A stretch of DNA of 64,000 nt from Thermoanaerobaculia bacterium (GTDB lineage: Bacteria; Acidobacteriota; Thermoanaerobaculia; Multivoradales; JAGPDF01). The DNA is taken from positions 21,074-85,073 of the forward strand of contig DASWJT010000008.1 in NCBI GenBank assembly GCA_036397015.1. Reading direction: 5' to 3'. Position 1 is the stretch's first letter, and each line of letters begins with the position of its first letter. The notes under the pieces were generated by a model. That model saw nothing but the letters and a program-made list of their open reading frames with translations. It made no database searches and was not told the origin of the DNA. This document shows positions 1-64,000 of this stretch, in pieces. The position numbers and the translations under genes were made by a program.

Positions 1-848
1 CCCGAAGCGGCGTAGGCGAGGAGCGTCCGATCCGGCGAGAGCGCGGGGAAGTAGAGGTACCGTTTCGCTTCCGGCAAGCGGGGATCGTTCTTGCGCACGA
101 GCGTGCGCGTCTCGCGGCTCGCGAGGTCGACGACGTCGAGCGGCCCGCCGGCGCCGGCCACCCAGAGTCCGAGCTCGCCGTCGGCGGAGAAGACCGGCTC
201 GCAGCCGCCGAGCGGTGTCGAGAGGCGGAGACGGCCACTCTCCGGATCGCGCTCCGAGAAGCTCACCTCGCGCGACGTGGCGTGAGCGCCGCCCGGGGCG
301 ACGAGCCATCCCGCCTCGTCGGCGGGCTGCCGCAGCAGCACCTCGGACGTCCCGAGCGCGAGGTCGAGCTTGCGGGTGCTGCCATCGGCCGCGAGGAAGG
401 CGAGCTCGCTCGGACTCCACCAGACGAGAGCGCGGTGGTAGCCGATGTGGCGCGCGGTCTTCGACAGCGTGCGCTCGCCGTCGTCCGCGAGGCGTACGAG
501 GCGCAGCTCGCCGGGGACTGTCGCCGGCAGGTACTCCCGGCGCGACACCGGCATCGAGAGGTAGGCGAGGCGCTCGCCGTCAGGCGAGAGGCGGGCGCAG
601 CAGTGGTCGCGTCCCGGCTCCTCGGGCGAGAGCCGGCGCACGCCGCCGCCGTCGAGATCGCTGGTCCAGATCCGAAAGGCGCCGCTGCGGTTCGACTCCC
701 AGACGACGCGGCCGACTCCGACTTCGGTTGCCGCTCGGCGCGCGTCGGCGGCCGGCGCCTGGTCCGCCGGCGAGGGCGCGCAGGCGACGAGCGCGAGCGC
801 GGCGCCCGCAAGCAGTCGACGAAGGCGGCGAGCTGCAGAGGCGCGCAT
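1..848 (-). CDS. TolB/PD40-like beta-propeller lipoprotein (N-terminal part; 3' end lies beyond window start)
   Basis: Hand translation of the minus strand from ATG (cat at 846-848) gives MRASAARRLRRLLAGAALALVACAPS..., a signal peptide with a lipobox-like LVAC. It continues WESNRSGAFRIWTSDLDGG...LSPDGERLAYLS..., which are PD40/TolB-type repeats. It is absent from the ORF track because it runs off the window. Confidence 0.7.
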   Translation of the reverse strand, partial: MRASAARRLRRLLAGAALALVACAPSPADQAPAADARRAATEVGVGRVVWESNRSGAFRIWTSDLDGGGVRRLSPEEPGRDHCCARLSPDGERLAYLSMPVSRREYLPATVPGELRLVRLADDGERTLSKTARHIGYHRALVWWSPSELAFLAADGSTRKLDLALGTSEVLLRQPADEAGWLVAPGGAHATSREVSFSERDPESGRLRLSTPLGGCEPVFSADGELGLWVAGAGGPLDVVDLASRETRTLVRKNDPRLPEAKRYLYFPALSPDRTLLAYAAS

Positions 849-947
849 CGGCTCAGCGTACCGGAGAGGAGAAGATCGGGGACAGCCAGCCTCTCGCGGC
901 GCCGCTCCTTCACGATCCCTTCACACCCCTCGTCTATCATCAGCCGG

Positions 948-1607
948 GTGAAGCCCGTTCGCCACGTTCTCCTGATCGAAGACGATCCGAAGACCGCAGC
1001 GGCGATGGCGATGTACCTCGGCCACGCCGGCTACCGGACGGAGACCGCGCGGAGCGGTGACGAGGGCCTCGCGCGCGCTCGGCAGCAGAGACCGGACCTC
1101 GTCATCCTCGATCTCATGTTGCCGGGGATGAGCGGCTTCGAGGTCTGTCGCGCCCTGCGCCGCGAATCGGCGGTGCCCATCATCGTGCTCAGCGCGCGCG
1201 CGACCGAAGAGGACAAGCTGCGCGGCCTCACCCTCGGAGCGGACGACTACGTCGTGAAGCCGTTCAGCCCCCGCGAGGTCGTCGCCCGCGTGGCGGCGGT
1301 GCTGCGCCGCAGCCACGCGGTTCGGGAGGCCGGCGATCTCGTGCTCGACGCGGACGCTCACGAGGCGACCTTGCGTGGCGTGAAGGTTCCGCTGACGGCG
1401 GCGGAGTTCCGCCTCCTGGCGATGCTGCTCCGTTGGCCCGGCCGAGTCTTCACGCGCGACGAGCTGCTGCGCGACGCGGAGGCTCTGGATCGCACCGTCG
1501 ACGTCCACGTCAAGAACCTCCGCCGCAAGATCGAGGACGATCCCGCGAATCCGCGATGCATCGTCACCGTCTTCGGCGTCGGCTACAAGTACGTGGCCGC
1601 GCGATGA
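948..1607 (+). CDS. OmpR/PhoB-family two-component response regulator
   Basis: This is the 3' part of ORF 282..1607. An in-frame GTG at 948 gives VKPVRHVLLIEDDPK...DLVILDLMLPGMSG (receiver domain) and a winged-helix C-terminus ...VDVHVKNLRRKIE...FGVGYKY. The upstream part of the ORF is Arg/Ala-rich read-through. Confidence 0.9.
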   Translation: MKPVRHVLLIEDDPKTAAAMAMYLGHAGYRTETARSGDEGLARARQQRPDLVILDLMLPGMSGFEVCRALRRESAVPIIVLSARATEEDKLRGLTLGADDYVVKPFSPREVVARVAAVLRRSHAVREAGDLVLDADAHEATLRGVKVPLTAAEFRLLAMLLRWPGRVFTRDELLRDAEALDRTVDVHVKNLRRKIEDDPANPRCIVTVFGVGYKYVAAR

Positions 1608-2896
1608 ATCGCATCCGATGGAAGCTGCTCGTGGCGATGATCGCCGTCGTGTCGGTGACGCTCGGGCTGTCGGCGCTCTTCACCCGCGAGTTCACGCTCG
1701 AAGAGGTCCGCCGGCTCGTCGTCGCGCAGGGCGGCCCCCCGGACGTGCGGCCGCTCGACGACCACTACCGCGCGCACGGCAGCTGGAACGGTGTCGAGGC
1801 GGCGCTCGACCAGGTGCGGGCGCGCGTCGTGCTGGCGACCGGGGAGCGACGCGTGATCGCCGTTTCGAGGCAGCTCCGCGCCATGTCGATCGAGCTCGGG
1901 GCGGACGACCGGCTCGTCATCACTGGTCGCGGGACCCGGATCGTCGTCCAGCTTCCGGCGGTCCCCGTCGGCGACGCCTTCGCGTACGTCCTGCCCGAAC
2001 GCGAGCCGATGCAGAGCGTCGCCGCGCTCGATCGCCGGCTGGTCCTCACCTTCGTGACGGCGACGCTCGTCGCGATCGGGCTCGCCTACCTCGTCTCGCG
2101 CCGAATCACCGGCCCGATGGAGCGCCTCACCGCCGCGGTCGACTCGACGGCGCGGGGCGCGGAGCCGGCGCACGTGCCGGTCTCCGGCGGCGACGAGGTG
2201 GCGCGGCTCGCCCGCTCTTTCAACGCGATGGCGGATGCGCTGAGCCGGCAACGGGAGCTGCGCCGGCGCATGGTCGTCGACGTGGCGCACGAGCTGCGCA
2301 CGCCGCTGACCAATCTCCGCTGCGAGCTCGAGGCGATCCAGGACGGCCTGGCCGCTCCGGACTCCTCGCGCATCGCGTCCCTTCTCGACGAAGTCCTCCA
2401 CCTCCAGCACGTCGTCGGCGACCTGCAGGAGCTCGCCCTCGCCGACGCCGGCGGGCTGCAGCTGCGCCGCGAGCGCATCGAGCTGGGGGCGACCGTCGCC
2501 CGGATCGTCGATGCCTGCGCCGCCTCGCGGCGCGTCGAGCTCGAGGTGGAGGCGGTGCACGTTCTCGCCGATCCGGTCCGCATCGGCCAGATCGTCCGCA
2601 ACCTCCTCGATAACGCGCTCCGCCACGCGCGGAGCGCCATCCACGTGCGTGTGGCGCGCGGCGAGAGCGAGGCCATCGTGTCGGTCGCGGACGACGGGGA
2701 GGGCATCCCGGCCGACGAGCTGGCCGCGGTCTTCGAAAGGTTCTATCGCGTCGACGACGCACGCGAGCGAGCGGCCGGCGGAGCGGGGCTCGGCCTCGCG
2801 ATCGTCAAACAGCTGGTGGAGGCCCACGGCGGCCGCGTATGGGCGGAGAACGCTCCGTGCGGCGGCGCGGTGATCACGCTCGCCCTTCCTTCATGA
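1604..2896 (+). CDS. Sensor histidine kinase (TM-HAMP-HisKA-HATPase)
   Basis: ATG at 1604 overlaps the regulator stop (ATGA). The product starts MNRIRWKLLVAMIAVVSVTL (TM segment). It has an H-box VAHELRTPLT, an N-box LLDNALRHA, G1 DDGEGIP and G2 GGAGLGLAIV. Confidence 0.9.
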   Translation: MNRIRWKLLVAMIAVVSVTLGLSALFTREFTLEEVRRLVVAQGGPPDVRPLDDHYRAHGSWNGVEAALDQVRARVVLATGERRVIAVSRQLRAMSIELGADDRLVITGRGTRIVVQLPAVPVGDAFAYVLPEREPMQSVAALDRRLVLTFVTATLVAIGLAYLVSRRITGPMERLTAAVDSTARGAEPAHVPVSGGDEVARLARSFNAMADALSRQRELRRRMVVDVAHELRTPLTNLRCELEAIQDGLAAPDSSRIASLLDEVLHLQHVVGDLQELALADAGGLQLRRERIELGATVARIVDACAASRRVELEVEAVHVLADPVRIGQIVRNLLDNALRHARSAIHVRVARGESEAIVSVADDGEGIPADELAAVFERFYRVDDARERAAGGAGLGLAIVKQLVEAHGGRVWAENAPCGGAVITLALPS

Positions 2897-2929
2897 GCGC
2901 TTCACAACTGGGCGCTACGCTGCGGCGCC

Positions 2930-4864
2930 ATGAAGAACGCACACGGGATCGTTTCGCTGCCGCTCGTCGCACTGATGCAGGTTGCGTTCCTCTTGCCGGC
3001 CGGCGTCGCGGCACAGGAGCGGCGCCGCGTGATCGTCGGCGGACCCGAGGACGCGCCGGCCGACTGGCCGCAACCGCAGATCCGTGAAGGGCTGACGCGC
3101 GACGAGATCGTGAGCTCGATCGCGGGCTACGTCGAAGAGTTGGCCGCCGCGGATCGCTTCTCCGGTGTCGTGCTGGTGGCGAACGCGGGCGAGACGCTCC
3201 TCGCCCGCGCCTGGGGCATGGCGAACGAGCACGAGAAGAACACGCTCGACACCAAGTTCAACATCGGATCGATCAACAAGGTCCTGACGAGAAAGGCGAT
3301 CGAGCAGCTCGCGGACGCCGGCAGGCTCGACCTCGACGACACGCTGCGCGAGCACCTCCCGGACTATCCGGCACCGGCCGCCGATCGCATCACGCTTCGA
3401 CAGCTGCTCGAGCAGCGCTCGGGCCTCGGGGACTTCTTCGGTCCGAAGTACGTCGGCGCGCCGCCGTCGAGTCTGCGCGAGCTCTCCGATTTCCTCCCCC
3501 TCTTCGTCGACGAGCCGCTGCGCTTCGAGCCCGGCACCTCGCAGCGTTACTCCAACGCCGGCTACGTCGTCCTCGGCCTCGTCGTCGAGCGCGTCAGCGG
3601 CCAGCGCTATCGCGACTACGTGCGCGACCAGATCTTCGCGCCGGCCGGCATGCAGAACAGTGGCTTCTGGGCGCGCGACGAGGAGGTCGCCCGTCGCGCG
3701 ACGGGGTACACCCTGCGCGGACCCGTCGGCCCGCTGCCGAAGCGCGTGCCGAACGACGACACGCTGCCCGGCCGCCCGTCGTCGGCGGGCGGCGCGTACA
3801 CGACGGTCGGCGATCTGCTGCGGCTCTTTCGCTGGCTCGGGGAGACCGAGATCGGAGTCGGCGGCGGTGCGCCGGGCCTGAACGCGGTGGTGGAGATCGA
3901 GGGCGGATGGACGGTGATCGCGCTGTCGAACTACGACCCGCCGTCGGCGGAGGCGCTGGGTCGAGGCGCGATGGCCCTCACCGGCGCGCGCCGCGAGGAG
4001 GCCGAGAACGGCCCGCCCACGGCGCCGGAGCGGACGGAGCTGTCGGGGGCGGTCGCCGTGCCGGTGGCGCCGATGGGTCATCTCCTCGCCGTCGAGGCCA
4101 GGGTCGAGGGCAGGGGCCCCTATCGCTTCGTCGTCGACAGCGGGGCCGCGGGCCTGATGCGGGTGAGCCCCGAGCTGGCCGAGGCGCTCGGCCTCGAGGA
4201 GATCGGCAAGGCGCTCTCCGGCGATCCGAGCGGCGCGAACGTCGTCGAGGTGCCGGTCGTGCGCATCGAATCGGTCGAGATCGGCGGCGCGCGGTTCGGC
4301 GGCGTCGTGGCGAGCGTCGGCGGCCGCCTCGATTCGCTCGCTGCGGACGGCGTCGTCGGGCTCGGGCTCTTTTCTGGGTTGACGATGACGCTCGACTACC
4401 GGCGGCTCGAGCTGCGCCTGTCGCGCCAGCCGCTGCCGGCCGGCGACGCGCACGTCGTCGCGTTCACCAGCGCCCGCGGCGTGCCAGAGATCGAGATCCA
4501 GGCCGGCGGCGTGATCCTCCGGGCCGACGTCGACACGGGCAGCCCGGCGCTCCTCAGCGTTCCCCCGACGGCCGGCCTTCCGCTGCGCGGCGAGCTGCGG
4601 GTCGTCGGTCGCGGGCGGACGTCGACCAACGAGTTCGAGATCCGCGCCGCCGAGCTCGACGGCGAGCTGCGCGTCGCGGGCTGGACGGTGCCGAACCCGA
4701 CGATCGACGTCGTCGATCTCTTCCCCGTCGCGAACATCGGCGCGCGCTTCCTGCGCGAGTACGCGGTGACCTTCGACCTGGCGCACGGAAGAATCGCGCT
4801 GGCGAAGGAAACCGAAGGACCCGCCGCGCCGCCGCGCCGCGCCGACGCCGGCGCGGGCCCGTAG
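2930..4864 (+). CDS. Secreted serine hydrolase (beta-lactamase/esterase fold) fused to two retropepsin-like aspartic protease domains
   Basis: The 644-aa ORF has an N-terminal signal-like segment. It carries SxxK (GSINKV, near 3269-3280) and YxN (YSNAGY). The C-terminal half has two D-S/T-G motifs (FVVDSGAAG near 4135; DVDTGSPA near 4530). Confidence 0.85.
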   Translation: MKNAHGIVSLPLVALMQVAFLLPAGVAAQERRRVIVGGPEDAPADWPQPQIREGLTRDEIVSSIAGYVEELAAADRFSGVVLVANAGETLLARAWGMANEHEKNTLDTKFNIGSINKVLTRKAIEQLADAGRLDLDDTLREHLPDYPAPAADRITLRQLLEQRSGLGDFFGPKYVGAPPSSLRELSDFLPLFVDEPLRFEPGTSQRYSNAGYVVLGLVVERVSGQRYRDYVRDQIFAPAGMQNSGFWARDEEVARRATGYTLRGPVGPLPKRVPNDDTLPGRPSSAGGAYTTVGDLLRLFRWLGETEIGVGGGAPGLNAVVEIEGGWTVIALSNYDPPSAEALGRGAMALTGARREEAENGPPTAPERTELSGAVAVPVAPMGHLLAVEARVEGRGPYRFVVDSGAAGLMRVSPELAEALGLEEIGKALSGDPSGANVVEVPVVRIESVEIGGARFGGVVASVGGRLDSLAADGVVGLGLFSGLTMTLDYRRLELRLSRQPLPAGDAHVVAFTSARGVPEIEIQAGGVILRADVDTGSPALLSVPPTAGLPLRGELRVVGRGRTSTNEFEIRAAELDGELRVAGWTVPNPTIDVVDLFPVANIGARFLREYAVTFDLAHGRIALAKETEGPAAPPRRADAGAGP

Positions 4865-4866
4865 CT

Positions 4867-6438
4867 TCAGTCGTCGCCGCTCGCGGCGAGCGCGAGACGG
4901 TTGCGACCGCTCTGCTTGGCGAGATAGAGCGCGGCGTCGGCGGCGCGAACCAGCCCCTCGGCGCCGTCGTCGCGGGTGGGGACGGCGGCGGCGGCGCCGA
5001 AGCTCGCGGTGACGACCGGGGCGACGGGCGAGGCCGGATGCGGGATCGCGAGGTGCAGGATCTCGCCGCGCAGCGCCTCGACGAACGAACGCGCCGTCTC
5101 GAGGTCGGCGTCGTGGAGGAGAACGGCGAACTCCTCGCCGCCGAAGCGCGCGGCGAGGTCTCCGGCGCGTTTCACCTTGCCCGCCAGCAGCGCGCCGAAG
5201 CGTTGCAGGCAGGCGTCTCCGGCGGGGTGGCCGAGGCTGTCGTTGTACGCCTTGAAGCAATCGACGTCGAGGAGCACGAGCGCGAGCGATCGGCTGGCAC
5301 GCAGCTGCCGGCGCCACTCGAGCGCGAGCGCGGCGTCGAAGCGGCGGCGGTTGGCGATACCGGTAAGCGCGTCGACGAGGGAGAGCCGCTCGAGCTCGGC
5401 GTTGGCCGTGGAGAGCAGGCGCGTCGCCTCGCTCAAGCGGCGGTTGAGGAGCGCCAGGCGGATCGCTCCGGCGACCTGCGCCGCGACCAGCGCCACCAGC
5501 TCGCGCAGCTCGGCGGTGAAGACGCCGGCGCGGTCGCTCTCGACGTTGATGGCGCCGAGGGCGCGGCCCTCGAAGACGATCGGCGCCACCAGCTCGCAGA
5601 CGACGCGGTCGTCGACGGCGAAGTAGTCGGGATCGGCGGCGACGTCGAGCACCAGCTGCTCGCTCCCGCTGCGGATGGCGCGGCCGACGACGCCGCGGTC
5701 CACCGGCCAGCGCTCCGGCGTCTGCAGCGCCGCCGGCTCGCGCAGCGCGAAAGCGCGGTGGCTCCACTCGCGGTGACCCTCGTCGGCGACGACGATGGCG
5801 ACGAGGTGGAAGTCGAGACGGTCGCGCAGGAAGGAAGCGATGCGCGCCAGCGCGCGGTCGAGGTCTTGCGCCTCGAGCGCGGCGCGGGTGACGGCGGCGA
5901 GAGTGTCGAGAATGGCGGCGCGGCGGCCGACCTCCTCGAGGTGGCGGGCGCTCGCCACCGGCCCGGCGAGTTGACCGGCGATCGCCTCGACCAGGGGCAA
6001 TGCGCCGCGGAAGGCGGCGGGGCGCGGGCTCTCGAGGTTGAGCACGGCGAGCACTTCGCCGCGATGACGGATCGGCGCGCAGAGCTCGGAGCTGATACCG
6101 CCGCGGGTGTCGACGAAGTCGGCGAAGGTCGTGACGTCGTCGATCACCACCGGCTCGCCGCTCGCCGCCACGCGGCCGACGACGCCACTGCCGAAGGGGC
6201 GGCTGTAGCCGGGGTGCACGTCGGTCTCCACCCGGCTGGTACACGCCTCGCAGACGAAGCGCCGCGCGGCGGCATCGACGCGCACCAGTGCGACGAGCTC
6301 CCAGCCGAGCTCCTCGACGAGCGCGTCGGTGACGCGCTGCATCATCGGCCGTAGCTCGAGGTCCTCGGTCGCCAGTCGCGCCAGGCGCGCCAGCAGCTCG
6401 AGCTCCCGGGCGCGTGCCCGCCGTCCGCGGGTCGTCAT
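4867..6438 (-). CDS. GAF-domain diguanylate cyclase (GGDEF)
   Basis: This lies within ORF 4867..6687. The ATG at 6438 (MTTRGRRARARELELLARLA...) precedes two GAF-like segments and a C-terminal GGDEF domain (DALTGIANRRRFD...RFGGEEFAVLL...YLAKQSGRNR). Confidence 0.85.
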   Translation of the reverse strand: MTTRGRRARARELELLARLARLATEDLELRPMMQRVTDALVEELGWELVALVRVDAAARRFVCEACTSRVETDVHPGYSRPFGSGVVGRVAASGEPVVIDDVTTFADFVDTRGGISSELCAPIRHRGEVLAVLNLESPRPAAFRGALPLVEAIAGQLAGPVASARHLEEVGRRAAILDTLAAVTRAALEAQDLDRALARIASFLRDRLDFHLVAIVVADEGHREWSHRAFALREPAALQTPERWPVDRGVVGRAIRSGSEQLVLDVAADPDYFAVDDRVVCELVAPIVFEGRALGAINVESDRAGVFTAELRELVALVAAQVAGAIRLALLNRRLSEATRLLSTANAELERLSLVDALTGIANRRRFDAALALEWRRQLRASRSLALVLLDVDCFKAYNDSLGHPAGDACLQRFGALLAGKVKRAGDLAARFGGEEFAVLLHDADLETARSFVEALRGEILHLAIPHPASPVAPVVTASFGAAAAVPTRDDGAEGLVRAADAALYLAKQSGRNRLALAASGDD

Positions 6439-6470
6439 CTCATCGGGAGTGTACGCGGGCTCTCCGCGGC

Positions 6471-8234
<1,764 letters not shown>

Positions 8235-8270
8235 CGAGAGAAGTGTACCGCTGATAGGCTGCCGCCGCCC

Positions 8271-9149
8271 TTGATCGCCTGGCCTCCGGCTCTCGCCGTC
8301 GCGCTCGCGGCCGCTTTCGGTTGGGCGGTCTTCGATCTGTTGCGCCGCTTCCTGACTCCGCGCATGAGCGCCTGGGCGCTGGTGGTCTGGGTGACGGTGC
8401 CGGCGCTGCCGCTGGTCGCCGTCTGGGCGTGGCGGGAAGGCGACTGGCGGATCGAGGGCGGCTACTTCGCTCCGGGGCTCGCCTCGGTGGCGCTCAATGT
8501 CGCCGCCAACTTCGCCTACTTCAAGTCGTTCCAGCTCTCGCCGATCTCGGTCACGCTGCCGATGCTGTCGCTGACGCCGGTCTTCTCGTCGCTGCTCGGC
8601 GTCCTCTTCCTCGCGGAATCGGTGGGCCCGCGCGCGGGCGGCGGCATCTTCCTCGTCGTGGCGGGGGCGTTCGCGCTCTCGACGTCGCTCTCGCGCATCG
8701 CCGGACGTCGGCGGCTGGGCGTCGAGACGGGCAGCCTGGTGATGGGCTTCGTCGCTCTCTGCTGGTCGGCGACGCTGCTTCTCGACAAGCTCGCGCTCGG
8801 CCACGCGAGCGCCCCGGTGCACGCCCTCGTCCTCTTCGCCGGTACGGCGGCGGGGGCCTGCGTCGCGCTCGCCGCGTCGGGTCGGCTGCACGATCTCGGC
8901 GGCGTGCGCGGCAGCGCCGGTCTGGTGGTGCTCTCGGTGTCCTGCGGTGCCCTCGCGCTGGGCGGCCAGCTGGTGGCGATCCAGAGCCTGCAGATCGGCC
9001 TCGTGGAGACGCTCAAGCGCGGCGTGGGCGGCGTCCTCGCGGTGGTCTGGGGGCGCGCCTTCTTCGGCGAGCCGATCCTGCTGCGCCGGGTCGTGGCGGT
9101 GGCGCTGCTCGTCCTCGGCGTGGCGCTCATCCTGGTGCCCGCGCGATGA
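8271..9149 (+). CDS. EamA/DMT-family transporter (about 10 TM)
   Basis: Only the C-terminal 292 codons of the 911-aa ORF 6414..9149 look real: LIAWPPALAVALAAAFGWAVF... and repeated hydrophobic helices. I place the start at the in-frame TTG 8271. ATG 8364 is an alternative but would remove TM1. Confidence 0.7.
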   Translation: MIAWPPALAVALAAAFGWAVFDLLRRFLTPRMSAWALVVWVTVPALPLVAVWAWREGDWRIEGGYFAPGLASVALNVAANFAYFKSFQLSPISVTLPMLSLTPVFSSLLGVLFLAESVGPRAGGGIFLVVAGAFALSTSLSRIAGRRRLGVETGSLVMGFVALCWSATLLLDKLALGHASAPVHALVLFAGTAAGACVALAASGRLHDLGGVRGSAGLVVLSVSCGALALGGQLVAIQSLQIGLVETLKRGVGGVLAVVWGRAFFGEPILLRRVVAVALLVLGVALILVPAR

Positions 9150-12100
9150 AGCGGAGGCTGGCCGGCTGGGCGCGCGCGGCCGCGCTCGCGACGCTCGCCG
9201 CGGGGCGAACAGACCTCGTCACCGCGAGCCCGCCCTCGGTGGCGGCGGGTGACCCGATCCGCGCCAGCGACCCGTTCGTGCGCGTCTACCGCGACTCGGA
9301 CGGCCTGCCGCAGAACACCGTGCACGCGCTGGCGCTCGACGCCAGCGGCTATCTGTGGGCCGGTACGCAGGACGGCCTGGCGCGCTACGACGGCCGCGCC
9401 TGGCGGCGCGAGAGCCCGCCCGCGGTGAACGGAGCGCTGTTTGTCAGAGACCTCCTCGCCGCGGCGGACGGCGCGCTGTGGGTGGCGACGCAGGCGCACG
9501 GTCTGCTCCTCTACTCGGACGGCGTCTGGCGCGAAGTACCGGCCGTTCCCGCCGAGCTCGTCCGCCAGCGGATCAACGCGCTCGCCGAGACCGGCGCCGG
9601 CAGCGCCCGCACGCTCTGGGTGGGCACCCACGACCGCGGGCTCTTCGCCTACTCGGCCTCCGGCTGGCGGCGGATCGACGAGGCGCAGGGCCTGCCGTCT
9701 TCGCGCGTCTGGTCGCTCGCGCCCGACGGCGCGTCGCGGCTGTGGATCGGGACGCAGCGCGGCGTGGCCTCCGTCGATCCGGCCGAGGGCGTCATCGCGC
9801 GGCCGCCGGGCGCGCCGCTCGCGTCGGTCAGCAGCCTCGAAGTGACGCGCGAGCACGGCGGTGCGGTCCTCTGGGTCGGGACCTACGGCGACGGGCTGCA
9901 CCGGCTCGACGCGTCGGGTTGGACCCGTCTCGGCGAGACGGACGGGCTGCCGTCGCTGTTCGTCACCGATCTCGCTCGCCGCGTCGACGATCCGGACGAG
10001 GTGTGGATCGCGACCGACGGCGGCGGGCTGGCATGGGCGGACGCTCGCACGCTCGAGCTCTTCGAGGTCGGGCCGCAGTTCGCTTCGCGAGCCGCCTACC
10101 GCCTCCTCGAGACGACCGAGGCCGAGGGCGGCGAGGCGCTGTGGGTCGGCACGCGCAACGGCGGGCTGCTGCGGGTCACGGAGCGACTCTGGCGGACGCT
10201 GCGACCGCCCACCGACTCCCCGTCGCCGGTCTCGGCGCTGCTCGTCGCCTCTTCGGATGCCGGCGAGGACGAGCTCTGGGTCGGCACCGACGGCGACGGC
10301 CTGGCGCTCTGGCGCGGCGGCGAGTGGCGGCGGTTCGACCGCGCTGCCGGCGAGCTGTCGGAGGATGTCGTGCTGGCGCTGCTCGCGACGAGCGACCTGG
10401 GTGGCGGCCGCCGGGTCTGGGTCGGCACGCGCAACGGCGGCCTCGATGTCTGGAACGGCTCGGCCTGGACGCGGCACGACGCCGCGAGCGGCGCCCTGCC
10501 CAGCGACCTGGTGCAGGCGTTGGCAGAGGTGCCGACGGCGACGGGGTCGAGCGAGCTCTGGGTGGGCACACGAGAGGGGCTTGCCCTCTTCGACGGCAGC
10601 GCGTGGAGCCGTCCCGCCGCGGCCGGCGGCTGGCCATCGAGCTCGATCCTCGCCCTCGAAGTCGACCGCGACGTGGCGCCGCCGGCGGTGTGGATCGGCA
10701 CCTCGGAAGGACTCTGGCGGGCGCAGCGGGGGAGCCTCCGGCAGTGGCGCGTCGAGGACGGCCTGCCGCATCCCTCCGTGCAGGCGCTGCACTTGCGCCG
10801 GGCCGCGAGGGGCCGGCGCGAGCTCTGGATCGGCACCGACGGCGGCGGGCTCGCGCTGCTCGATCCCGATCGGCCCGACGTCCCGGTGCGGGTGGCGCCC
10901 GATCCGGCCGTGCCGGAGCTCGCCAATCCGGTCGTTTACGCCCTGGTCGAGGACCGCAACGGCCACCTCTACGCGTCGACGAATCAGGGAGTGAGCCGCT
11001 TCCGCTCGGGCGTCGAGGGCGGCGTCGTCGAGCGCGAGGACTTCCTCGTCTTCCACGGTCTGCCGGTGCACCAGGGCAGCCGGGGCGCGGCGGCGGTCGA
11101 CGAGCGGGGCCGGGTGTGGATCGGCACCGTCGGCGGCGTCGCGGTGCTCGATCCGCAGCGCGAGCGGCGCGACACGACGCCGAACCGCGTGCTGCTCGAA
11201 GCGAGGCTGCCGCGAGCGGAGGACGCGCCGCTGCGCCTCGGCGCCAGCGTGCCGGCCGCGGCGGCGGAGATCGTCTTCACCTATCGTCTGCTGTCGTTCG
11301 TCGGCGAGCCGCTGACGCGCTTCCGCACCGAGCTCGCGGGCGGCGACGGAGAGATGTCGGAGTGGTCGGCCGTCGCCGAGCGGACCATCGCCGGCCTGGC
11401 GCCGGGCGACTACGTCTTTCGCGTCTGGGGACGCGACGCGGCGGGCAACGTCTCGCACCCCGCCGCGCTCGAGTTCCGGGTGGCGCCGAGCTTCTGGCAG
11501 CGGCTCTGGGTGAGGTCGCTGGGCGGGCTCGCGCTGCTCGGCGCCGTCGCCGCCTCCGCGCACTGGCGAGTGCGGGTGCACCAGCGGCGAGCACGTCTTC
11601 TCGAGCAGACGGTCGCCGAGCGCACCGCGCAGCTGGCGAAGGCGAACGAGCTGCTGGCACGACTGTCGTTCCTCGATCCCGTGACCGGCATCGCCAATCG
11701 CCGGCGCTTCGACGAGACGCTCGAGTCGGAGTGGCGGCGCGCCGTGCGACTGGGGACGCCGCTCGCCCTCGTCATGATCGACATCGACGAGTTCAAGGCG
11801 CTCAACGACAGCTACGGCCATCCGCGCGGCGACGAGGTGCTGCGTGACGTTGCCGAGGTGCTCGGCGAGGGGTTGCCGCGCTCCGGCGACCTGCTCGCCC
11901 GTTTCGGCGGCGAGGAGTTCGCCGTCCTGCTGCCCGCCACCGACGTCGCGGGCGCGGCCGGCCTCGCCGAGGAGCTGCGCGCGCGTGTCGCCGCGGCGGG
12001 AATCGCGCACGGCGCCTCGCGGGTCGCCCCGCACCTGACGGTGAGCTGCGGCGTGGCGGCGGCGACACCGATCGCGACGACCGGTGCGAGCGCCCTCGTC

Positions 12101-12172
12101 GGCGCCGCCGACGGCGCCCTCTACGCCGCCAAGCGCAACGGCCGCAACCGCGTCGAGCTCGCCCGCGGTTGA
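9146..12172 (+). CDS. Periplasmic beta-propeller (two-component-regulator propeller / Y_Y_Y type) sensor diguanylate cyclase
   Basis: ATG at 9146 overlaps the transporter stop (ATGA). The product starts MKRRLAGWARAAALATLAA (signal). It has many repeats of the form LWVGT..GL..., then a TM segment (LGGLALLGAVAASA) and a GGDEF domain (DPVTGIANRRRFD...RFGGEEFAVLL...YAAKRNGRNR). Confidence 0.85.
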   Translation: MKRRLAGWARAAALATLAAGRTDLVTASPPSVAAGDPIRASDPFVRVYRDSDGLPQNTVHALALDASGYLWAGTQDGLARYDGRAWRRESPPAVNGALFVRDLLAAADGALWVATQAHGLLLYSDGVWREVPAVPAELVRQRINALAETGAGSARTLWVGTHDRGLFAYSASGWRRIDEAQGLPSSRVWSLAPDGASRLWIGTQRGVASVDPAEGVIARPPGAPLASVSSLEVTREHGGAVLWVGTYGDGLHRLDASGWTRLGETDGLPSLFVTDLARRVDDPDEVWIATDGGGLAWADARTLELFEVGPQFASRAAYRLLETTEAEGGEALWVGTRNGGLLRVTERLWRTLRPPTDSPSPVSALLVASSDAGEDELWVGTDGDGLALWRGGEWRRFDRAAGELSEDVVLALLATSDLGGGRRVWVGTRNGGLDVWNGSAWTRHDAASGALPSDLVQALAEVPTATGSSELWVGTREGLALFDGSAWSRPAAAGGWPSSSILALEVDRDVAPPAVWIGTSEGLWRAQRGSLRQWRVEDGLPHPSVQALHLRRAARGRRELWIGTDGGGLALLDPDRPDVPVRVAPDPAVPELANPVVYALVEDRNGHLYASTNQGVSRFRSGVEGGVVEREDFLVFHGLPVHQGSRGAAAVDERGRVWIGTVGGVAVLDPQRERRDTTPNRVLLEARLPRAEDAPLRLGASVPAAAAEIVFTYRLLSFVGEPLTRFRTELAGGDGEMSEWSAVAERTIAGLAPGDYVFRVWGRDAAGNVSHPAALEFRVAPSFWQRLWVRSLGGLALLGAVAASAHWRVRVHQRRARLLEQTVAERTAQLAKANELLARLSFLDPVTGIANRRRFDETLESEWRRAVRLGTPLALVMIDIDEFKALNDSYGHPRGDEVLRDVAEVLGEGLPRSGDLLARFGGEEFAVLLPATDVAGAAGLAEELRARVAAAGIAHGASRVAPHLTVSCGVAAATPIATTGASALVGAADGALYAAKRNGRNRVELARG

Positions 12173-12176
12173 GCGC

Positions 12177-13361
12177 TCAGCGCGGCCACTCGCCGGCCAG
12201 CCGCCGCGACTCCTCGGCGTGGGCGAGGAGCTCGCGCAGCGAGTCGCCGCCGTACTTCTCGAGACAGGCGTCGGCGAGCACGAGCGCGAGCATCGCCTCG
12301 GCGATCACGCCGGCCGCGGGGAGGGCGGTCACGTCGCTGCGCTCGTACTGCGAAGTGTGCGGCTCGAGCGTGTCGAGATCCACCGACGGCAGCCCGTCGC
12401 GCAGCGTCGCGATCGGTTTCTTGTAGATGGTGGCCACGACGTCCTCGCCGTTGGTGACGCCGGCCTCGAGGCCGCCGGCGCGATTCGTCGTGCGGTGGAA
12501 GCCGCGCCCGGCGGTGTAGAGGATCGCGTCGTGCGCCGTGCTGCCGAAGCCGCGGCTGGCGGCGATCGCCGTGCCGATCTCGACCGCCTTGACGGCCGGC
12601 ACCGACATCAGCGCGCGGGCGATCCTCCCGTCCAGCTTCTCGCTCCACTGCACGTGCGAGCCGAGTCCGGTGGGCACGCCGTGGGCGATCACCGTCACCG
12701 AGCCGCCGAGGGTCTCGCCGTCGACCTTGGCGCGATCGACGAGCGCCACCATCTCGGCCTCGAGCGCGCGATCGATCGCGCGCAGCGGCGAGGCGTCGTC
12801 GACGGCGGCGAGATCGAGCCACGCCGGAATCGGAGCGTCGGCGCCGAGGGGTCCGAGCGAGCGCACGCCGCTGCGGATTTCGACGCCGAGCTCGGCGAGG
12901 AGCATCTTGGCGAAGGCGCCGGCGGCCACCCGCGCGGCGCTCTCCCGGGCCGAGGCGCGCTCGAGCAGATCGCGCAGGTCGCGGCGCAGGTACTTCTGGC
13001 CGCCGGCGAGATCGACGTGTCCCGGGCGCGGGCTCTTCAGCCGCCGCAGCTCGGCGAACTCGGCGTCGAACGCCTGCGGGTCGGCCGCCATCGCGCGCTG
13101 CCAGTTCGGCCAATCGCGGTTCTCGATCCACAGCGCGAGCGGCGAGCCGAGGGTCTCGCCGTTGCGCACGCCGCCGCGGATCTCGGCGCGATCGCGCTCG
13201 ATCTGCATGCGGCGGCCGCGGCCGTGGCCGTGCTGGCGGCGCGCCATCTCGCGCTCGAGCCGGGCGGCGTCGACGCGCAGGCCCGCCGGCAGACCCTCGA
13301 GGATCGCCGTCAGCCCCGGCCCGTGGCTCTCGCCGGCGGTGGTCAGACGGAGGCGCCGCAC
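12177..13361 (-). CDS. aroC: Chorismate synthase
   Basis: The 394-aa ORF reads MRRLRLTTAGESHGPGLTAILEGLPAGL...RGFGSTAHD...AGGLEAGVTNGE. This is the typical AroC signature. Confidence 0.95.
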   Translation of the reverse strand: MRRLRLTTAGESHGPGLTAILEGLPAGLRVDAARLEREMARRQHGHGRGRRMQIERDRAEIRGGVRNGETLGSPLALWIENRDWPNWQRAMAADPQAFDAEFAELRRLKSPRPGHVDLAGGQKYLRRDLRDLLERASARESAARVAAGAFAKMLLAELGVEIRSGVRSLGPLGADAPIPAWLDLAAVDDASPLRAIDRALEAEMVALVDRAKVDGETLGGSVTVIAHGVPTGLGSHVQWSEKLDGRIARALMSVPAVKAVEIGTAIAASRGFGSTAHDAILYTAGRGFHRTTNRAGGLEAGVTNGEDVVATIYKKPIATLRDGLPSVDLDTLEPHTSQYERSDVTALPAAGVIAEAMLALVLADACLEKYGGDSLRELLAHAEESRRLAGEWPR

Positions 13362-13371
13362 GCCGCGCAGC

Positions 13372-13806
13372 CTATCCGCCGGCCGATGCGGGCAGGAAGC
13401 GACGGAACGGCTCGACGAGGTCGGCCGGAAAGCGCGTCGGCCGTCGCGAGCCGGCGTCGACCCAGACGTGCTCGGTCTCGCCGGTGGCGAGCAGCACCCC
13501 GTCGCGGGCGACCCGGTAGGCGAAAGTGACGCCGCGGCTCGCCACGCGATCCACCCAGCAGGCGACGTCGACAGCGTCGCCGTAGCGCGCGGCCGCGCGG
13601 TACGACAGCTGCGCGCCGGTGACCAGCAGCAGCAGGCCCTGGCGCTCGATCTCGGCGTAGTGGAAGCCCGCCTGCCGGCAGAGCTCGGTGCGGGCGACCT
13701 CGAACCAGACGAGGTAGTTGGCGTGGTGCACGACGCCCATCTGATCGGTCTCGGCGTAGCGCACGTCGAAGCGCGAGTGGGCAGCGTGAGCCGGTGTCTG
13801 GTGCAC
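13372..13806 (-). CDS. 4HBT/YbgC-type acyl-CoA thioesterase
   Basis: This is the C-terminal 144 aa of ORF 13372..14079: RFDVRYAETDQMGVVHHANYLVWFEVARTELCRQAG.... The start is set at the in-frame GTG 13806. The upstream extension overlaps the neighbouring gene in antisense. Confidence 0.75.
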   Translation of the reverse strand: MHQTPAHAAHSRFDVRYAETDQMGVVHHANYLVWFEVARTELCRQAGFHYAEIERQGLLLLVTGAQLSYRAAARYGDAVDVACWVDRVASRGVTFAYRVARDGVLLATGETEHVWVDAGSRRPTRFPADLVEPFRRFLPASAGG

Positions 13807-13945
13807 GACGCGCGAGCTTACCGGACGCCGGGCCGCGGCGAGCGACGGCTGGCGCTGGTGTGGAGTCCCGCCTTCGACGGCGGCGGCTTCGGCGGCTAGA
13901 CTCCGCCGACCGAGCGGATTCGACGCCGTCCGAGAGAGAGGCAAC

Positions 13946-14389
13946 ATGATTCCTCGCCCCCTGGTCCGTGGCTCGCTGGCGCTCGCTCTCGGGCTTTCGA
14001 GCGTTTCGCGCGCATCCGCACAGGATCCGTGCCTCCTGACGTTGACCGAGGCGCGCGAGCTGGGCGGGAGCGAGATCACGCAGGCGGCCGGCGACGGCCG
14101 GCGCTGCAGCTACGTTGTCAAGGGCGGCGAGACGCGCATCGCGATCGACGTCGGCGGAGTCGACTCTCCCGCCGCCCAGACGCGGCTGGAAGAGCTCGGC
14201 GACGCCTCGCGCTACGACTCGCGCCAGAAGGGGAAGGTCACTTACTGGCTGTCGCGCGCCGACGAGCTCGCCGGCTGGGTGCGGCGCGGCGAGCGCCTGG
14301 CGGAGGTGCGTTCCGACGGCGAGGCGAGCGCCAAGCGCCGGCGCCTGCTCGAGCACGCCTTGCAGCGCGTGGGCGAGCGGCTGCGCTGA
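13946..14389 (+). CDS. Small secreted hypothetical protein
   Basis: The 147-aa ORF has a signal peptide (MIPRPLVRGSLALALGLSSVSRASAQ). A purine-rich stretch (gagagagagg) precedes the ATG. I recognise no family. Confidence 0.5.
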   Translation: MIPRPLVRGSLALALGLSSVSRASAQDPCLLTLTEARELGGSEITQAAGDGRRCSYVVKGGETRIAIDVGGVDSPAAQTRLEELGDASRYDSRQKGKVTYWLSRADELAGWVRRGERLAEVRSDGEASAKRRRLLEHALQRVGERLR

Positions 14390-14492
14390 AGACGGTGCGG
14401 TAGGCTTCGCGCCGAGCTCGCCACGCGTCGCGCGCCGCTCCGGGGGGCGCCGCAGACGGGTCTCGGCGCGCGCTCGGTCGGGGGTTTGGAAA

Positions 14493-15776
14493 GTGGCGAA
14501 AGGCAAGAGATTCCAGGCTCCGAAGGGCACCCGCGACCTGCTGCCGCCGGCGACCGGCGTCTGGGCGCGGGTGGAGGAGACAGCGCGGCGAGTGTTTGCT
14601 CTCTATGGCTACGGCGAGATCCGCACCCCGCTCTTCGAAGAGACCGAGCTCTTCGCCCGCGGCGTCGGCGAGACGACCGACATCGTCGGCAAGGAGATGT
14701 ACAGCTTCCTCGACAAGGGCGGACGCCAGCTCACGCTGCGCCCGGAGTCGACCGCCGCCGTCTGCCGTGCCTACGTCGAGCACGGAATGCAGTCGCTGCC
14801 GCAGCCGGTGCGCCTCTTCTACGTCGGCCCGCACTTCCGCTACGAGCGGCCGCAGAAGGGGCGCTACCGCCAGTTCCACCAGATCGGCGCCGAGCTCGTC
14901 GGCGGCAGGGGCGCCGAATCCGACGTCGAGATTCTCCTCCTCCTCGTCCGCTTCCTGCGCGAGCTCGGTTTCACCGGCCTGAAGATCCTCCTCAATACGG
15001 TGGGGGATGTCGCCTCGCGTACCGCCTACCGAGAGGCGCTCCGGGAGTACCTACTTCCATTGAGGGAAAGACTCTCGGAGGACAGCCGGCGGCGACTGGA
15101 GACGAATCCGCTGCGCATTCTCGACACCAAGAGTGCGGAGGAGCAGGAGCTGCTCCGCGGCGCGCCGACGCTCGAATCGTCGCTGACCTCCGTCGCCGCC
15201 GACCATTTCCGCCGAGTCCTCTCTTCAATGGAAGCTTTTCGTCTTTCGTATTCCGTCGAACCTCGACTCGTGCGCGGGCTGGACTACTACACGAACACGG
15301 TGTTCGAGATCGTGTCGGAGGGCCTCGGGGCGCAGAACGCTGTCTGTGGCGGAGGTGCTTACGAAAGCATGGTCGAGGAGCTCGGCGGCCCACCCACCTA
15401 CGGCGTCGGCTTCGCCATCGGCGAGGACCGGCTGATCGAGGTGCTGCCCGCCGATTCTCCGGCGCGGCGAAAGAGTCCGGGACCTGTGCTCGTGACGGCC
15501 GTAGGAAAGGCTTCCATAGAAGGGGGCGAGGGGCTCGAGCTCGTCGGTCTGCTCGAGGAGCTGCGCGCCGCGGGAGTTCCCTGCCGTGAGGCCGGCAGCC
15601 GCGGCGCGAAACTCTTCGACCTCGCCGAAGCTCTCGACGCGCCGGCGGTGGTCTTTCTCGGCGAGGACGAGCTCGGTTCCGGGTCGCTTTCGCTCCGCAT
15701 CGTCGCTTCCCGCGAACAGTCCACGCTGCCGCGCGGCGAGGCGATCGCGCGCCTCGCGGAGCTGTTTCGCACGTGA
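14493..15776 (+). CDS. hisS: Histidine--tRNA ligase
   Basis: An in-frame GTG at 14493 in ORF 14115..15776 gives VAKGKRFQAPKGTRDLLP...EMYSF...LTLRPESTA...FRYERPQKGRYRQFHQ...RLVRGLDYY...GGGAYE. These are class IIa motifs 1-3. Confidence 0.93.
   Translation: MAKGKRFQAPKGTRDLLPPATGVWARVEETARRVFALYGYGEIRTPLFEETELFARGVGETTDIVGKEMYSFLDKGGRQLTLRPESTAAVCRAYVEHGMQSLPQPVRLFYVGPHFRYERPQKGRYRQFHQIGAELVGGRGAESDVEILLLLVRFLRELGFTGLKILLNTVGDVASRTAYREALREYLLPLRERLSEDSRRRLETNPLRILDTKSAEEQELLRGAPTLESSLTSVAADHFRRVLSSMEAFRLSYSVEPRLVRGLDYYTNTVFEIVSEGLGAQNAVCGGGAYESMVEELGGPPTYGVGFAIGEDRLIEVLPADSPARRKSPGPVLVTAVGKASIEGGEGLELVGLLEELRAAGVPCREAGSRGAKLFDLAEALDAPAVVFLGEDELGSGSLSLRIVASREQSTLPRGEAIARLAELFRT
15054..15074 (+). 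repeat. aaRS-associated AT-rich motif, copy D (forward), inside hisS
   Basis: The sequence is cttccattgagggaaagactc. It matches the reverse complement of copy A at 17 of 21 positions, with the first 10 identical. Confidence 0.75.
15214..15255 (-). repeat. aaRS-associated AT-rich motif, copy A (reverse), inside hisS
   Basis: The sequence is gagtcctctcttcaatggaagcttttcgtctttcgtattccg. The segment 15233-15247 is the exact reverse complement of lysS 32459-32473 (gaaagacgaaaagct). Confidence 0.8.
15506..15525 (+). repeat. aaRS-associated AT-rich motif, copy E (forward), inside hisS 3' region
   Basis: The sequence is aaaggcttccatagaagggg. It matches the reverse complement of copy B at 19 of 20 positions. 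Confidence 0.8.
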
Positions 15777-15808
15777 GCCTTTTCGGGCGCGAGCGCGAGC
15801 CAGACCTA

Positions 15809-15850
15809 CCCCTTCTATGAAAGCCTTTGTCTTTGTCTTGAATGTGAATT
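15809..15850 (-). repeat. aaRS-associated AT-rich motif, copy B (reverse), hisS-aspS intergenic
   Basis: The sequence is ccccttctatgaaagcctttgtctttgtcttgaatgtgaatt. It is the most AT-rich stretch of the 98-nt spacer, lying 33 nt after the hisS stop. Confidence 0.8.
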
Positions 15851-15874
15851 CTCCGGATTCTTCGAGGTGAAGCG

Positions 15875-17620
15875 ATGAAGCGGCGCGGTGCGGGGACGTT
15901 GTCGGCGGAGGAGGTCGGAACGACGATCCTCCTCCAGGCCTGGGTGCAGCGGCGGCGGGACCTGGGAGGGATGGTGTTCCTCGACCTGCGCGACCGCAGC
16001 GGGGTCTGCCAGGTGGTGGTGCGCCCCGCGGCGAGCCCGGAGGTCGCCGCCGCGCTCGCGCCGGTGCGCTCCGAGTGGGTGGTCGAGATCGAGGGGGAGG
16101 TCGCGCGCCGCGAGGCGGTGAATCCGCACCTCCCGACCGGAGAGATCGAAGTGATCGCGCGTCGGGCTGCGGTCCTCTCGCCGAGCGAGCCGCTGCCGTT
16201 CGGGCTCGACGAGCACACCGAGGCGTTCGAGGACCTGCGCCTGAAGCACCGTTACCTCGACCTGCGCCGCCCCGAGCTGCAGCGCAACCTGATGCTGCGC
16301 CACCGCATCGCGCAGGAGACGCGGGCCTACTTCGACGCGCACGGCTTCCTCGAGATCGAGACGCCGATCCTCACCAGGTCGACGCCCGAGGGGGCGCGCG
16401 ATTATCTCGTCCCCTCGCGCGTCCACCGCGGCGAGTTCTACGCCCTGCCGCAGTCGCCGCAGCTGTTCAAGCAGCTCTGCATGGTGGCCGGCTTCGAGCG
16501 CTACCTGCAGATCGCGCGCTGCTTCCGCGACGAGGACCTGCGCGCCGACCGCCAGCCGGAGTTCACGCAGGTCGACCTCGAGCTGTCGTTTCCCACCGAG
16601 GAGGAGATCTTCGCCCTGCTCGAGGGGCTCTTCGTGCGTCTCATGCGGCTCGTCGGCGTCGAGCTCGCGGCGCCGTTCCCCCGCCTCACGTACGCCGAGG
16701 CGATGGCGAGCTTCGGCACCGACCGGCCCGACCTTCGCTTCGGGCTCGAGATTCACGATGTCACTCGCGAGGTGGCAGACAGTTCGTTTCAAGTTTTTTC
16801 AAAGACTTCCATTGAAGGGGGAGTGGTACGAGCGATCGTGGTTCCCGCCGGCGCCTCGGCGACGCGATCGCGGGTGGATGCGTGGAGCGAAGTCGCGAAG
16901 CGGCACGGCTTGCCGGGCCTGCTGACGCTCAAGCGTGTCAACGGGGCGCTTACGTTTCAGGTCAAGAGCGTGCACGCCGACGAGCTCGAGCCGATCGCCG
17001 CGGCGCTCGAGCTCCTCGACGGGGACCTGGCGTTGCTCGCGGCGGGTTCTACGGCCGTGGTGGCGCCGGCGCTCGGGGCGCTGCGTCTCGAGCTCGGGCG
17101 GCAGCTCGAGCTGGTGCCGGCGGGGGAGTGGAAGTACCTCTGGGTGACCGAGTTCCCGCTGCTCGAGTGGCACGCTGAGGACGGGCGCTGGTACTCGATG
17201 CACCACCCCTTCACCAGCCCCGACCCCCGCGACCTCGACCGCCTCGACAGCGACCCAGGTTCGGTGCGCGCCCGCGCCTACGACCTCGTGCTCAACGGCA
17301 CCGAGCTCGGCGGAGGATCGATCCGCATCCACGACGGCCGCGTGCAGTCGCGCGTCCTCGAGCGGCTCGGCATCGGCGCCGAGGAGGCGCGGACGCGCTT
17401 CGGTTTCCTGCTCGAAGCCCTGAAGTACGGCGCCCCGCCGCATGGCGGAGTCGCTCTCGGCCTCGACCGCATCGCCATGCTGCTCGCCGGCGCCTCGTCG
17501 CTGCGCGAGGTGATCGCCTTCCCCAAGACCGCGTCGGCCACCGACCTGATGACCGACGCGCCGTCGGCGGTCGACGACGCCCAGCTCGCCGAGCTCGGCA
17601 TCGCGCTGCGCCAGCGCTAG
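15875..17620 (+). CDS. aspS: Aspartate--tRNA ligase (bacterial type with GAD insertion)
   Basis: The 581-aa ORF reads ...GWVQRRRDLGGMVFLDLRDRSG...FRDEDLRADRQPEFTQVD...GGSIRIH...PPHGGVALGLDR. Confidence 0.95.
   Translation: MKRRGAGTLSAEEVGTTILLQAWVQRRRDLGGMVFLDLRDRSGVCQVVVRPAASPEVAAALAPVRSEWVVEIEGEVARREAVNPHLPTGEIEVIARRAAVLSPSEPLPFGLDEHTEAFEDLRLKHRYLDLRRPELQRNLMLRHRIAQETRAYFDAHGFLEIETPILTRSTPEGARDYLVPSRVHRGEFYALPQSPQLFKQLCMVAGFERYLQIARCFRDEDLRADRQPEFTQVDLELSFPTEEEIFALLEGLFVRLMRLVGVELAAPFPRLTYAEAMASFGTDRPDLRFGLEIHDVTREVADSSFQVFSKTSIEGGVVRAIVVPAGASATRSRVDAWSEVAKRHGLPGLLTLKRVNGALTFQVKSVHADELEPIAAALELLDGDLALLAAGSTAVVAPALGALRLELGRQLELVPAGEWKYLWVTEFPLLEWHAEDGRWYSMHHPFTSPDPRDLDRLDSDPGSVRARAYDLVLNGTELGGGSIRIHDGRVQSRVLERLGIGAEEARTRFGFLLEALKYGAPPHGGVALGLDRIAMLLAGASSLREVIAFPKTASATDLMTDAPSAVDDAQLAELGIALRQR
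16778..16823 (+). repeat. aaRS-associated AT-rich motif, copy F (forward), inside aspS
   Basis: The sequence is acagttcgtttcaagttttttcaaagacttccattgaagggggag. The core is cttccattgaagggg. The upstream arm resembles the reverse complement of lysS copy C (acagtt...tttcaa...cttccat). Confidence 0.75.
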
Positions 17621-17663
17621 ACGGCGCGCCGTGCCGGCGCGGGCGCCTCGGCATTGGCCAGCG

Positions 17664-17684
17664 CTCCATTCTGTGGAAGTCTCC
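17664..17684 (-). repeat. aaRS-associated motif, copy H (reverse, more diverged), aspS-aroB intergenic
   Basis: The sequence is ctccattctgtggaagtctcc. Its reverse complement ggagacttccacagaatggag matches copy F at 15 of 19 positions, with agacttcca identical. Confidence 0.55.
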
Positions 17685-17689
17685 GCGCG

Positions 17690-18799
17690 ATGATGCACCG
17701 CGTCGAGTCGTTCGACCTCGCTCACGCGGGCGGGACGACCCGTCTGCTCTACGGCGAGAGCGCGATCGCCGAGGGCGCGCGGGAGCTCGCCGCACGGCTC
17801 GGCGGCCGGGCGCTCTTCGTCGTCTCGGCGCCGCCGATCCGCGAGCTGCACGAGGCGGCGGTCGCGCCGCTCGTCGCGGTCGCGGGCTCGGCGGTCTGGC
17901 TCGACGTGGCCGACGGCGAGGCCGCGAAGTCGGTGGGCGAGGCGGAGCGACTGTGGATGGCGCTCGTCGCCGCCGGCTGCCGGCGCGACGACTGCGTCGT
18001 CGGCTTCGGCGGCGGTTCGGTGACCGACGTCGCCGGTTTCGTCGCCGGCACGATCCTGCGCGGTGTCGACTGGGTCGCCGTGCCGACGACGCTTCTCGCC
18101 CAGGTCGACGCGGCGATCGGCGGCAAGACGGCGATCGACCTGCCAGCGGCGAAGAACGCCGTCGGCGTCTTCCACCACCCGCTGGCGGTGCTCGCCGAAC
18201 CGGGCGTGCTCGCCACCCTCGACGGCGCCCAGCGCCGGCACGGCCTGGTCGAGTCGATCAAGACCGCCGCCATGCTCGACCTCGCTCTCTTCGAGCGCAT
18301 CGAGCGGCGCCTCGACCGGGTGCTGGCGGGCGATGCCGAGACGAGGGCGGCGGTCGTCGTGGCGACCGCGCGCGCCAAGGCACGCCTGGTCGAGCGCGAT
18401 CCGCGCGAGGCTGGCGCGCGCCAGCTGCTCAACTTCGGCCATACGCTCGGCCATGCCCTCGAGGCGGAAGTCGGCTACGGCCGCCTCGCCCACGGCGACG
18501 CGGTGGCGCACGGTATGCGTTTCGCCCTCGCGCTGTCGCGCGCCGCCGGCTGCGACGAAGCGTTCGCGGCGCGCGTCGAAGCCGTGCTCGACCGGCTCGC
18601 CGTGCCGCCGCTGCCGCCGCTCGCGCCGGCGGCGCTCCTCGCCGGGCTCGAGCGCGACAAGAAGGCGCGCACCGCAGGCCTCGGCTGGGTGCTGCTGGCC
18701 GCTCCGGGAGAGGGCCGCTACGGCGTGCGGCTCGCCCCCGAAGCGGTCGCCGCCGCCCTGTCGAGCTTTTTCCGGCGAACGGGCGGCGGACCCCTATAA
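17690..18799 (+). CDS. aroB: 3-dehydroquinate synthase
   Basis: This lies within ORF 17654..18799. ATG at 17690 (MMHRVESF...) fits the N-terminus of AroB homologues as I recall them. It contains GGGSVTDVAGFVAGTILRGVDWVAVPTTLLAQVDAAIGGKTAID. Confidence 0.9.
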   Translation: MMHRVESFDLAHAGGTTRLLYGESAIAEGARELAARLGGRALFVVSAPPIRELHEAAVAPLVAVAGSAVWLDVADGEAAKSVGEAERLWMALVAAGCRRDDCVVGFGGGSVTDVAGFVAGTILRGVDWVAVPTTLLAQVDAAIGGKTAIDLPAAKNAVGVFHHPLAVLAEPGVLATLDGAQRRHGLVESIKTAAMLDLALFERIERRLDRVLAGDAETRAAVVVATARAKARLVERDPREAGARQLLNFGHTLGHALEAEVGYGRLAHGDAVAHGMRFALALSRAAGCDEAFAARVEAVLDRLAVPPLPPLAPAALLAGLERDKKARTAGLGWVLLAAPGEGRYGVRLAPEAVAAALSSFFRRTGGGPL

Positions 18800-18863
18800 T
18801 CGCGCCGTGGCGTTCGACGACACCACGGGCTCGCGCCAGCGGCCCTCCGCGGCGTGGCGTTGG

Positions 18864-20612
18864 ATGCCGCGCCTGCGCCTGCGCTCGCTCTTCTTCCTCC
18901 TCCTCGTCGCGCTCGGCGTCGTCCCCCTGGCGGTGGCCAGCGCCTGGCTCGTGCAGCAGAACCGCGAGCTGCTGGTGACCGAGGAGAAGCGCTACCTCAC
19001 GCAGTCGGCCCAGTCGCTGTCGCGCGAGATCAACAACTTCCTGCTCGGCGTGCGCCGGCCGCTGCACCAGCTCGGCGTCACGCTGCTGACGGCGTCGACC
19101 GAGAGCGTGCCCGAGGCGCGGCTGCGCGAGCCGTGGATCGGCGCCTATCTCCACCGCTTCGTCATCGAGAACCCCAACTTGCTCGCGCTGCGCGTGCTGA
19201 CGCCGAGCGGCGCCGGGCCGCGACTGGCGCCGCCCGACCTGCCGCCCGAGCTCTCCGAGGCGCTCGACCAGGCCTTCGAGGAGGCGCGCACCGAGCGCCG
19301 GCCGGTGTGGCGCTTCGCGCTCGCCCCCGAGAGCAACGAGCCGGTCGCCGCACTCGCCGTGCCGGTCGCGGACGCGGCGGGCGAAACGGCGTTCGTCGTC
19401 GAGGTGATTAGCCGCCTGCGCCTGGTCGAGACCGTCTTCGAGCGCGAGGCGACGGCGCGCGCCGCCGTCTTCCTGGTCGGCGAGGGCGGCCGCCTGCTGT
19501 GGGCCGAGGGCGCCGACGAGGCCTCGCGCCGGGCCCTGGCGCGTTCGCAGCTGCTCGCCGATTTCGCCCGCAAGCCGCTGCTGCTGACGGCGGAGTACTC
19601 GGTCGAGACGGTGGACGGACCGGTCGAGATGCTGGGCCTGGTGAGCCCGGTGGAGGAGACCGGCTGGGGGGTGGTGGTGCACAAGCCGACGACCGCGGCG
19701 TTCGAGTCGGCGGACCGCATGGTCACCTCGGCGGCGCTGGTCAGCCTGGTGTTGCTGGCGACGGCGACGGTGCTCGGGCTGTTCGTTTCGCGGCGCATCG
19801 GCATCACGGTGCGGCGCCTGACGCGCACGACGCACGAGATCGCGGAGGGCAGCTTCGGGCGGCGCATCCCCGACGATCTGTTCGTCTTCGAGTTCTCCCA
19901 GCTCGCCGCCGATTTCAACCGCATGAGCGGCCACGTCGAGGAGCACATCGAGCGCCTGCGTGCGGCGGCGAGGCTCAATCGCGACCTCTTCATCAGCTCG
20001 ATTCGCGCCTTCGCGGCGGCCATCGACGCCAAGGATCCGTACACCCGCGGCCACTCCGAGCGCGTCGCCGAGCTGGCGCGTTCGATCGCGCGGCATCTCG
20101 GCCAGAGCGACGAGTTCCAACAGCGCGTGTGGATCGGCGCCCTGCTCCACGACGTGGGCAAGATCGGGGTCGAGGACCGCATCCTGCGCAAGGGCGGCGT
20201 GCTTTCGCCCGCCGAGTTCGAGCTGATGAAGGCCCATCCGACGATCGGCGCCGAGATCCTGGCGCCGATCGAGCAGCTGCGCGACATGCTGCCGATCGTG
20301 CGCTGGCACCACGAAAACTGGAACGGCCGCGGCTACCCCGACGCCCTGCGCGGCGACGAGATCCCGCTCTCGGCGCGCATCGTCGCGGTGGCCGACTGCT
20401 ACGATGCGGTGACCACGGACCGGCCGTACCAGGCGGCGTATCAGCCGCGCTACGCCGCCGAGGTCATCACCAAGCTCGCCGGCTCGCGCTTCGACGCCAA
20501 GGTAGTCACCGCGTTCCTGCGCGCCTTCGAGCTCGGTGACCTGGTGCAGCAGGTCGGCGCCGAGTCGTCGACGGCGAGCGAGATCGAGCTGCCGGCGACG
20601 GCGAACGTGTGA
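18864..20612 (+). CDS. Membrane sensor (Cache-like/HAMP) HD-GYP c-di-GMP phosphodiesterase
   Basis: This lies within ORF 18063..20612. ATG 18864 gives MPRLRLRSLFFLLLVALGVVPLAV (TM segment); an in-frame GTG at 18807 is an alternative start. A second TM and a HAMP domain follow. The HD-GYP domain reads RGHSERVA...LLHDVGKIGV...RWHHENWNGRGYPD. Confidence 0.85.
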   Translation: MPRLRLRSLFFLLLVALGVVPLAVASAWLVQQNRELLVTEEKRYLTQSAQSLSREINNFLLGVRRPLHQLGVTLLTASTESVPEARLREPWIGAYLHRFVIENPNLLALRVLTPSGAGPRLAPPDLPPELSEALDQAFEEARTERRPVWRFALAPESNEPVAALAVPVADAAGETAFVVEVISRLRLVETVFEREATARAAVFLVGEGGRLLWAEGADEASRRALARSQLLADFARKPLLLTAEYSVETVDGPVEMLGLVSPVEETGWGVVVHKPTTAAFESADRMVTSAALVSLVLLATATVLGLFVSRRIGITVRRLTRTTHEIAEGSFGRRIPDDLFVFEFSQLAADFNRMSGHVEEHIERLRAAARLNRDLFISSIRAFAAAIDAKDPYTRGHSERVAELARSIARHLGQSDEFQQRVWIGALLHDVGKIGVEDRILRKGGVLSPAEFELMKAHPTIGAEILAPIEQLRDMLPIVRWHHENWNGRGYPDALRGDEIPLSARIVAVADCYDAVTTDRPYQAAYQPRYAAEVITKLAGSRFDAKVVTAFLRAFELGDLVQQVGAESSTASEIELPATANV

Positions 20613-20627
20613 GGCGGAGAGCGAACG

Positions 20628-20999
20628 ATGCCCTATCAATACATCCTGGCCAATCTACTGGCGCGCAACCCCGGCGCGGTGGGCGTGCTCTTCGTCGACG
20701 ACAGCGGCGAGACCGTCGACCTCGCCTGCGCCGACTTCACGCCCTTCCAACTGCGCGTCGTGGGCGCCTACGTCGGCATCTACCTCCGCCAGATGCAGGC
20801 TTTCTTGGGCGAGGGCGGGCACGGCGACGCGCGCTGGCTGCACATCCACAAGGATCGCCTGCACATCTACGTGGCGCCGCTCCCCGACGGCTACTTCCTC
20901 GTCCTCGTGCAGCGCTCGCCGGCGCTCTCGGCGGCGGCGCGGCGCAGCCTCGGGGACGCTTGCGAGCAGCTGACGCGAGAGCTCTTCGCCTCCGCCTGA
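20628..20999 (+). CDS. Roadblock/LC7 (MglB-like) domain protein
   Basis: The 123-aa ORF reads MPYQYILANLLARNPGAVGVLFVDDSGETVD...HIYVAPLPDGYFLVLV. This matches the Roadblock/LC7 pattern as I recall it. Its stop overlaps the ftsY ATG (ATGA). Confidence 0.7.
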   Translation: MPYQYILANLLARNPGAVGVLFVDDSGETVDLACADFTPFQLRVVGAYVGIYLRQMQAFLGEGGHGDARWLHIHKDRLHIYVAPLPDGYFLVLVQRSPALSAAARRSLGDACEQLTRELFASA

Positions 21000-21916
21000 T
21001 GCCGACGGCGGAGGGGCTGTGGGGGAAGGTCCGCAGCGGGCTGGCGCGGACGCAGGAGCGGCTCTCGGAGCGGCTGGGCGCCGCGCTCGACCTGCCGGCG
21101 CAGCTCGACGAGGCGACGCTCGCCGAGCTCGAGGAGGCACTGCTCGCCGCCGACCTCGGCGTCGCCACGACCGCGCTGCTGCTCGCCAGGCTGCGCGAGC
21201 GGGCGCGGCGCGCGGATGCCGCACGGCCCGAGCGGCTGCGCGAGCAGTTGCGCGAGGAGATCGCGCGGCTGCTCGCCGAGTCGCCGGACCCGCCGGCGGA
21301 GCGCTGGCCGCGCGTCACGCTGGTGGTGGGCGTCAACGGCGCGGGCAAGACGACTTCGATCGCCAAGCTGGCGCGCCGCGACCTCGCCGCCGGGCGCCGG
21401 GTGCTGCTCGCCGCCGGCGACACCTTCCGCGCCGCCGCCGTCGAGCAGCTCGCTCTGTGGGGGGAACGGCTCGGCGTCGAGGTCGTGCGGCAGGCGGCCG
21501 GGACGGATCCGGCGGCGGTCGTCTTCGACGCCGTGCAGCGGGCGCGCGCGCGCGGGGTCGACCATCTGATCGTCGACACCGCCGGCCGTCTGCACAACAA
21601 GGAGCAGCTCATGGCCGAGCTCGCCAAGGTACAGCGCGTGATCGAGCGCGAGGCGCCGGGCTGGAGCGCCCGCACGCTGCTCGTGCTCGACGCCACCACC
21701 GGCCAGAACGGGCTGGCGCAGGCCCGCGGGTTCCTCACCGCGGCGCTCGCCGACGGCGTCTTCCTCACCAAGCTCGACGGCACGGCGCGCGGCGGCGTGG
21801 TGGTGGCGGTGGCGCGCGAGCTGCGCCTGCCGGTGCTCTACCTCGGGGTCGGCGAGACGGCCGACGACCTCGTCGAGTTCGAGCCGCAGGAGTTCGCCGC
21901 TGCGCTCCTCCGCTGA
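20999..21916 (+). CDS. ftsY: Signal recognition particle receptor FtsY (short form, NG domain only)
   Basis: ATG 20999 in ORF 20609..21916. It contains GVNGAGKTTSIAKLA, AAGDTFRAAAVEQL, DTAGRLHN and TKLDGTARGG. Confidence 0.93.
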   Translation: MPTAEGLWGKVRSGLARTQERLSERLGAALDLPAQLDEATLAELEEALLAADLGVATTALLLARLRERARRADAARPERLREQLREEIARLLAESPDPPAERWPRVTLVVGVNGAGKTTSIAKLARRDLAAGRRVLLAAGDTFRAAAVEQLALWGERLGVEVVRQAAGTDPAAVVFDAVQRARARGVDHLIVDTAGRLHNKEQLMAELAKVQRVIEREAPGWSARTLLVLDATTGQNGLAQARGFLTAALADGVFLTKLDGTARGGVVVAVARELRLPVLYLGVGETADDLVEFEPQEFAAALLR

Positions 21917-21932
21917 CCCCGTCGCGCGCGCC

Positions 21933-23024
21933 GTGCGGCGGGCGCTCGTGCTCGCCGGGCGCGGCGCCGCCACCGCGGCGCCCAACCCGAAGGTCGGCGC
22001 CGTCGTGCTCGCGGCCGACGGCCGCGCGCTCGGGGAGGGCTGGCACGAGCGCGCCGGCGGGCCGCACGCTGAGGTCGTGGCGCTCGCCGCCGCGGGGGAA
22101 TCGGCGCGCGGAGCGACGCTCGTCGTGACGCTCGAGCCGTGCGCGCACACCGGCCGCACGGCGCCCTGCGTCGACGCCGTGCTGGCGGCGGGGATCCGCC
22201 GCGTCGTTGCCTGTCACCGCGACCCGGATCCGCGCACCTGCGGGGCGGGATTCGCGCGCTTGGCCGCGGCCGGCGTCGAAGTCACGAGCGGAGCGGAAGC
22301 CGAGCGCGCCATCGAGCTCAACCTGCCGTATCTCGTGCAGCGCGTCCTCGGCCGCCCGGCAGTGACCCTCAAGTGGGCGGCGTCGCTCGACGGCAAGATC
22401 GCCACCGCCGCAGGCGAGAGCCGCTGGATCACCGGCCCCAGGGCGCGGCGGCGGGCGCTCGAGCTGCGCGAGGAGCACGACGTAATCCTCGTCGGTTCGG
22501 GCACGGTGCTGGCCGACGATCCGCGCCTGACGCGCCGCCTCGGCCGCGCGCCGGGGCCGATCGTGCGCGTCGTCCTCGATCGCCGACTGCGCCTGCCGGC
22601 CTCGGCGCGCCTGCTGCGCGAGCCCGGTCCGCTGCTCGTGTACACTGAAAGCGAGGACGTGGAGCGCGGCGCGCCACTCGCCGCGGCGGGCGCCGAGATC
22701 GTGACCCTCGCCCGCGTCGAACCGGGCGCCGTCCTCGCCGATCTCGCCCGGCGCGAGGTGCAGAGCGTACTGGTGGAGGGCGGCGGCGAAGTGGCGGCGA
22801 GCTTCCTCGAGACCGGACTCTGGGACCGCGCCGTGGCCTTCGTCGCGCCGCTCCTCGTCGGCGGTGCGCGCGCGCCGACGCCGCTCGGCGGCGCCGGCAG
22901 CGAGCGACTGGCGGCGGCAGCGGGCGTCGCGCGGCTGCGCGTCCGGCGGCACGGGAGCGACCTCGAGCTGACGGGGATTCGGGAGCGATGTTTACGGGAA
23001 TTGTCGTCGAGCGTGGGCGTCTGA
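21933..23024 (+). CDS. ribD: Bifunctional riboflavin biosynthesis deaminase/reductase RibD
   Basis: The 363-aa ORF has the deaminase zinc motif HAEVVAL...TLEPCAHTGRTAPC. The reductase half reads KWAASLDGKIA...ILVGSGTVLADDPRLT. Confidence 0.92.
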   Translation: MRRALVLAGRGAATAAPNPKVGAVVLAADGRALGEGWHERAGGPHAEVVALAAAGESARGATLVVTLEPCAHTGRTAPCVDAVLAAGIRRVVACHRDPDPRTCGAGFARLAAAGVEVTSGAEAERAIELNLPYLVQRVLGRPAVTLKWAASLDGKIATAAGESRWITGPRARRRALELREEHDVILVGSGTVLADDPRLTRRLGRAPGPIVRVVLDRRLRLPASARLLREPGPLLVYTESEDVERGAPLAAAGAEIVTLARVEPGAVLADLARREVQSVLVEGGGEVAASFLETGLWDRAVAFVAPLLVGGARAPTPLGGAGSERLAAAAGVARLRVRRHGSDLELTGIRERCLRELSSSVGV

Positions 23025-23608
23025 TCTCGGCGCCACGCCCCTCTCGCGAGGGCGGCGTGCGGCTCGACATCGCGCACTCGCCGGAGCTCGGCGCGCGCCT
23101 CGGCGTCGGCGCCAGCCTGGCGGTGGCGGGCGTCTGCCTGACGCTCGTCGAGAGCGAGCCGAGCCGTTCCCGGGTCGAGCTCTCGCCCGAGACGCTCGCC
23201 CGCACCCGGCTCGGGCGGTTCGAGAAGGGCGACGAAGTCAACCTCGAGCCGCCGCTGCGCGCCGGCGACGCCTTGGGAGGCCACTGGGTGCAGGGCCACG
23301 TCGACGGTCTCGTGCGCCTCAAGGTGCGCCGCGATCACGCGGAACATTCGACCTTCACCCTCGAGGTGCCGCGCGCGCTCGAGCGCTGGGTCACCGAGAA
23401 GGGCTCGGTGGCGCTCGACGGCGTCTCGCTCACCGTCGCGGCGGTGGGCGAGCGCGAGTTCGACGTCGCGCTCGTCCCGCACACCCTCGCTGTCACGACC
23501 CTCGGCGCCGCCGCGCCGGGACAGCGCCTCCACTTCGAGGCCGACATCCTGGCGAAGTACGTCGATCGCGCGCTCGCGGCGCGCGGCCTCGCCGCGGACC
23601 GCGCGTGA
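22988..23608 (+). CDS. ribE: Riboflavin synthase alpha chain
   Basis: The 206-aa ORF starts MFTGIVVERG and has a duplicated barrel (GASLAVAGVCLT / GSVALDGVSLTV). It overlaps the ribD 3' end by 37 nt. Confidence 0.9.
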   Translation: MFTGIVVERGRLISAPRPSREGGVRLDIAHSPELGARLGVGASLAVAGVCLTLVESEPSRSRVELSPETLARTRLGRFEKGDEVNLEPPLRAGDALGGHWVQGHVDGLVRLKVRRDHAEHSTFTLEVPRALERWVTEKGSVALDGVSLTVAAVGEREFDVALVPHTLAVTTLGAAAPGQRLHFEADILAKYVDRALAARGLAADRA

Positions 23609-24567
23609 GTTGGCGCGCGGTCGATCCATCGCCGTTCCGCGGTTGGATCCGCTGGGCGCCGCGAAGCTGGTCGGCGGCGCCGCTCGCACATCTCGACCTG
23701 GCGACGCACCGTCTCGCCTGGCCCGCCGCGGACGCCTGCGCCGGCGGCTTGCCGGCGGCGCCCCCCGACCAGCCGGGCCTCGCCTACCTGCCGCCCGTGG
23801 CGACCGAAGAGCGGGCGCGCCTCGCGGCCCTCGCGCTCGAGCTCGCCGCCGCCGGCTCGGCGTCGGCGGCGCACGAAGGCGCGACGGGTGAGCCGGGCGC
23901 CGGTTCTCCGGCGGCGCGTTGGGTGGATCCTCTCGCCGCGTGGCTCGCGGGGACGAGCGCGGCGACGTGGCGCGGGGCGGTGAGCCGTCTCCCCGCGCCC
24001 CTGCACGTCGCGGTGCCCCTCGCGGCGGGTCTGACTCCGGCGGGCGAGGAGCTCGCGGCGTGGCTCGACGCCTTCGCCGCGCTCTCGCCGGCGGCCGTGG
24101 TCGGCGTCTCCGCGGTGCTCACGCCCGCCGACCGGCGCCGGCTGGTCGAGCGCCTGGGAGAGAGCTCGTTCGAGGAGATCTTCCACGGCGCGGCGCCGAG
24201 CGAGGGCGATTTCGCGCGCCTCGTCGCGGCGCATGGCCTGCGGCCCCTGCCGGCGCGTCCCGCATTGCCGGGCCTGTCGCCGCGCGCGGCGCGCAATCAG
24301 GAGCTGTCTGGCGCGCTGTGGGAGGCGGCGGAGCTCGCCCTGCGGCTGGCGGCGCCGGAGGCCGAGTGCGTCGCCCTCTTCGCCGCCGCGCGCCACCTCG
24401 AGACGAGCTCGCTCGACATTTCGGCGCTGGCGCGCGAAGGCAATCTCGCCGTGCTCGGCTGGCTGCAGCCGGCCGCCCGCGGGCCGGTGGAGGAGCTGCT
24501 CTCGACCGGCGCGAGCGCCCGCCTCGAAGCGCTGCGCGGCGCCTGGAGCGGAGGGCGCTCCGCGTGA
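23605..24567 (+). CDS. Hypothetical Ala/Leu-rich protein (no recognisable family)
   Basis: The 320-aa ORF has a start that overlaps the ribE stop (GTGA) and a stop that overlaps the hemW start (GTGA). This suggests a translated, coupled gene. Its composition is still close to what high-GC noise could give. Confidence 0.45.
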   Translation: MSWRAVDPSPFRGWIRWAPRSWSAAPLAHLDLATHRLAWPAADACAGGLPAAPPDQPGLAYLPPVATEERARLAALALELAAAGSASAAHEGATGEPGAGSPAARWVDPLAAWLAGTSAATWRGAVSRLPAPLHVAVPLAAGLTPAGEELAAWLDAFAALSPAAVVGVSAVLTPADRRRLVERLGESSFEEIFHGAAPSEGDFARLVAAHGLRPLPARPALPGLSPRAARNQELSGALWEAAELALRLAAPEAECVALFAAARHLETSSLDISALAREGNLAVLGWLQPAARGPVEELLSTGASARLEALRGAWSGGRSA

Positions 24568-25664
24568 GCCACGCGCTCGGCGTCTACGTCCACGTGCCGT
24601 TCTGCCGCACGCGCTGCCGCTACTGCGACTTCTATCGCGTCGGCGAGCACCGCGGGCGCATGGACCGCTTCGTCGCGGCGCTCGGCTGCGAGATCGACGG
24701 CTCGCCGGAGCTCGACGGCGCACGCGTCGAGACGGTCTTCTTCGGCGGCGGCACGCCATCGCTGCTGGCGCCGGCCGAGATCGGAGCGATTCTCGCTCGC
24801 CTCGCGCGGCGCTGCCGGCTCGCCGCCGACGCCGAGGTCACGGCCGAGGCGAATCCCTCGGATCTCGATCTCGCCACACTGCGCGCGCTGCGCGCCGCGG
24901 GCGTCAACCGTCTCTCGGTCGGCGTCCAGTCGTTCGCCGACCGCGAGCTCGCCCTGATCGGCCGCCGTCACGACGCCGAGTGCGCTGCGCGCGTCGTCGC
25001 GGAGGCGCGCGCGGCGGGCTTCGACAATCTGTCGCTCGACCTCATGGTCGGCATCCCGGCGCAGACCGCCGGCAGCTTCACGCGCTCGCTCGAGCGCGCC
25101 ATCGCGCTCGCTCCCGACCACGTCAGCCTCTACCTGCTCGAGGTGCACGCCGGCTCCGAGCTCGACTTCCTGCGCCGCGAGCGCCCGGCGCTCTTTGCCG
25201 GCGACGAGGCGCAGCGGCGCCGCTACCTGCGCCTGCGCGAGCGCCTGGTCGCCGCCGGCTACCGGCACTACGAGATCTCCAACTTCGCGCGACCCGGGCA
25301 CGAATGCCGTCACAACCTGCGCTACTGGCGCTGCGAAGAGTGGCTCGGGCTCGGCCCGGCGGCGCACTCGCACGTCGGCGGACGGCGCTTCCGCCACCGG
25401 CCCGACCTCGACGCGTGGAGCGCCGATCCCCTGGCCTTCGAGGAGCTGCCGATCGAACCCGCTGCCGAACGCGTCTTCCTCGGCTTGCGCCTCGCCGAGG
25501 GCATCGAGGAGGCGTGGCTCGCCGCGGCCGGCATCGACACCGCCGAGGCGGGCCGCCGTCTCGCGCGCCTCGCCCCCTTCGTCGAGCGCGACGCCGGTCG
25601 CGTCCGCCTCAACGCCGACGGTTACCTGGTCTCGAACGCCGTCCTCGCCGAGCTGCTGCGCTGA
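24564..25664 (+). CDS. hemW: Radical SAM heme chaperone HemW / oxygen-independent coproporphyrinogen-III oxidase-like
   Basis: An in-frame GTG at 24564 in ORF 23919..25664 gives VSHALGVYVHVPFCRTRCRYCDF (CxxxCxxC). It also has FFGGGTPS, ANP..., and the HemN_C-like tail RYWRCEEWLGLGPAAHS. Confidence 0.88.
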   Translation: MSHALGVYVHVPFCRTRCRYCDFYRVGEHRGRMDRFVAALGCEIDGSPELDGARVETVFFGGGTPSLLAPAEIGAILARLARRCRLAADAEVTAEANPSDLDLATLRALRAAGVNRLSVGVQSFADRELALIGRRHDAECAARVVAEARAAGFDNLSLDLMVGIPAQTAGSFTRSLERAIALAPDHVSLYLLEVHAGSELDFLRRERPALFAGDEAQRRRYLRLRERLVAAGYRHYEISNFARPGHECRHNLRYWRCEEWLGLGPAAHSHVGGRRFRHRPDLDAWSADPLAFEELPIEPAAERVFLGLRLAEGIEEAWLAAAGIDTAEAGRRLARLAPFVERDAGRVRLNADGYLVSNAVLAELLR

Positions 25665-25693
25665 GGCGCGCCGTCCGAGCTAGGCTCTCGCGA

Positions 25694-26734
25694 ATGGACG
25701 CGATCGATCTGCGCTCCGACACGATGACGCGCCCCGACGCGGCGATGCGCCGCGCCATGGCCGATGCGGAGGTGGGCGACGACGTCTGGAGGGAGGACCC
25801 GACCGTCCGCCGGCTCGAGGAGGAATCGGCCGCGGCGATGGGAATGGCGGCCGCACTCTTCGTGCCCTCCGGCATCATGGGCAATTCGCTCGGCCTCGGG
25901 CTCCACGCGCCGCGCGGCTCCGAGATCCTCTGCGACCACCGCGCGCACATCCTCTATTACGAGTCGGGCGCGCCGGCGGCGATCTGGGGGCTGCTCGGCC
26001 GCCCGCTGCCGTCGGTCGACGGGCTGCCGTCGCTGGACACCTTCCGCGCCGCCTACTCGACGCGAGAAGGACAGCGGGTGCCGACCGGCGTGATCGCGCT
26101 CGAGAACAGTCACAACGTCGCCGGTGGCCGCGTCTACGGACGCGACCGGCTCGCTCCGATCGTGGCGTTCGCGCGCGAGCGGGCGATCCCGCTCCATCTC
26201 GACGGGGCGCGGATCTGGAACGCGGCGGTGGCGCTCGAGACGACGCCAGCGAAGCTGGTCGAGGGGTTCACGACGGTCAGCTTCTGCCTCTCGAAGGGGC
26301 TCGGCGCGCCGGTCGGCTCGCTGCTCTGCGCCGCGGCCGACGCGATCGAGGAGGCGCGCGACCGGCGGCGCTTGCTCGGCGGCGCCATGCGGCAGGCGGG
26401 AGTGCTCGCCGCCGCCGGCCTCGTCGCCCTGCGCGACGGTCCGGGGCGCCTCGCCCTCGACCACCGCCACGCCGGTCTCCTCGCCGAGGCGGCGGCGGCG
26501 AACGACGGGCTCGAGATCGACCTCGCCACGGTCGAGAGCAACATCGTGATCTTCCGCGTGCGCCGGCGGCCGGGCGAGACCGAGCCCGGGAACCGGTGGG
26601 TCGTCGAGGCCGAGCGCGAGGGCGTGCTCTCCAGCACGATGAGCGCCGACGAAGTCCGCCTCGTGACCCACCGCGATCTCGACCGCGCCGCGATCGACCG
26701 CGCCTGCGACGTGATCCGGCGGCTCGCCGCCTGA
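25694..26734 (+). CDS. ltaE: Low-specificity L-threonine aldolase (PLP)
   Basis: ATG 25694 in ORF 24233..26734 gives MDAIDLRSDTMTRPDAAMRRAMADAEVGDDVWREDPTV...ENSHN...FCLSKGLGAPVGS. Confidence 0.85.
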   Translation: MDAIDLRSDTMTRPDAAMRRAMADAEVGDDVWREDPTVRRLEEESAAAMGMAAALFVPSGIMGNSLGLGLHAPRGSEILCDHRAHILYYESGAPAAIWGLLGRPLPSVDGLPSLDTFRAAYSTREGQRVPTGVIALENSHNVAGGRVYGRDRLAPIVAFARERAIPLHLDGARIWNAAVALETTPAKLVEGFTTVSFCLSKGLGAPVGSLLCAAADAIEEARDRRRLLGGAMRQAGVLAAAGLVALRDGPGRLALDHRHAGLLAEAAAANDGLEIDLATVESNIVIFRVRRRPGETEPGNRWVVEAEREGVLSSTMSADEVRLVTHRDLDRAAIDRACDVIRRLAA

Positions 26735-26746
26735 AGGGGAACCGAG

Positions 26747-27229
26747 ATGAAGATCCGCGAGCGACTCCGCGAGCTCGGGCTGGAGCTGCCACGCCCACTC
26801 GTTCTGCCTCCGGGAGTGACCCTGCCGTTCCCCTGGGTTCGCGTCCGAGGAAAGCGCGCCTTCGTCTCCGGCCACGGTGCGACAGAGGCCGACGGGACGT
26901 TGGCCGAGCCACTCGGCAAGGTCGGGCGCGACGTCACGCTCGAGCAGGCCCAGCACGCGGCGCGCCTCACCGGGCTCGCCATCCTCGGTAGCCTCGAGCG
27001 CGAGCTGGGCGACCTCGACCGCGTCACCGCCTGGCTGCGCGTGCTCGGCATGGTGAACGCGGCGCCGGGCTTCGACCGCATGCCGGCGGTGATCAACGGC
27101 TTCAGCGAGCTGGTCGTCGAGCTGTTCGGCCCCGAGCGCGGGCGCCACGCCCGCTCGGCGGTCGGGATGGCCGAGCTGCCGTTCGGCATGCCGGTTGAGA
27201 TCGAGGCCGAGGTCGAGATCGATGGCTGA
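26747..27229 (+). CDS. Rid (YjgF/YER057c/UK114) family protein, longer paralogue
   Basis: The 160-aa ORF reads ...AFVSGHGA...RHARSAVGMAELPFGMPVEIEAEVEI. This is a Rid-fold C-terminal signature with the conserved Arg. Confidence 0.75.
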   Translation: MKIRERLRELGLELPRPLVLPPGVTLPFPWVRVRGKRAFVSGHGATEADGTLAEPLGKVGRDVTLEQAQHAARLTGLAILGSLERELGDLDRVTAWLRVLGMVNAAPGFDRMPAVINGFSELVVELFGPERGRHARSAVGMAELPFGMPVEIEAEVEIDG

Positions 27230-28217
27230 GCGGGCGGGCGAAGCCCCTCCGGTCCGTCCGGTGACGCTCGACGAGATCCGCGCGGCGCGTGAACGGATCG
27301 CCGGCACGATCGTGCGCACGCCGCTCGTCCGCCTGCCGCGCGGCGAAGGCGAGCCCGAAATCCACTTGAAGCTCGAGAATCTGCAGCCGATCAACGCCTA
27401 CAAGCTGCGCGGCGCGGCGAACGCCGTCGCCCGGCTCGGCGATGCCGAGCGGCGGCGCGGCGTCTGGACGATCAGCGCCGGCAATGCCGGGCAGGGTGTC
27501 GCTTACGCGGCCCGGCAGGTGGGCGTGCCCTGCACGGTGGTGGCGATCGAAACCGCCCCGGTGGCCAAGCTCGAGCGGATGCGCGCGCTCGGGGCGCGGC
27601 TGGTGCTGGTCTCCTACGACGCCGCCTGGAATGCGCTCGAGGCGCGCGCCTATCCGGGAGTCGAAGGGACGTTCATCCATCCGTTCGACGACCACGACTT
27701 CATCGCCGGCCACGCCACGATGGGGCTCGAGATCCTGGAAGACCTGCCGGAGACGGCGGCGATCGTCGCGGCGATCGGCGGCGGCGGGCTGATCACCGGC
27801 GTGGGCAGCGCGGTCAGGGCGCTGCGGCCCGCGATCCGACTGCTCGGAGCCGAGCCGGAAACCGCGGCGCCGCTGGCGAGGTCGCTCCGCGAGCGGTCGC
27901 CGTGCACCTTCCCCGACTGGCAGGCTTCGTTCGTCGATGGCGCCGGGGGCAAGAGCGTCTTCCCTCGCATGTGGCAGCGGATGGAGCCGCTGGTCGACGG
28001 CTCGATCGTTGTCTCCCTGGAGGAGACGAAGCGCGCGATGCGCCGGCTGGCCGAGCAGGTGCGGGTGATCGCCGAAGGGGCGGGCGCCCTCTCGGTCGCC
28101 GCGGCGCTGACGGGGCAGGCCGGTCCCGGTCCGATCGTCGCCGTCGTCTCCGGCGGCAACATCGACCTCGACCGGTTCGCCGAGCTGATCGGCGTCGGCG
28201 GCCGGGCGGGCGCCTAG
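27222..28217 (+). CDS. PLP-dependent threonine/serine dehydratase family enzyme (no ACT regulatory domain)
   Basis: ATG 27222 in ORF 27195..28217. It contains TPLVRL...HLKLENLQPINAYKLRGA (PLP-lysine motif region), SAGNAGQGVAYAA, and GGGGLITG (the phosphate-binding glycine loop). Confidence 0.8.
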   Translation: MAERAGEAPPVRPVTLDEIRAARERIAGTIVRTPLVRLPRGEGEPEIHLKLENLQPINAYKLRGAANAVARLGDAERRRGVWTISAGNAGQGVAYAARQVGVPCTVVAIETAPVAKLERMRALGARLVLVSYDAAWNALEARAYPGVEGTFIHPFDDHDFIAGHATMGLEILEDLPETAAIVAAIGGGGLITGVGSAVRALRPAIRLLGAEPETAAPLARSLRERSPCTFPDWQASFVDGAGGKSVFPRMWQRMEPLVDGSIVVSLEETKRAMRRLAEQVRVIAEGAGALSVAAALTGQAGPGPIVAVVSGGNIDLDRFAELIGVGGRAGA

Positions 28218-28597
28218 GGAATCCGGGCGACGAGGTCGATCTCGACACGCGCGCCCTTGGGCAGGGCGGCGGCCTGCACCGTCGAGCGCGCCGGCTTGTG
28301 GTCGCCGAACGACTCGGCGTAGACCGCGTTGAGAGCGGGGAAATCGGCCATGTCGGCGAGGTAGACCGTCGCCTTGAGCACGTCCGCGAAACGGCAGCCG
28401 GCGGCGGCGAGGACGGCCTCGAGATTGGCGAAGACACGGCGCGCCTCGGCTCCGAAGCCGCCGCCGACGAGCTCGCCGCTCGCCGGGTCGAGCGCGATCT
28501 GTCCCGAGGTGTAGAGGATCCCGCCGTGCGATACCGCCTGCGAGTAGGGACCGATCGCGCGCGGCGCGCGGTCGGTGGCGTGCGCGGTGATGGTCAC
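28214..28597 (-). CDS. ridA: RidA (2-iminobutanoate/2-iminopropanoate deaminase)
   Basis: This is the C-terminal 127 aa of ORF 28214..28717: VTITAHATDRAPRAIGPYSQAV...LYTSGQIALDP...PARSTVQAAALPKGARVEIDLVA. The GTG at 28597 overlaps the hpt stop (GTGA). Confidence 0.88.
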   Translation of the reverse strand: MTITAHATDRAPRAIGPYSQAVSHGGILYTSGQIALDPASGELVGGGFGAEARRVFANLEAVLAAAGCRFADVLKATVYLADMADFPALNAVYAESFGDHKPARSTVQAAALPKGARVEIDLVARIP

Positions 28598-29154
28598 GAG
28601 GGCGCCTCCTTCTCGTCGATGAATTCGATCACGCCGATGTAGGGGAGATTGCGGTAGCGCTCGGCGTAGTCGAGGCCGAAGCCGACCACGAACTCGCGGC
28701 CGATGCGGAAGCCGCAATAGTCGATCGGCACCTCCGTCTCGCGCGCCTCGTGCTTGTCGAGCAAGGCGCAGAGCTTGACGCTGCGCGCGCCGCGGAAACG
28801 GAAGAGGTCGAGGATGGTGCGCAGCGTCCAGCCGGTGTCGACGATGTCCTCGACGAGGAGCACGTCGCGGCCGCGGATAGCGAGGTCGATGTCGCGCTTG
28901 ATGCGGATCTCGCCGGCGTTCGTCCCGGCGCCGTAGCTCGCGGTCTGGAAGAAATCGACCAGCACGGGCAGGTCGAGGCGCTGGACGAGAGTCGCGAAGA
29001 AGGGCACCGCGCCCTTGAGCACGCCGATCACCACCAGGTCGCGGGAGCCGCGGTAATCGCGATCGATCTGCGCCGCGAGCTCGGCGACGCGGCGCTGGAT
29101 CGCCTCGCTCGAGATCAGCTCGCGGACGCGATGGCGGGGGAGCTCGGCAGGCAT
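28594..29154 (-). CDS. hpt: Hypoxanthine phosphoribosyltransferase
   Basis: The 186-aa ORF reads ...VVIGVLKGAVPFFATL...VLLVEDIVDTGWTL (PRPP motif)...FVVGFGLDYAERYRNLPYIG. Confidence 0.92.
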   Translation of the reverse strand: MPAELPRHRVRELISSEAIQRRVAELAAQIDRDYRGSRDLVVIGVLKGAVPFFATLVQRLDLPVLVDFFQTASYGAGTNAGEIRIKRDIDLAIRGRDVLLVEDIVDTGWTLRTILDLFRFRGARSVKLCALLDKHEARETEVPIDYCGFRIGREFVVGFGLDYAERYRNLPYIGVIEFIDEKEAPS

Positions 29155-29187
29155 GGCTTAGAATCGCGACATTCTGCGGACCTTCAC

Positions 29188-30681
29188 GTGAGCGTTCAAG
29201 ACCTGCCCAGCCTGCACCGCCGCTACGTCGACCTCGGCGTCGAGTTCAAGGCGGCTTGGACCTTTCACCAGTTCCTGCAGGGTCTCCACAAGTTCTTCGC
29301 CAGCGCGTCGATCCCGGCCTATCCCACCGACCTGTCCGAGATTCACCAGACGCTCAAGCTCGTCTCCGAGCACCTCACCTCCAACCGCGGCGAGGGCGTG
29401 ACGGAGCTGCTCGATGGCGCTGCCCACCAGCTCGAGCAGACCGTCGCCATTCTCGCCGCCGCCGACGTCCGCGTCACGCCGCCGCTGCTGCGGCAATTTT
29501 TCGAGCGCGTCAAGAGCTACGATGACCAGATCCTAGCCCAGATGGTCCGCTTCTACCTCGGCCGCGCCGTCGAGGACGGGCTGGCGGGGGATCGGCTCGA
29601 CAAGGTCGATTTTCTGCTCACCAAAATGGGCGAAGAAATCGATCCGGTGACGGGCACGACCGGGCTGCGGTCCCCGACGCGGCTGCGGCCGATCTTCGAG
29701 GGATTCTGGCACGCGATCGAGGGCCTCGCCGCCGAGCCGGCGTGGGTCGAGGAGCGCAAGCTCGAGCTCGCCACCTTCCGCAAGGAGCTCGCGGCGGCCG
29801 AGAACATCGAGCAATTCACCGCCAGCCGGCTGGTGGCTCGCTACCGCGACGCCAAGCGCCTGCTCGGTCGCTACCTCTTCCATCCCGAGATCGTGCTCGC
29901 CGTGGTCGAGACGAACCTCGCCTTCAAGCGCAAGATCCACAGCGAGTTCAAGGCCGAGGAGGGGCGCATCCTCAAGGAGTCGCAACGCATTCTGGCGGCC
30001 GAGGAGGCGTTCCTGGGCTCGGCCACCGGCACCGATCTGAGCGCGCTGCGGCGCGCCTACGACGAGGTGGAGCGCAACCAGCGGGCGGACAATCTCAAGC
30101 TCGAGGATCTCTCCTTCCTGCGCCGGGAGATCGAGGAGCTGCGGCCGCGCCTGCTGAGCGCGGATCGCGGCACGCCGTCGCCGCGGCTCGACCAGCTGGA
30201 CGTCGGCCCCGCGCACGAGCTCGTCGCTCCCTTCCTCTCCGAGATCGTTTCCGCGCTCGAAGGCACCGACAATCGCGCCAGCGCCAAGGAGGCCGCGCTC
30301 TCGCGCGACCTCTTCCACCTCCGCCTGGAAGCGCGCGAGGTGCAGGCGTTCCGTCGCCTCTACGTCGTCGCCGAGGGCGACGCCGAGCTCGAGCGATTCA
30401 TCCTCGAGGCGGCGGCCCTGCGCCAGCGCGTCGTGGCGGAAGCGAGCGAGATCTCGGGCCTGCTCGACGAGTCGATGGTCACCCGCGAAGCGCCGATCTT
30501 CGAGCAGGCACGCCGCACGACCCGGCTGGCGGAAGAGTACGTCGGCCGCTTCGGCGAGCTGGCCGACGAGGCCGTGCGCAAGGGGGCGTTCGCCGAGGCC
30601 CAGCAGCTGCAGCTGCTGCGCATGCGCCTGCTGCGCGACTACGCGGGGCTCTGGCTCCTCGCCCACCGCCCGACGGGCTGA
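29188..30681 (+). CDS. Conserved-looking hypothetical protein, about 497 aa, helical/coiled-coil rich
   Basis: This is the 3' two-thirds of ORF 28750..30681. The start is set at the in-frame GTG 29188, just past the divergent hpt start. The sequence is normal and protein-like (FHQFLQGLHKFF...MVRFYLGRAVEDGLAG...). It has no TM segment and I recognise no motif. Confidence 0.6.
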   Translation: MSVQDLPSLHRRYVDLGVEFKAAWTFHQFLQGLHKFFASASIPAYPTDLSEIHQTLKLVSEHLTSNRGEGVTELLDGAAHQLEQTVAILAAADVRVTPPLLRQFFERVKSYDDQILAQMVRFYLGRAVEDGLAGDRLDKVDFLLTKMGEEIDPVTGTTGLRSPTRLRPIFEGFWHAIEGLAAEPAWVEERKLELATFRKELAAAENIEQFTASRLVARYRDAKRLLGRYLFHPEIVLAVVETNLAFKRKIHSEFKAEEGRILKESQRILAAEEAFLGSATGTDLSALRRAYDEVERNQRADNLKLEDLSFLRREIEELRPRLLSADRGTPSPRLDQLDVGPAHELVAPFLSEIVSALEGTDNRASAKEAALSRDLFHLRLEAREVQAFRRLYVVAEGDAELERFILEAAALRQRVVAEASEISGLLDESMVTREAPIFEQARRTTRLAEEYVGRFGELADEAVRKGAFAEAQQLQLLRMRLLRDYAGLWLLAHRPTG

Positions 30682-30703
30682 GAGCCGGCGCGATCCGGGT
30701 GCG

Positions 30704-31540
30704 TCAGAGCTCGGGGTCGGCGAGCAGGGCGGCGAGCAGGGCGGCGACGCGCGCGGCGGCGGTGCGTCCGGCGCGCAGCACGTCCTCGTGGTCGAGAGGC
30801 TCCGCGTCGACGCCGGCGGCCGGATTGGTGACCAGCGAGAGCGCCAGGCAGCGGAGGCCGAGATGGCGCGCGGCGATCACCTCGAGCACGGTCGACATTC
30901 CCGCCAGGTCGGCGCCCAGCGTGCGCAGCATGCGGACCTCGGCGGGGGTCTCGTAGCTGGGCCCGGCGAGCCCGGCGTAGACGCCGGTGTCGAGCGCGAA
31001 GCCGAGCGCCTCGGCGTGCCGCCGTGCCAGCGCCACGAGAGCAGGGTCGTAAGCGTGAGCCATGTCGGGGAAGCGGGGCCCCCAGCTCGCCGGGGGCTCG
31101 CCGCTCAGCGGGTTGAGCCCGGTGAGGTTGAGGTGGTCGCGGATCGCCACCAGCTTCCCGGCCGACCAGTCGGTGCGGACGCCGCCGGCGGCGTTGGTGA
31201 GGACGAGGACGCGGGCGCCGAGCAGCGCCGCGAAGCGCACCTGGAAGGCGACGTCGGCGGCGGCGTAGCCCTGGTAGGCGTGGACGCGGCCGCGGAAGTA
31301 GAGGACGTGGCGGCCCGCCGTCGGCGAGAACAGCTCGAGCGCATGGTCGTGGCCGGCGATCGAGCGCACCGGGAACGGCGCCCAGTCGGCGAAGGGCTCG
31401 GGTCCGGCGACCGGCTCGCCGAGCGCGATCGAGAGGCCGGAGCCGGCGACCAGCGCGATGTCGGGACGCGGCCGCCCGCGAGCGAGCCAGCGCTCGCAGG
31501 CGGCCTGTAGCTCTCGCTCCCGGTGGCTCACGGCGCGCAT
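30704..31540 (-). CDS. punA: Purine nucleoside phosphorylase (trimeric PNP/MTAP family)
   Basis: The 278-aa ORF contains ALVAGSGLS, VLVLTNAAGG, GPSYETPAE and LGADLAGMSTVLEV. Confidence 0.85.
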   Translation of the reverse strand: MRAVSHRERELQAACERWLARGRPRPDIALVAGSGLSIALGEPVAGPEPFADWAPFPVRSIAGHDHALELFSPTAGRHVLYFRGRVHAYQGYAAADVAFQVRFAALLGARVLVLTNAAGGVRTDWSAGKLVAIRDHLNLTGLNPLSGEPPASWGPRFPDMAHAYDPALVALARRHAEALGFALDTGVYAGLAGPSYETPAEVRMLRTLGADLAGMSTVLEVIAARHLGLRCLALSLVTNPAAGVDAEPLDHEDVLRAGRTAAARVAALLAALLADPEL

Positions 31541-31574
31541 CGTAGCAGCGGATTCGCGTTATCCTTTCCTGCCC

Positions 31575-33097
<1,523 letters not shown>

Positions 33098-33101
<4 letters not shown>

Positions 33102-34273
33102 ACCGCAGCTTCGCGGTCGAGCTCGCCCTGCGCTACCTGCGCAGCGCCCGGCGCGACGCCTTCACCAGCTTCCTTTCCGCCGTCGCCGCCGGCGGCATTG
33201 GCCTCGGCGTCGCGGCGCTGGTCGTCGCCCTCGCCGCGCTCGCCGGCATGCAGGGAGTGCTGCGCGACGAAATCCTCTCGCGCACGCCGTCGCTGGCGGT
33301 CACGGTCGCACCGGAGGCAGACCCGTTCGAAATCGAGCGGACGCTCGCGGGTCAGGCGGAGGTCGAGTCGGTGCAGCGCGTGATCGAGGGGCGGGGCTGG
33401 GTGCTCGGCGCCGGCACGGCGCTGCCGGTGAAGCTCCTCGGGCACCAGGGCGCGCCGCCGCGCTCGCTGCCCGGGCTCGCCCCGGAGGCGCGGCCGGGCC
33501 TCTATCTTCCCGACCGCATGGCGACGCGCCTCGGCATCGCACCCGGCGAGGTCGTGCAGCTCGCCTCCGCGCGCCCGAGCCTGACGCCGCTCGGGCCGCG
33601 GCCCCGGCTGCTGACGATGCGCCTCGAGGGCGTCCACACCGCCGGCGCGATCGAGGAAGACGCGGTCGTCGCGCTGCCCATCGAGCGCGCCGAGATCCTG
33701 CTCGGCCGCGAGCGCGCGAGCCGCTTCTACGTCTTCACCGCCGATCTCGCCTCGGCGCTCGCGCTGGCGGCCCGGCTGCCGGCACTGCTGCCCGCGGCGA
33801 GCCGCGTCGAGACCTGGCGCGAGCTCAATCGCCCGCTCTTCCTGGCGCTCACGCTCGAGCGCACGGTGCTCTTCGTCGCCGTGTCGCTGATCGTCGCGGT
33901 GGCGGCGCTGGCGCTGTTTTCGGATCTGCAGCTGGTGGCATCGACCAAGCGCCGCGAGCTAGCCCTGCTGGCGGCGATGGGCGCCGACGAGCGGACGCTG
34001 CGCCGCGCCTTCGTCTGGCTGGGCTTGATCCTCGGCGGCGGGGCGGCGGTGACGGGGGGCGTCGTCGGCGCCGCGGCGGCGTGGGCGCTCGACCGTTGGC
34101 AGCTGGTGCGGCTACCGCCGGGGCTGCTCGTTTTCGAGGCGCTGCCGTTCGCGCTGCGGCCGGCCGATCTCGCCGCCGTCGTCGGCGTGACGCTGGCACT
34201 CACCCTCGCCTGCGCCGCCTACGCCGCGACGCGGGCGGCGCGCCTGGTGCCGGCCGAGGCTTTGCGCGCATGA
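33098..34273 (+). CDS. Lipoprotein-releasing system permease (LolC/LolE, FtsX-like)
   Basis: The 391-aa ORF starts MNRSFAVELALRYLRS...FLSAVAAGGIGLGVAALVV. The FtsX C-terminal 3-TM module has the RELALLAAMGA motif. The start overlaps the lysS stop. Confidence 0.85.
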
Positions 34274-34953
34274 GCGTGGCAGTGCGCGTCCGTGGCCTGT
34301 GCAAATCGTTTCGCGATGCGACGCGGACGGTGGAGGTCTTGCGCGGCGCGGAGTTCGCGCTCGAGCCGGGCGAGGTCGCCGCCGTGGTCGGCCCTTCGGG
34401 CTCCGGCAAATCGACGCTCTTGCACCTGCTCGGCGGCCTCGAGCGTGCCGATGCGGGCGAGATCGAGATCGGCGGGCGGCGCATCGACCGGCTCGATGCA
34501 GCCGAGCTCGCCGCGATGCGCAACCGCACGATCGGCTACGTCTTCCAGTTCCATCAGCTGCTCGCCGACTTCACCGCGCTCGAAAACGTGGCGCTGCCGG
34601 GCCGCATCGCCGGGCGCTCCGGCGCCGAGCTGCGCGACCGCGCCGCCGGGCTGCTCGCCGAGGTCGGGCTGGGCGAGCTGTTCGACCGCTTCCCGGGCCA
34701 GCTCTCCGGCGGCGAGCAGCAGCGCGTCGCAATCTGCCGCGCGCTCCTGCTCGAGCCACCCCTGGTGCTCGCCGACGAGCCCACGGGCAGCCTCGATCCG
34801 GCCTCGGGCAGCGTCGTCTTCGATCTCCTGCTCGACCTGCAGCGGCGCCACGGCACCACCGCCCTGGTGGTCACGCACAACCCGGAGCTGGCCCGCCGCT
34901 GTGCTAGGATCCTGACCCTCGAGGATGGCGTGATCCGGAGCGGAAATCTCTGA
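34270..34953 (+). CDS. lolD: Lipoprotein-releasing system ATP-binding protein
   Basis: ATG 34270 overlaps the permease stop (ATGA). It has GPSGSGKSTLL, the signature LSGGEQQRVAICRAL and Walker B LVLADEPTG. Confidence 0.9.
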   Translation: MSVAVRVRGLCKSFRDATRTVEVLRGAEFALEPGEVAAVVGPSGSGKSTLLHLLGGLERADAGEIEIGGRRIDRLDAAELAAMRNRTIGYVFQFHQLLADFTALENVALPGRIAGRSGAELRDRAAGLLAEVGLGELFDRFPGQLSGGEQQRVAICRALLLEPPLVLADEPTGSLDPASGSVVFDLLLDLQRRHGTTALVVTHNPELARRCARILTLEDGVIRSGNL

Positions 34954-34999
34954 ATCCGGAGCACTTCCGGGATCCGCACGAGGGCGAGGACGAGGAGCG

Positions 35000-37423
<2,424 letters not shown>

Positions 37424-37480
37424 ACGGGCCGGTATCGGCCTTGCAAGCTTGTGGGACCTCTTGGGGACCGAGGGGGAGGA

Positions 37481-39853
37481 ATGCGCATTCGGAAGATCTG
37501 GGCCGTCGTCGCCGTCCTCTTCCTGGCGCCGGCCGGACTGGCGGCGCAGGAGATCGTGCGCGAAATCGAGATCCGTGGCCTGCGCGCGCTGGCCGACGAG
37601 ACCCTGCGCTTCTACCTCGGGCTCGAGCAGGGCGTGGCGCTCGACGAGGCGGCGCTCGACCGCAGCATCCGCGAGCTCTGGGAGCGCCGGCTGATCGACG
37701 ACATCCAGATCGAGCGCTCGCCGGTCGCCGGGGGCATTCGGCTCGTGGTGACCGTCGTCGAGAGGCCGGTCCTGCGCTCGATCGACTACGAGGGCCTGAA
37801 GGGGATCTCGCGCACCGACCTCAACGAGCGGCTGGCCAAGGAGCAGGTCAGCGTGCGCGAGGGCGAGCCGCTCGACCTCGGCGAGATCGCGCGGCTCGAG
37901 AGCCTTCTCGAATCGATGTACCGAGACAAGGGATTCCGCTTCGCCGACGCCACCTATCGTCTCGAGGAGGTCGGACCCGGCGAGCGCCGGGTGGTCTTCC
38001 AGATCGAGGAGAACGAGAAGGTGCGGATCGGCAGGATCCGCTTCGACGGCAACGAGGTCTTCGGCGACTGGCGGCTGAAGTGGACGATGAAGAAGACCAA
38101 GGAGACCGGTCTCGTCATGCGCCTGCTCAAGAAAGACATCTATAGCCCGGCGACGATCGCCGAAGACCTGGTCAAGGTGCGAGATCTCTACCGCGGCGTC
38201 GGTTACAAGCGCGTCCAGATCGGCGAGCCGCAGCTGTCGGTGATCGAGAAGGGAAGCAGGCGGCGGCTGGGCATCGCGCTCGCGGTCGACGAAGGCGAGC
38301 GCTGGAAGTTGGGTGAGATCCGCGTCGAGGGCAACGAGTTCTTCCAGGAGAAGCCGCTGCTCGCCCAGTTCAAGCGCCCGCGCGGCGGCTGGCTGCGCGC
38401 GAAGGCGATCGAGGAGGGCGTCGACGGCGTGCGCGACCTCTACCGCAACACCGGGCACATCATGGCCGATGTGCGCAACGAGCTCGTCGAGCGCGAGAGC
38501 AACGTCGCCGATCTGCAGCTGAAGATCGAGGAGGGCGAGCAGTTCCGCGTCGGACGCCTCGAGTTCCAGGGCAACTCGCGGACGCGCGACAAGGTGCTGC
38601 GCCGCGAGTTCCGCGTCCAGGAGAGCATGCTGCTCAACATGGGCGCGGTCAAGAACAGCCTCTTCAAGATCAACCAGCTCAACTATTTCGAGCTCGACGA
38701 GGACGATCCGGTGGCCTTCGAGAACTTCGACACCGAGAACAAGACCGTCGACTTGCTCGTGCACGGCGAGGAGGCGGACCGCACGGAGCTGCAAGTCGGC
38801 GGCGGCTGGAGCGAGGCGTTCGGCTTCTTCGGCCAGGTCTCGGTGCGAACGCAGAACTTCCTCGGGCGCGGCGAGAGCGTCGGCGTCTCGGTGCAGTCGG
38901 GCCGCTACAGCGACCAGTACGACGTCTCGTACTCGATCCCGTGGTTCCTCGACCGACCGCAGTCGATCGGGCTCCAGGTGTTCGACAGCAAGGTCGACTA
39001 CACGCAGCTCTCCTCCTTCGAGAACAGCCAGGCGGCGACGGGCGCGGTGCTCACCTACGGCCGCAATCTCGGCTTCTTCCAGCAGTTCGCGGTGTCGTAC
39101 AGTTGGTTCGACCGCGAGGACCGCGTCTCGGTGCTCGGTGCCGACGGCGCCATCGTGCCGCTGACCTTCGACGTCGAGAACTCCTCGCTGCGGCCGGTCT
39201 ATTCCTTCGACAGTCGTGACAACCGCCTGGAGCCGACGGTCGGCAAGAGGTTGACGGCCTCTCTGGAGTACGCCGGCGGCCTCCTCGGCGGCAACAACTA
39301 CTTCGTGCGGCCGGAGATCGGTGCCAGCTGGTTCCGACCCGTGACCTCCGTGCCCCTGCGCTCGGTCTTCGCGGCCAACGTCAGGGCGGGATGGATCGAG
39401 CCGATCGAGGGCCGCGCGATCGTTCCCCTCGAGCGCTACTTCCTGGGGGGCGAGAGCAACATCCGCGGCTTCGACTTCCGCGACCTCACGGTGCGCTGCG
39501 AAGGCGGCGAGCCCTACCCCGGCCGGCCCCTCATACCGTGCCGGAAGGACGAGCGCCTGATCGACTCGACGGGCGCCCTGCTCGGCGGCGACCGCTTCCT
39601 GCAGCTCAACTTGGAGTACCATCTGCTCCTCGGCGGGCCGTTCCGCATCATCGGGTTCTTCGACGCCGCCAACGTCTTCGGCGCCGACCAGTCGATCGAT
39701 GTCGGTCGTCTGCGCCAGACGGCCGGTGCCGAGCTGAGGATCTTCGTGCCCGTCTTCGGTGCCCCGCTGCGCTTCATCTACGCCACCAATCTCGACCCCC
39801 TGCCGGACGACCGCTTCGAGGGCTTCCAGTTCAGCATCGGAGCGACCTTCTGA
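37481..39853 (+). CDS. bamA: Outer membrane protein assembly factor BamA
   Basis: ATG 37481 in ORF 37451..39853 gives MRIRKIWAVVAVLFLAPAGLAAQ (signal). POTRA repeats follow (IEIRGL..., IRFDGN..., IRVEGN..., LEFQGN...). The C-terminal beta-barrel ends ...FQFSIGATF. Confidence 0.93.
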   Translation: MRIRKIWAVVAVLFLAPAGLAAQEIVREIEIRGLRALADETLRFYLGLEQGVALDEAALDRSIRELWERRLIDDIQIERSPVAGGIRLVVTVVERPVLRSIDYEGLKGISRTDLNERLAKEQVSVREGEPLDLGEIARLESLLESMYRDKGFRFADATYRLEEVGPGERRVVFQIEENEKVRIGRIRFDGNEVFGDWRLKWTMKKTKETGLVMRLLKKDIYSPATIAEDLVKVRDLYRGVGYKRVQIGEPQLSVIEKGSRRRLGIALAVDEGERWKLGEIRVEGNEFFQEKPLLAQFKRPRGGWLRAKAIEEGVDGVRDLYRNTGHIMADVRNELVERESNVADLQLKIEEGEQFRVGRLEFQGNSRTRDKVLRREFRVQESMLLNMGAVKNSLFKINQLNYFELDEDDPVAFENFDTENKTVDLLVHGEEADRTELQVGGGWSEAFGFFGQVSVRTQNFLGRGESVGVSVQSGRYSDQYDVSYSIPWFLDRPQSIGLQVFDSKVDYTQLSSFENSQAATGAVLTYGRNLGFFQQFAVSYSWFDREDRVSVLGADGAIVPLTFDVENSSLRPVYSFDSRDNRLEPTVGKRLTASLEYAGGLLGGNNYFVRPEIGASWFRPVTSVPLRSVFAANVRAGWIEPIEGRAIVPLERYFLGGESNIRGFDFRDLTVRCEGGEPYPGRPLIPCRKDERLIDSTGALLGGDRFLQLNLEYHLLLGGPFRIIGFFDAANVFGADQSIDVGRLRQTAGAELRIFVPVFGAPLRFIYATNLDPLPDDRFEGFQFSIGATF

Positions 39854-39881
39854 CCCGTCTGCGTTTGCAAGGAGACGCCCC

Positions 39882-40433
39882 ATGAATCACCGTCTCGCGG
39901 CCCGCTGCCTGCTGGCGGCAGCCGCTCTCTCGCTCGCCGCCACCAACGCCGCGCTCGCTCAGGCCGGTCGCATCGGCATCGTCGATACGCGCCGGCTGCT
40001 GACCGGATCGAACGCTGGCAAGCAGGTGATCGCGCGCCTCGACAAGATCGCCGAGGAGAAGGGTGCCCAGCTCAAGCCCCGCCAGGACGAGATCCAGGCG
40101 CTGCAGAAGCGCATCGCCGACGGTCGGGTCTCGCTCTCCGAGGACAAGCTGATGCAGATGCAGCGCGAGCTCGAGGAGAAGGTGACGGCGGCGAAGCGGC
40201 TGCGCGAAGACCTGCAACGCGAGATGGAGCAGATCCAAGGCTCGGCCTTCGACGAGTTCGAGCGCAAGGTCGCGCCGGTCGTCGAGGCCTACGGTAAGGA
40301 AGGGGGCTTCCTCTTCATCCTCAACATCGGCTTCTTCAACCAGCCGAACCTGCCCTCCGGAATCGTCTGGGCCGATGCCGCCGCCGACGTCACCGAAGAG
40401 CTCATCCGCCGCATCGACGCCGGCGTCTCCTGA
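39882..40433 (+). CDS. skp: Periplasmic chaperone Skp/OmpH
   Basis: ATG 39882 is preceded by aaggag. The product has a signal peptide MNHRLAARCLLAAAALSLAATNAALAQ and a coiled-coil body (KQVIARLDKIAEEKGAQLKPRQDEIQALQKR...). Confidence 0.85.
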   Translation: MNHRLAARCLLAAAALSLAATNAALAQAGRIGIVDTRRLLTGSNAGKQVIARLDKIAEEKGAQLKPRQDEIQALQKRIADGRVSLSEDKLMQMQRELEEKVTAAKRLREDLQREMEQIQGSAFDEFERKVAPVVEAYGKEGGFLFILNIGFFNQPNLPSGIVWADAAADVTEELIRRIDAGVS

Positions 40434-40436
40434 AGC

Positions 40437-41471
40437 GTGAGCTGGACGCTCGGCGAGCTCGCCCGCCGGGTCGACGGCGATGTGCGCGGAGACCCCGGGC
40501 GCGTCGTCGAGCGCATTCGCCCGCTCGCCGAGGCCGGCGCCGCGGATCTCTCCTTCGTCACCGCCGCCAAGCACCTGGCGGCAGCTCGCCGCAGCGGCGC
40601 CGGGGCGCTCGTCGTGGCGAGCTCGGCGCCCGAGTTGGAGGTCGACCAGATTCGCGTCGCCGATCCGGCGCGCGCGCTAGCGGCTCTGCTCGAGCTCTTT
40701 CACCCGCCGACGCGACCGGCGCCGGGAGTCCATCCGACAGCGGTGGTGGGAGAAGGCGCCACGGTCGCGGCCGACGCCTCGATCGGCCCGTACGCCGTCG
40801 TCGGCAGGGACGCTTCGATCGGCGAGAGCGCCGTGCTCCACTCGCACGTCGTGGTCGGAGAGCGTTGCACGGTCGGCCCACGCTCGGTGCTCCATCCGCA
40901 CGTCGTGCTCTATCCCGGCGTGCGGCTGGGCGCCGAAGTCGAGGTCCACGCCGGCTCGGTGCTCGGCGCCGACGGCTTCGGCTACGCGTCGTCGGCGGAC
41001 GGGCACCGCAAGATCCCACAGGTCGGCGGGCTCGAGGTCGGCGATCGAGTCGAGGTCGGCGCCCTGAGCGCGATCGACCGCGGCGCGCTGGTCGACACCC
41101 GCGTCGGCGAGGGCACCAAGGTCGACAACCTCGTACAGGTCGGACACAATGTGCAGATCGGGCGACACGTGCTGCTGTGCGGCCAGAGCGGGGTCGCCGG
41201 GAGCTCCACGCTCGGCGATTTCGTCGTGCTGGCGGGTCAGGTTGGCGTTGCCGATCACGTCGAGATCGGCGCCGGCGTGCAGGTGGCCGCGAAATCGGCG
41301 GTGCTGAGCAGCGTGCCGCCAGGAGGATCGGTGGCCGGCATTCCGGCCGTGGCGCTCGGCGAGTGGAAGCGACGCCGCGTGCTGGAGAGCAAGCTGGGCG
41401 AGATGTGGCGGCTGCTGCGGAGCCTGGCGCGGCGCCTGGGCGTCGAGGCAGCGAACGAGGGGGAAAAGTGA
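40437..41471 (+). CDS. lpxD: UDP-3-O-acylglucosamine N-acyltransferase
   Basis: The 344-aa ORF has hexapeptide repeats and sits in the canonical skp-lpxD-fabZ-lpxA context. Confidence 0.92.
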   Translation: MSWTLGELARRVDGDVRGDPGRVVERIRPLAEAGAADLSFVTAAKHLAAARRSGAGALVVASSAPELEVDQIRVADPARALAALLELFHPPTRPAPGVHPTAVVGEGATVAADASIGPYAVVGRDASIGESAVLHSHVVVGERCTVGPRSVLHPHVVLYPGVRLGAEVEVHAGSVLGADGFGYASSADGHRKIPQVGGLEVGDRVEVGALSAIDRGALVDTRVGEGTKVDNLVQVGHNVQIGRHVLLCGQSGVAGSSTLGDFVVLAGQVGVADHVEIGAGVQVAAKSAVLSSVPPGGSVAGIPAVALGEWKRRRVLESKLGEMWRLLRSLARRLGVEAANEGEK

Positions 41472-41472
41472 G

Positions 41473-41931
41473 GTGAGCGGAGGCGTTCGCGACGTGCGAT
41501 GGGTGATGTCGGTGCTGCCGCACCGCTATCCGTTGCTGCTCATCGACCGCGTGCTGGCGATCGAGCCCGGGCGCAGCATCGTGGCGATCAAGAACTTCAC
41601 CGTCAACGAGGAGTTCTTCCAAGGCCACTTCCCGGAGCATCCGATCGTGCCCGGCGTGCTGCTCGTCGAAGCGATGGCGCAGGCCGGCGGCCTGCTGCTG
41701 CTGCACGACGATCCGCACCGCGACGAGAAGCTGCTTTACTTCGGCGCCATCGAGCGCGCCCGCTTCCGGCGCCCGGTCGTGCCGGGCGATCAGGTCCGCT
41801 TCGAAGTCGAGGTGCTGCGCTTGAAAGCGGCGCACGCCAAGCTGTCGGCGAAGGCGCTGGTCGACGGCGTGCTGCACGCCGAGGCCGAGCTGCTCTCGAC
41901 CTTCGTGCCGCGCGGCGCCGCCGCGAAATGA
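41473..41931 (+). CDS. fabZ: 3-hydroxyacyl-ACP dehydratase
   Basis: The 152-aa ORF contains [13 protein letters not shown]...[26 protein letters not shown]. Confidence 0.93.
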
Positions 41932-42752
41932 GCGCGCGCGTTCACTCCCTGGCGGCGGTCGATCCGTCGGCGCGCCTCGCCGACGACGTCGTCGTCGGAG
42001 CGTTCGCCGTCGTCGGCGCCGAGGTCGAGATCGGCGCCGGGACGGAGATCGGCGCCGGAGCGCAGGTGCACGGGCCGACGCGCATCGGCCGCGACAACCA
42101 CATCCATCCCCATGCCTGCGTCGGCACCGACCCGCAGGATCTCAAGTATCGCGGCGAGCGGGCGTCGCTCGAGATCGGCGACCGCAACCAGATCCGCGAA
42201 TTCACCACCATCCACCGCGGCACCGGCCACGGCGGCGGCGTGACGCGCATCGGCGACGACAACCTGCTCATGGTCTATTCGCACGTCGCCCACGACTGCC
42301 AGGTGGGGAGCCGGACGATCTTCGCCAACAACGCGACCCTCGCCGGCCACTGCGAGGTACACGACGACGCCACCGTCGGCGCCTTCTCGGCCATCCAGCC
42401 GTTCGGTCGCATCGGCCGGCACGCCTATGTCGGCGGCTACACGCGGCTGCTCAACGACGCCCTGCCGTTCGTCAAGACGAGCGGCCTGCGGCCGGTGGTG
42501 TTGGGGGTCAATCGCATCGGCATGCAACGCAAGGGATTCGACGAGGCGCGCGTGCGCGCGGTCTCCGCCGCGATGCGGATCCTCCTGCGCTCGGGCCTCA
42601 ATACCGGGCAGGCGATCGAGCGCATCGCTGCCGAGATGCCCGACAACGAGGACATCGCGTACCTCGTGGAGTTCGTGCGCTCGGCGCGACGGGGCGTGAT
42701 CCGCTCGCGACCGGGCGGGCGCGGGAGCGAGGACGACGTTGCCGCCGACTGA
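41928..42752 (+). CDS. lpxA: Acyl-ACP--UDP-N-acetylglucosamine O-acyltransferase
   Basis: ATG 41928 overlaps the fabZ stop (ATGA). It has hexapeptide repeats, ...GTDPQDLKYRGE...IHRGT...VAHDC..., and a helical C-terminus. Confidence 0.92.
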   Translation: MSARVHSLAAVDPSARLADDVVVGAFAVVGAEVEIGAGTEIGAGAQVHGPTRIGRDNHIHPHACVGTDPQDLKYRGERASLEIGDRNQIREFTTIHRGTGHGGGVTRIGDDNLLMVYSHVAHDCQVGSRTIFANNATLAGHCEVHDDATVGAFSAIQPFGRIGRHAYVGGYTRLLNDALPFVKTSGLRPVVLGVNRIGMQRKGFDEARVRAVSAAMRILLRSGLNTGQAIERIAAEMPDNEDIAYLVEFVRSARRGVIRSRPGGRGSEDDVAAD

Positions 42753-43677
42753 GCTGCGCTGCGGCGTCTTCGGAGCCGGCGCCCTCGGGCGCCACCACGT
42801 GCGGCTCCTCGACGACCTGGCGGGAGCCGAGCGGGTCGGGCTCTACGATCCCGATCCGGGCGTGGCCCGGGCCGTGGCCGAGGAGTACGGTGCACGCGAG
42901 TTCACCGGCTTCGACTCCCTCGTTGCGGCGATCGACGCCGCGATCGTCGCCGCGCCGACGGTCAGTCATCGCGAGCTCGCCTGTGAGCTCTTGGCGCGCG
43001 GCGTGCACGTGCTGGTCGAGAAGCCGATCGCGACGAGCGCCGAAGAGGCCGACGCGATGATCGCCGCAGCCCGCGCCGCCGGCCGCGTGCTGGCGGTCGG
43101 CCACGTCGAGTTCCACAATCCGGCGGTGGCGTCGCTCCTCGCCGTCGGCGGCTCGCCGCGCTTCGTCGAGGTGGAGCGCCTCGGGGTCTTCTCGCCCCGC
43201 AGCCTCGACATCGACGTCGTCGCAGACCTCATGATCCACGACCTGCAGATTCTGCACGCGCTCGACGGATCGGAGCTGGTCGAGGTACGCGCCGTCGGCG
43301 TGCCGGTGCTCTCGGGTCGCGTCGACATCGTCAACGCGCGGCTCGCTTTCGCCTCGGGGATGGTGGCCAACGTGACGGCGTCGCGAGTGTCGAGCGAGCG
43401 CGTCCGCAAGCTGCGCGCCTTCTACCCCGAACGCTACCGCTCGCTCGATTACCAGCAGCAGGAGATCAAGGGGTATCGACTCGACGTGGCGGGGGGCGAG
43501 CGCAAGATCGTCGCCGAGACGATTGCGGTGGAGAAGGGAGAGCCACTGCGGCGCGAGCTCGAGGCTTTCCTCGCCGCCTGCCGCGGCGAGCCGTCACGCT
43601 CGGTTTCGGGCGCCGACGCCCGCCGCGCGCTGGTCACCGCCGCGGCGGTCGCTGCGGCTGCGGCGCCGGCCGGCTGA
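42739..43677 (+). CDS. Gfo/Idh/MocA-family NAD(P)-dependent oxidoreductase (GnnA-like candidate)
   Basis: The 312-aa ORF has a Rossmann motif GVFGAGALGRHH and the EKP motif (VLVEKPIA). It overlaps the lpxA 3' end by 14 nt. Confidence 0.8.
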   Translation: MPPTELRCGVFGAGALGRHHVRLLDDLAGAERVGLYDPDPGVARAVAEEYGAREFTGFDSLVAAIDAAIVAAPTVSHRELACELLARGVHVLVEKPIATSAEEADAMIAAARAAGRVLAVGHVEFHNPAVASLLAVGGSPRFVEVERLGVFSPRSLDIDVVADLMIHDLQILHALDGSELVEVRAVGVPVLSGRVDIVNARLAFASGMVANVTASRVSSERVRKLRAFYPERYRSLDYQQQEIKGYRLDVAGGERKIVAETIAVEKGEPLRRELEAFLAACRGEPSRSVSGADARRALVTAAAVAAAAAPAG

Positions 43678-43698
43678 GGCGGCGGCCTGTGCTAATCT

Positions 43699-43716
43699 GC
43701 GCGCCTCCTGGCGCGC
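43699..43716 (+). terminator. GC-rich hairpin (7-bp perfect stem GCGCGCC/GGCGCGC, 4-nt loop) after the oxidoreductase gene; no U-tract
   Basis: Read directly from ...ctGCGCGCCtcctGGCGCGCga.... The lack of a T-run makes intrinsic-terminator function uncertain. Confidence 0.25.
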
Positions 43717-43768
43717 GACGCCGGGCCCCTGCGGCAAATTCCCCAGCGAGCGCCCCGCGGAGGACGCG

Positions 43769-44659
43769 ATGATCGAAACGCGGATCGGTGTGATCGGAGG
43801 CAGCGGCCTGTACGAGATGGCCGGCCTCGTCGTGCGCGAGGAGCGGCGCATCGAGACGCCGTGGGGCGAGCCGTCCGCCGCCTACGTCGTCGGTGAGCTG
43901 GAGGGCCGGCCGGTGGCGTTCCTGGCCCGCCACGGCCGCGGCCATCGCATCCTGCCGACCGAGCTCAACTTCCGTGCCAATGTCTACGGCTTCAAGAGAC
44001 TGGGAGTCGAATTCCTGATCTCGGTCTCGGCCGTGGGCTCGATGAAGCGAGAGTACGCTCCCGGGGACATCGTCGTTCCCGATCAGTACTTCGACCGCAC
44101 GCGGCACCGCGCCGACACTTTCTTCGGCGGCGGTCTGGTGGCGCACGTCTCGCTGGCGCAGCCGGTCTCGGCTGCGCTCGCCGGCGTCCTGAACGCTGCG
44201 GCGGAAGCAGAGGGTGCGAAGGTGCACCGCGGCGGCACCTACCTCAACATGGAGGGGCCCCAGTTCTCGACCAAGGCCGAGTCGCTGGTCTATCGCCAGT
44301 GGGGCGTCGACGTCATCGGCATGACCAACCTGCAGGAGGCGAAGCTGGCGCGCGAGGCGGAAATCGCCTACGCCTCGCTCGCCATGGTGACCGACTACGA
44401 CTGCTGGCACGAGGAGGAGGCGGCGGTCACCGGGGAAGGCGTGATGGAGGTGCTGCGCAAGAACGTCGCCCTGGCGCAGCGCGTCGTGCGCCGCGCTGTC
44501 GTCGGCCTCGACGGCGTCGCGAACGATTGCGCGAACGCGCTCCACATGTCGCTGATCACGGAAGCGCACTTGGTCCCCGAAGAGACGCTCGCCGCCCTCG
44601 AGCCGATCGTCGGCCGCTATCTCGACCGCTCCGGCGAACGGCTGTCCTGGAAGCGCTGA
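43769..44659 (+). CDS. mtnP: S-methyl-5'-thioadenosine phosphorylase
   Basis: ATG 43769 in ORF 43523..44659 gives MIETRIGVIGGSGLY...FLARHGRGH...NFRANVYGFKRLGV...GPQFSTKAES...GMTNLQEAKLAREAEI. Confidence 0.88.
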   Translation: MIETRIGVIGGSGLYEMAGLVVREERRIETPWGEPSAAYVVGELEGRPVAFLARHGRGHRILPTELNFRANVYGFKRLGVEFLISVSAVGSMKREYAPGDIVVPDQYFDRTRHRADTFFGGGLVAHVSLAQPVSAALAGVLNAAAEAEGAKVHRGGTYLNMEGPQFSTKAESLVYRQWGVDVIGMTNLQEAKLAREAEIAYASLAMVTDYDCWHEEEAAVTGEGVMEVLRKNVALAQRVVRRAVVGLDGVANDCANALHMSLITEAHLVPEETLAALEPIVGRYLDRSGERLSWKR

Positions 44660-44688
44660 GGACGGCGGCCGCGGGCCAGCTGCGTCTC

Positions 44689-45468
44689 GTGAAGCGCATT
44701 CTCGTCACCAACGACGACGGCGTCTACTCCGAGGGCGTCCGGCTCCTCGCCCGCGCGCTCGGCCGCGTCGCGGAGGTGACCGTCGTCGCGCCCGACCGGG
44801 AACAGAGCGCCACCGGCCACAGCCTGACGCTGTCGCGCCCACTCCGCATGCAGCGCTTGGAGGAGAACTGGTACGCCGTCGACGGCACGCCGACCGACTG
44901 CGTGAACTTGGCGGTCCTCTGGCTGCTCAAGGAGAAGCCGCCGGACCTCGTCGTCTCGGGCGTCAACTTCGGGCTCAACGTCGGAGACGACGTCACCTAT
45001 TCGGGCACGGTTTCGGCGACCTTCGAGGGTTCGCTGCTCGACATCCCGTCGATCGCGTTCAGCCAGGAAGTGGCGGAGGGGTTCTCCTTCGCACGCTCCT
45101 GCGCGCTCGCCGCGCGCTTCGTCGAAGAGCTGCTCGCGGTGGCGGATCTGCCGCGGGACCTGCTGCTCAACGTGAACTTTCCCGCCGGCTCGCCGAAGGG
45201 CGTCGTCTTCACGCGGCTCGGCAAGCGCGTCTACCGTCAGTCGGTGGTCGAGAAGACCGATCCCCGTGGCCACAAGTATTTCTGGATTGCGGGCACGCCG
45301 GAGTGGCAGGACGACGAGGGCACCGATCACGAGGCGGTGCAGCGGGGCTTCGTGTCGGTGACGCCGCTGCACCTCGATCTCACCGACTATCGCGGTCTGG
45401 AGTCCTACGGAGCGCTGGCGGCCCGCATGCACCAGCTGACGATCGAGGATCTCGAAGTTGCTGAATGA
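44689..45468 (+). CDS. surE: 5'/3'-nucleotidase SurE
   Basis: An in-frame GTG 44689 in ORF 44299..45468 gives VKRILVTNDDGVYSEGV...GTPTDCV...SGVNFGLNVGDDVTYSGTV. Confidence 0.92.
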   Translation: MKRILVTNDDGVYSEGVRLLARALGRVAEVTVVAPDREQSATGHSLTLSRPLRMQRLEENWYAVDGTPTDCVNLAVLWLLKEKPPDLVVSGVNFGLNVGDDVTYSGTVSATFEGSLLDIPSIAFSQEVAEGFSFARSCALAARFVEELLAVADLPRDLLLNVNFPAGSPKGVVFTRLGKRVYRQSVVEKTDPRGHKYFWIAGTPEWQDDEGTDHEAVQRGFVSVTPLHLDLTDYRGLESYGALAARMHQLTIEDLEVAE

Positions 45469-46120
45469 CACCTTCCTGCGCGAGCGCATGGTGCGCGAGC
45501 TGGTGGAGAAGCGCGGCATTCGCGATGCGCGGGTCCTGGCGGCGATGCGCGAGGTGCCTCGTCACCTCTTCGTACGCGAGAATCTGACGGCGCAGGCGTA
45601 CACCGACCATGCACTACCGATCGGCGAGGCGCAGACGCTGTCGCAGCCGTGGGTCGTCGCCCGCATGACCGAGCTGCTCGACGTCGACGGCGCGCACAAA
45701 GTTCTCGAAATCGGCACCGGCTCGGGCTACCAGACTGCCATCCTGGCGCGCCTGGCACGCTGGGTCTACAGCCTCGAGCGCATCCCCGAGCTCGCCCGTC
45801 GCGCCATCCACCGCCTGCGTCAACTCGGCGTGCCCAACGTCAAGATCCAGGCGTTCGACGGCACCATCGGCTGGAGCGAGGTGGCGCCATTCGACCGCAT
45901 CTTGGTGACCGCGGCGGCGCCGAGCGCGCCGCCGCCGCTCCTCGAGCAGCTCGTTTCGGGCGGCCGGCTGGTCGTGCCGGAAGGTGGGCGCGAGCGCCAG
46001 AGGTTGGTGCTCTACGAGAAGATCGGCAACCGGTCGCGCCGCCGCGAGCTCGACGAGGTGGCATTCGTGCCGCTCATCGGGCGCTTCGCGTGGGAGGCCG
46101 AAGAGGAGGCGCCGAGGTGA
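45458..46120 (+). CDS. pcm: Protein-L-isoaspartate O-methyltransferase
   Basis: The 220-aa ORF contains ...VPRHLFV...LPIGEAQTLSQPWVVARM...VLEIGTGSGYQTAILA. It follows surE, the classical surE-pcm arrangement. Confidence 0.92.
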   Translation: MLNDTFLRERMVRELVEKRGIRDARVLAAMREVPRHLFVRENLTAQAYTDHALPIGEAQTLSQPWVVARMTELLDVDGAHKVLEIGTGSGYQTAILARLARWVYSLERIPELARRAIHRLRQLGVPNVKIQAFDGTIGWSEVAPFDRILVTAAAPSAPPPLLEQLVSGGRLVVPEGGRERQRLVLYEKIGNRSRRRELDEVAFVPLIGRFAWEAEEEAPR

Positions 46121-46380
46121 GGCGGCGCGCCTTTCGGATCACCGGGCGCGTGCAGGGAGTCGGTTTCCGCTACTTCGTGGCGCGTCTCGGCCGCTCGCTC
46201 GGCCTCGCCGGCGCCGTCCGCAACGAGCCGGACGGCGCGGTCGTGGCGATCGTCGCCGACGCCGACGAGGAGACGCTGGAGAGCTTCGGCGCCGGGCTGA
46301 CACGCGGACCGGGCGGAGCGCGCGTCGAGGCCGTCACGCCGGTGGCGGCCGATGACGGCCCCTGGGACCTGACGTTCTGA
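46117..46380 (+). CDS. acyP: Acylphosphatase
   Basis: GTG 46117 overlaps the pcm stop (GTGA). The product reads [21 protein letters not shown]...[11 protein letters not shown]. Confidence 0.85.
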
Positions 46381-46399
46381 TACGAGGGAGAGCGAGACA

Positions 46400-46918
46400 G
46401 TGGACGACCTCAAGCGCTACATCCGCGAGATCCCCGACTTCCCGAAGCCGGGGATCAACTTCTTCGACATCACCACGCTGCTCAAGGATCCGGTCGCGTT
46501 GCGCATGGCCGTCGATCGCTTCGCCTGGCTCTTCGCCGGCGGTCATCGCATCGACAAGGTGGTGGGCATCGAGTCGCGCGGCTTCTGGTTCGCTCCCTCG
46601 CTGGCGTACAGCCTGAACGCTGGCTTCGTGCCGGTGCGCAAGCCGGGCAAGCTGCCGGCGCGCACGGTCAGCGAGAGCTACGAGCTCGAGTACGGCAGCG
46701 ACCGCCTCGAGATGCACGCCGACGCGATCGCGGCGGGGGAACGCGTTCTCATCGCCGACGACGTCATCGCCACCGGCGGCACCGCGCTGGCCACGGCGAA
46801 GATGGTGGAGGGCCTCGGCGGCGTGGTCGCCGGGTTCGGCTTCATCATCGAGCTCACCTTCCTGCCGGGCCGCGGCAGGCTCGCCGGCTACGAGGTCGAG
46901 TCGCTGATTTGCTACTGA
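46400..46918 (+). CDS. apt: Adenine phosphoribosyltransferase
   Basis: The 172-aa ORF contains [18 protein letters not shown]...GIESRGF...[14 protein letters not shown]. Confidence 0.93.
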
Positions 46919-46942
46919 GCCGCTGCGGTAGACTTCGCGCGG

Positions 46943-47019
46943 GCGGCTGTAGCTCAGCTGGATAGAGCAGGAGCGTCCTAAGCTCTTGGTCGGGGGTTCG
47001 ACTCCTCCCAGCCGCACCA
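46943..47019 (+). tRNA. tRNA-Arg (anticodon CCT), CCA encoded
   Basis: I folded the cloverleaf by hand.
- Acceptor GCGGCTG/CAGCCGC
- D-arm GCTC-AGCTGGATA-GAGC
- Anticodon stem GGAGC/GCTCT with loop GTCCTAA
- T-arm GGGGG-TTCGACT-CCTCC
- Discriminator A followed by CCA. Confidence 0.9.
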
Positions 47020-47062
47020 GCCCGATCTCCCGACAACCAGCAGGCACCACGGATCGACGACG

Positions 47063-47791
47063 ATGACCACTCAGCAGCGGCGCGAAGACTTGAAGCGGAA
47101 CGAGCTCGGCGAGGCGATCGGGGCGGGATTCCATTACGCCGAGGACCACCTCAGGATGCTGCTCTGGGGGGCGGCCGCCCTGGTCGGCGTGGCGCTCCTC
47201 GGCTGGGGCGTCTTCGCCTGGCGCGGTTCGCGCGACGCCGGCGGCAACGCGGCGCTGGGAGCTGCGCTGCGCGTCGCCGCCGCTCCCGTCGTGGCGACCG
47301 GCGCCCGCCCGACCGACGAGGCGTCGCCCAGCTTCCCGACCGCCGCCGCGCGCGACGCGCGGGCCCGGGAGCTGCTCGAGGCCGTCGTCGCCCGCCACGG
47401 CTCGACGTCGGCGGGGGCGGCGGCGCGGCTCTGGCTGGCCGAGTCGGCGCTCGCCGCGGGCGACCGCGCCACCGCCCGCGGCCACTGGGAGGCCTACCTG
47501 GACGCGGCTCCGAACGGCGCTCTCGCCGCCGCCGCGCAGCGCAACCTGTGGGCGCTCGACCGCTCCGAGGGCAGGGCCGAGGCCGCCCTGAGGGCGATCC
47601 AGAGCGATCTCGAGCGCGGCGGCCGTCGGCTGCCGGCGGACCTGCTGCTCTGGGAGATGGCGGTCACGCAGGAGGCGCTGGGCCGCGCCGCCGAGGCCGT
47701 GGCCGCGTACCGCCGCATCGGCGAGGAGCATCCCGGCTCGCCTTTCGCCGACGAGGCTCGCCGGCTCGCCGCGGCGCGAGGGGCGGCCTGA
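47063..47791 (+). CDS. Membrane-anchored TPR-like (YfgM-like) protein
   Basis: The 242-aa ORF has one N-terminal TM segment (LLWGAAALVGVALLGWGVFAW). An Ala-rich helical repeat region follows. The family call is tentative. Confidence 0.55.
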   Translation: MTTQQRREDLKRNELGEAIGAGFHYAEDHLRMLLWGAAALVGVALLGWGVFAWRGSRDAGGNAALGAALRVAAAPVVATGARPTDEASPSFPTAAARDARARELLEAVVARHGSTSAGAAARLWLAESALAAGDRATARGHWEAYLDAAPNGALAAAAQRNLWALDRSEGRAEAALRAIQSDLERGGRRLPADLLLWEMAVTQEALGRAAEAVAAYRRIGEEHPGSPFADEARRLAAARGAA

Positions 47792-49074
47792 GCCGGGCCT
47801 TCCGCATTCTGGCCGCGCTGCGCGCGGGCCGCCGGCTCGCCGGCGAGGATCTCACCTACGTCGCCGCGGGCGCCGCCGACGGTTCGCTCGGCGACGCCGA
47901 GCTCGGCGCTTTCCTCATGGGCGCGGCGATCCGCGGGCTCGACGAGGAGCAGACGCTCGAGCTGACGAGGGCGATGCTCGAATCGGGCGAGAGCTGGCGC
48001 CTGCGCGACGAGTTCCCGCGCCTCGTCGACAAGCATTCGACCGGCGGCGTCGGCGACAGCGTCTCGATCGTGCTGGCGCCGCTGCTCGCCTCGCTCGGCA
48101 TCCCCGTCGCCATGCTCACCGGCCGCGGGCTCGGACACACGGCGGGGACCGCTGACAAGCTCGAGGCCATCCCGGGGATCACGCAGCATCTCGACCGCGA
48201 GCGCGCCGTGCGGCTGCTCCGCGAGACGGGGATGGCCCTCGGCGTGGCGACGAGCGCCGTGGCGCCGGCCGACCGCCGCCTCTACGGGCTGCGCGATCGA
48301 ACGGCGACCGTCGACTCACTGCCGCTGATCGTCGCCAGCATCCTGTCGAAGAAGCTCGCCCTCGGCGCCGCGGCGCTGGTTTTCGACGTCAAGGTGGGCG
48401 ACGCCGCGTTCCTGCCGGAGCTCGCCGCGGCGCGCGAGCTGGCGAGGCGGCTGGTCGGCATCTCGCGCGGCCTCGGCGTCGAGTCCTCGGCGTTGCTGAC
48501 GAGCATGGACGAGCCGCTCGGAGAGTGGGCGGGCCACGCGGCGGAGGTGCGCGAGAGCCTCGAGTGCCTCGCGGGCGCCGGACCGAAAGACACCGTCGAG
48601 GTGACGCTGGCGCTGGCGAGCGAGGCGGCCAGCCTGGTCGGCGTGGAGCTCGGCGCCGGCGAGCTGCGCGCGGCCCTGGCGGACGGACGGGCGGGGGAGA
48701 CTTTCACCCGCTGGGCGGTGGCCCAAGGCGCGGCGGAGGCGTGGTTCGAGCGGCCGGAGCTGCCGCTCGCCCCGGAGGAATCGGTCATCGAGGCGCCGCG
48801 GGCGGGCTACCTCGCCCGCATCGCGACGCGCCGCCTCGGCGAGCTCCTGGGCGCGGCGGGGGCGGCGCGCACGGCGCCCGACGGCGAGCTCGATCGCGGC
48901 GTGGCGCTGCGCACGCGCGTGCGCGTCGGCGATCGCGTGGAGGCGGGCGAGGAGATGGCGCGGATCTACCTGCGGCGCGTCGAGCCGTCGCTGGTGGAGC
49001 AGTTCCGCGCCTGCTACGAGGTGACGGAGGCGCCCGCCCCGAGCTTGCCGCTCGTCCTCGAGCGGGTGGGCTAG
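47788..49074 (+). CDS. deoA: Thymidine/pyrimidine-nucleoside phosphorylase
   Basis: This lies within ORF 47548..49074. It contains ...DKHSTGGVGD...LTGRGLGHTGGTxDKLE-type motif (GRGLGHTAGTADKLEAIPG), LYGLRD...SILSKK. Homology starts about at LSRAFRIL. The only start-like codon there is CTG 47788, which overlaps the upstream stop (CTGA), so the start is uncertain. Confidence 0.85.
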   Translation: MSRAFRILAALRAGRRLAGEDLTYVAAGAADGSLGDAELGAFLMGAAIRGLDEEQTLELTRAMLESGESWRLRDEFPRLVDKHSTGGVGDSVSIVLAPLLASLGIPVAMLTGRGLGHTAGTADKLEAIPGITQHLDRERAVRLLRETGMALGVATSAVAPADRRLYGLRDRTATVDSLPLIVASILSKKLALGAAALVFDVKVGDAAFLPELAAARELARRLVGISRGLGVESSALLTSMDEPLGEWAGHAAEVRESLECLAGAGPKDTVEVTLALASEAASLVGVELGAGELRAALADGRAGETFTRWAVAQGAAEAWFERPELPLAPEESVIEAPRAGYLARIATRRLGELLGAAGAARTAPDGELDRGVALRTRVRVGDRVEAGEEMARIYLRRVEPSLVEQFRACYEVTEAPAPSLPLVLERVG

Positions 49075-49082
49075 AGACCGCC

Positions 49083-50216
49083 TCAGGAGGAGGAGCGGCC
49101 GAAATTCGCCGCCAGTTGCGCGAGGTCGATGCCGTCGATGCGCTCGCTGCCGTCGAAGTCGACCCGGGCGTCGAACCGTGCGTCGCCCTTCTTCGACCCG
49201 AAGGCGACGGCCAACGTGACGAGGTCGGCGCCATCGACGCGGCGATCCTGGTTGACGTCGCCGGTGAGGAATTTCGTCTTCACCGCCGAGAAGCGGACGA
49301 TCCGTTGGTTGCGCCGATTGGGCGGCGATGCGCGATCGCTGACGTCGACGCCGAGCTCGAGGTCGCCTTCCAAGTTGCCGGGGTGGGCCTGCAGCACGGT
49401 GCGCTGCGGATCGCCGCTGACGGTAGTGGCGACGGCGAGGCCGTCGACGAGAATCTTGGGATCGGTCTGGTCGACGCCGGCGAGAGGATCGAAGAGGATC
49501 ACGTAAAGGAGCGAGTCGGAGGGGATCGTGTCGCCGCCGGGCTGCGGAATGCCGAAATTGAAGGCCGGGGCGAGACTGTCGATGCCCTCGATGTAGTCGG
49601 CGAAGATGGCGGCGAGCTCGTCGTAGCCGGCAGCGTTCGGATGGAATTCGTCGAAGGTGAAGTAGTCCTCGAAGGTGTTGGGCAGGTCGTAGAAGGCCTG
49701 ATGCGGATCCGGCATCAGCCAGCCCCTGCTGTAGTGCTCCTCGCGGACCCGTTCGGCGAGGCGGATGCTGTCGAGGAACATCGAGCCGAACGGCGTCGCG
49801 CCCATCGGAGTCGTGGTGGAAAGGTAGACCTTGCCGAATCCCCGTTGACCCGCCTTCGTCTCCATCGCGACGAGGTTGGCGGCAATCGTCTCGATGGAAA
49901 TGTCGTTGAAGAGGTCGTTCGCTCCTTCCATGATGATGATCGAATCCGCCGCCGCGCCCTGGATCGAAGAGAGCCGGGAGAGACCCTCCGCCGTCGTCTC
50001 GCCGCCCAGGCCCTCGTTTTCGACGACGACGGCGTTCGACGAGGTGGTGAGCAGGTCGGCGAGGCGCGGAGGGTAGCCGCCGCCGTCCGATTCGTCGCCC
50101 TTGCCCTCCGTGATGCTGTCGCCGAAGGCGACGAAGCGCTCGTCGGCGCGGGCCGTCGCGGCGCCTGCGAGGACGAGGAGCGAGGCGGCGACGGTCGCCA
50201 TCCATAGCGACTTCAT
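49083..50216 (-). CDS. Secreted SGNH/GDSL hydrolase with C-terminal dockerin-like (two Ca-binding-loop) module
   Basis: ATG 50216 in ORF 49083..50621 gives MKSLWMATVAASLLVLAGAATARA (signal). It has FGDSITEG (block I), GxND (EGANDL), and the C-terminal pair GDVNQDRRVDGADL / DFDGSERIDGIDL. The region is visibly less GC-rich than its neighbours. Confidence 0.8.
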   Translation of the reverse strand: MKSLWMATVAASLLVLAGAATARADERFVAFGDSITEGKGDESDGGGYPPRLADLLTTSSNAVVVENEGLGGETTAEGLSRLSSIQGAAADSIIIMEGANDLFNDISIETIAANLVAMETKAGQRGFGKVYLSTTTPMGATPFGSMFLDSIRLAERVREEHYSRGWLMPDPHQAFYDLPNTFEDYFTFDEFHPNAAGYDELAAIFADYIEGIDSLAPAFNFGIPQPGGDTIPSDSLLYVILFDPLAGVDQTDPKILVDGLAVATTVSGDPQRTVLQAHPGNLEGDLELGVDVSDRASPPNRRNQRIVRFSAVKTKFLTGDVNQDRRVDGADLVTLAVAFGSKKGDARFDARVDFDGSERIDGIDLAQLAANFGRSSS

Positions 50217-51226
50217 TCCCACACCGTCGACTCGCTCGCCTCGCTTAGCTGCCACTCGACACCGCGCTCGGAGAGGCGCACGAGCGGGCGCTCGCCCTCG
50301 CCGCGGAGGTCGAAGCGGCCCAGCCGACCGGGGTTGCCTCCCGCGTCGAGCTCGCGCAGCGCCCAGCCGCTGCGGCGCGCGTCGACGAAGAGGAGCCCGC
50401 GCCGCGAGCCGTCGCTCTCGAAGGTGGGGAAGAGGGAGCCGGGCTGGGCGACGGGACGGGGGGCGTGGAAGCGGCGACCGTCGAATCGGGCGAGAACGGC
50501 TTGGTACTCGCTGCCGTCGAAGCGGCTCCAGGCGATCAGGGCGCCGCTCGAGTCGGTGACGACCGCCGGCGTGATGTCCGGCACGCGATTGTCGCCACCG
50601 ACGCGAACCGCGCGCGACCACGAGCCCCCGACGCCGAGGCTGGCCCAGATCTCGTCGTCCTCGCCGTCGTAGCCGGCCCAGACGAGGAGCAGCCTGCCGT
50701 CGCCGAGGCGCGCGCCGGCGAGCGCGAGCTGACTGCCGCGGCCGGGCGGGGCAACGCGCTGCGAGGGTCCGAAGCTGGTGCCTGTCCAGGCGGCAAAGCG
50801 GATCTCGAGCCGGCTCCGGTCGTTACCTTCCAGCCAGGCCAGCCCGGCCACCACGGCGGCGTCGCCGAGCACGACCGGACCGTGCCGCCGGAGGCCGGTG
50901 CGGCCGCCGGGCGGTGGAACGACGCTGGCGCCCTGTGCATCGCCGCGGCGCAGCCAGATCTCACTGCCGCCGTCGGCGCTCGGAGCGGTCCCGGCGAGCA
51001 GCCAGCCGCCGTCGAGCCGAGCCAATGCGCCGACGCGCGCCGCGGCCGGAATCGTCGCCGCCGATCGACGGTTGCCGTCCGCGACGACGACGTCTCCGGC
51101 CTCGGCATAGGCGACGAGGGCGACGCCGGCGCGCGCCACGGCGCGCGGCGCGGGGGCTGCCGCGAGCGATGCGGCGGAGCCGACGACCGCGGCCACGAGA
51201 AGGAAGGAAACCGGGAGGCGCGGCAT
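50213..51226 (-). CDS. Secreted hypothetical protein with Asp-box/BNR-like repeats
   Basis: The 337-aa ORF has a signal peptide MPRLPVSFLLVAAVVGSAASLAAA. It has segments such as SADGGSEIW and SLGVGGSWS. Its stop overlaps the downstream SGNH gene start (ATGA). Confidence 0.5.
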   Translation of the reverse strand: MPRLPVSFLLVAAVVGSAASLAAAPAPRAVARAGVALVAYAEAGDVVVADGNRRSAATIPAAARVGALARLDGGWLLAGTAPSADGGSEIWLRRGDAQGASVVPPPGGRTGLRRHGPVVLGDAAVVAGLAWLEGNDRSRLEIRFAAWTGTSFGPSQRVAPPGRGSQLALAGARLGDGRLLLVWAGYDGEDDEIWASLGVGGSWSRAVRVGGDNRVPDITPAVVTDSSGALIAWSRFDGSEYQAVLARFDGRRFHAPRPVAQPGSLFPTFESDGSRRGLLFVDARRSGWALRELDAGGNPGRLGRFDLRGEGERPLVRLSERGVEWQLSEASESTVWE

Positions 51227-51282
51227 CGGTGCCGGGATTATAAGCAGCGGCCGCCCAGGGGCCCAAGGGAAGGGGGAGCGAC

Positions 51283-52563
51283 TTGCTATTCTCGGCTCCC
51301 GTGCGCGCCGCGATCCTCGCGGTCGGTTCCGAGCTCCTCTCGACCGACCGTCTCGACACCAACTCCTTGCGTATCACCGAGTTGCTCGAGCGACACGGGG
51401 TCGAGCTCGTGCGCAAGAGCGTGGTCGGCGACGACGTCGAGGCGATCACGGCGGAAATCCGCGCCTGCGTGGCCGCGGCCGAGCTGGTGGTGGTGGGTGG
51501 CGGGCTCGGTCCGACGGCGGACGACGTGACCCGTGAGGCCTGCGCCGCGGCGCTCGACCGCGAGCTCGCCGAGGAGCCGGAAGTTTGGGCGCTCATCGAG
51601 AAACGTTTCGCCGCTCTCGGGCGAACGCCGTCGGTGAACAATCGACGGCAGGCGCGAGTGCTGGCGGGCGCCACGGTTCTCGCCAACGCCCAAGGGAGCG
51701 CGCCGGGCCAGCGCATCGACCTCGGCGAGGAGCGCGCCCTCTTCCTGCTCCCCGGCGTGCCGTACGAGCTCGATGCGCTGCTCGTCGCCGAGCTCGAGCC
51801 GTGGGTCGCGGCGCGCTCGACCGGCGCCGGGCGAGAGCGGCGGACGCTCAAGACGGCGGCGCGGCCGGAGTCGGAGGTGGACGCCCTACTCGAGCCGGTT
51901 TACGCGGAGTTCGGGCGCGAAGCGCTCACGGTGCTGGCCGGCGCCGGCGAGGTGAGGGTGTGTTTCTGGGCGACGGGCGAGCGCGAGGCTCGGGGGCGGC
52001 GCCTCGAGGCGATCGCCACCGCGGTACGCCGGGCGCTCGGAGACTCGATCTTCGGCGAGGGCGACGAGGCGACGCTCGAGGAGACCGTGGCGCACGCGCT
52101 GGGCGAGCGCCGCCTCTCGCTGGCCACGGCGGAGTCGTGCACCGGAGGTCTCCTCGCCGAGCGGCTGACCCGCGTGCCGGGGGCGAGCGCGTGGTTTCCG
52201 GGCGGCGTCGTCACCTACTCGAACCGCGAGAAGCAGCGGCTCCTCGGCATCGACGCCGAGCTGCTCGCCCGCTTCGGTGCAGTTTCGCAGCCGGTGGCCG
52301 AGGCGATGGCGCAGGCGGTGAGGCGCGAGTTCGGCGTCGACTTCGGGATCGCCATCTCGGGGGTCGCCGGGCCCGACGGCGGCACGGCGGAGAAACCGGT
52401 CGGGACGGTACACGTCGCCCTCGCCGGACCGGGGGAGGAAGTCGCCGATCGGCGCGTGCAGCTGCCGGGCGACCGCGGGCGTATCCGCTGGCTGGCGACG
52501 CAGGTCGCGCTCGAGCTATTGCGCCGGCGACTGTTGAAGATCACGCGGGAGGGCGCGGCGTGA
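51283..52563 (+). CDS. cinA: CinA-family protein (MoCF-binding domain plus nicotinamide-nucleotide amidohydrolase PncC domain)
   Basis: The 426-aa ORF has a TTG start. It contains AILAVGSELL...VVVGGGLGPTADDVT...LATAESCTGGLLA...VVTYSNREK...ISGVAGPDGG. Confidence 0.9.
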   Translation: MLFSAPVRAAILAVGSELLSTDRLDTNSLRITELLERHGVELVRKSVVGDDVEAITAEIRACVAAAELVVVGGGLGPTADDVTREACAAALDRELAEEPEVWALIEKRFAALGRTPSVNNRRQARVLAGATVLANAQGSAPGQRIDLGEERALFLLPGVPYELDALLVAELEPWVAARSTGAGRERRTLKTAARPESEVDALLEPVYAEFGREALTVLAGAGEVRVCFWATGEREARGRRLEAIATAVRRALGDSIFGEGDEATLEETVAHALGERRLSLATAESCTGGLLAERLTRVPGASAWFPGGVVTYSNREKQRLLGIDAELLARFGAVSQPVAEAMAQAVRREFGVDFGIAISGVAGPDGGTAEKPVGTVHVALAGPGEEVADRRVQLPGDRGRIRWLATQVALELLRRRLLKITREGAA

Positions 52564-53120
52564 GATTGTTCGCGGCGATCGAGCTGCCGCAACCGGTGCG
52601 CCGCGCCGTGGCAGCCCAGATCGCGTCGCTGCGCGACGAATTGCCCCCCGCGACGTGGGTGCGAGCCGACAACCTCCACCTGACGCTCGTTTTTTTCGGC
52701 GAGGTGCCCGACGAGCGCGCCGGCGAGCTGGCGGAGGCGCTCGCCGGCGCCGCCTCGGCGTGGGAGCGTCGGCGCCTGCGCCTCTCCGGCGCCGGCGGAT
52801 TCCCGCCGCGCGGCCCGGTACGCGTCGTCTGGCTCGGCGTCGAGCCCGAGCCGTCCCTCGCGGCCCTGGCGCAGAGCCTGCGGCACGCGGCGCGCCGGGC
52901 CTCCTTCGAGTTCGACGACAAACCGTTCCGGAGCCACTTGACGGTGGCGCGCTGCCGGCGACCGTGGCCCGCCCTCCGCCGTGCCGATCTCCTTCGCTTG
53001 CTGCCGCCGGAGGCGATCGATTTCGAGGCCACGCACGCCTCGCTGGTCGCCAGTGAGCTCGCGGCGGGAGGCTCGCGCTATCGGGCGGTGCGGCGCCTGC
53101 CGCTGCGGGAGGTGGCGTGA
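52560..53120 (+). CDS. thpR: RNA 2',3'-cyclic phosphodiesterase (2H family, LigT/ThpR)
   Basis: GTG 52560 overlaps the cinA stop. The product starts VRLFAAIELP and has two HxT/Sx motifs (HLTLVF and HLTVAR). Confidence 0.88.
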   Translation: MRLFAAIELPQPVRRAVAAQIASLRDELPPATWVRADNLHLTLVFFGEVPDERAGELAEALAGAASAWERRRLRLSGAGGFPPRGPVRVVWLGVEPEPSLAALAQSLRHAARRASFEFDDKPFRSHLTVARCRRPWPALRRADLLRLLPPEAIDFEATHASLVASELAAGGSRYRAVRRLPLREVA

Positions 53121-53734
53121 TGCGCTGGCTGCCGCTCCTCGCGGCGTCGTATCTCGTCGGCTCGCTTTCGTTCAGCCTGCTCGTCGTCTGGCTCCTGCGC
53201 CGCGTCGACGTGCGCACCGTCGGCAGCGGCAATCCCGGCGCCACCAACGTGCTGCGCGCCGCCGGGCGCTGGCCGGCGCTCGCCGTGCTCCTGCTCGACA
53301 TCGCCAAGGGCCTCGTGCCGGTGCAGCTCGCCAGGCGGCTGGAGGCGCCGGCGGGCGTGCTCGCCGGCGTCGCGTTTGCCGCCGTGCTCGGTCACGTCTA
53401 TCCGCTCTACTTCGGCTTCCGCGGCGGCAAGGGCGTGGCGACGGGCTTCGGCGCCTTTCTCGCCCTCCTGCCCCTCGCCGCGGGCTGCGGCCTGGCGGTC
53501 TTCCTCGTCACGGCGGCGGTCACCCGCTACGTCTCGCTCGCGTCGCTCGTCGGTGCGGTGTCGGTGCCGATCGCCGCCTGGACTCTGGCCCTGGGCGGCT
53601 GGACCATGCCTCTGTCGCCGCCGACGCTCGTCCTCACGGTCGCCACCGTCGGGCTCATCTTCCTCCGCCATCGGCCGAACCTGCGCCGGCTGGCGGCCGG
53701 CAACGAGCGGCGCCTGGGAGGCGGCGCGTCGTGA
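53117..53734 (+). CDS. plsY: Glycerol-3-phosphate acyltransferase PlsY
   Basis: The 205-aa ORF contains ...YLVGSLSFSLLV...GSGNPGATNVLRA...GHVYPLYFGFRGGKGVAT. Confidence 0.92.
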   Translation: MMRWLPLLAASYLVGSLSFSLLVVWLLRRVDVRTVGSGNPGATNVLRAAGRWPALAVLLLDIAKGLVPVQLARRLEAPAGVLAGVAFAAVLGHVYPLYFGFRGGKGVATGFGAFLALLPLAAGCGLAVFLVTAAVTRYVSLASLVGAVSVPIAAWTLALGGWTMPLSPPTLVLTVATVGLIFLRHRPNLRRLAAGNERRLGGGAS

Positions 53735-54741
53735 CTCCGCTCGGCGTGCTCGGCGCGGGCTCGTTCGGCACGGCGCTCGCCGTCCACGCGTCGCGCGCCG
53801 GCCGCCCGACGGTGCTGTGGGCGCGGCGGCCGCAGGTGGCGCGAGCGCTCGCCGCAGCGCGTGAGAATCGCACCTACCTGGCGGGCGTCGCCTTTCCCTC
53901 CGCCCTCTCCGTGACGGCCGACCTGGCGCCGGTCGCCGCCGCCGAGCCGGTGATCGTGGCGGCGCCCTCGCACGGCTTCCGCGAGGTGCTGCGCGGCTTC
54001 CTCGCAGCGCGCGCCGGCGCGCCGGCGACGATCGTCTCGGCGACCAAGGGCGTCGAGCTCGACACGCTGGCGCGCATGAGCCGCATCGCCGCGGAGGAGG
54101 GCGCGCGAGCGGGCGTCGAGATCGACTTCGCGGTCCTCTCGGGTCCCACTTTCGCGGCCGAGCTGGCGCGCGGCGTGCCCTCGGCGGCGGTGATCGCCAG
54201 CGAGCGGGCCGAGCTGGCGGCGGCGCTTCAAGAGTCGCTCGCCGGGCCGACCTTCCGTCTTTACTCCTCGACCGACGTCGTGGGCGTCGAGCTCGCCGGC
54301 GCGGCCAAGAACGTCATCGCGATCGCCGCCGGCGTGCTCTCCGGCCTCGGCCTCGGCCACAACACGCTCGCCGCCCTGATTACGCGCGGGCTGCACGAAA
54401 TGACGCGCCTGGCGGTCGCCTACGGCGGCGACCTCAAGACGCTCTCCGGACTCGCCGGGCTGGGGGACCTCGTGCTCACCTGCACCGGCGCTCTGTCACG
54501 CAATCGGCGTACCGGCATCGAGCTGGCGCAGGGCAAGACGCTGGCCGAGATCGAGGCCGAGACGAGCGAGATCGCGGAGGGGGTTCGCAATTCCCGGGCG
54601 ATCCGCTGGCTCGCCGAGGAGCGCGGCGTCGAGATGCCGATCATCGAGCAGATGGTCGAGGTGATCTACAGCGGCAAGAGCCCGAAACAGGCGCTTCGCG
54701 ACCTGATGACTCGCGAGCTCAAAGAGGAGTCGCGGCTGTAG
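53731..54741 (+). CDS. gpsA: NAD(P)H-dependent glycerol-3-phosphate dehydrogenase
   Basis: GTG 53731 overlaps the plsY stop (GTGA). It contains GVLGAGSFGTALA, NRTYLAG, GPTFAAE, GAAKNVIAIAAG and SRNRRTG. Confidence 0.93.
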   Translation: MTPLGVLGAGSFGTALAVHASRAGRPTVLWARRPQVARALAAARENRTYLAGVAFPSALSVTADLAPVAAAEPVIVAAPSHGFREVLRGFLAARAGAPATIVSATKGVELDTLARMSRIAAEEGARAGVEIDFAVLSGPTFAAELARGVPSAAVIASERAELAAALQESLAGPTFRLYSSTDVVGVELAGAAKNVIAIAAGVLSGLGLGHNTLAALITRGLHEMTRLAVAYGGDLKTLSGLAGLGDLVLTCTGALSRNRRTGIELAQGKTLAEIEAETSEIAEGVRNSRAIRWLAEERGVEMPIIEQMVEVIYSGKSPKQALRDLMTRELKEESRL

Positions 54742-54811
54742 CCGGCGACGTGCGCGAACGCGACCTCGCCGGCGTTCGGCACTGATAGATTCCCTCGCTG
54801 CGAGCCCCCGA

Positions 54812-56353
54812 ATGCCTCACCACCAGCTCGTCCTCGTCCTCGACTTCGGCTCGCAGTTCACCCAGCTCATCGCGCGGCGGCTGCGCGAGAACCGGGTCTA
54901 CTGCGAGGTGCATCCGTTCGATCTGCCGGTCGCGGAGATCCGCCGGCGGGCGCCGATCGGGGTGATCCTCTCGGGCGGGCCGCAGAGCGTTTACGACGAG
55001 GGCGCGCCGCTTCCCGATCCCGAGCTTCTCGGACTCGGCGTTCCACTGCTCGGCATCTGCTACGGCATGAACGCGGTGGCCCACCTTCTCGGCGGCCGCG
55101 TCGAGCCCAGCCCGCGCCGCGAGTACGGCCGCGCCGACCTCGACATCACGGAGCCGGGCGTCGTCTTCGCGGGCCTCGGTGAGCGCGAGACGGTGTGGAT
55201 GAGCCACGGCGACCACGTCACCTCGCCGCCGCCGGGAGCCGTCGTCACCGCGCGCAGCGAGAACGTCGATGTCGTCGGCTTCGAAGACGCTGCGCGTAGG
55301 CTCTACGGCATCCAGTTCCACCCCGAGGTCAGCCACACGCGCCACGGCGCGGCGATGCTGCACAACTTCCTCTACAAGGCGTGCGGCGCGCGCGGCGACT
55401 GGACGATGGCCGGCTACCTCGAGGAAGCCGCGACCGATCTGCGCGCCCGGGTCGGGGACGACCGGGTGCTCTGCGGCATCTCGGGTGGCGTCGACTCGGC
55501 GGTCACCGCGGCGCTGTTGAAGCGCGCCATCGGCGACCAGCTCGTCTCGGTCTTCGTCGACACCGGCCTGCTGCGCAAGGGGGAGCGCCGCCAGGTCGAG
55601 ATGAGCCTCAGCGAGGGCCTCGAGATCCCGGTCGTCACCGCCGACGCCGCGGCCGAATTCTTCGCCGCCCTCGCCGGAGTCGAGGAGCCGGAGGCCAAGC
55701 GCAAGGCGATCGGCCGCGCCTTCATCGACGTCTTCGAGCGCGAGGCGAAGCAAGTCGCGGGCGTGCGCTACCTGGCGCAGGGGACGCTCTACCCCGACGT
55801 CATCGAGTCGACGAGCGTCAAGGGGCCGTCGGCGGTGATCAAGAGCCACCACAACGTCGGCGGGCTGCCCGAGCGGCTCGGCTTCGAGCTCGTCGAGCCG
55901 CTGCGCTGGCTGTTCAAGGACGAGGTGCGGCAGCTCGGGCGCGAGCTCGGCCTGCCGGAGGAGTTCATCGGCCGCCACCCGTTTCCGGGGCCAGGGCTCG
56001 CGGTGCGCATCCTCGGCGAGGTGACGCCGGAGCGCGTGGCGCTGTTGCAGGCGGCGGACGCCCTCTTCCTCGACGAGCTGCGCGAGGCGGGCTGGTACGA
56101 GAAGGTGTCGCAAGCCTTCGCCGTGCTGCTGCCGGTCAAGGCGGTCGGCGTCATGGGCGATTTCCGCACCTACGAGAACGTCCTCGCGCTGCGCGCCGTC
56201 GAGACGCACGACTTCATGACCGCCGACTGGAGCCACTTGCCGCACGAATTGCTCGGCCGCGTCGCCAACCGCATCGTCAACGAGGTGCGCGGCATCAACC
56301 GCGTCGTCTACGACGTGACCTCGAAGCCCCCCGGCACCATCGAGTGGGAGTGA
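54812..56353 (+). CDS. guaA: GMP synthase (glutamine-hydrolysing)
   Basis: The 513-aa ORF contains LVLDFGSQFTQLIARRLRE, GICYG, FHPEV, the PP-loop SGGVDS, and the C-terminus ...KPPGTIEWE. Confidence 0.96.
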   Translation: MPHHQLVLVLDFGSQFTQLIARRLRENRVYCEVHPFDLPVAEIRRRAPIGVILSGGPQSVYDEGAPLPDPELLGLGVPLLGICYGMNAVAHLLGGRVEPSPRREYGRADLDITEPGVVFAGLGERETVWMSHGDHVTSPPPGAVVTARSENVDVVGFEDAARRLYGIQFHPEVSHTRHGAAMLHNFLYKACGARGDWTMAGYLEEAATDLRARVGDDRVLCGISGGVDSAVTAALLKRAIGDQLVSVFVDTGLLRKGERRQVEMSLSEGLEIPVVTADAAAEFFAALAGVEEPEAKRKAIGRAFIDVFEREAKQVAGVRYLAQGTLYPDVIESTSVKGPSAVIKSHHNVGGLPERLGFELVEPLRWLFKDEVRQLGRELGLPEEFIGRHPFPGPGLAVRILGEVTPERVALLQAADALFLDELREAGWYEKVSQAFAVLLPVKAVGVMGDFRTYENVLALRAVETHDFMTADWSHLPHELLGRVANRIVNEVRGINRVVYDVTSKPPGTIEWE

Positions 56354-56372
56354 CGCGGCGAAGGAGCGGGCG

Positions 56373-56831
56373 CTAGCTCGCGTCCCGCTGCGCCGGCAGG
56401 CCGACGAGAGCGAGCGGCCAACGCGGCGCTACCAGGGTCTCGAGGGTGACCGAGGCGAAAGTGGCGCGCGCCTGCTGATCGATCTCCTCGAAGAGCTGCC
56501 GCAGGCGGCATTCGGCGAACTGGCCGCACTGGCCCTCGCCGCACTCGCCGAGCATGCAGACCGAGCCGGGCTTGGGACCCTCGTAAACCTCGACGATCTC
56601 GAGCAAGGGGATCTCGCCCGCCGGCCGCGCCAGGCGGTAGCCGCCGGCGACGCCGCGCGTGCCGATGGCAATGCCGGCCTTGACCAGCCGCTGGAGGACC
56701 TTGGCGACGACGGTCGGGGGCAGGCGGTAACGCTCGGCGACCTGCGCGGCGGTGACCGCTTCGCCGCCGGGCGCCGAGGCCATCTCGACAGCCGCGTACA
56801 GCGCGTACCGCGTCGAGCGCTGGTAGTTCAT
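56373..56831 (-). CDS. Rrf2-family transcriptional regulator (Cys-rich, BadM/IscR-like)
   Basis: ATG 56831 in ORF 56373..57797 gives MNYQRSTRYALYAAVEMA...VVAKVLQRLVKAGIAIGTRGVAGGYRLAR. A Cys cluster follows: CMLGECGEGQCGQFAEC. Confidence 0.85.
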   Translation of the reverse strand: MNYQRSTRYALYAAVEMASAPGGEAVTAAQVAERYRLPPTVVAKVLQRLVKAGIAIGTRGVAGGYRLARPAGEIPLLEIVEVYEGPKPGSVCMLGECGEGQCGQFAECRLRQLFEEIDQQARATFASVTLETLVAPRWPLALVGLPAQRDAS

Positions 56832-56842
56832 CCCGCTTCCCT

Positions 56843-57733
56843 TCAGGCGGCCCGGCCGGCGGCGAGGTCGAGCCCCAGCGTGGCTAGCTTGCGGGCGCGG
56901 AAGTCGCCCCACAGCGCCGCGCCGTAGGCGCCGGCGAGCGCCGACTCGGCATGGGTGCGCAGCTCGATCGACTTTTTCTGGCCGGCCGCCGCCTCGCGCA
57001 GCGCCGAGAGCAGTCCGACGTCCGCGGCGAGGCCGCCGGTGACGAGGACGACGCCCTCGATTCCCAGACTGGAGAGCAGCTTGACGTAGCGTCCGGCCAT
57101 CGACTGGTGGATGCCGGCGATGATGTTCGGCGCCGAGATGCCGCGCGACACCATGTTGATGACGTCGGTCTCGGCGAGCACGGCGCAGATCGACGAGCAC
57201 GCCTCGGGGGCGTCGGCCTGGAGCGAGAGCGGACCGATCTCGTCGAGGCTGACGCCGAGATAGCGGCAGATGTTCTCGAGAAATTGGCCCGATCCCGAGG
57301 CGCACTGGCTGGTCATGCGGTAGCCGAGCACACGCGAGCGCTCGTCCATCGCCACCGCGCGGCAGTGCAGGGCGCCGATGTCGAGCACGCCGCGCGACTC
57401 GCGGTCGAGGAAGAGCCCGCCGCGGGCGTGCGTCGTCATGCCGTAGAAGTGGCCGGTGCGGAAGCGCACCATCTCGCCCTCGCCGGTGGTGGCGACGTAG
57501 GAGAGCTCCTCGCGGGCCAGGCCGGCCGACGCGATGGCTTCGTCGAAGAGCTCCTCGACGACGCGTTGCGGATCGCGGCGGCGGATGCGCTCGCAGCGCG
57601 TCAGCAGGACGCGCGGCCCGGCGTCGGGGCGGTCGGCGAGCAGCACCAGCTTGATCGCCGCGGTGCCGACGTCGATGCCGGCGACGCGCAGCTCGGCCGC
57701 GGGGGGCTCGGCGATTCTCACCGGCACGCTCAC
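56843..57733 (-). CDS. bcrD: Benzoyl-CoA reductase ATPase subunit D-like (BcrAD/BadFG/HgdC ATPase family)
   Basis: The 296-aa ORF contains GIDVGTAAIK, LDIGALHCRAV, SQCASGSGQFLE, ICAVLAETDV and VLVTGGLAADVG. Its size and position match subunit D of a bcrCBAD-order operon. Confidence 0.75.
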   Translation of the reverse strand: MSVPVRIAEPPAAELRVAGIDVGTAAIKLVLLADRPDAGPRVLLTRCERIRRRDPQRVVEELFDEAIASAGLAREELSYVATTGEGEMVRFRTGHFYGMTTHARGGLFLDRESRGVLDIGALHCRAVAMDERSRVLGYRMTSQCASGSGQFLENICRYLGVSLDEIGPLSLQADAPEACSSICAVLAETDVINMVSRGISAPNIIAGIHQSMAGRYVKLLSSLGIEGVVLVTGGLAADVGLLSALREAAAGQKKSIELRTHAESALAGAYGAALWGDFRARKLATLGLDLAAGRAA

Positions 57734-59037
57734 GCCGCAGCTCCCGGGGCGACACGCTCGGTGTCGCGGCGAGCGAAGAGCGCCGCGCCCAGCGCACCGG
57801 TGTAGATCGAATCGGCCGAGATGTTCATCGTCAGCTCTCCGTAGTTGGTGCGCACGAGCTCGCCGAGGGCGGCGACGGCGGCGGGATTCTTGGCGACGCC
57901 GCCGGTGAAAGTGAACTGATCGTTGACGCCGCCCGAGCGGGCGAGCAGCGACATCGCCCGCAGGATGATGGCGCGGTGCAGCCCGGAGAGGATGTCCTCG
58001 CGCTTCTCGCCGAGCGACAGCCGCTCGCGCAGCTCGGCGCCGGCGAAGACGGTGCAGGTCGAGTTGATGCGCGCCGTGCGCTCGGCCTTGAGCGCCAGCG
58101 GCCCGAGCTGGTGCAGGCCGAGGTTCATCTCGTCGGCGATGTAGCCGAGATAGCGGCCGCAGCCGGCGGCGCAGCGGTCGTTCATCTGGAACGAGGTGAC
58201 GATCCCCTGCTCATCGACCTGGATCGCCTTGGTGTCCTGGCCGCCGATGTCGAGCACCGTGCGGGTGGCCGGGAAGAGGTGATGCGCGCCGAGACCGTGG
58301 CAGAGGATCTCGGAGCGGATCTGGTCCTTCGGGAACGGCAGCGTCGCGCGGCCGTAACCGGTGCCGACCGAGCGCACGACGTCGAGCGGCGCTGTCGTGG
58401 CGCTCTCGACCGCGGCGAGGAGCGTCGCCGGCGGCGCGGGCATCGCGGCGAGCGCCGCGCGCACGAGAGGCGGAAACGAGTCGGCGGCGGAAGGCAGGTT
58501 CTCGACCTCGAGGATGGTGCGGTCGAAGAGGCCGGCCAGCCGGTCGAAGCCGGCTTCACTCCGGCGCGCCGTCTCCTCGGCGAGCGCCAGGTAGCGGCCG
58601 CCGGCGAGATCGCGGAAGAAGTCGCTCCGGCGCCGGCCGCGCGGCGAAAAGAGCTCGGCGGTCTCTCCCTGCATGCGGGCGAGGATGCCGCGCACCGCCG
58701 GCACGACTTCGGCGGCCTCGGCGGCCTCGGCGGCGTGGCCCAGGATGCGCTCGGCGAACAGGTCGAGCAGGCGCCGGTACTGCTGCTCGCGGAAGCGGCG
58801 CTCGAGCTCGCCGAGCAGTTGCCGCCGCTCGCCTTCGCCGATCTCGGCTCTGGCCAAGGCAGCCGCGACGCGGCCGAAGCGGGCGTCGATCAGCGCTTCG
58901 GCGAGGGCCACGTCGCAGGCGACGCCGTAGTTGCTGCGGCTGTTGGTGATGCCGCGACCGAGGATCTCGTCGCCGGCGCCGAGGACGACCGCCTTGGTAG
59001 TGGTGGAGCCGAGGTCGATGCCGACGCAGCCGATCAT
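57730..59037 (-). CDS. bcrA: Benzoyl-CoA reductase ATPase subunit A-like (long BcrAD/BadFG ATPase with helical insert)
   Basis: ATG 59037 in ORF 57730..59928 gives MIGCVGIDLGSTTTKAVV. A roughly 190-aa insert follows, then DIGGQDTKAI, NDRCAAGCGRYL, CTVFAGAE and FTGGVAKNPA. The product is 435 aa. Confidence 0.75.
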   Translation of the reverse strand: MIGCVGIDLGSTTTKAVVLGAGDEILGRGITNSRSNYGVACDVALAEALIDARFGRVAAALARAEIGEGERRQLLGELERRFREQQYRRLLDLFAERILGHAAEAAEAAEVVPAVRGILARMQGETAELFSPRGRRRSDFFRDLAGGRYLALAEETARRSEAGFDRLAGLFDRTILEVENLPSAADSFPPLVRAALAAMPAPPATLLAAVESATTAPLDVVRSVGTGYGRATLPFPKDQIRSEILCHGLGAHHLFPATRTVLDIGGQDTKAIQVDEQGIVTSFQMNDRCAAGCGRYLGYIADEMNLGLHQLGPLALKAERTARINSTCTVFAGAELRERLSLGEKREDILSGLHRAIILRAMSLLARSGGVNDQFTFTGGVAKNPAAVAALGELVRTNYGELTMNISADSIYTGALGAALFARRDTERVAPGAAA

Positions 59038-60350
59038 GCGGGCACCTTCGCGCGCTTCTGGTCGAGCATCTGGAAATAGCTCTCGAGGCGGTTCTTCAGG
59101 TTGGCCGCCGAGAAGTAGCGCGGATCGACGAGGTCGCTCTCGATGAAGCCTCCCGGTTTGCCGGTGCGGCTCTCGATCTCGCGCAGCATGGCGAGTTGTC
59201 CGGCCGAGAACGAGTTGCAGCTCTTGATCGAGTGGATGAGCACGCCGTCGGCGGCGTACTCCTCGACGTAGCGGCAGATGAGGTCGACGCGCGACGGCAG
59301 GCTCAGGTTGGTGTAGCAGCCCATGCAGTAGTCGGCGAGCGTCTCGAGCGGGTGGTCGGGATCGTGGCGGAAGCCGGTGTCGTAGACGCCGCCAACCTTG
59401 GAGTAGGTCGAGGCGACGGCGACCGCCCCCTCGTCGGCGAACATGCGCCAGAACTCGTGGAAGTGGGTCCAGTTGGGCGGCCCCTCGACGACCAGCCGGA
59501 AGCGCTCCTCGGCGAGCTGGCCGTCGGGGGTGACCGGACCGAGGCCGGCGCGCAGCCGCTCCTCGATCTCCTGCCAGAGCTCCTGATAGTAGAGGCAGGC
59601 GTCCTCGCTGCCGCGGAAGGCGGAGAAGATCGGCCCGACGTAGTAGACCGCACCGAAGTACGAGTCGATCGGCGACGGCCGTTGCTTCGCCGAGTGCAGC
59701 ACGCGGACGAGGTCGTCCTCGGCGCGGGCGGAGCGCGCCAGCATCTCCTTCAGGCGATCCTCGTCGTACTCGCGGCCCGAGATCCGCTCCAGCTCGGGGA
59801 TCACCTTGTCGCGCAGCTGGGCGACGACGTAGCGGCGCATCGAGTCGGTGATCCGTCCCTCGGCCTGGTACGGCACGTGGAGCATGACGATCGGCGCCCG
59901 GTACTCCTGGCGCAGGATCTCGAACCACTTGAGGAAGGTGAAGCAGCCCGTGTAGGAGAGCAGCAGCAGGTCGGGCTCGGGCAGCCGCTCGCCGGTCGGG
60001 CCGACGTTGCCCGACTTGAGCATGCCGTAGTCGGCCTTGACGTAGGTGCAGACGTCCTCCGACTGGCCGGCCTTCTCGGCGATCGAGATGTACTCCTTGG
60101 TGCGGCCGCGCATCGCCGACTGCAGAGCGTTGATCTCGGGCAGTACCGGCAGCAGGTCGAAGCTGCGCAGGAGCTCGGTCAGGTTGCCGGGCACGAAGGT
60201 GTAGACGCTCCTCTCGCCGCTCTCGGGCGCGTGCGCCAGGCGCGTGTAGTGCTCGGCGATCATCCGTTTCTGGCGGAGCTGCGAGCGGTCTTTCTGCGCC
60301 TTGCCGGCGCTCGGGTGCCGAGCGACATCGGGAGGGGCGGTGGTCGTCAC
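59034..60350 (-). CDS. bcrB: Benzoyl-CoA reductase subunit B-like (HgdA/HgdB/BcrBC family)
   Basis: GTG 60350 in ORF 59034..61712 gives a 438-aa product. It contains ...YTFVPGNLTELL...EDVCTYVKADYG...YTGCFTFLKWFE...IHSIKSCNSFS. Confidence 0.75.
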   Translation of the reverse strand: MTTTAPPDVARHPSAGKAQKDRSQLRQKRMIAEHYTRLAHAPESGERSVYTFVPGNLTELLRSFDLLPVLPEINALQSAMRGRTKEYISIAEKAGQSEDVCTYVKADYGMLKSGNVGPTGERLPEPDLLLLSYTGCFTFLKWFEILRQEYRAPIVMLHVPYQAEGRITDSMRRYVVAQLRDKVIPELERISGREYDEDRLKEMLARSARAEDDLVRVLHSAKQRPSPIDSYFGAVYYVGPIFSAFRGSEDACLYYQELWQEIEERLRAGLGPVTPDGQLAEERFRLVVEGPPNWTHFHEFWRMFADEGAVAVASTYSKVGGVYDTGFRHDPDHPLETLADYCMGCYTNLSLPSRVDLICRYVEEYAADGVLIHSIKSCNSFSAGQLAMLREIESRTGKPGGFIESDLVDPRYFSAANLKNRLESYFQMLDQKRAKVPA

Positions 60351-61516
60351 GGCGTGCTCCACAGCTTGATCGAGTCGGCGAAGGTGCCGGCCTGCTCGCG
60401 GATGACCTGGAACTGGCCGGTGTTCTCGGCGTACTTGAAGGCGGTCCACGGCACGCCGATCGACTCCACCGCCGCGACCGCCATCGGCTGGTCGAGGAGC
60501 GCCGGGTCGCAGAAGCTCGGGGCGCAGAAGACGACGCCCTCGGCGCGGCAGGCGCGCGCGCGCTCGACCATCGCCTCCGACTTGCGGTCGTCGCCGCAGA
60601 AACGGGTGGGGTTCTCGACCGCGTCGTCGAGGAAGGCGCGCACCAGGTTGTCGAGCGGATCGCCGTCGAGCGGCACGTCGGAGCGGAAGAAGCGGTGCAC
60701 CAGCGCGAAGTCGTCGTCGACGATGTAGCAGCCCGAGCGCTCGATGGTCTTGATCAGGCCGAGCGGCGGCTGCTCGCAGAACGAGCCGACGACCAGCACG
60801 CGCGCCTGGTCCATCGGCCGCCGCGCCTCGTCGGACTCGACGGCGGCGCGGTAGTCGTCGATCAGGCGATCGAACTCGGCGAGCGGCAGCACCATGCCGG
60901 CGCGCTGGACGAGGTAGAGCTCCCAGGTCGGCACCTTCCACGGCTCCCGTTCGCGCAGGACGTGGAGCGCGCGCAGCTTGCGGCGGTTGGCGTTGTACGC
61001 AGCGAGGGCGGCGCGGAGCGCATCGGGGTCGTACGGTCTCGCTCCGCGCGCCTCGAGATCCGTGGCGAGCGACTCGAGCTCCTGCCGGAAGAAGACGCCG
61101 CCGATCCCGGGGTCGAAATTCTGCGGCACGTCGAGGTAGCGCACGAGCTTGTCGGGGAAGCGCATCTGCCAGACGCCCGAGAGGTTGCGGATGACGTCGC
61201 AGATGGCGGGGAAGAGCACGCCGTCGAGCACGTCGAGCTGCCCGCCCAGGCCCAGCTCGACGATCGAGCGCGGCAAGTGGCAGATGTAGGACTGATAGAA
61301 GGCGTCGCCGCGGATGATCTCGATCTCCTCGCCGCCGCCCATCAGACCGACCGGCAGCACGCCCTGGGCGGCGAGCAGCTCGCGCGGCGCCCAGATCGGC
61401 AGGTAGCCGACGGCGAGCCCGCCGGTCGCCCGCTTCCACGCGCGCACCGAGGCGAGGCCGATGTCGCGGTAGAGGCGCTCGGCTCGCTCCACGATCTCCC
61501 GCACGTTCTGGGTCAT
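60347..61516 (-). CDS. bcrC: Benzoyl-CoA reductase subunit C-like (HgdA/HgdB/BcrBC family)
   Basis: ATG 61516 in ORF 60347..61741 gives a 389-aa product. It contains ...VGYLPIWAPRELL...YQSYICHLPRS...FPAICDVIRN...VVFCAPSFCDPALL. Confidence 0.75.
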   Translation of the reverse strand: MTQNVREIVERAERLYRDIGLASVRAWKRATGGLAVGYLPIWAPRELLAAQGVLPVGLMGGGEEIEIIRGDAFYQSYICHLPRSIVELGLGGQLDVLDGVLFPAICDVIRNLSGVWQMRFPDKLVRYLDVPQNFDPGIGGVFFRQELESLATDLEARGARPYDPDALRAALAAYNANRRKLRALHVLREREPWKVPTWELYLVQRAGMVLPLAEFDRLIDDYRAAVESDEARRPMDQARVLVVGSFCEQPPLGLIKTIERSGCYIVDDDFALVHRFFRSDVPLDGDPLDNLVRAFLDDAVENPTRFCGDDRKSEAMVERARACRAEGVVFCAPSFCDPALLDQPMAVAAVESIGVPWTAFKYAENTGQFQVIREQAGTFADSIKLWSTP

Positions 61517-61989
61517 CGGCCCTCCGTCGGCAGCTCGAGCTCGAGCTGGGTGAACTCGCCCGCGGCGAAGCCGTGGGCGCGGAAGAAGGCGAGCACCGGC
61601 ACGTCGGCGCGCCGCACCATGGTGCGGATCTTCGTGATGCCAGCAGCGTGGAAGCGGCGGCACGCCTCGGCGAGGAGCGCCGAGCCGAGACCGCTGCGCT
61701 GCGCGTCCCCATCGACGCCGACGGCGAAGATCCAGCCGCACGGTTCAGATCCGAACTCGAAGGCGCGCACCTCGCCGAAGAGGAAGCCGGCGAGCCGGCC
61801 TTCGACTTCGGCGCCGAGGGCGACCCGGACGTGCTCGCGGCCGCCGGCGAGAAAGGCGTCGCGCACGCCGCGCCAGTAGTCGGGCAGCGCCGCGCCGCGA
61901 TGGCGGGAGTCGATCTCGACCACGCGGGCGAGGTCGGCCGGCACGATGTCGCGCAGGGTGGCGCGCGGGGCGACGGCGGCAGCGCTCAC
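61513..61989 (-). CDS. GNAT-family N-acetyltransferase embedded in the bcr operon (BadL-like candidate)
   Basis: GTG 61989 in ORF 61513..62523 gives a 158-aa product. It contains ...IFAVGVDGDAQRSGLGSALLAEACRRFHAAGI..., the acetyl-CoA binding Q/RxxGxG/A motif. It has 4-nt overlaps with both neighbours. Confidence 0.75.
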   Translation of the reverse strand: MSAAAVAPRATLRDIVPADLARVVEIDSRHRGAALPDYWRGVRDAFLAGGREHVRVALGAEVEGRLAGFLFGEVRAFEFGSEPCGWIFAVGVDGDAQRSGLGSALLAEACRRFHAAGITKIRTMVRRADVPVLAFFRAHGFAAGEFTQLELELPTEGR

Positions 61990-63098
61990 GCGCCGGCCCC
62001 CACCGGACGCAGCGGCGCCAGCATCGCCTCGACGAGCTCCTCGCTCCACGGCTCGCCGGCCGCCAAGCGCCGCCGCAGCTCGAGGAAGTCGACCTCGCGG
62101 CGGTCGCGGTCGCCCTCGTGGAAGGCGCGGAAGCCGAGGCGGCCCTCGGTCATCATGTTGAGTGCCAGCCAGGCGCGGTTCGACTCGCGGTTGCGGTTCC
62201 AGTGCTCGAGCTTGTGCTTGCGCACGCTCTCGAGCGTCTTCGCGAGACAGCCCGGCATGGTGTGGGCGAGCTTCCAGATCAGTCGGTCGACGGCGCGGTC
62301 GAGAGCCGAGAGGTCGACCGCGCCGCGCGCGAGGAGCGCCTTGCCGGCGGCGAGCTCCCCGCCGCGCTTGCGCTCGCCGTAGACGATGCGCCCGTCCTCG
62401 CCCATCCAGCGGTCGGTGACGACGAGCGGATTGGGCACCAGCTCGCCGTCGACGCGCAGCGCCGGCGCGATGTCGCTGAGCAGGCCGAACCGGTACGCCT
62501 GGTGCGCCGTCCACGGCTCGCACAGCGTCGAGCTCGCCATCGCCGCCTCGATGCCGACGAAGAGCGGCAGGAAATCGGTCGAGCCGCCGTCGGGCGCGGA
62601 GCCGTGGCGCGGCCCGGCCTGGCCGAAGCTGGCGAGGTCCTGCGCCAGCGAGAAGTCGCAGGCCATGCCGATCTCCTGCCCGCCGGCGATGCGCATGCCG
62701 TTGACGCGGCAGACGACCGGCTTGTCGCAGGTGAGGATGGCGCTGACCATGTCGTTGAACAGCCGCATGTACTGGCGGTACTCCTCGGGCCGGCCGGCGT
62801 AGTAGGTGGCGTACTCCTCGGTGTTGCCGCCGGCGCAGAAGGCGCGGTCGCCGGCGCCGGTGAAGACCACCGCGACCGCGGCGCGGTCGTTCGAGGCGCG
62901 GCGGAAGCCGAGGATCACGCCCTTGATCATCTCGGTGGTGTAGGAGTTGAGCTGACTCGGGTTGTCGAGCATCAGGCGGACGGCGTGCAGGCCGTCGAAA
63001 GTCTCGCCATCCGGCGAGCGCAGCGGCAGCCGCTCGTAGCGGACGCCGGCGTGATCGTTGGGCGGCGTGAGATCGTGGTCCTTGAAGTCGGGCGTCAT
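61986..63098 (-). CDS. oah: Crotonase-superfamily 6-oxocyclohex-1-ene-1-carbonyl-CoA hydrolase-like ring-cleaving enzyme (Oah/BamA type)
   Basis: ATG 63098 in ORF 61986..63944 gives a 370-aa product. It contains ...NPSQLNSYTTEMI...VFTGAGDRAFCAGGN...RIAGGQEIGMACDF.... The length, the crotonase motifs and the operon context fit Oah/BamA. Confidence 0.72.
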   Translation of the reverse strand: MTPDFKDHDLTPPNDHAGVRYERLPLRSPDGETFDGLHAVRLMLDNPSQLNSYTTEMIKGVILGFRRASNDRAAVAVVFTGAGDRAFCAGGNTEEYATYYAGRPEEYRQYMRLFNDMVSAILTCDKPVVCRVNGMRIAGGQEIGMACDFSLAQDLASFGQAGPRHGSAPDGGSTDFLPLFVGIEAAMASSTLCEPWTAHQAYRFGLLSDIAPALRVDGELVPNPLVVTDRWMGEDGRIVYGERKRGGELAAGKALLARGAVDLSALDRAVDRLIWKLAHTMPGCLAKTLESVRKHKLEHWNRNRESNRAWLALNMMTEGRLGFRAFHEGDRDRREVDFLELRRRLAAGEPWSEELVEAMLAPLRPVGAGA

Positions 63099-64000
63099 GA
63101 GGCGGTCTCCGGGACGAGGACGATGCGTCGGGCGGGCGCGGCGGAATGCAGCTCGGCGAAGGTCTGGTTGATCGAGGCGAGCGGCCGGCGCTCGACGAAC
63201 GGCTCGACCGCGACCTTGCCGGAGAGAACGAGCTCGGCGACGGCGGGATAGTGCTCCGGCAGGCAGGCCCAGTTGCCCTGCACGGTGGCGTCGAAGGCCA
63301 TCAGGTTGGAGAGGCGGAGCTCGACCGGTTTCGCCGTGTAACCGACGATCGAGAGGTAGCCGCCGTGGCGCAGCAGGCTCCACGCCGTCGCCTGGCCCGT
63401 CGGTGTGCCCGAGGTTTCGAAAACGAACTGGCGAAAGGTCGGGATGCCGCGGTACTTGGCGAAGCTCTGCACTGCGTCGCGCAGGCCGCGGACGTCGTGC
63501 GCTGTCACGTCGAGCGCGAGAGAGACGCCGAAGTCGCTCAGTCTCGCCAGCCTGCGGGCGTCGACGTCGAGAGCGACCACGGCGGCACCCATCGCAGCCG
63601 CCACCTGGACGCCGAAGCCGCCGACTCCGCCGCAGCCGACGAAGACGGCGAGGTCGCCAGCGCCGAGGCCGCTGCGCACGATCGCCTGATAGGGCGTCGA
63701 GACGGCGTCGGCGACGACGCTCAGCATCCACAGCGCGAGCCCGCGGGGATTCGTCGCCGGGTCGGCGAGCCGGGTCACCGGGCAGAGCCCTCGCGCCGGG
63801 ACGCGCACGTGGCTCGCGAAGCCGCCGTGCACGTCGTTGCCGGGGAAGATCTGCCGCGGGCAGATCTGGCCGCGGCCGGCGCGGCAGGCGGGACAGTCGC
63901 CGCACGGAATGACGGCGGGAACGACGACCTGGCGGCCGATCCAATCCTCGGCCCCCGGACCGGAGGTGACGACGGTGCCGGCGATCTCGTGGCCGAGAGT
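63095..64000 (-). CDS. had: Zinc-type medium-chain alcohol dehydrogenase (6-hydroxycyclohex-1-ene-1-carbonyl-CoA dehydrogenase-like), 5' end outside window
   Basis: ORF 63095..63832, extended by hand translation to the window edge, gives TLGHEIAGTVV...CGDCPACRAGRGQIC...GNDVHGGFAS. These are the catalytic and structural Zn motifs. The Rossmann motif is FVGCGGVGG. The stop overlaps the oah start (ATGA). Confidence 0.65.
   Translation of the reverse strand, partial: TLGHEIAGTVVTSGPGAEDWIGRQVVVPAVIPCGDCPACRAGRGQICPRQIFPGNDVHGGFASHVRVPARGLCPVTRLADPATNPRGLALWMLSVVADAVSTPYQAIVRSGLGAGDLAVFVGCGGVGGFGVQVAAAMGAAVVALDVDARRLARLSDFGVSLALDVTAHDVRGLRDAVQSFAKYRGIPTFRQFVFETSGTPTGQATAWSLLRHGGYLSIVGYTAKPVELRLSNLMAFDATVQGNWACLPEHYPAVAELVLSGKVAVEPFVERRPLASINQTFAELHSAAPARRIVLVPETAS

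Follow-up and report, generated by a model that had tools for sequence, protein, structure and literature searches.

The AT-rich patches found in and just after hisS and aspS in a 64 kb window of Thermoanaerobaculia DNA (the whole stretch analysed here) are genuine copies of a short repeat that is dispersed through Thermoanaerobaculia genomes. Judged from sequence, they probably (we would put it at about 0.6) belong to a family of short interspersed repeats, hitherto undescribed and lineage-specific, that resembles the REP/BIME elements and is recognised by its sequence. The unusual point is that several copies rich in rare codons lie within essential coding sequence and are kept across species. 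For the hisS–aspS–aroB operon the best reading of the comparisons is that the intercistronic copies, B and H, would be stable and the intragenic ones would turn over.

Copies of the motif in the window

A scan of the window with the 20-mer AAAGRCTTCCATWGAAGGGG, allowing up to three mismatches, matched copies A, E, B and F and one copy in lysS (Table 1), and gave no match in shuffled controls. A profile built solely from copies in other genomes, with the window's own left out, recovered exactly B, E, F, A, the reverse lysS copy and D, and nothing further in the window at E<10; these six matches all fall at three aminoacyl-tRNA synthetase (aaRS) genes occupying about 7% of the window, with none in the other 59 kb. 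Motif patches also account for five of the eight lowest-GC 24-mers of the 64 kb. The initial annotation had listed six copies at hisS and aspS, of which A, E, B and F are far beyond chance, D is weak and conserved in relatives, and H is degenerate and was missed by the profile search. Its restriction of the motif to these two genes was wrong, as lysS holds a further pair absent from that list, in which a degenerate forward copy partners the reverse one. The strict alternation of orientation that it described is seen throughout, running F R F R F R and then F R in lysS, and six of the eight window copies are intragenic.

Table 1. Copies of the motif in the window, with positions numbered from its first letter
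Copy	Extent	Core or 20-mer match	Strand	Mismatches to AAAGRCTTCCATWGAAGGGG	Profile score (bits)	Location and reading
D	15049..15077		+	1 (to 12-nt core)	6.6	inside hisS, weak; codons CTT CCA TTG AGG GAA AGA, reads L-P-L-R-E-R-L
A	15214..15255	15220-15239	-	3	13.2 (E=0.004)	inside hisS; reads S-S-M-E-A-F-R-L-S-Y
E	15506..15525	15506-15525	+	0	26.6	inside hisS, exact consensus; reads K-A-S-I-E-G-G
B	15807..15850	15809-15828, then GTCTTTGTCTTGAA	-	1	27.0	intergenic; 33 nt past hisS stop, 45 nt ahead of aspS ATG
F	16778..16823	16801-16820	+	0	23.9	inside aspS; reads F-Q-V-F-S-K-T-S-I-E-G-G
H	17664..17684		-	2 (to core)		intergenic, degenerate (~15/20); ends 5 nt before aroB ATG (17690)
lysS forward	32467..32492	32467-32486	+			degenerate (AAAAGCTCTCATTCAGGGGAAAGACG); same frame as E and F
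lysS reverse	32655..32708	32657-32676	-	3	10.1	T-rich tail; reads P-L-Y-G-S-L-L-C-F-V-F-E-K

Accommodation within coding sequence

GC content at third codon positions is 43% in the patches against 83–91% in the genes that carry them, and the codons used there are very rare ones, namely ATA (0.3% of Ile), AGA (0.6% of Arg) and TCA (0.9% of Ser); copy E contains one of just two ATA codons among the window's genes. These figures bear out the earlier proposal that the signal is a nucleotide-level one fitted into coding sequence. That the patches are not insertions was also rightly seen, with motif-less orthologues aligning free of gaps at D, A, E and F. Since they bring no change in length, the copies in hisS, aspS, lysS, a Ser/Thr kinase subfamily and a pabC-like gene have arisen by base substitution and not by insertion, and are tolerated by the protein. 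In the kinase subfamily the motif is in frame, and eight of its paralogues that were not selected by pattern match 17–19 of the 20 positions, with GCT and GAA in every case.

Conservation of individual copies

Within hisS, the sequence of copy D is conserved in at least eight relatives, being kept as CTGCTTCCATTGARGGAAAG in L001, L002, L084, L164, L165, L166 and L167 and partly in L037 and L023, with GC-rich codons instead at the same position in L003. Copy A, whose T-rich tail resembles the (GTCTTT)n flank of the family, is kept in L001, L002, L164, L165 and L166 and lost from L003, L023 and L167. Copy E lies in the linker preceding the anticodon-binding domain of HisRS and, among the orthologues compared, is motif-like in the window only and weakly so in L002 and L164. 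The sole truncated HisRS encountered is a contig-edge artefact.

By sequence comparison, copy B is the evolutionarily stable one. It occurs as TTTCCCTTCTATGAAAGYCTTT 5' of aspS in L002, L084, L023, L037, L165 and L166 and is degenerate in L167; across the seven genomes in which it is near-identical (the window and six relatives) it always has its own ATGAAAG variant, in spacers that are otherwise unalignable. The copy follows aspS even when other genes separate hisS from aspS, a toxin–antitoxin gene intervening in L166 and roughly 3 kb of DNA doing so in L037. The conserved copy B of L084, L023 and L037 has no complementary partner within about 1 kb (z ~0), and pairing is therefore not the conserved feature.

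Copy F lies where the GAD insertion domain of aspS begins; it is partly retained in L001, L002, L165 and L166 and GC-rich in L003, L084 and L167, with indels in none of them. Copy H is absent from L001, L002 and L084. L023 has a strong copy, CCCTTCTATGGAAGTCTT, upstream of aroB in the same place, so that H is probably a decayed genuine copy, and there H is strong while F is degenerate. The two intercistronic copies face the same direction, B at 13–69 nt before the aspS start codon across genomes, with unrelated flanks, and H at 5–25 nt before aroB. In the lysS gene of L041 an exact-pattern copy occupies the position orthologous to the reverse copy, 193 nt from a forward counterpart, AAAAGCTTTCATTTAGGGG.

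Architecture and distribution of the family

The family unit is an AT-rich box, AAAGRCTTCCATWGAAGGGR, some 20 bp long. A purine-rich hexamer tract, (GACAAA)n, usually stands ahead of it, and AAAGAC or GC-rich hairpins often follow. The inverted arrangement first noticed at hisS and aspS is general to the family, adjacent copies forming 30 inverted and 7 direct pairs. Inverted neighbours are 19–160 nt apart or belong to alternating arrays with GC-rich linkers (L004, L018), and nested inverted repeats occur in L009 and L014. A convergent partner scoring at least 14/20 accompanies 20 of 62 copies, compared with 4 of 62 for a same-orientation neighbour that good.

An exact-pattern scan covering 185,579 species genomes found at least 80 loci, of which about 68 of those listed come from around a dozen Thermoanaerobaculia/Acidobacteriota assemblies (metagenome-assembled genomes). 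Among the matches listed there are up to about 25 per assembly, and 12 lie in unrelated low-GC genomes, against a chance estimate of about 9; 53 of 75 (~70%) are intergenic and stand beside unrelated genes. The flanking genes are diverse, their 91 proteins covering 127 Pfam families, among them dnaE, polA, purE, trpC, ABC ATPases and TetR, and the sole recurrent neighbouring protein family is that of the kinases. Copies at purE, ABC and trpC genes retain their own variants across genomes, just as orthologous copies hold site-specific variants across 67–83% HisRS identity while their flanks diverge. Density reaches about one copy per 14–30 kb in the richest genomes and is far lower in the lineage of the window, where the hisS–aspS flanks of relatives, some 150 kb in sum, gave no match outside hisS–aspS.

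The idea of an aaRS-specific regulatory element is not supported by this distribution, as in related genomes the same 20-mer is mostly intergenic beside unrelated genes and is also found in the Ser/Thr kinase subfamily. A scan of related genomes for enrichment in aaRS or translation genes had been put forward as the way to overturn that idea, and the spread proves largely independent of gene class. Enrichment at aaRS genes is local to the window, where it is real, is far above the family background and hints at something gene-specific. The motif matches no Rfam family, in line with the earlier statement that it is not a T-box, and it was found in no viral contig. A promoter and terminator scan returned no sigma-70 promoter-like site and a single terminator-like site away from the motif copies; among the neighbours of copies no trans-acting factor, RAYT-type or other transposase, or recombinase was found.

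Pairing between inverted copies

Selection might instead act on long-range RNA duplexes, each forward–reverse pair forming a roughly 20-bp stem in the hisS–aspS–aroB or lysS mRNA that would control processing (e.g. by RNase III), stability or translational coupling; we consider this improbable, if the strongest of the alternatives. The complementarity reported initially is real, at 95% for the E and B arms with 283 nt between them and 19 of 21 pairs for D:A with G-U allowed. The D:A, E:B and lysS stems (z −3.1, −3.5 and −0.9) all appear in the predicted minimum free energy and centroid folds, and D:A forms 16–19 of 21 pairs in the window, L001, L002 and L037, compared with 7–13 in motif-less orthologues. 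Covariation, which had been proposed as a check, is weak for D:A, scoring 0.249 against 0.168 in shuffles, a control known for false positives with related sequences. The family-wide prevalence of inverted neighbours, and the placing of B and H just ahead of a start codon, the forward copies being in the preceding ORF, also suit a duplex. Such pairing is nevertheless a poor candidate for the selected feature, given the partnerless copies B, the lack of conservation of E, the strong H beside a degenerate F in L023, and a mismatched D:A centre in L001 that has no compensating change. Pairing does not need an identical sequence in every gene, and ribosomes easily melt stems that enclose 139–840 nt of translated RNA. 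From the predicted folds and the D:A covariation, inverted pairs may still have some role at the RNA level.

Alternative explanations

Only slightly less credible than a duplex, and likewise improbable, is a selfish mobile repeat (MITE- or REPIN-like) with no host function, the patches being ends or fragments of a non-autonomous element that is mobilised by a transposase encoded elsewhere and tolerated where it lands. Multi-copy subfamilies with a conserved interior of 250–600 nt and inverted ends (13 or more copies in the CAWAGZ assembly), the nested inverted repeats, copy numbers that are very unequal between lineages and the many matches near short-read contig ends, typical of repeats, all fit this. 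Coding copies that leave length unchanged did not arrive by insertion, however; the loci showed no target-site duplication, no sharp element end and no transposase, site variants persist at orthologous positions despite diverging flanks, and AT-rich codons persist despite strong GC pressure. A single inverted-repeat consensus at many loci, with a marked inverted bias, could also suggest the sites of a master site-specific recombinase, the pairs flanking invertible segments that include intragenic invertons switching off or recoding hisS, lysS and the kinase genes. The Mpi-dependent invertons of Bacteroides have this design, and some inverton pairs documented in other bacteria are intragenic (10.1101/2023.03.11.532203). 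Yet many spacers here are just 19–76 nt, too short for synapsis, the genes concerned are single-copy and essential, one orientation is found in all assemblies and database proteins examined, no recombinase is encoded nearby and solo B copies are conserved; the recombinase or invertase sites suggested at the outset have the inverted geometry as their sole support, and we regard them as very unlikely.

Biased DNA uptake, or some other molecular drive, could accumulate the motif by point substitution in coding and non-coding DNA alike. The uptake sequences of Haemophilus (USS) and Neisseria (DUS) enter coding sequence by substitution, in permissive frames without indels and in both orientations, often as inverted pairs, much as the copies described here do; they occur about once per kb. 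The present family is one to two orders of magnitude sparser even where it is richest, is strongly biased towards intergenic sites and keeps minority variants at orthologous positions, the opposite of drive towards one consensus, which leaves this explanation marginally weaker than recombinase sites. Least plausible of all is selection at the protein level for a peptide K-A/T-S-I-E-G-G/K shared by HisRS, AspRS, the kinases and other proteins. Nearly all sense-strand coding copies do share one frame and read KASIEG-like (the exception, in L016, is a doubtful gene call), but this bias is largely explained by the stop codon that one of the other two frames contains when W=A. Most copies are intergenic, others are antisense in various frames (PFYGSL, SSMEAF), and rare codons are fixed at synonymous positions. 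The initial assertion that a shared peptide cannot explain the motif thus holds overall, with the qualification that E, F and the forward lysS copy share one frame (K-x-S-I/F-E/R-G) and that part of F is a conserved AspRS peptide.

Proposed mode of action

For a REP/BIME-like family recognised by sequence, the pattern of conservation suggests site-specific purifying selection on the box, exerted through a lineage-specific factor that recognises it. This factor would most simply act on double-stranded DNA, because copies are conserved in either orientation relative to transcription and B is kept even where it has no partner; the AU-rich stems that inverted neighbours can form in the transcript would then be a secondary property of the family. 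As they point the same way before aspS and aroB, B and H most likely modulate expression of the downstream cistron, whether by being occupied, by affecting how the mRNA is processed or how stable it is, or by altering access to the start site. The intragenic copies, D, A, E, F and those of lysS, may be auxiliary sites that come and go where the sequence is permissive.

Relationship to known repeat families

The Rickettsia palindromic elements (RPE) and intragenic MITEs likewise comprise inverted-repeat families within genes that remain intact, but RPEs are in-frame insertions adding 30–50 residues, whereas here the proteins keep their length and what lies between the arms is native aaRS sequence. 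The Correia elements (CREE) of Neisseria are intergenic repeats of ~100–600 nt that are co-transcribed and form hairpins from their inverted ends, and offer a model for repeats that alter mRNA processing or expression; they have 26-bp ends and a TA duplication, neither of which was found here, and are not substituted patches in ORFs. The closest likeness is to the REP/BIME elements of enterobacteria and the REPIN doublets of Pseudomonas, which likewise have a short unit containing a small palindrome, copies that number tens to hundreds and are dispersed and mostly intergenic, an organisation into singlets, inverted doublets and alternating clusters split by other short motifs, positions held in common by related species, and a restriction to one lineage. 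Classic REPs are GC-rich, whereas this box is AT-rich within a genome of 72% GC and has a hexamer microsatellite flank, with no GTAG/CGTC head or RAYT gene seen. REP/BIME elements are, moreover, extragenic by definition, and several copies of the present family lie inside essential coding sequence.

Copies of the box in the window

In the window, which has a GC content of 72% and whose HisRS homologues place the organism in the Thermoanaerobaculia (Acidobacteriota), a scan for AAAGRCTTCCATWGAAGGGG allowing up to three mismatches returns five matches, compared with none in shuffled controls. These are copies A, E, B and F of the hisS–aspS region and a reverse copy in lysS, the third class II synthetase gene of the window. 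Copies D (in hisS) and H (ahead of aroB) match only across a 12-nt core, D with one mismatch and H with two, and in lysS a degenerate forward copy precedes the reverse one by 170 nt. The initial annotation was largely correct in this respect, its six copies comprising four that are strong and two that are weak but homologous, and it overlooked the two in lysS. Motif patches account for five of the eight lowest-GC 24-mers of the window; three other low-GC 24-mers are without a motif match and two of them are found in ClpB- and BamA-like genes. A single RNA gene was detected in the window, and its GC skew shows no origin- or terminus-like switch.

Coordinates of genes, box copies and other features (window positions unless a locus from a related or motif-bearing genome is named)
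Feature	Position	Strand	Remark
ORF directly upstream of hisS	13946-14389		May correspond to the 153-aa ORF of relatives
hisS	14493-15776
Copy A	15220-15239	-	AAAGRCTTCCATWGAAGGGG match
Copy E	15506-15525	+	AAAGRCTTCCATWGAAGGGG match
Copy B	15809-15828	-	AAAGRCTTCCATWGAAGGGG match
Open frame from ATG inside B	15821-15874		Rejected as evidence
aspS	15875-17620
Copy F	16801-16820	+	AAAGRCTTCCATWGAAGGGG match
aroB	start 17690
Low-GC 24-mer	20634-20657		No motif match
lysS reverse copy	32657-32676	-	AAAGRCTTCCATWGAAGGGG match
lysS	end 33101
Low-GC 24-mer	35000-35024		No motif match
Low-GC 24-mer	38663-38689		No motif match
tRNA-Arg(CCT)	46943-47019		Sole RNA gene detected
P0038 locus	L003 10001-11899		OY969426, 3.8 Mb MAG
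Alternating array	L004 4760-5120		GC-rich linkers
Microsatellite	L004 4781-4830		(ACGAAG)x8, perfect
~600-nt element	L004 6129-6560
~600-nt element	L014 2800-3420
Alternating array	L018 6400-6760		GC-rich linkers
153-aa ORF	L164 2806-3267		No Pfam domain
80-aa gene and PIN-domain toxin gene	L164 5219-5841		Between hisS and aspS
153-aa ORF	L165 4077-4538		No Pfam domain
153-aa ORF	L166 8921-9382		No Pfam domain
FitA-like RHH antitoxin gene, 80 aa	L166 11355-11597		Between hisS and aspS

A dispersed repeat family in the Thermoanaerobaculia

An exact-pattern scan (approximately 37 bits) of one genome per species, amounting to 596 Gb, returned at least 80 loci. Among the matches listed, about 68 come from about 12 Thermoanaerobaculia/Acidobacteriota MAGs, the richest assembly having about 25 exact copies, and 12 come from unrelated low-GC genomes, a number consistent with chance because by our own estimate about nine chance matches are expected in 596 Gb. 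Viral contigs gave no match to the exact pattern. The profile gave another 26 matches in 361 kb away from the trigger sites, and the background in copy-rich genomes is about one copy per 14–30 kb. With a codon-log-odds gene caller, which reproduced hisS, aspS and aroB exactly, 53 of 75 copies among the matches listed (~70%) are intergenic, and the adjoining genes are mutually unrelated (91 proteins, 127 Pfam families), including dnaE, polA, purE, trpC, hisA/F, tilS and genes for ABC ATPases, TetR, NUDIX and Smr proteins. The earlier proposal of an aaRS-specific signal is not supported, as in related genomes the same box is a dispersed repeat found beside unrelated genes. Rfam searches of the window and of eight related loci yielded no family, returning only spurious miRNA-like hairpin matches, and a literature search on Acidobacteria repeats turned up no paper that describes such a family. 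The motif thus appears, from sequence comparison, to be a previously undescribed, clade-wide dispersed repeat family of the Thermoanaerobaculia. Coming from a poorly studied, uncultured class of Acidobacteriota, it is useful for annotation, assembly and strain typing, and it carries the caution that a motif seemingly specific to one gene class within 64 kb can be a genome-wide repeat.

The local concentration of the box is a separate matter. When a profile is built from copies of other genomes alone, it has six matches in the window, all in three aaRS genes that make up about 7% of it, and none in the remaining 59 kb; nor are there any outside hisS–aspS in the flanks of close relatives, which by our own sum cover about 150 kb. 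The chance that three motif-bearing genes among 59 are exactly the three synthetase genes is about 3e-5 by our own estimate. The enrichment in aaRS genes within the window is real, and the repeat-family explanation does not account for it.

A typical intergenic copy consists of a purine-rich hexamer tract, (GACAAA)n or a variant, followed by the box and then by AAAGAC or GC-rich hairpins, the palindrome of the unit being only 4+4 (CTTC-N4-GAAG or, in the B subtype, AAAG-N-CTTT). Spacers between neighbouring copies are mostly 19–160 nt, and alternating arrays with GC-rich linkers occur at two loci, L004 and L018. Nested inverted repeats are present in other genomes, and some genomes have subfamilies with a conserved interior of 250–600 nt that also contain internal tandem repeats and, at the far end, an inverted copy in degenerate form. 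Clustering of all predicted neighbour proteins revealed no transposase or recombinase recurring beside the copies, the sole recurrent neighbour family being kinases.

A multi-copy element of about 600 nt is found in L004, in L014 and at about 11 other CAWAGZ01 loci; the box at its start is followed by a conserved GC-rich region and by hairpin-rich internal tandem repeats of 85–127 nt (GGGGACACCC...GGGTGTCCCC), and the element has no Rfam match. The hexamer tracts by the boxes vary between copies in unit and number, as if evolving by slippage, and in L004 a perfect microsatellite runs into the box. A contig of CAWCIP01 (L014, L021), an actinobacterial MAG by its Solirubrobacterales label, contains typical Thermoanaerobaculia copies including the 600-nt subfamily and is probably mis-binned.

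Box copies within coding sequences

Orthologous hisS–aspS loci were collected from contigs encoding homologues and from related loci. Motif-less relatives, such as L003 (81% HisRS identity), where the motif is missing at every hisS/aspS site, can be aligned across D, A, E and F with no gap and have GC-rich codons instead, which bears out the earlier view that these copies are not insertions. In the window the GC3 of the patches is 32/74 (43%), versus 83–91% for hisS, aspS and lysS, and codon counts over all window genes show that the patches use the rarest ones: ATA makes up 0.3% of Ile codons (only two in total), AGA 0.6% of those for Arg, TCA 0.9% for Ser, CTT 1.6% for Leu and CCA 2.7% for Pro. 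The coding sequence of an essential gene can evidently take up a repeat box purely by substitution, and retain it long-term against strong GC pressure at the price of the rarest codons of the genome. Such overlapping constraints are rare and usually a sign of a real molecular interaction.

One and the same frame, reading K-x-S-I/F-E/R-G, is used by E, by F and by the forward copy in lysS, and F overlaps in part the conserved AspRS peptide F-x-x-F-[SA]-K-[TA]-x-x-[ED]-G-G. Copies D, A, B and the lysS reverse copy are in other frames, antisense or non-coding, so that the common denominator of the copies is the DNA sequence. In frame 0 the box reads as codons for Lys, Asp, Phe and His (AAA GAC TTC CAT), a succession regarded as coincidental since coding copies never use it.

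In-frame boxes extend to a Ser/Thr kinase subfamily, within HRDLKPQN-IKASIEGK-VKVLDFG, and eight paralogues that were not pattern-selected match at 17–19 of 20 positions, the rare codons GCT and GAA being present in every case. A weak reverse copy also precedes the box by 82 nt in the box-bearing kinases, and other kinase subfamilies have no box match. An exact forward/reverse pair 157 nt apart is found in a pabC-like gene, and lysS of L041 has the same box pair as in the window. Ser/Thr kinase genes of about 900 aa are arranged in tandem arrays (L015, L019, L020, L033, L046; several per 8-kb locus), all with the in-frame box after the HRDLKPQN catalytic loop, where K-A-S-I-E replaces the usual hydrophobic residues.

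Conservation of sites and pairing of arms

Copy B is the most stable copy. The aspS start is preceded at a distance of 13–69 nt by TTTCCCTTCTATGAAAGYCTTT in the window, L002, L084, L023, L037, L165 and L166, and by a degenerate form of it in L167, with the minority variant ATGAAAG instead of ATGGAAG throughout and spacers that are otherwise unalignable across genomes. The box remains beside aspS even in two genomes where hisS no longer adjoins it, a toxin-antitoxin gene lying between the two in L166 and about 3 kb in L037. Likewise, the orthologous copies ahead of purE, of trpC and of an ABC gene each retain a variant of their own from genome to genome, with differing flanks. Copies D and A persist in the window, L001, L002, L164, L165 and L166 and to some extent in L084, L037, L023 and L167; L003 has lost them. 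E is motif-like essentially in the window only, and H has a strong counterpart upstream of aroB in L023. Since the copies differ in conservation, the operon keeps a changing subset of sites of which the intercistronic ones are the most stable.

An upstream open reading frame starting at the ATG inside B (18 codons, MKAFVFVLNVNSPDSSR plus stop), which ends 4 nt before the aspS ATG, was rejected as evidence. In 7 of 8 genomes equivalent open frames reach the aspS start or end no more than a few bases from it, and it was dismissed because an open frame of 15–20 codons at 72% GC is expected by chance in about 75% of cases and because two of the three frames terminate in AGGTGA or ATGA anyway.

The arms of E and B are complementary at 19 of 20 positions and those of D:A form 19 of 21 pairs with G-U allowed, and both MFE and centroid folds close the D:A, E:B and lysS arms (z = -3.1, -3.5 and -0.9, respectively). 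In four motif-bearing genomes D:A retains 16–19 of 21 pairs. Across nine related sequences its covariation signal is weak, 0.249 versus 0.168 in shuffles, a control that overstates significance, and 63% of cells are paired versus 58%. A strong partner for B is found in the window only (z -5.5), with moderate ones in L002, and within about 1 kb there is none in L084, L023 or L037 (z ~0), yet the sequence of B is unchanged in these three. The initial annotation of inverted pairs therefore holds as a description of the family, in which copies less than 1 kb apart are inverted in 30 cases and direct in 7 (binomial p ~2e-4, our own estimate), but not as a conserved function, B being kept without a partner. 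For this reason, and since L023 has a strong H with a degenerate F, selection appears to act mainly on the box sequence, pairing being at most a secondary, family-wide property. The pairs may nevertheless have a role at the RNA level.

Comparison with known systems and possible function

The closest anatomy is that of enterobacterial REP/BIME clusters and REPIN doublets. REP units are imperfect palindromes of 20–40 nt with a GTAG/CGTC-type head, in genomes that contain a RAYT (Y1 transposase) gene. The box family resembles them in being a short dispersed unit with many copies per genome and in forming inverted doublets and alternating clusters with linker motifs, and differs in that no GTAG head is conserved. 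REP/BIME elements are also by definition extragenic, whereas the box family is so for only about 70% of the matches listed; copies D, A, E, F and both lysS copies are intragenic, and the kinase subfamily and pabC-like gene have in-frame copies. The family is best filed as an AT-rich variant of this kind of interspersed repeat, unusual in that copies are kept in essential coding sequence. MITEs have terminal inverted repeats and defined ends bordered by a target-site duplication, are related to an autonomous IS and show insertion polymorphism. Inverted ends are present in box subfamilies; the coding copies are not insertions, sharp ends or duplications are not recognisable at the copies, and no autonomous partner is found among the neighbours. 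Palindromic elements of the Rickettsia type add residues in frame, whereas box copies add none. Uptake sequences (USS/DUS) occur about once per kb and in rough proportion between coding and non-coding DNA, unlike the box with its far lower density, even in the richest genomes, and its intergenic bias among the matches listed.

A T-box or other described aaRS leader RNA, which would sit in the 5' leader, had already been discounted, and rightly, for there is no Rfam match at the gathering threshold or at E<=5 in window positions 14300–17900 and none relevant in eight related loci. Invertons exist in both orientations in a population and have a cognate recombinase; the segments flanked by the box are in a single orientation in all assemblies and database proteins examined, and no recombinase lies beside the copies. 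A 322-aa HisRS (P0025) was rejected as rearrangement evidence, being a truncation at a contig edge.

How the box would act we infer from sequence. The simplest reading is that a lineage-specific factor recognises it as double-stranded DNA, because sites are conserved both where the box runs with transcription (D) and where it runs against it (A, B and H). Scans for sigma-70 promoters and intrinsic terminators found nothing at box copies, and informal comparison by eye gave no convincing consensus in the box for sigma-54, ECF, Bacteroidetes-type -7, IHF, CsrA or Lrp. A broader proposal is that the AT-rich box of 20 bp would serve a lineage-specific trans-acting system of the Thermoanaerobaculia as its address label, with host-written sites in the coding sequences of essential genes (class II aaRS genes and the Ser/Thr kinase subfamily) forming an extra layer of control that overlaps the protein code. 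This we consider unlikely, at a probability of roughly 0.15; if true, the clustering of 6–8 sites in hisS–aspS–aroB and lysS would reflect a regulon-like function rather than repeat debris. Candidates for such a system are a regulator that binds specific DNA or RNA sequences, a master recombinase and a factor derived from the mobilisation machinery of a repeat. The conserved 23-mer upstream of aspS is a simple handle for finding a factor that reads the box, and TTTCCCTTCTATGAAAGTCTTTG is a sequence by which such a factor could be sought.

Further features of the related loci

An apparent 632-aa HisRS–AspRS fusion (P0038, in L003) was rejected as an out-of-frame read-through or frameshifted gene call in a long-read assembly; several adjoining genes are also split. 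In L166 the antitoxin gene separates hisS from a B box next to aspS, and in L164 the contig ends before aspS. The conserved 153-aa ORF lies upstream of a hexapeptide-repeat gene that precedes hisS in L164, L165 and L166.
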